From the NCBI GenBank assembly GCA_029856435.1, contig JAHQXB010000048.1, positions 1-17,212 of the forward strand: a stretch of 17,212 nt of DNA. The letters run 5' to 3'. A model generated the notes under the pieces. It saw only the letters and a program-made list of their open reading frames with translations, had not been told where the DNA came from and searched no databases. Made by a program: the position numbers and the translations under genes. The first letter of the stretch is position 1, and each line of letters begins with the position of its first letter. The DNA is from Candidatus Jordarchaeia archaeon (lineage in GTDB: Archaea > Asgardarchaeota > Jordiarchaeia > Jordiarchaeales > Jordiarchaeaceae). Shown one piece after another: positions 1 through 17,212 of this stretch.

Positions 1-112
1 AAAAAAAGGCCCAAAAACACGAGATTTTGCGAATCTATCGCCGGGGCGAACCAGTCCCATGAAACTTGAGGGATGAAGAAAGTTACGCAAGGTTAACGCT
101 GGGTCGGAATGG

Positions 113-1162
113 TTACTGGTATTGTTCTTTGAAGTAGGGTATTATTTTTTTACCCCATAATTCGTACTGGTTCTTTCTATGTTTTGTGGGGACAAGAAGT
201 ATGCACAGAAAGTAGTGGTTGCCCGCCTTATAGAGCTTATCTATTCTCTCAATGCACCTATCCGGTGTACCATAAATGAAGCGTTCCTCAATGGCTTCAA
301 AAGGAATTTTCTTGGCGAACTCGATAGCTCTCTTTATTGATTCTGGGCTGTAAGTGAATTTTTTCAGGCTAAACTCTTCGGAGATTTCTATTCCTACTTT
401 TTTAAGTTTGTCAGGCCAAAAGGCTGAGAGTAACTTTGCCGGCAATTCTATGGGGTCCGGCCCTTCTTCCTCCTTTTTGGAAACATTTGCATAAATGGTG
501 TTTGCTCTCACAATTTTTTCAGGGTCTCTTCCAAACCTCGTAGCGTAGTTCTCTATTTCCTTCCAGAATCTTTTATACTCCTCGGGAGTTAGGGCCTGCG
601 GTAACCACCCATCTCCCAGCTCTGCAGTTATTCTCCTTGTTCTGGGCGAGTTGGCTGCAATCCAAAAGGGGGGATGTGGTTGCTGGAAGGGGAGAGGAAG
701 GAGGAAGGCATTTTTTAATGTGTAGAATTCACCATCATAATTGATGGTGCCGCCTGTAAAGAATTTTTTGAGTATTCTTATGGTCTCTTCCATAATGCTG
801 ACTGGCTTATCCCACCTAATTCCAAAAGGTTTAATGGATGGAGACTCACCCGCACCTATACCCACTATAAGTCTTCCATTTGAAATGTGGTCTACTGTAA
901 CGATGTTCTGAGCTAAAACTGCGGGATGCCTTCTAGCCGCATCAACCACACTTATTCCCAGATTTAGCTTCGTCCTAAAAGATATGGCGGCAAGCGTTGG
1001 GAAGGGTTCCATTGCGTCCCAAACCTTTATTCCGGCTCCCACCAAATGGTCCCCTAACCATACTGAGTCGAAACCATTATTATTTGCATAGGAAACGGCG
1101 TCATAAATGTCGGAAAGTGGAGCATTTGGCAGGTGAGCACCAAACTGGGGAACTGGAGGCAT
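113..1162 (-). CDS. LLM-class (luciferase-like) flavin/F420-dependent oxidoreductase, Rv2951c/Mer-like
   Basis: Motifs GFDSVWLGDHL, DAARRHPAVLAQ, SNGRLIVGIGAGE, WIAANSP, GDGWLP. The ORF track starts at 1198, but that ATG lies only ~7 nt from the TATA-like TTTATAAA (1205-1212). The ATG at 1162 (MPPVPQFG) has a GAAGGGTG RBS and is preferred. Confidence 0.9.
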   Translation of the reverse strand: MPPVPQFGAHLPNAPLSDIYDAVSYANNNGFDSVWLGDHLVGAGIKVWDAMEPFPTLAAISFRTKLNLGISVVDAARRHPAVLAQNIVTVDHISNGRLIVGIGAGESPSIKPFGIRWDKPVSIMEETIRILKKFFTGGTINYDGEFYTLKNAFLLPLPFQQPHPPFWIAANSPRTRRITAELGDGWLPQALTPEEYKRFWKEIENYATRFGRDPEKIVRANTIYANVSKKEEEGPDPIELPAKLLSAFWPDKLKKVGIEISEEFSLKKFTYSPESIKRAIEFAKKIPFEAIEERFIYGTPDRCIERIDKLYKAGNHYFLCILLVPTKHRKNQYELWGKKIIPYFKEQYQ

Positions 1163-1204
1163 AAATACACCCTTCAATATTTTACCAAAATACGACATCT
1201 TCTC

Positions 1205-1244
1205 TTTATAAATTTATAGCTTATTTTTTAGGCTATCTAAGCCT
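1205..1244 (-). promoter_or_regulatory. TATA-like promoter of the first LLM gene, with palindrome TATAAATTTATA (1207-1218) and inverted repeat AGGCT-N5-AGCCT (1230-1244)
   Basis: Read directly from the sequence; position fits an archaeal promoter ~45 nt upstream of the ATG at 1162. Confidence 0.5.
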
Positions 1245-1298
1245 GATTTACACAAAATTTAGTTTGCTTTAGAGGGGAGATTTAATGGAATTTGAGTG

Positions 1299-2333
1299 TC
1301 ATAATTCTTTAAAGTAGGGTATTATTTTGTCTCGATAGATTTCGAAAACCTTGTTAGGATCTGGTCCTCTGTTGAGTAGGGCAAAGTGTTTAACCCCTGC
1401 CTTGATAAATGCTTCTATCTGATCCATAACTTGGTCCAAAGTGCCTATAATATTAAAATCCTGTAATATTCGATCCGGAACTTTGTTGAGGTATTGAAGC
1501 AGCTTCATAAGATCCTCATTTGAGGGGGTCAATTTTTGGATAGCTAGCTCTTTGGGCACCTCAATATTATACTCTTCCTTCAATTTATCTGGAAATAGTA
1601 AGTGTCCACCCTTCATAAATTCGACTCTCTTAAACGCTGTTTCAAAATCGTCAGCTACGGCGGTCATACAATTGTAGCACACATCAATCTCCTCCATACT
1701 CCTGCCCGCCCTTTTTGCACCCTCCTCCACATCCTTTATGTGTTTGGCAATTAGGCTGGGACTCTCATAGAAGGGGAACCATCCTTCAGCCATCTCGCCG
1801 GCAAGCCTTCTTGAAACTGGCCCGTTAGCCGCAACATAAATTGGAATTGTTTCCTGAACTGGTTTAAGCTGCAGAAGAGCATTCTTCATTTTGAAGAATT
1901 CACCGTCATAGTTAACTCTGTCTTCCTTCCAGAGAAGACGCATAACCTCAATAAATTCTCTCAATTTAGAAACTGGTTTTTGTGCATCAATATTGAACAT
2001 TTTGAGATTCATAGCTTCGCCCGCACCAATACCCAGCATGGCCCTACCATTAGAAACCACGTCAAGAGTCGCTAGAGTATGCGCCATAACCGCGGGGTGC
2101 CTACGGTGAGGGTCAGAAACACCAGTGCAAAGAGTAAGACGGGAAGTGTTTAAAGCCATAACCGTTAAAAACACAAAGGCATCATAAACTCTGCCTTCAG
2201 GTGGAATGGTAGTAAGATGATCAGCATACCACAAACTCTCAAAGCCACACTGCTCCGCCTTCTTGGCGCCCTCAACTGCCAACTCCAACCTATATGTAGG
2301 AACCGGGATTGAGAAACCAAATTTAATATCCAT
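1299..2333 (-). CDS. LLM-class flavin/F420-dependent oxidoreductase (tandem paralog)
   Basis: GFESLWYADHL, GVSDPHRRHPAVMAH, SNGRAMLGIGAGE, YVAANGP, AEGWFP; GGTGA RBS upstream of the ATG; TTTTTATA box at 2385-2392. Confidence 0.92.
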   Translation of the reverse strand: MDIKFGFSIPVPTYRLELAVEGAKKAEQCGFESLWYADHLTTIPPEGRVYDAFVFLTVMALNTSRLTLCTGVSDPHRRHPAVMAHTLATLDVVSNGRAMLGIGAGEAMNLKMFNIDAQKPVSKLREFIEVMRLLWKEDRVNYDGEFFKMKNALLQLKPVQETIPIYVAANGPVSRRLAGEMAEGWFPFYESPSLIAKHIKDVEEGAKRAGRSMEEIDVCYNCMTAVADDFETAFKRVEFMKGGHLLFPDKLKEEYNIEVPKELAIQKLTPSNEDLMKLLQYLNKVPDRILQDFNIIGTLDQVMDQIEAFIKAGVKHFALLNRGPDPNKVFEIYRDKIIPYFKEL

Positions 2334-2453
2334 AACAGATCACCAGTAAAAACATGAGGACTATTACACTCTCACAATGTCCTGTATAAAAATTTTTAGA
2401 TGAGGTCTTTAAACACTCATCATTGCCCCCTCAAATAATAAGTGATATTGTTT

Positions 2454-3281
2454 CTAGCCTTGTTTTTTCTTTCCTTTACCCATAAGGAAATCCAACACTG
2501 CTTGAACTAATTGGGCGCCGTCACCAATTTTCCTCAAAATTAGTCCCGAGGCGTATTCTCGAAATATTTTTATGTGATCTTCGGGTGGAGGACTGATTTT
2601 TTCAAGCCTAGAGGCTATTTTTAGGTCCCAAGGAACACTCTTTTTGATGTCTTCTACTTCGACTCCAGGAAAACAGCCTTTAAGATATATTTCTTTTGTC
2701 TTCTCATCGAATCCAAAAACCCCTTGACTGCTTATTAACAGGCTGGGCCCAGTTCCGGGAGGAAAACCTGCCTTTTCTCTGGAATCGCCACCAGTCAGAT
2801 AGCCAGGAGAGGATAAGTAATCCAGTTTCTCAACAAATTCTCCACCCCTCAAAGTGATTACGGTTCTCTTGGCGTATCCAATAAAATCCGTCGCGCCTCC
2901 AGCTCCGGGCAATCTCGTTTTGGGATTATCATAGTCTCCAAGCACCGTGGAGTTTATGTTGCCAAATTTGTCCACTTGCGCTGCTCCCAAGAAACAAACA
3001 TCCACGTAGCCCTTAAACAATATTGTTGTGAATGTGTCCGCCAAATCACATGCATAGCTGAAGCCCTTAGTGGTGGTGCTTTCGGCAATGTGAAAAGCAG
3101 ACTTATAGGGCAAAAAGTCTATGATTCCCGCCTCAGTCATAAGAATGCATTTAGGTGCATGAGTCATCTTAGCCACAACGCCCGCAATTATTGGAATTCC
3201 CTGACCCACTATAACACGATCACCATTCCTAATTTCCTTAGATGCGAGGGAAACCATCAACTCCAAAACGGAATAATCCAA
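2454..3281 (-). CDS. Family I CoA-transferase beta subunit (GctB-like)
   Basis: VIVGQGIP, MTEAG (catalytic Glu position), DVCFLGAAQVDKFGNINST, RLPGAGGA, YLSSPG; GGGGGTGA RBS before the TTG. Confidence 0.92.
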   Translation of the reverse strand: MDYSVLELMVSLASKEIRNGDRVIVGQGIPIIAGVVAKMTHAPKCILMTEAGIIDFLPYKSAFHIAESTTTKGFSYACDLADTFTTILFKGYVDVCFLGAAQVDKFGNINSTVLGDYDNPKTRLPGAGGATDFIGYAKRTVITLRGGEFVEKLDYLSSPGYLTGGDSREKAGFPPGTGPSLLISSQGVFGFDEKTKEIYLKGCFPGVEVEDIKKSVPWDLKIASRLEKISPPPEDHIKIFREYASGLILRKIGDGAQLVQAVLDFLMGKGKKKQG

Positions 3282-3333
3282 CTACACTTCACCCCCATTC
3301 AAACATTGCTCCAGGTTCATAGAAGGAAATTTT

Positions 3334-4311
3334 CTAATCTATTTGCGTATGTTTTCTAAATGATGAACCGTAATTTACGGGCACGCTGTAGTAGGGTTTC
3401 GCCCTTAACCTCTCCAAGTATTCTTTGCCGAATCTCTCAATGTAGTGTGCTATGTACTGTTCTCTATTCTCTAAATTGTAGACCCATTCTGTAAGGAAGT
3501 GCTGAATACTCTCACTGCTCCAGTTCATTGCCCCAAGCATGGCTCTAAAAAGGAAGTCCAGGTCATAGTACCCATGCACTTCAGAAGGATGGGCACCCCA
3601 CGGCTCTACAACAACAGCGTTTACCCGAAAACCGGGAATGATGGTATGATGAGGGCTGCGATTCACTGTTTCGCGATCCACCAGTTCCTCGGCTGAAACG
3701 ACGATTTTTTTGCAGGCCAAGCTTGCCCACTTGGCAGTACCTAGAGCACCCCAAAGCTGAGCATTACCCTCAGCGTCCACTCTTTGAACATGAACAATGG
3801 CCACATCGGGATTAGCCGCTGGAACGAGGAGCACCTTTTTCCCAGTAAAGGGGCATTCCACTTCTTTGAACTTGTTTTCTCCCATAAAGCTCCTTCTCCG
3901 AAAAATATCGGTATATTTGAGGCCTATGGGAACCTGCATAAAGGTCTGCCCCATGGCTCCCGCCATCAACATGGCCAAAATTGAGTAGTTCGAGTAATCC
4001 TCTACTTCAATTCTCTTCTCCTTTATAGCCCTCTCAAACTCAGTTCCATAATTGGCTCCACCTAACCTGAAACTGAACGCAGTAACAATTCGTTTAAGAC
4101 ATCCACCAGCAACCAGCAAATCGGCCTCATCTATAAGAGAGGTGCTCCACAGAGTCAATTCCCTCTTTTTCTGCCTAATGATTTCGTGGATAAGGGCGAA
4201 AGGAGAAGACTGAAGAAAATTTGCAATGCAGACCTGCTCACCATCACTTATAAATTTCTTAACAGCCTCAGAGGCATCCATCAACTTATCTGAAACTTCC
4301 GACTCAACCAT
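3334..4311 (-). CDS. Family I CoA-transferase alpha subunit (GctA-like)
   Basis: AVKKFISDGE, ALIHEIIRQ, DLLVAGG, PDVAIVHVQRVDAEGNAQLWG, PWGAHPS, GYYDLD; lies 52 nt upstream of the beta subunit on the same strand. Confidence 0.92.
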   Translation of the reverse strand: MVESEVSDKLMDASEAVKKFISDGEQVCIANFLQSSPFALIHEIIRQKKRELTLWSTSLIDEADLLVAGGCLKRIVTAFSFRLGGANYGTEFERAIKEKRIEVEDYSNYSILAMLMAGAMGQTFMQVPIGLKYTDIFRRRSFMGENKFKEVECPFTGKKVLLVPAANPDVAIVHVQRVDAEGNAQLWGALGTAKWASLACKKIVVSAEELVDRETVNRSPHHTIIPGFRVNAVVVEPWGAHPSEVHGYYDLDFLFRAMLGAMNWSSESIQHFLTEWVYNLENREQYIAHYIERFGKEYLERLRAKPYYSVPVNYGSSFRKHTQID

Positions 4312-4512
4312 AAAACTCTCTCCAAAACTGTTAAACCAAAACTTTAAAAAGTAATAAATTTAACCTGAACACTTCCAAGGATAACATAGCCGGGCAGGCC
4401 GATTACAAAGGGGGATATTTTTGCTTTTGTGTTTATGGGTTTTCTCTATATTAAAGTGGTGGGAGGTGTCTTGGTCTTGGAACCCCTTATTTTTGCCGAT
4501 TAGGAAAGATTT

Positions 4513-4560
4513 AAGTAAACTACTTGCCATAGTATAAACTACATTAAGTAGTTTTAAATA
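4513..4560 (+). promoter_or_regulatory. Repeated AAACTAC operator-like motifs abutting the TATA box (TTTTAAATA) of the membrane-protein gene
   Basis: TAAACTAC at 4516 and 4535; inverted copy GTAGTTT at 4548-4554; AAGTA-AAC-TACTT at 4513-4525. Confidence 0.45.
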
Positions 4561-4592
4561 AGCATAAAAAATATGAATAGGAGAAAGCAAAA

Positions 4593-5327
4593 ATGGCTTC
4601 AGAATACAAAATTGCATTCTACGGAATTATAATCTCCCTACTCTCATTCATCCTATGGGGGATAGTGGCAGCAATAATGATAACAGTAAATAGAGACTCC
4701 AATCTACTGGGAATAGCTTACGCCTCACTATCCCAAATACCCCTGCCCATAATTGGGACACTTCCCCTCCTACCATTCGAAACAGTAGCACTCATGGCCG
4801 CAGTGGACCTGTCCGCCACCAACGCCTACCTAATTTTCAGCCTGGCCATAATAAGCGCCCTACCCTTCGCCATTGGAAGTGTAATGGTTGGGTATGGGTT
4901 CTATGGACTCTACAAGGAAGAACAGAGCACACTCTGTCTAATCACCGCACTGATAGTAATGATAGGCTTCGGAGCACTAGCAATCATAATACCTTTAGGA
5001 CTCCTCCCCACAACAACCCTCTCACCTTGGACCCTAGTTTTCTACCATTTCTTCTCACTGACAATACCATTAACACAAACAACAGTTTCTAGCCTAGGGG
5101 CAGGCATAGCAACAGGGATAACAGGGCTAGTAGTAATAGTTGGCTACATTTTGATGGGAATCACTATGATCACAATACGCGCCAAGACACCCAAGCCAGA
5201 CAACATGTTAGCCGGCGGAATCCTATGTACCTTAGGGGGCCTATTATTCCTAGGAGTAGTTGGAATAGCGTTAGTTTTCGTAGCCTACATTCTGCTAGCA
5301 CAAGTATTCATCGAACTCAGAAAATAA
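4593..5327 (+). CDS. Hypothetical polytopic membrane protein (about 6 TM helices; C-terminus reminiscent of DUF996/DUF973-type proteins)
   Basis: 244-aa hydrophobic ORF with AGGAGA RBS and consistent A/C wobble codon usage. The family resemblance is by eye only. Confidence 0.8.
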   Translation: MASEYKIAFYGIIISLLSFILWGIVAAIMITVNRDSNLLGIAYASLSQIPLPIIGTLPLLPFETVALMAAVDLSATNAYLIFSLAIISALPFAIGSVMVGYGFYGLYKEEQSTLCLITALIVMIGFGALAIIIPLGLLPTTTLSPWTLVFYHFFSLTIPLTQTTVSSLGAGIATGITGLVVIVGYILMGITMITIRAKTPKPDNMLAGGILCTLGGLLFLGVVGIALVFVAYILLAQVFIELRK

Positions 5328-5989
5328 AACGCCACCCTTCCCCCTTTTTCTAAACCATTAAAAATATTGAAAAAGAAAACTACCTGCAGGAGAATAGAAA
5401 TAGCAACCAAAAACTTCAGATATACGTTCAACTTATGGAGATTAATCTGGCTTTTACCAAATAGAAGAGAAGATATTCGTCTTTCAGCAATTAAGTTCTA
5501 ATTATTCTCCTCCTAACAGCAGCTAAAATCATATAGATCTTTTTTGGACACTGAAACACCTTACAATATTTCCCAAAGACAGAGACAAAATCAAGATTCA
5601 AGAATGAAGAAGGAAAGAAATCTGAAAAAAATAAAAACCAAGTAAGAATGTGTGCTGGTGGAGCCTTATGATTTTACACTTATAGGGTGGATAACTCCAG
5701 CTCGAGAGGAATAACAGAGTAGCGAGTAGCTCTCCTCTATACCTCAGAAAGAAGTCAAATTTTGGGAAGGCTAGAGCTGGTGCAGCTATAACCTATTTTT
5801 GTTTCTCAATTGTGCTTGCAGAGGATTCTATTTGCTGTTTTTATTGTTTTTGTGTGAATTTTTCGTTTCAAAGGTTGCCGCTGTCCCCGCTATTTGGTTT
5901 TTGTAATTGTTTTAATGTTGTAGATAGATTTATAGCTTGTTTAAAAATACTGTCCCTTAGTTTTAAATTTGGCTCCGTTGGTGGGATTT

Positions 5990-6910
5990 ATGGCGGGTTT
6001 GCTTCCAAGAGAACTCCTAGAGCATCCAGAGAGGCTTAAACCTAAGGATATCGAGGATGGGCTTGTAAGTGTTGGGTACTTGCCGAATCAGAAGATAGTC
6101 ACTACACTTTTTCTCGCCTTTCAGCTTGACAAGCCAATTCTGGTGGAGGGCCCTGCGGGCTGCGGTAAAACTTATTTGGGTGTTTGCATCGCGAAGTTGT
6201 TTGGCTTCCCGTTAATTAGGCTTCAGTGTTATGAGGGGATTCTCCCCGAACAATCAATTTATGAGTGGAACTATCATAAGCAGCTTCTCAGAATTCAGAT
6301 GAACCACCTTAAGGGTGATGATGGAGGCGAAAAATCGATATTTTCTGAGGAGTACCTTTTGGAGCGCCCATTATTAACTGCCTTGAAGTCCCCTGAGGCC
6401 GTGCTTCTCATAGATGAGATTGATAAGGCCGACGAGCAATTTGAAGCTTTTCTCCTTGAACTTCTCGGCGAGCGACAAATCACGATACCGGAATTGGGAA
6501 CTGTGAGGGCTCCCCCGAACCAGAAACTCATTACTGTACTGACATCTAATAGTTCGAGGGAGTTGTCTGAGCCTTTGAAAAGGCGGTGCTTACACCTCTA
6601 CCTAGACTATCCTCCAAGGGATTTGGAAAAAAGGATTATACTTCTCAACTGTCCCCAGTTGTATGATGAATTTGTGGATAATATATTGAGTTTTGTTGAG
6701 AATCTGAGAAGCATGAGGCTGCAAAAGGTTCCCTCCATTGCGGAGTCAATAGACTTCGCCAGATCCCTAATAGCCATTGGAAAAAACGAGTTGGATCAAG
6801 ATACTGTCAATTCTCTCCTGTCCACTCTTCTTAAGGTTAAAAGTGACATAGACCTAGTGGCCCGGAAAGGTATAGAGAACCTTCTCGACTTAAACAGCGA
6901 AAAAGGATAA
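5990..6910 (+). CDS. MoxR-family AAA+ ATPase, CoxD-like
   Basis: Walker A EGPAGCGKT, RLQCYEG, Walker B LLIDEIDKADEQFEA, ITIPELGT, LTSN, LKRRCL. ORF track starts at 5969; ATG 5990 preferred (RBS, TATA at 5961-5968). Confidence 0.93.
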   Translation: MAGLLPRELLEHPERLKPKDIEDGLVSVGYLPNQKIVTTLFLAFQLDKPILVEGPAGCGKTYLGVCIAKLFGFPLIRLQCYEGILPEQSIYEWNYHKQLLRIQMNHLKGDDGGEKSIFSEEYLLERPLLTALKSPEAVLLIDEIDKADEQFEAFLLELLGERQITIPELGTVRAPPNQKLITVLTSNSSRELSEPLKRRCLHLYLDYPPRDLEKRIILLNCPQLYDEFVDNILSFVENLRSMRLQKVPSIAESIDFARSLIAIGKNELDQDTVNSLLSTLLKVKSDIDLVARKGIENLLDLNSEKG

Positions 6911-6917
6911 ATAAAGG

Positions 6918-8423
6918 TTGCAGGAAATGATTGAGGGCTTTGTGAGGCTTCTCCGTGAAAGAAACATTCGTGTAGGATTAGCAGAGACCATAGACGCCTG
7001 CAAAGCCTTCACACTGCTAGACATAGATAAGGAAGTAATGAGGGAAGGCTTAGCCGCCTGCTTAGTAAAGGAGGAAGCAGACCGGCCGGATTTTGACCGT
7101 ATTTTCGACCTCTATTTCTGTAACATGATGGAGGAAAAAAAGAAAACCCCACAAACATCCACCCAAATAGGAGACTGGGAATTTTCCGAAAGGGAGGAGC
7201 GGAAACAGAAAATCGAGAGACCATCACAGAAGGAAGCACGACAAACCGAGCCTCAGCAGCGTGACCAGCAGGAGGGACAAAGACGGGAAGTGTTGTCAAG
7301 GTTTGGAGGCATAAAAGGAATAGGTAGGGCGATTGATGAGAACGATTTGGAGGGAGCCGCTGACCAACTTGTGGAACGAATTCTCAGCAAAACTAGGGAT
7401 CCGGACACCTTTGCTAATATGCTTAAGAACTTTATAGATTATATGAAGCTTTACTCTGGCTGGGCTCTGGATGAAACCGCTGATTTTAGGGACTATTTAG
7501 AGAGAATAGAAAAAGTTCTGGGCTTGGCGCAGAGAAAGTTTCTGGAGTTATTTAGGGAAGAGTATCCCCTAGAAGAGTTGATTTCTAAGCTGGTGAAACT
7601 GGATTACCAAAACATTGAGGAGCTGGACTTTAACAAGTATGTGGGCGACTTGGTTTTTCTTGTGAGTAACGTGGATAAAGTTGAGAGAACCATAAAGAAA
7701 CTGGCAAAACAGCTAGCATCCAAGCTCTCAAGAAGGGAGAAACTAGCAGATAGGGGTAAAATAAATATTCGCAAGTCCATTCGCAGGTCCCTGGAGTATG
7801 GGGGAGTAATGGTTAAGTTGGATTACAAGATGAGAAAGATTCAAAGGCCAGAAATTGTCCTGCTCTGTGATGTTTCTGGAAGTTGTGAATGGATATCCAG
7901 CTTTTTCATAACTTTAATGTTGGGAATTAAAAAGGCCTTCAGCGAAGTTAGAGGCTACATTTTCACAGACCACTGCTGGGCGGTAACCAAGGCACTGGAC
8001 ACCGGAATGGTTGAAAGACTATTCCAGGAGATTAGCCACTGGTGGGATGTTTACCGGGGAGGTGGAAGCAGCAACATGGAAACAGCCTTCGAGGACTTTC
8101 TCAAAAAAACAGAGGGAACCATAACCAAGAAAACCACGGTAATCATTCTCAGCGATTGCAGAGACTATCTTGGGAGAAGAGAACTCTACGGAGACTTAAG
8201 GGGATACCCTCTCTCAGCCCAAAAAATAGCCAAACTCGCCAAAATTTCAAAAAGACTCATAATTCTAAATCCCGAGGATCCCAGGTTCTGGAACACTGGC
8301 GACTCCGTAGTAGAATATTACATTCAGGCAGGGGCGGAATGCTACCCTGTTAAAAACCTTCAAGAACTGGCCAACATGGTGATTTTAGCTGCAAAAAAAG
8401 ATATAAATCCATACCCTAGATAA
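6918..8423 (+). CDS. VWA domain protein, CoxE-like
   Basis: N-terminal GFVRLLRERNIRVGLAETIDA, RGKINIRKSIRRSLEYGG, MIDAS DVSGS, VIILSD, LNPE; begins 7 nt after the MoxR stop (alternative ATG at 6927). Confidence 0.92.
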   Translation: MQEMIEGFVRLLRERNIRVGLAETIDACKAFTLLDIDKEVMREGLAACLVKEEADRPDFDRIFDLYFCNMMEEKKKTPQTSTQIGDWEFSEREERKQKIERPSQKEARQTEPQQRDQQEGQRREVLSRFGGIKGIGRAIDENDLEGAADQLVERILSKTRDPDTFANMLKNFIDYMKLYSGWALDETADFRDYLERIEKVLGLAQRKFLELFREEYPLEELISKLVKLDYQNIEELDFNKYVGDLVFLVSNVDKVERTIKKLAKQLASKLSRREKLADRGKINIRKSIRRSLEYGGVMVKLDYKMRKIQRPEIVLLCDVSGSCEWISSFFITLMLGIKKAFSEVRGYIFTDHCWAVTKALDTGMVERLFQEISHWWDVYRGGGSSNMETAFEDFLKKTEGTITKKTTVIILSDCRDYLGRRELYGDLRGYPLSAQKIAKLAKISKRLIILNPEDPRFWNTGDSVVEYYIQAGAECYPVKNLQELANMVILAAKKDINPYPR

Positions 8424-8455
8424 AAGTTAAAACTGTTAAGGAAGGTTGAGAGGAA

Positions 8456-8980
8456 ATGGATGTTTTTGAAGCCATAGAAAGTAGGAGAAGTATAAGGGAC
8501 TATGATAGAAATAAACCGGTTTCCAAAGAAACAGTGGAAAAAATTGTTAATGCGGCTAGATGGGCCCCCACAGCGGGTAACCGTCAGCCCATAGAGGTGA
8601 TAGCGGTTTCCAATCAGGAAGTAAGGGAGAAACTAGCTTCTTTATCAGGCTACGCCCCCTACCTTAAGGATTCCCCAGTAGCATTAGTGGTTTGTGTTAA
8701 CCAGAACAAGTACACTAAGGGATACGAGAACGCCCGCCAATTCTATACCCCCATGGACGCTTCCGCAGCCATAATGAACATGATGCTTGCAGCCCATGGA
8801 CTAGGTTTAGGAACCTGCTGGGACTCCGTGCTTGACAAAAAAGCGATAAGAGAATTATTAAAAATCCCTGAACATGTGGAGCCATTCAGCATTTTGGCAC
8901 TAGGGTATCCCTCAAAGAGACCCGAAACCCCTCCCAGAAGAAGACCCCTAGAAGAAATGATACACTGGGAAACCTACTAG
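8456..8980 (+). CDS. Nitroreductase-family flavoprotein
   Basis: RRSIRDY, ARWAPTAGNRQP, DASAAIMNMMLAAHGLGLGTCW, LALGYP. Confidence 0.93.
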   Translation: MDVFEAIESRRSIRDYDRNKPVSKETVEKIVNAARWAPTAGNRQPIEVIAVSNQEVREKLASLSGYAPYLKDSPVALVVCVNQNKYTKGYENARQFYTPMDASAAIMNMMLAAHGLGLGTCWDSVLDKKAIRELLKIPEHVEPFSILALGYPSKRPETPPRRRPLEEMIHWETY

Positions 8981-9091
8981 CCCCAGAAAACACGTAGAAC
9001 ATACAACCTTCTTTTTCAAATATTTTTTCACGTTTGAATTTGTTTCATTGTGGCTAAAAATAGTTTTCTAAATTTGTTTGGGAGCCAAGTT

Positions 9092-10212
9092 ATGCCTATA
9101 GAAGTTTTAACCAAGCCTAGGAGTATACTTCTTAAGAGGAATTATGCTGATGGTTGGTTTCTGGAAAAATACGCTATGAACATTTACCGGGGATGCCAAC
9201 ATGCCTGTGAATATTGCGATGGAAGGTCTGAAAGGTACTATTTGGATTTGGACATTGGAAGAAAGATTTACATAAAGGTTAACGCCCCCGAACTTGCGAA
9301 AAAAGAACTGAGAAACAAGGGATTGTGGCTGTAGGTGGAGGAATAGGGGATTCATACCAGCCCCCGGAAAAAAGGTATGAGGTAACCCGCAGGGTGCTTA
9401 AGGTAATAAAGGAATTAAATTTCCCCATTTTCATTCTAACCAAGTCCAGCCTAGTGGAGAGAGACATTGACCTAATCGAGGAAATAAACGGGCAAAACCT
9501 AGCCATAGTAGCCTTCTCCATCACCAGCCTTGAGGACGAAGTTTGGAAAACTTGGGAGCCCCGAGCCTCCCCACCAGAAGAAAGACTTAGTAATCGGAAA
9601 ATTTTCAAAAGGAATTCCAACAGGAGTGGTGATAATGCCCATCCTACCCTTCATTTCGGACAGCGCAGAATCCATTGAGAAACTCGTTTCCAGAGCCAAA
9701 ATGGAGGGAGCCAGCTTCATCGTTGCAGGAGGCTTAACGCTAAGAGACCGCAAGAAAAAATACTACTACTAAAAACTGCAGGAAAAATATCCAGAACTAA
9801 TCCCAAAATACAACCAGATATGCAGCGAACAAGGATACCACACAAACGAAGAATACAACCAAAAAATAAATAGCATTGTTCTACAAGCATGCAGAAAGTA
9901 TGAAATCCCCCTAAGAATCCCCCACAAACTTTTCCATGGAAAAATCCCAATCAAAGACGAGTGCTCACACGTACTCCAACAAATAGCATACCTCCTAGAC
10001 ATAACAGGAAAAAGAGGAAGCGCCTACCGAAAAGCCGCAAACCAAATCTATAAAACCACACATGACATAGCCAAACTCACAAAAGAAGGAAAAATAACCG
10101 AAATCTTCGCAGTAGGAGAAAAAATCGGAAAAATAATTCAAGAAATAATGAAAAAGGAGAAAGCCAATACTACCAAAAATTAATGAAATTAACCTATAGA
10201 GTTTCTCATTAA
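9092..10212 (+). pseudogene. Disrupted SplB/Rv2578c-like radical SAM protein with C-terminal PolX-type 8-kDa HhH domain
   Basis: CxxxCxxC (GCQHACEYC), GDSYQP, ILTKS, ERDIDL, EPRASPPEER, GIPTGVVIMPILPFISD, then AYRKAA...VGEKIGKIIQE. Continuity needs frame changes at ~9317 and ~9589, read-through of TAA 9770-9772, and probably a shift at ~10155 (giving KGESQYYQKL). Confidence 0.85.
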
Positions 10213-10388
10213 TTTTTTCCTAAACCTATCCTTGACCGGGGTTAATTTAAGGCTTCTTTTCCCAAAAGAGGCGGAAAAAACCATACTTTCTGGAAACGAA
10301 AAGGAAAAAATTAAATGGAAAGTCTATAACAGAAAATAAAAAGGTTAAACTAGGCCAAAAAAAGAGAAAAATATTCTTTCGTGTAATT

Positions 10389-11474
10389 TCAAGTTTTTCC
10401 CGATGTCATGTATACCGCGGTTGCAATGTCTTCTGCATCAACCATAGGAATCTGCCAATTAGGCTTGGCATAAGTCTCCTTAATCTTGCTAACCAGAGCA
10501 CTCTTATCCGATACCTTTAACCCCACAAGAGACTTCTCCATCTCTCCCAAGTAAGGCAACGGAGAACAATAGAAATCCCCTGAAATCATAACATCCCTTA
10601 TCACATCATTCTTATCACTCAAAACATGAGCCACTATAAGTTTCCGCGACTTGTACCTTGCCATATTCAACTTACAATCGCTCGGAATTTTCGCGAACCT
10701 CCTAGCACTCGAAACCCTAAAGTTATGCTCCTCAGACAACGCCACAGCCCTATTCCCATCATACGCCTTCTTTTCCTCCGGCGACAATTTCCCCTCAACA
10801 AACTTAACCTCCAACATGTCCTCGAAGGCCTCCACTACAGCATCCCTGAACTCCTCCTTAGAAGGCAACCTCCCAGTCTCTGACTCAACACTGGCAATAT
10901 ATTTTTTTACATCACTAATCTTCTTATCCTTCCACTTCTCCGGAGGAATCTTGGCAACCTGCAAAAACTTCTCCACATCCGGAGGCCCCAAACTGAAAAT
11001 AGTGTTCTGAACAGTTATGTTACCAATAGTTGCAAAACCAAAACCAGTAATCTTCTCAAAACCCACTTTGATATCGCCGATGTGATCATAGTATGCTCTT
11101 TTTACTCCTAATCTCCAGTAGGCTTGTGCTAGTGCTCCGCCGATTTGGCAGAATGCTTTGTCCATGTTGGGGTATCTGTCTGCGTTGAAGGCCATAAGCA
11201 TTGCCATTGATCCTTTGGGATCTATTAGTATTGTTCCTCCGCCTACTCCTAGTCTGCGTACGATTTCTACGTCTAGGTCTTGTGCTTTGGCTACGTCGAC
11301 TTCGCTGTCTATATCTTGGAAGAATCCTAGACTGATTCCGAGTTTTTTGAATCCTCCTATGAATATGGTGTTTGGTGCTCCCACCATTTTTCCGGTTATT
11401 AGTGCGGCGGGGTAGGCTACGGTGTCCGCCATGTCTCCTTCTGGATTGTAAATTAGTCTCCATTCTTCGACCAA
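10389..11474 (-). CDS. lplA: Lipoate-protein ligase A family protein with C-terminal domain
   Basis: EWRLI N-terminus, SLGFFQD, VRRLGVGGGT, catalytic-Lys region KITG, IPPEKWKDK, ISGDFY. The TTG at 11474 follows a GGAGGT RBS (ORF track starts at 11492). Confidence 0.85.
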   Translation of the reverse strand: MVEEWRLIYNPEGDMADTVAYPAALITGKMVGAPNTIFIGGFKKLGISLGFFQDIDSEVDVAKAQDLDVEIVRRLGVGGGTILIDPKGSMAMLMAFNADRYPNMDKAFCQIGGALAQAYWRLGVKRAYYDHIGDIKVGFEKITGFGFATIGNITVQNTIFSLGPPDVEKFLQVAKIPPEKWKDKKISDVKKYIASVESETGRLPSKEEFRDAVVEAFEDMLEVKFVEGKLSPEEKKAYDGNRAVALSEEHNFRVSSARRFAKIPSDCKLNMARYKSRKLIVAHVLSDKNDVIRDVMISGDFYCSPLPYLGEMEKSLVGLKVSDKSALVSKIKETYAKPNWQIPMVDAEDIATAVYMTSGKT

Positions 11475-11860
11475 AATTCTTACCTCCCACAAATTTTCAT
11501 ATACTTTTCAAGGTGTATTTTTTAATTATTAGTGTTATCAGATTATTTAAGCATTTGGATGGTGTTTGGTTCCGAAAAGCTTTACGCGACTTTTTATGAA
11601 GAGTAGGGTAACATATGATTTGTAATTTGTAATTTTTAATTGAAGGTTGAGGGGAATGTTATTTTTTAATTTAGAGAATGGAAAAATAGAGTGAAGAATG
11701 AAGGGAGGAGAAGACTAGTTATATTGAGGGCTTCGTTAGTGGAAGAGCTCATTTCAGTAGGTGTTTTGCTGCTCGCTTTTTGTTGGTTGTTAGGGGGCGT
11801 AAAAGGTTTCTGGTGTAGATTGTTTTTTGTATGGTGGTTTTGGTTGGTTAATGGGTGGGT

Positions 11861-11959
11861 TTTTGCGCTGTTCTCAAGTGGCAGTTTTTATTTTGATGGA
11901 TACGAATGATACCCTATACATTTACAGGTTTTGCGCTGTTCTTCAGTGGCAGTTTTTAT
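11861..11959. repeat. Two 31-bp direct repeats (29/31 identical) separated by a unique 37-bp spacer
   Basis: TTTTGCGCTGTTCTcaAGTGGCAGTTTTTAT (11861-11891) and TTTTGCGCTGTTCTtcAGTGGCAGTTTTTAT (11929-11959). Confidence 0.9.
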
Positions 11960-12343
11960 GTGAAAATTTTGTTGTGAAAGATGTGCAGGCAGGCGGGCTG
12001 TACCATTTACCACGAATAAAAAACAAGAATTTAGGAGTAAATATGGAGTATGGTTTTTTGGTTTCTTTTTGGGCGTTGGAATGTCTTTAAAAAGCCATCC
12101 AGCCGCCTAATTTAGCTCATTCCCGAATCCCTAAATGCGCTGTAGTCCTTTTAGGCTTCTTGTTTTTTTGTTGGTTGGTGATGCAGATTTATTCGGTTCC
12201 ATCTTCCTAATAAGGCTCCAAATCGTGAAAGAAGCCCTTTAAACACCCCTCTTTTTGGGGGGAAATCGAACGATTCTACATCATCTTTTGTTGGTTGTTA
12301 GTTAGGTTTTTTAGGGTTTTGTTCTCTAGTGATAATTAAAGAA

Positions 12344-12370
12344 TTTATAAAAAATATGTAATCTGGAGGA
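12344..12370 (+). promoter_or_regulatory. TATA box (TTTATAAA) and GGAGGA RBS upstream of the split membrane protein
   Basis: Motifs read directly at 12344-12351 and 12365-12370. Confidence 0.55.
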
Positions 12371-12387
12371 AAGCGATTTGTTCAGTT

Positions 12388-12729
12388 TTGGATTTCTTGT
12401 ATTCTCTGATTTGGTATGGTTACTTGATTGGTACCCTATTTTTTGCTGTTTCTGCTTACTTTTTATTGCGTTTCCGCGCGAAAAGGGGGGCAGCTATTTT
12501 TCATCTTTTCGCTGGTTATGTTTTGTATGGCTTGGCTGTGGTTGCAACTGCTTATGGGTACTATCAGCATGTGGAATATTTTGGTCTTCTTGTTATGGAT
12601 CTGATTCCTTTACAGTACATTGTAAGTCAGGTGACGCATATTTTCTATTTTGAGGAGCTTACCGGTATTCTTCTTCAATACTTTGTTTCTTATATTGCTC
12701 GTTTATTTTTAAGTGGAATATCTCTATGA
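12388..12729 (+). CDS. N-terminal part of a split multi-TM membrane protein
   Basis: Hydrophobic helices; T/G wobble bias supports this frame up to the stop; its TGA overlaps the next ATG (ATGATGA at 12726-12732). Confidence 0.7.
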   Translation: MDFLYSLIWYGYLIGTLFFAVSAYFLLRFRAKRGAAIFHLFAGYVLYGLAVVATAYGYYQHVEYFGLLVMDLIPLQYIVSQVTHIFYFEELTGILLQYFVSYIARLFLSGISL

Positions 12730-13163
12730 TGATTGTGGCTTTGGCGGACTTTTTCCTGTTTGCATTCACTGTTGAGACTTTTGCCCAGAAACGAAGATAC
12801 CTAGTGCCTTTTGGAATTGCTTCTGCTGCTATTATTGTGTTCCTTACATTTTTCTGGGATCCGCTGATTAACTGGGCCGCTGTGATGATTCTGAGCCTTG
12901 TGACATACTCTATCCTTGCTTACTTGTCTATTGGAGCTATGAGGTTGGCTAAGATGAGGAGTTACAAGTACGGTTTTGGATTAATAGCTTCGTCAAACAT
13001 ATTCCTCTCTCTGTTCTTCGTCTTTATGTCGGTGGATAGACTCACTGGAAGATGGACGCCCTTCCTATTCCTTGCATGGACGATATTGTTTATCGCATCG
13101 CTGCTCACATTTGTGGGGTACACTTTGCCTCCATGGTTCAAGAAACTTCTTGGAGAACCCTAA
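12726..13163 (+). CDS. C-terminal part of a split multi-TM (about 7 TM in total) membrane protein
   Basis: Four to five hydrophobic helices ending in GYTLPPWFKKLLG; continuous with the upstream ORF if one base is restored at ~12725. Confidence 0.75.
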   Translation: MMIVALADFFLFAFTVETFAQKRRYLVPFGIASAAIIVFLTFFWDPLINWAAVMILSLVTYSILAYLSIGAMRLAKMRSYKYGFGLIASSNIFLSLFFVFMSVDRLTGRWTPFLFLAWTILFIASLLTFVGYTLPPWFKKLLGEP

Positions 13164-13447
13164 CCACTATTTTTTATTTTATATGTGTGCATTCAGGAAT
13201 AAATTATTCATAGTTGGTTGGTGACAACTGCTGTGTCGACTTCAGATTGGAGTTGTTTTAAAAATTAAAATAGATATGGGGAGCATTTTTCAGAAGAGAT
13301 TGTATAGTATTAATCTTTTTGGCCAGAAGGAGCCTTGATAATGCTTATTTTCCTTTAAAGCCCAAACTTTTTTTCAGTGGAATTACTTCCCCAGACGGCA
13401 AGCCTGAAAGTGCCTAATAACTTTCATAGTAGTTTTGGGTGTTTGTT

Positions 13448-14467
13448 TTAGGTTGTGAACATTGCGGATGGTCGTAGTTCTTGTTCCATCACTCCTATTA
13501 GGGCCATGGACAGGTTTGCGCTTGCTATCATTTTTGATGGTTCGCCTAGGGGTCCTGCTGCTTTTTCGTAGTAGAATAGGGGTAGTATGGCGTCGAATTT
13601 GCCTTTTTGTCTGGTTAGAAGTATTAGTTGGTTGAATTCTAGGAATTTTTGTGTTATTACGTTTCTGATGTATGATTGGGGGGCCTGAACGAATGCTGCT
13701 TTTATTATTTCTGCGTTGTATATGACTTGTTGGGCGGCGTCGATTGTTTTGAGGTAGTCTCCTTCTTTGAATGCTTTCTCCATTACTGGCACGTAGTAGT
13801 TTGTTGTTTTTTGGAGTAGGAATTCCTCTTCGGGGTTGTTGACGTGTTCTGGCTGAACTGTGTTGAGGGTGTATTCTGCGGTTTGAATCATTCTGAAGGC
13901 GAAGTCCTTCATGGATTTCTTTAAATCTTCGGCTTTTTTTCCCTTCTCGTCGATGGCCTCAACAATTTTGGTGAAGTCTATGAAAACATTGCAGAGCTCT
14001 ATTGCTAGGCAGGCTTGGTAGAATAGTTCTGAGTCTACTTCCTCTCTAGCTCTTAGAATATTGACACTGGTTTCAGCGTCCCTCAAGTAGGTGTATGCGA
14101 ATAGTAACCATTCGAATCCTTGGTAGGACTTTATTTTTTCGTAGGTTTGGCCTAGTTGCATTTTGGCCGAGCTTAATTTCTCCTCAGCTTCCTCAATTTT
14201 GCTTTCCAAATCTTTTTTGACGCGACCTTCAATTTTGGCCCTTAAAACATTTAGTTGGACAATGTTTGTCAACAAACCAGATATTGAGAGTAAATTGTAT
14301 CCCTGTTCCAAGAGATATTCAATGGTTTGTTTATTTTTCAAAATGTCCATGTATAGCTCAATGGTTCTGTGAGAAAAATTCGCTTGTACGAGGAGGCTGA
14401 CTTCGTTGAACAGCTTTTCGTGCTTCTTCCTCTTTTCTTCAAGGAAGGGTTTTATCAGGCTATCCAT
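13448..14467 (-). CDS. Hypothetical all-alpha-helical protein
   Basis: 339-aa ORF with amphipathic and coiled-coil-like segments (KKDLESKIEEAEEKLSSAK) and strong codon bias; GGGAGAG RBS-like sequence upstream. Confidence 0.8.
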   Translation of the reverse strand: MDSLIKPFLEEKRKKHEKLFNEVSLLVQANFSHRTIELYMDILKNKQTIEYLLEQGYNLLSISGLLTNIVQLNVLRAKIEGRVKKDLESKIEEAEEKLSSAKMQLGQTYEKIKSYQGFEWLLFAYTYLRDAETSVNILRAREEVDSELFYQACLAIELCNVFIDFTKIVEAIDEKGKKAEDLKKSMKDFAFRMIQTAEYTLNTVQPEHVNNPEEEFLLQKTTNYYVPVMEKAFKEGDYLKTIDAAQQVIYNAEIIKAAFVQAPQSYIRNVITQKFLEFNQLILLTRQKGKFDAILPLFYYEKAAGPLGEPSKMIASANLSMALIGVMEQELRPSAMFTT

Positions 14468-14618
14468 AAGGGGAGAGTAGAACTCCTGTTTTCTTCCTTT
14501 AATTTCTGTTCCCTCACCATACTTTTGTAAGAGAATCCATGCAAAAAGGGGTTTTTAAAACTTTACTCCAAAAAAACCATAAACCCATATTTGGGTTAGG
14601 TTTTGGATTGTTCTACTG

Positions 14619-15638
14619 CTAATCTTCCGCTTCATCTCTCCTAGTTGGTTGATTGTCCTCTCCGCTGACTTCTATTGCGGAGAGTGTTTTGATTCTTTTG
14701 GCTACCTTCTGGACAAGGGTTTCTAAACTAGTTAATAATTCTTCGTCCTTGGGAATTTTCTTCTCCCTCTTAGGGGTGGCCTGTTTTTTCTGCTTCAAGG
14801 CTACCAGTGGCTTTTGTGGGGGAAGAATGGCGCTGGGCTCCACTATTGGTTCAATGGAGGCTTTCATTTTTAGTACATCAACTAAGCCATCTATTATCCG
14901 GTCAATTAGAATCTCAAAGAGGGCTCTTGAGCCCTCATTCATAATGGCTCTCAGAAATAGGAAAAATTCGCTATTCCCTATTCTTCTGAACCGCCACTCA
15001 TCTGTTCCAGCTTCATGTTTGATAGAGAGCTCCAGTTTGAGATTCACCGTGTTGGGTAAGCTTTTCAGAATTTTTAAGCATGCGTAGCGGGTGCTGAAAT
15101 CCGGTTTGGCTTCTTTTTCCCAGCTAGAAGCTATTCCTCCCTCCAGAGAGATGAGGTAGACATTCTGGAGGATAATATTTATCATGCGTCCTTCAGAAAG
15201 CCAGTTAATCTCTTTACTTATGTAGGATTGAAGCGCCCTAGGTACGGTTTTAATCTTAATAATTTTTTCTATTTTCTTTTTCAATTTAGCGTCCAGATCC
15301 AGAGTACCCTTCAAATCCTTTTCGAAATCTATCTCTTCCTCAAGTAAGCTGATTAATTGGTCCAATTTTTGGTACGTGAGTTCCCTGTTATCAGAGGCAT
15401 CGTGAATACAGACCCAGAGACCTTTACCTGTTTCTTTAAGTAAAAGTGAGTACAGTTCGAGTTCAATTTCACGGTGTATTTGCTCCCCACCAAAAATCTG
15501 GGAAAGAAACTTGTTTAAGGCCATCAACATGCCCGAAAAAAGAGTGAAATTAATACCCAAACCATCATCATACGCTACGTGTCCCATCCCATCTTGCGTG
15601 ACAATAAGTAGAGCATGAATCAAAGGAGAAAACCCCAC
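14619..15638 (-). CDS. Putative longin-domain protein (probably two longin-like repeats plus a Pro/Lys-rich tail)
   Basis: N-terminal IHALLIVTQDG...LFSGMLMALNKFLSQIFG...LLLKET..LWVCIHD..D...L.QL matches the beta-beta-alpha-beta-beta-beta-alpha pattern of archaeal longins; a second similar block starts at QNVYLISLEGG. Fold call is by eye. Confidence 0.65.
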   Translation of the reverse strand: MGFSPLIHALLIVTQDGMGHVAYDDGLGINFTLFSGMLMALNKFLSQIFGGEQIHREIELELYSLLLKETGKGLWVCIHDASDNRELTYQKLDQLISLLEEEIDFEKDLKGTLDLDAKLKKKIEKIIKIKTVPRALQSYISKEINWLSEGRMINIILQNVYLISLEGGIASSWEKEAKPDFSTRYACLKILKSLPNTVNLKLELSIKHEAGTDEWRFRRIGNSEFFLFLRAIMNEGSRALFEILIDRIIDGLVDVLKMKASIEPIVEPSAILPPQKPLVALKQKKQATPKREKKIPKDEELLTSLETLVQKVAKRIKTLSAIEVSGEDNQPTRRDEAED

Positions 15639-15682
15639 AAAACTAAATTTGTACGATGAAAATTCTTAAGAGCCAAAATCTA

Positions 15683-15705
15683 TTTATTTTTAGCGGAAAA
15701 ATAAA
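15683..15705. promoter_or_regulatory. Inverted repeat TTTATTTTT-AGCGG-AAAAATAAA in the divergent promoter between the longin and GTPase genes
   Basis: Perfect 9-bp arms read directly, centred in the ~100-bp intergenic region. Confidence 0.45.
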
Positions 15706-15742
15706 ATTATAGCAGTAGGCACTGTGAGTGAGGTTAACCCTC

Positions 15743-16288
15743 TTGAAAGAAAAGTACATATTTAAGGTGCTCTTACTTGGTAACGGCGGGGTGGGAAAAA
15801 CCACCATAAAACAGAGATACACTGAAGGATTGGTTGACCCCATATACCGCACAACCATAGGGGTTGATTTTGGACTCATTGACATAAAACACTCCCAACA
15901 GGAAATCTGGCTGCATTTCTGGGACATCGGAGGCCAGGACCAGTTTCGCGAAATTTCCGGCTCATTTTATAAGGGAGCTAAGGCCGCTGTATTAATGTTT
16001 GATGTTACCCAGCCTAAGACTCTTGAGGGCATCAATGAATGGTTAAAAATAATGAAGCAAGAAAACGTCGACGGTATTCCCAAAATAATAGTTGGAAATA
16101 AAATCGACATAAGGAAAATAGATAAAGGACATGTATCCACAGAACAAGCGAAAAAGTTTTGCGAAAAACTGGGAATAGGATATTTTGAAACCTCAGCCCT
16201 ACGCGGTGACGGCACAAAAGAACTACTCAAAGAACTGGTAAAAGTAATTGCAACCAAGTACCTGAACCCAAGTGAGAAAGCATCCTAG
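15743..16288 (+). CDS. Rab-like small GTPase (Ras superfamily)
   Basis: G1 GNGGVGKTT, G2/RabF1 TIGVDF, G3 WDIGGQDQF, FYKGA, MFDVT, G4 GNKID, G5 ETSAL; no C-terminal Cys. ORF track starts at 15728; TTG 15743 after GTGAGG preferred. Confidence 0.95.
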   Translation: MKEKYIFKVLLLGNGGVGKTTIKQRYTEGLVDPIYRTTIGVDFGLIDIKHSQQEIWLHFWDIGGQDQFREISGSFYKGAKAAVLMFDVTQPKTLEGINEWLKIMKQENVDGIPKIIVGNKIDIRKIDKGHVSTEQAKKFCEKLGIGYFETSALRGDGTKELLKELVKVIATKYLNPSEKAS

Positions 16289-16345
16289 AGCAAATAGACG
16301 TCTGACCATTAACTCCCAAAATAGTATTTTTAGAGGTAGGTATTC

Positions 16346-16993
16346 TTGGAGATAAACCCTGAACTGGCTTTCAAAAATGTTTTTGCACAGTGTGGGAGTG
16401 GCAGGCCAACGGGAGGAGTAGTAGTCACCAACTCGGGAAAAATTCTTTACCAATATAATTTCGACGACAACGATGTATTAAAGGATTCAATCAGCCTTTT
16501 CCCCCAATTGAAGGTGGGCGACTTTCTCTCCACGGGAAACTACCTTATTCTACGCGTGTCAAGCGGCATCACAGTCATCCTAAAATTTGCAAGCGAACAA
16601 AAGGTAGCCCTAGCCCAACTCTCACTCGTCGGCCGAGTTGCAGCCTTCGCAGGCTGGTTTGACAGTCTAGACGAAAAAGACTACAACATCAACTCATTGA
16701 AAGTAAACTATCCCGAAAATCGAAAAATCTGCGACCTCCTAGGATGTGATTCCACAACCGCCATAGGAAAAATACTCGAATTCATAGTTGAAAAATCAGA
16801 TGCCACAAAAAAAGAAGATTTAATCAAGTTGGGATTGAAGGAAGCAACCATCGAAGAATCCCTAGAAAAACTAGTAAAAGCAGGAATATTAGAGGAGGAG
16901 CAAGGCAAATACAGAATACGCGCCGGTCTCATAACAATTACACTTATGCAGCCCGCCGTTTGTAACAGTTTCAAAATAAGTGAACTTAAATAG
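16346..16993 (+). CDS. Putative roadblock/profilin-like N-terminal domain fused to a C-terminal winged helix
   Basis: GAGGT RBS. N-terminal alpha-beta-beta-alpha-beta-beta-beta-alpha pattern (GGVVVTNSGKILYQ); C-terminal KILEFIVEK...TIEESLEKLVKAGILEEEQGKYRI is typical of a wHTH. Confidence 0.7.
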   Translation: MEINPELAFKNVFAQCGSGRPTGGVVVTNSGKILYQYNFDDNDVLKDSISLFPQLKVGDFLSTGNYLILRVSSGITVILKFASEQKVALAQLSLVGRVAAFAGWFDSLDEKDYNINSLKVNYPENRKICDLLGCDSTTAIGKILEFIVEKSDATKKEDLIKLGLKEATIEESLEKLVKAGILEEEQGKYRIRAGLITITLMQPAVCNSFKISELK

Positions 16994-17212
16994 TCAAAAA
17001 CCCCAAAAAAATACAGGGAAACCAACCAAAAAACCAAAAAAGGAGACCAGAAAGGCAAAAAACGTGACAAAGACCTACACCCTCCCCCATAATAATTTTG
17101 AAAAGTTTTTTGTCATTTGGTGTCCCGGGCATAAACGGTTAATGAAGTCTTCTTTTCCCCAAAAAAAGCGTTTTTTGCCCTCTTTTTCACGGAGACCAAT
17201 ATAACTAATGAT

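Follow-up and report, generated by a model that had tools for sequence, protein, structure and literature searches.

A conserved gene trio of one Asgard archaeal genus encodes a Rab-like GTPase between a predicted longin protein and a predicted roadblock–winged-helix protein

Small GTPases, roadblock proteins and longin proteins number in the dozens in Asgard genomes. In the cultured strain MK-D1, the genes for these three classes are generally not found in operons, so that GTPases cannot be matched with their regulators from the genome (Tran et al., PMC10933270). A predicted Asgard operon, reported from most Asgard lineages, combines a Rab-like GTPase with a LAMTOR1-like Roadblock protein and a DENN-domain protein (Liu et al., bioRxiv 10.1101/2020.10.19.343400). 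The actinobacterial conservon (CvnA–D; MfpB–E in mycobacteria) encodes a small GTPase together with its roadblock GAP, its HTH-containing GEF and, in the same operon, a membrane sensor (PMC9769811, PMC11343762, PMC13621833), which makes it a characterised prokaryotic example of a GTPase that has its own GEF and GAP; the mycobacterial MfpD is the conservon roadblock GAP (PMC9769811), and the DUF742 protein MfpC, which contains an HTH, is the GEF of the conservon GTPase (PMC11343762). In Myxococcus and Thermus, the Ras-superfamily GTPase gene of the MglA–MglB system adjoins a roadblock-fold gene, and a 2014 census recorded MglB coupling for 404 MglA-family GTPases and for none of 121 Rup/Ras-like ones (PMC4316618).

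We analysed a 17,212-nucleotide stretch of DNA (the window) from a Candidatus Jordarchaeia archaeon, in which the gene for a Rab-like GTPase sits between those of a longin-domain protein (LON) and of a roadblock–winged-helix protein (RBL-wH) (Table 1). The LON and GTPase genes are divergent, and RBL-wH starts 57 nt past the GTPase stop (16288 to 16346), as an earlier note on this DNA had stated; the core of that description holds. The gene order, which the note had proposed to check across Asgard genomes, is kept in all six genomes of the source GTDB genus (Freyarchaeum/Jordarchaeum group), and the trio was also found on at least eight metagenome contigs. The three genes thus form a conserved trio. 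As a set, it was not found outside this one genus of Jordarchaeia-class Asgard archaea, and no orthologues of the GTPase or of RBL-wH were found beyond it. A functional link among the members is likely, because they have in common a strongly conserved bidirectional promoter region.

Table 1. Features of the locus, in window positions.
Feature	Position	Strand	Basis or remark
Seven-helix membrane protein gene (7-TM)	12388..13163	+	frameshifted, variable neighbour; orthologue comparison
HEL, conserved 339-aa protein	13448..14467	-	variable neighbour; orthologue comparison
LON, 334 aa from TTG 15623	14619..15623 (ORF extends to GTG 15638)	-	orthologue alignment, profile searches
LON domain 1	aa 1-100		predicted longin
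LON domain 2	aa about 125-258		conserved alpha/beta domain without detectable relative
LON tail	aa 259-334		basic/amphipathic, restricted to source genus
Divergent promoter region	15624..15742	none	alignment of eight orthologous loci, sequence reading
Conserved promoter block	about 15657-15703		within divergent spacer
Palindrome TCTTAAGA	15664-15671		inside conserved promoter block
TATA-like CTATTTATTTTT	15680-15691		inside conserved promoter block
Rab-like small GTPase, 181 aa from TTG 15743	15743..16288 (longest ORF from 15728)	+	Pfam Ras, solved relatives
RBL-wH, 215 aa	16346..16993	+	AF2 model, Foldseek, VIA
RBL-wH roadblock-fold domain (predicted)	aa 1-107 (16346-16666)	+	
RBL-wH linker	aa 108-127		conserved, probably disordered
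RBL-wH acidic winged helix	aa 128-196 (16727-16933)	+	

Arrangements of this kind have been described or predicted before, and the trio is a variant of them. The earlier statement that no such characterised locus was known is incorrect, since both the conservon and the Asgard Roadblock/Rab-like GTPase/DENN operon precede it. The Asgard operon likewise combines a Rab-like, not Rag, GTPase with a Roadblock-superfamily protein as a proposed GTPase–regulator set, and its third protein also carries an N-terminal longin-type module, uDENN having the longin fold. In contrast, the roadblock of the trio shares one protein with a winged helix, the gene arrangement is divergent and the set is confined to one genus. 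LON also lacks a DENN signal, but the Pfam DENN model is blind to Asgard DENN proteins, as it gave zero matches in the source genome and 151 Asgard genomes and was silent on the control too; no DENN or folliculin cluster occurred among the Atlas neighbours of the model of a LON orthologue, P0006. As in the trio, one small GTPase is encoded in the conservon with its own roadblock protein and an HTH-containing protein, whereas the conservon GTPase belongs to the MglA family, its roadblock and HTH are separate proteins, its sensor is a histidine kinase and it has no longin protein; family profile searches found no kinase or DUF742 match in any of the six locus products. The resemblance to MglA–MglB lies in the adjacent GTPase and roadblock-fold genes, and MglB chains (6hjm, 6izw and 3t1r) are among the structural matches of RBL-wH. 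However, the trio GTPase is Rab-like with a canonical DxxGQ, and RBL-wH has an extra winged helix and no Robl_LC7 sequence similarity. Finally, a longin domain beside a Rab-like GTPase recalls the TRAPP core (Bet5/Trs23) and the tri-longin Mon1–Ccz1, although LON is a single gene with one demonstrable longin domain, not a paralogue heterodimer or a multisubunit complex.

The GTPase belongs to the Ras family (Pfam Ras, E 1.8e-39, 135 bits against a cut-off of 21.6), and all 60 of its best solved relatives are eukaryotic Rabs or Sec4 (E 1.6e-33 to 1.7e-29), including Rab30, Rab3, Rab8, Sec4, Rab1 and Rab11. Reading of the translation, which was aligned to Rab30 and Rab3A, gave G1 GNGGVGKT, switch I TIGVDF, G3 WDIGGQ, G4 NKID and G5 ETSA; all catalytic motifs are intact, including the catalytic Gln of DxxGQ in switch II, and the RabF1 motif IGVDF is present. 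The translated tail (...ATKYLNPSEKAS) has no C-terminal Cys for prenylation, and we therefore call the protein Rab-like, not a Rab proper. Its orthologues, all in the same genus, are 74–96% identical, while the best matches outside the genus reach 33–39%.

LON is encoded once per genome in the source genus, with homologues of 65–72% identity in Jordarchaeia/Freyarchaeia and wider relatives in three further Asgard families. Its domain 1 is assigned as a longin from sequence profiles, with all matches to known families below the family thresholds. The Pfam model Intu_longin_1, which represents the first longin domain of INTU/CCZ1/HPS4, matched LON at E 0.009 (16.7 bits, cut-off 23.7), with a match in five of 13 members, and the best solved relative of LON is TRAPP Bet5 (E 0.013); LON was not among the matches of Fuz_longin_1 in the source genome at E <= 1. 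In an iterated search, a diverse domain 1 profile matched proteins of the same genome at E 3e-10 to 4e-7, and the next iteration picked up two proteins above the Pfam Fuz_longin_1 cut-off, C154 (1.7e-14) and C3 (2e-10). Furthermore, hhalign linked domain 1 to the Fuz_longin_1-type family of its own genome at 98.9% (E 1e-17, 91 columns), with LON itself excluded from that family profile. The AF2 model of LON has a pLDDT of 35.6; at a pLDDT of 35–54, aa 1–94 follow the order beta-beta-alpha-beta-beta-beta-alpha, without an N-terminal helix. For the P0006 model (Atlas, pLDDT 0.64), the neighbours include MON1 and roadblock clusters, with all named ones at a TM (by query) below 0.5. In hhalign, domain 2 resembled neither the longin nor the roadblock profiles (below 5%), nor domain 1 (0.3%). 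The "tandem longin" of the earlier note is thus retained for domain 1 and not for domain 2. A tri-longin Rab GEF of the Mon1–Ccz1, BLOC-3 or CPLANE type was also considered for LON and rejected, given the lack of longin similarity in domain 2 and the single LON gene per genome.

The AF2 model of RBL-wH reached a pLDDT of 68 overall and about 80 in each of its two domains. The elements of domain 1 (H5-15, E23-28, E33-37, H42-49, E60-63, E66-70, E75-80 and H84-106) match the order of the roadblock alpha-beta-beta-alpha-beta-beta-beta-alpha sandwich. Foldseek returned the Asgard roadblock domains 8yql/8yqk as best matches (E 1e-4), with a probability of 1.0 for these and for 9jue, MglB and LAMTOR2, and VIA gave Z scores of 10.2 for 8yqk_A (106 residues, 3.1 A), 8.9 for the RagC CTD and 8.2 for MglB; GAF domains scored nearly equal (Z about 8–9.2). 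At the sequence level, no match to Pfam Robl_LC7 was found at E <= 1, and hhalign against the ten Robl_LC7 proteins of the same genome gave about 1.2%, that is, no link. Domain 1 is therefore assigned a predicted roadblock fold from one AF2 model of moderate confidence. The C-terminal domain has a winged-helix fold (VIA Z about 7.7–9, rmsd 1.2–3.5 A over 57–75 residues) with weak Pfam/NCBIfam matches to TrmB, HTH_27 and Lrs14, and the "roadblock-like/wHTH" label given earlier to this gene is borne out by AF2, Foldseek and VIA. The full-length family was seen in the source genus only. Across its 18 members, the winged helix is always acidic (net charge -1 to -8, pI 4.4–6.1), so that DNA binding is doubtful; in 15 of them the presumed recognition helix also carries a net negative charge. 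Invariant columns number 53 of 101 in the roadblock, 11 of 26 in the linker and 12 of 69 in the winged helix; conservation in RBL-wH is highest in the roadblock and the linker, and among the folded parts it is lowest in the winged helix.

The LON/GTPase spacer is 89 bp long if the longest ORFs are taken and 119 bp from one TTG start to the other, these starts being backed by orthologue alignment (Table 1), in line with the shared divergent promoter of about 100 bp that had been proposed. Across the eight aligned loci, a 45-bp block of it is almost invariant, whereas the flanking proteins are merely 64–77% identical; within this block, the TCTTAAGA/CTTAAG palindrome is kept in seven of the eight. 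A ribosome-binding site of the GAGGT type precedes the GTPase start. The GTPase/RBL-wH spacer varies from 47 to 71 nt among orthologues, its conserved part being the ribosome-binding site only, and the orthologue comparison found no conserved promoter there. GTPase and RBL-wH are thus predicted to form one two-gene transcription unit.

We propose that the trio constitutes a three-gene small-GTPase module of one genus, a reading that we hold at slightly better than even odds (roughly 55%). One bidirectional promoter region would drive two units, LON on one side and the lipid-free Rab-like GTPase with RBL-wH on the other. The GTPase, with its intact catalytic motifs including the switch II Gln, would alternate between a GDP and a GTP form. 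Its nucleotide-exchange or docking platform may be the longin domain of LON, comparable to the longin subunits of TRAPP and Mon1–Ccz1 for Rabs; in the source genome, four longin domains of LON's family are fused to GTPases. The roadblock of RBL-wH, probably as a dimer, may bind the switch regions as a GAP or GTP-state reader, comparable to the MglB, MfpD and Rag/Ragulator roadblocks. Through its highly conserved linker and its acidic winged helix, RBL-wH would then relay the state to another protein, not to DNA. We treat GEF and GAP as candidate roles, which LON and RBL-wH might divide between them in either way. That the three genes make up a self-contained archaeal Rab-type switch, with the LON longin as the GEF, the roadblock as the GAP or reader, and the linker and winged helix signalling to a downstream protein, seems to us a decidedly long shot.

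The last step of the proposed module competes with the view that RBL-wH is a DNA-binding transcription factor set by the GTPase, which would bind the palindrome between two TATA-like boxes and regulate the trio, and perhaps other genes, by GTP state. Its winged helix indeed resembles the DNA-binding TtgV, ArsR, MarR and Fur (VIA Z 7.7–8.8), in keeping with the weak HTH matches, the palindrome lies in the invariant block, and in bacteria receiver-wHTH proteins are associated with MglA GTPases of Group 3 (PMC4316618). However, the protein-binding winged helices of RPC62 and TFE-alpha score equally in VIA, and the uniform acidity of this domain, extending to the presumed recognition helix in most members, together with its low conservation, makes such a factor unlikely. 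The place of LON can be disputed as well. If only GTPase and RBL-wH were partners, LON would be an older, independent gene beside which the pair was inserted, serving other GTPases or another process. LON does predate the pair: in the sister family, which has no orthologue of the GTPase, it directly adjoins the acyl-CoA dehydrogenase gene that in the source genus comes after RBL-wH, with no GTPase nearby, so that LON can work without the trio GTPase, and in one further family LON likewise has no GTPase neighbour. In addition, the source genome holds about 24 longin-family proteins and 22 Ras-family matches, and at such numbers a chance LON/GTPase adjacency is possible. Nevertheless, the shared spacer is strongly constrained, the LON tail of roughly 75 aa was gained only in the genus with the pair, and the linkage recurs independently in another Asgard family, where in four of five loci a Ras-family GTPase is found 1.5 kb away from a distant LON homologue (24% identity); we thus regard a partnership restricted to the pair as improbable.

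The module might conversely be larger, as in the five-gene "complete switch" of the earlier note, in which the 7-TM protein senses a signal, HEL acts as a scaffold, and LON and RBL-wH are the GEF and GAP. All five genes are adjacent in the source contig, L005 and L015, HEL adjoins LON also in L016, and in three genomes or more HEL and 7-TM keep a tail-to-tail arrangement. In Freyarchaeum deiterrae, HEL is still within 11 kb of LON, but the roughly 11 kb between them hold a 1400-aa protein, a CDC48_N protein and other genes; in L003, LON is likewise flanked by this 1400-aa gene and the CDC48_N gene, and in F. deiterrae and two more contigs the 1400-aa protein and other genes adjoin LON in place of HEL. 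The helical protein described earlier is thus a real, conserved gene (orthologues 63–94% identical; no recognisable family and no solved relative in family and structure sequence searches), but not a stable member of the module. Similarly, the seven-helix assignment holds for the orthologues in L005, L015 and G082 (98% identical), which are single ORFs of about 267–285 codons from stop to stop with seven hydropathy peaks, but here the gene is split into two ORFs in different frames (12388-12729 and 12726-13163), although all genes of the trio are intact. A one-base difference in a T5 run (12706-12710) causes the split, which is also present, at a depth of 72, in an independent Logan contig from X1, probably the source run. 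Two genomes of the genus have no 7-TM orthologue near the trio, none lies in the F. deiterrae neighbourhood, and 7-TM paralogues are not accompanied by genes for GTPases, longins or roadblocks. HEL and 7-TM are neighbours in some lineages and lie outside the module; synteny already weakens the five-part system, which we consider very improbable.

The weight of the trio is limited by its restriction to a single genus and by the similar GTPase–regulator neighbourhoods that are known or predicted. Within those bounds, this conserved and probably co-regulated set offers one defined Rab-like GTPase and two candidate partners that can be assayed together. If the proposed self-contained switch were true, it would amount to the eukaryotic longin-GEF and roadblock-scaffold logic in a minimal, ancestor-like form, encoded by three adjacent genes. 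The trio thus allows a direct test of whether archaeal longin and roadblock domains are already GEFs or GAPs for Rab-like switches.

The core of the earlier note, a GTPase gene with longin-like and roadblock-like/winged-helix neighbours, proved to be real. The trio of LON (longin-domain protein), the Rab-like GTPase and RBL-wH (a roadblock-fold domain fused to a winged helix) most likely constitutes a genus-restricted GTPase module. We regard as established its gene content, its folds within the confidence given for each, and the conservation of both the gene linkage and a block in the promoter. The window comprises the entire contig C38 of a 3.54-Mb genome (181 contigs, 97.8% complete), in which 22 Ras-family matches were detected. 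The label 'Asgard' was right, because the homologues of the window genes are named Candidatus Freyarchaeum deiterrae, Candidatus Jordarchaeum or Jordarchaeaceae in the sources, and the window shares its GTDB genus with F. deiterrae, whose complete genome is G038 = CP147778. No Rfam family matched anywhere in the window. The divergent LON/GTPase spacer measures 119 bp between the alignment-supported starts, and the 57-nt gap from the GTPase gene to RBL-wH is as previously described.

Features of the studied locus in the window, and fusions of the LON domain 1-like module at other compared loci (L numbers)
Feature	Position	Strand	Basis
Two overlapping membrane ORFs, different frames	12388-12729 and 12726-13163	+	ORF reading
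HEL (helical protein), 339 aa	13448-14467	-	ORF reading
LON, 339 aa as longest ORF	14619-15638	-	real start TTG 15623 by alignment of eight orthologous loci
GTPase	15728-16288	+	real start TTG 15743 by alignment of eight orthologous loci
RBL-wH, 215 aa	16346-16993	+	ORF reading
LON domain 1-like module fusions	L024 3-1481; L028 2026-3501; L025 50-940		

The GTPase matched Pfam Ras with an E value of 1.8e-39, and its best 60 solved sequences were Rabs or Sec4 throughout, led by Rab30 (1.6e-33) and followed by Rab3, Rab8, Rab1 and Rab11, so that 'Rab-like' was the correct description. All of motifs G1-G5 are preserved, the catalytic Gln (in WDIGGQ) included, and switch I is of the Rab type (TIGVDF). 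The translation contains no C-terminal Cys, and by its sequence we class the protein as Rab-like, not as a Rab proper. No orthologue was found outside the window's genus, where the best matches are 33-39% identical and lie among many paralogues.

For LON, Pfam yielded only Intu_longin_1, below the cut-off (E 0.009) and in 5 of the 13 members; its profile (A1) retrieved nothing useful from the solved-structure sequences, and the AF2 model from 13 close homologues (pLDDT 35.6) was left out of the fold search. An exhaustive search of 1.8 billion representatives returned just eight relatives, which are 255-292 aa long and match no Pfam family, and genome searches located LON in the sister family (identity 43-47%) and, at 24-27%, in another two families of Asgard archaea. 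The diverse alignment revealed two conserved domains, about 100 and 120 aa in length with helices connecting them, together with a tail of roughly 75 aa that occurs in the window's genus only. The domain 1 profile, when searched against all genome ORFs, matched other proteins at E 3e-10, 4e-8 and 4e-7, including the N-terminal domain of a longin-GTPase fusion, and its next iteration recruited both proteins above the Pfam Fuz_longin_1 cut-off (1.7e-14 and 2e-10) and, except for one borderline case, none of the genome's roadblock proteins. Indeed, hhalign aligned domain 1 with that Fuz_longin_1-type family, from which LON had been removed, at 98.9% (E 1e-17, 91 columns), and the closest solved relative of the diverse LON profile was the TRAPP longin subunit Bet5 (E 0.013). 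These profile comparisons thus assign domain 1 to the longins. Similar modules in other Asgard proteins are fused to a C-terminal HTH_34 winged helix, TPR repeats or an N-terminal membrane domain, and these distant domains have no Pfam longin match.

Domain 2 gave no hhalign signal with the longin, roadblock or RBL profiles (longin and roadblock below 5%), nor did domains 1 and 2 align with each other (below 5%). In the ESM Atlas, the model of the F. deiterrae LON orthologue (pLDDT 0.64) had MON1, roadblock, a bithoraxoid-related roadblock family, V4R and Rag-like proteins as named neighbours; MON1 aligned over residues 32-254 with TM scores of 0.33/0.28, and all neighbours scored below 0.5 on both measures except the bithoraxoid-related cluster (0.37/0.50). 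The 'tandem longin' of the earlier note is thus possible but only half demonstrated, since domain 1 is supported but domain 2 matches nothing and the Atlas neighbours score low.

Sequence searches with RBL-wH produced weak winged-helix matches at aa 142-196 and no Robl_LC7 signal. Its profile (A2) retrieved nothing useful from the solved-structure sequences, and hhalign of the N-terminal domain against ten Robl_LC7 proteins of its own genome gave no signal (1%). Because these searches provide no roadblock link, it is solely the predicted structure that argues for a roadblock domain plus a winged helix, in support of the original call. The AF2 model from 18 homologues (pLDDT 68 overall, about 80 in each domain) shows the order alpha-beta-beta-alpha-beta-beta-beta-alpha, a low-confidence linker (aa 102-126) and a winged helix. 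The top Foldseek match of domain 1 was the roadblock domain of the Lokiarchaeal Roadblock-Longin protein 8yql/8yqk (E 1e-4, probability 1.0), and MK-D1 Roadblock3, MglB and LAMTOR2 were among the other leading matches. A Foldseek-independent structure search also returned 8yqk_A (Z 10.2 over 106 residues, 3.1 A), the RagC CTD (8.9), an MK-D1 roadblock (8.4), MglC (8.3) and MglB (8.2), with GAF domains likewise scoring Z 8-9 and winged helices matching aa about 120-200 at Z 7.7-8.9. Full-length RBL-wH is confined to the window's genus, and elsewhere only weak matches to the winged helix were obtained. The roadblock domain and linker are conserved far above the winged helix (invariant columns 53/101, 11/26 and 12/69, respectively), and the linker, conserved yet modelled as disordered, may resemble a binding motif that takes up its fold on contact with a partner.

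About 45 bp of the LON/GTPase spacer are nearly invariant in eight loci, at which the proteins are 64-77% identical. This block contains a CTTAAG palindrome (in the window TCTTAAGA at 15664-15671), the TATA-like CTATTTATT and AGCGGAAAA; a GAGGT ribosome-binding site comes next. Since the divergent block is conserved and the GTPase-RBL spacer retains the ribosome-binding site alone, LON is probably co-regulated with a GTPase/RBL-wH bicistron. The conserved palindrome would also suit RBL-wH as a transcription factor, but this is unlikely given that its winged helix is acidic in 18/18 members (net -1 to -8, pI 4.4-6.1), as is the presumed recognition helix in most of them. Because of this acidity, we favour the view that the winged helix would act as an adaptor to another protein and not as a regulator that binds an operator.

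The order RBL-wH/GTPase/LON is preserved in F. deiterrae, in contigs from JGI (146 kb) and Jordarchaeum and in further contigs; it is likewise unbroken in those genomes of the genus with contiguity. The sister family has LON with an acyl-CoA dehydrogenase gene and endonuclease V as its direct neighbours and no GTPase there; the same dehydrogenase gene comes after RBL-wH in the window's genus, and therefore the GTPase/RBL-wH pair either arrived beside LON by insertion or was lost from that place. The LON homologues of a distant family have a Ras-family GTPase 1.5 kb away in four of the five loci, and thus the link recurs with a different GTPase. A 268-aa protein is encoded between the two; it was rejected as a relative of RBL-wH or LON, and its sequence suggests a Zn-ribbon and two repeats that resemble winged helices. 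At L010 (5337-8588; also L011, L013 and L014), the GTPase, this protein and the LON homologue (24% identical) are clustered in a conserved divergent arrangement, and the protein has a CPNCG zinc-ribbon-like start followed by two repeated winged-helix-like units. A 273-aa neighbour of LON in another family showed only a weak longin-like N-terminal alignment. Elsewhere in the window's genome (G000), a second such neighbourhood on contig C3 (25955-29227; L052 2956-6249) encodes a 157-aa longin-family protein above the Pfam Fuz_longin_1 cut-off and, 1.5 kb on, two tandem Rab-like GTPases. On contig C5 (18386-21012), separate from the studied trio, four or five Robl_LC7 genes surround a weak Ras-family (MglA-like) match.

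The five-part 'complete switch' proposed earlier was an over-reading, as HEL and the 7-TM (seven-helix membrane protein) gene vary in synteny and are not stable members. Both adjoin LON in the window, L005 and L015, and in L016 HEL does so as well. F. deiterrae and two other contigs instead have a 1400-aa protein, a CDC48_N protein and others after LON, and the F. deiterrae HEL gene is 11 kb away. Two genomes of the genus have 7-TM paralogues only, located elsewhere, and no GTPase, longin, roadblock, HEL or LON gene was found in four 7-TM paralogue loci. At L001/L002 (9295-14873) and L003 (8291-13869), from F. deiterrae and a JGI contig, genes for a 1380-1408-aa protein (weak GCS2 match) and a CDC48_N-domain protein beside LON occupy the place of the window's HEL, which amounts to an indel of about 11 kb inside a single genus. 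In hot-spring relatives (sequencing runs X2, X4 and X6), 74-76 bases of the HEL-LON spacer (window 14524-14599) are swapped for other sequence, with collinear flanking genes.

The '7-TM protein' is borne out by seven hydropathy peaks and a single ORF in L005, L015 and a 98%-identical relative, but in the window it is split into two frames at a T5 run (12706-12710), where the gene would again align with the orthologue if one T were added. The Logan contig of the probable source run carries the same broken sequence at depth 72, so this is not one assembler's slip. A second broken gene on the contig, for a radical-SAM protein (9050-9678, +; A6 run at 9299-9304), is split between frames into 9050-9334 (Pfam Radical_SAM positions 1-26) and 9325-9678 (positions 58-139). 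At 5969-8423 (+), genes for a MoxR-type AAA ATPase (AAA_5) and, immediately after it, a VWA CoxE-like protein make up a common chaperone-like pair, upstream of which (113-4311) lie two luciferase-like monooxygenase and two CoA-transferase subunit genes.

Judging from their families, the longin domain of LON would dock on the nucleotide-free or GDP form of the GTPase as an exchange platform, as in TRAPP Bet5/Trs23 and Mon1-Ccz1, and the roadblock domain of RBL-wH would contact the switch regions, either as a GAP or to read the GTP state, with MglB and Rag/Ragulator as precedents for such contact. The MfpD roadblock is a precedent for the GAP role (PMC9769811). The claim that no characterised locus has this arrangement fails, since the actinobacterial conservon, which encodes together a small GTPase, a roadblock GAP, an HTH-containing GEF and a membrane sensor (PMC13621833), is comparable, and Liu et al. 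predicted an Asgard operon that joins a Rab-like GTPase to a Roadblock and a DENN protein (bioRxiv 10.1101/2020.10.19.343400). The studied locus is not a conservon, being without a kinase, DUF742 or an MglA-type GTPase, and is probably not a member of the Liu et al. type either; Pfam DENN had 0 matches in 151 Asgard genomes, where the control was silent too, so that this model would miss Asgard DENN proteins. According to Tran et al., the GTPase genes of MK-D1 do not, as a rule, share operons with roadblock or longin genes (PMC10933270), and this gives the trio its practical value as a GTPase that is linked to both.
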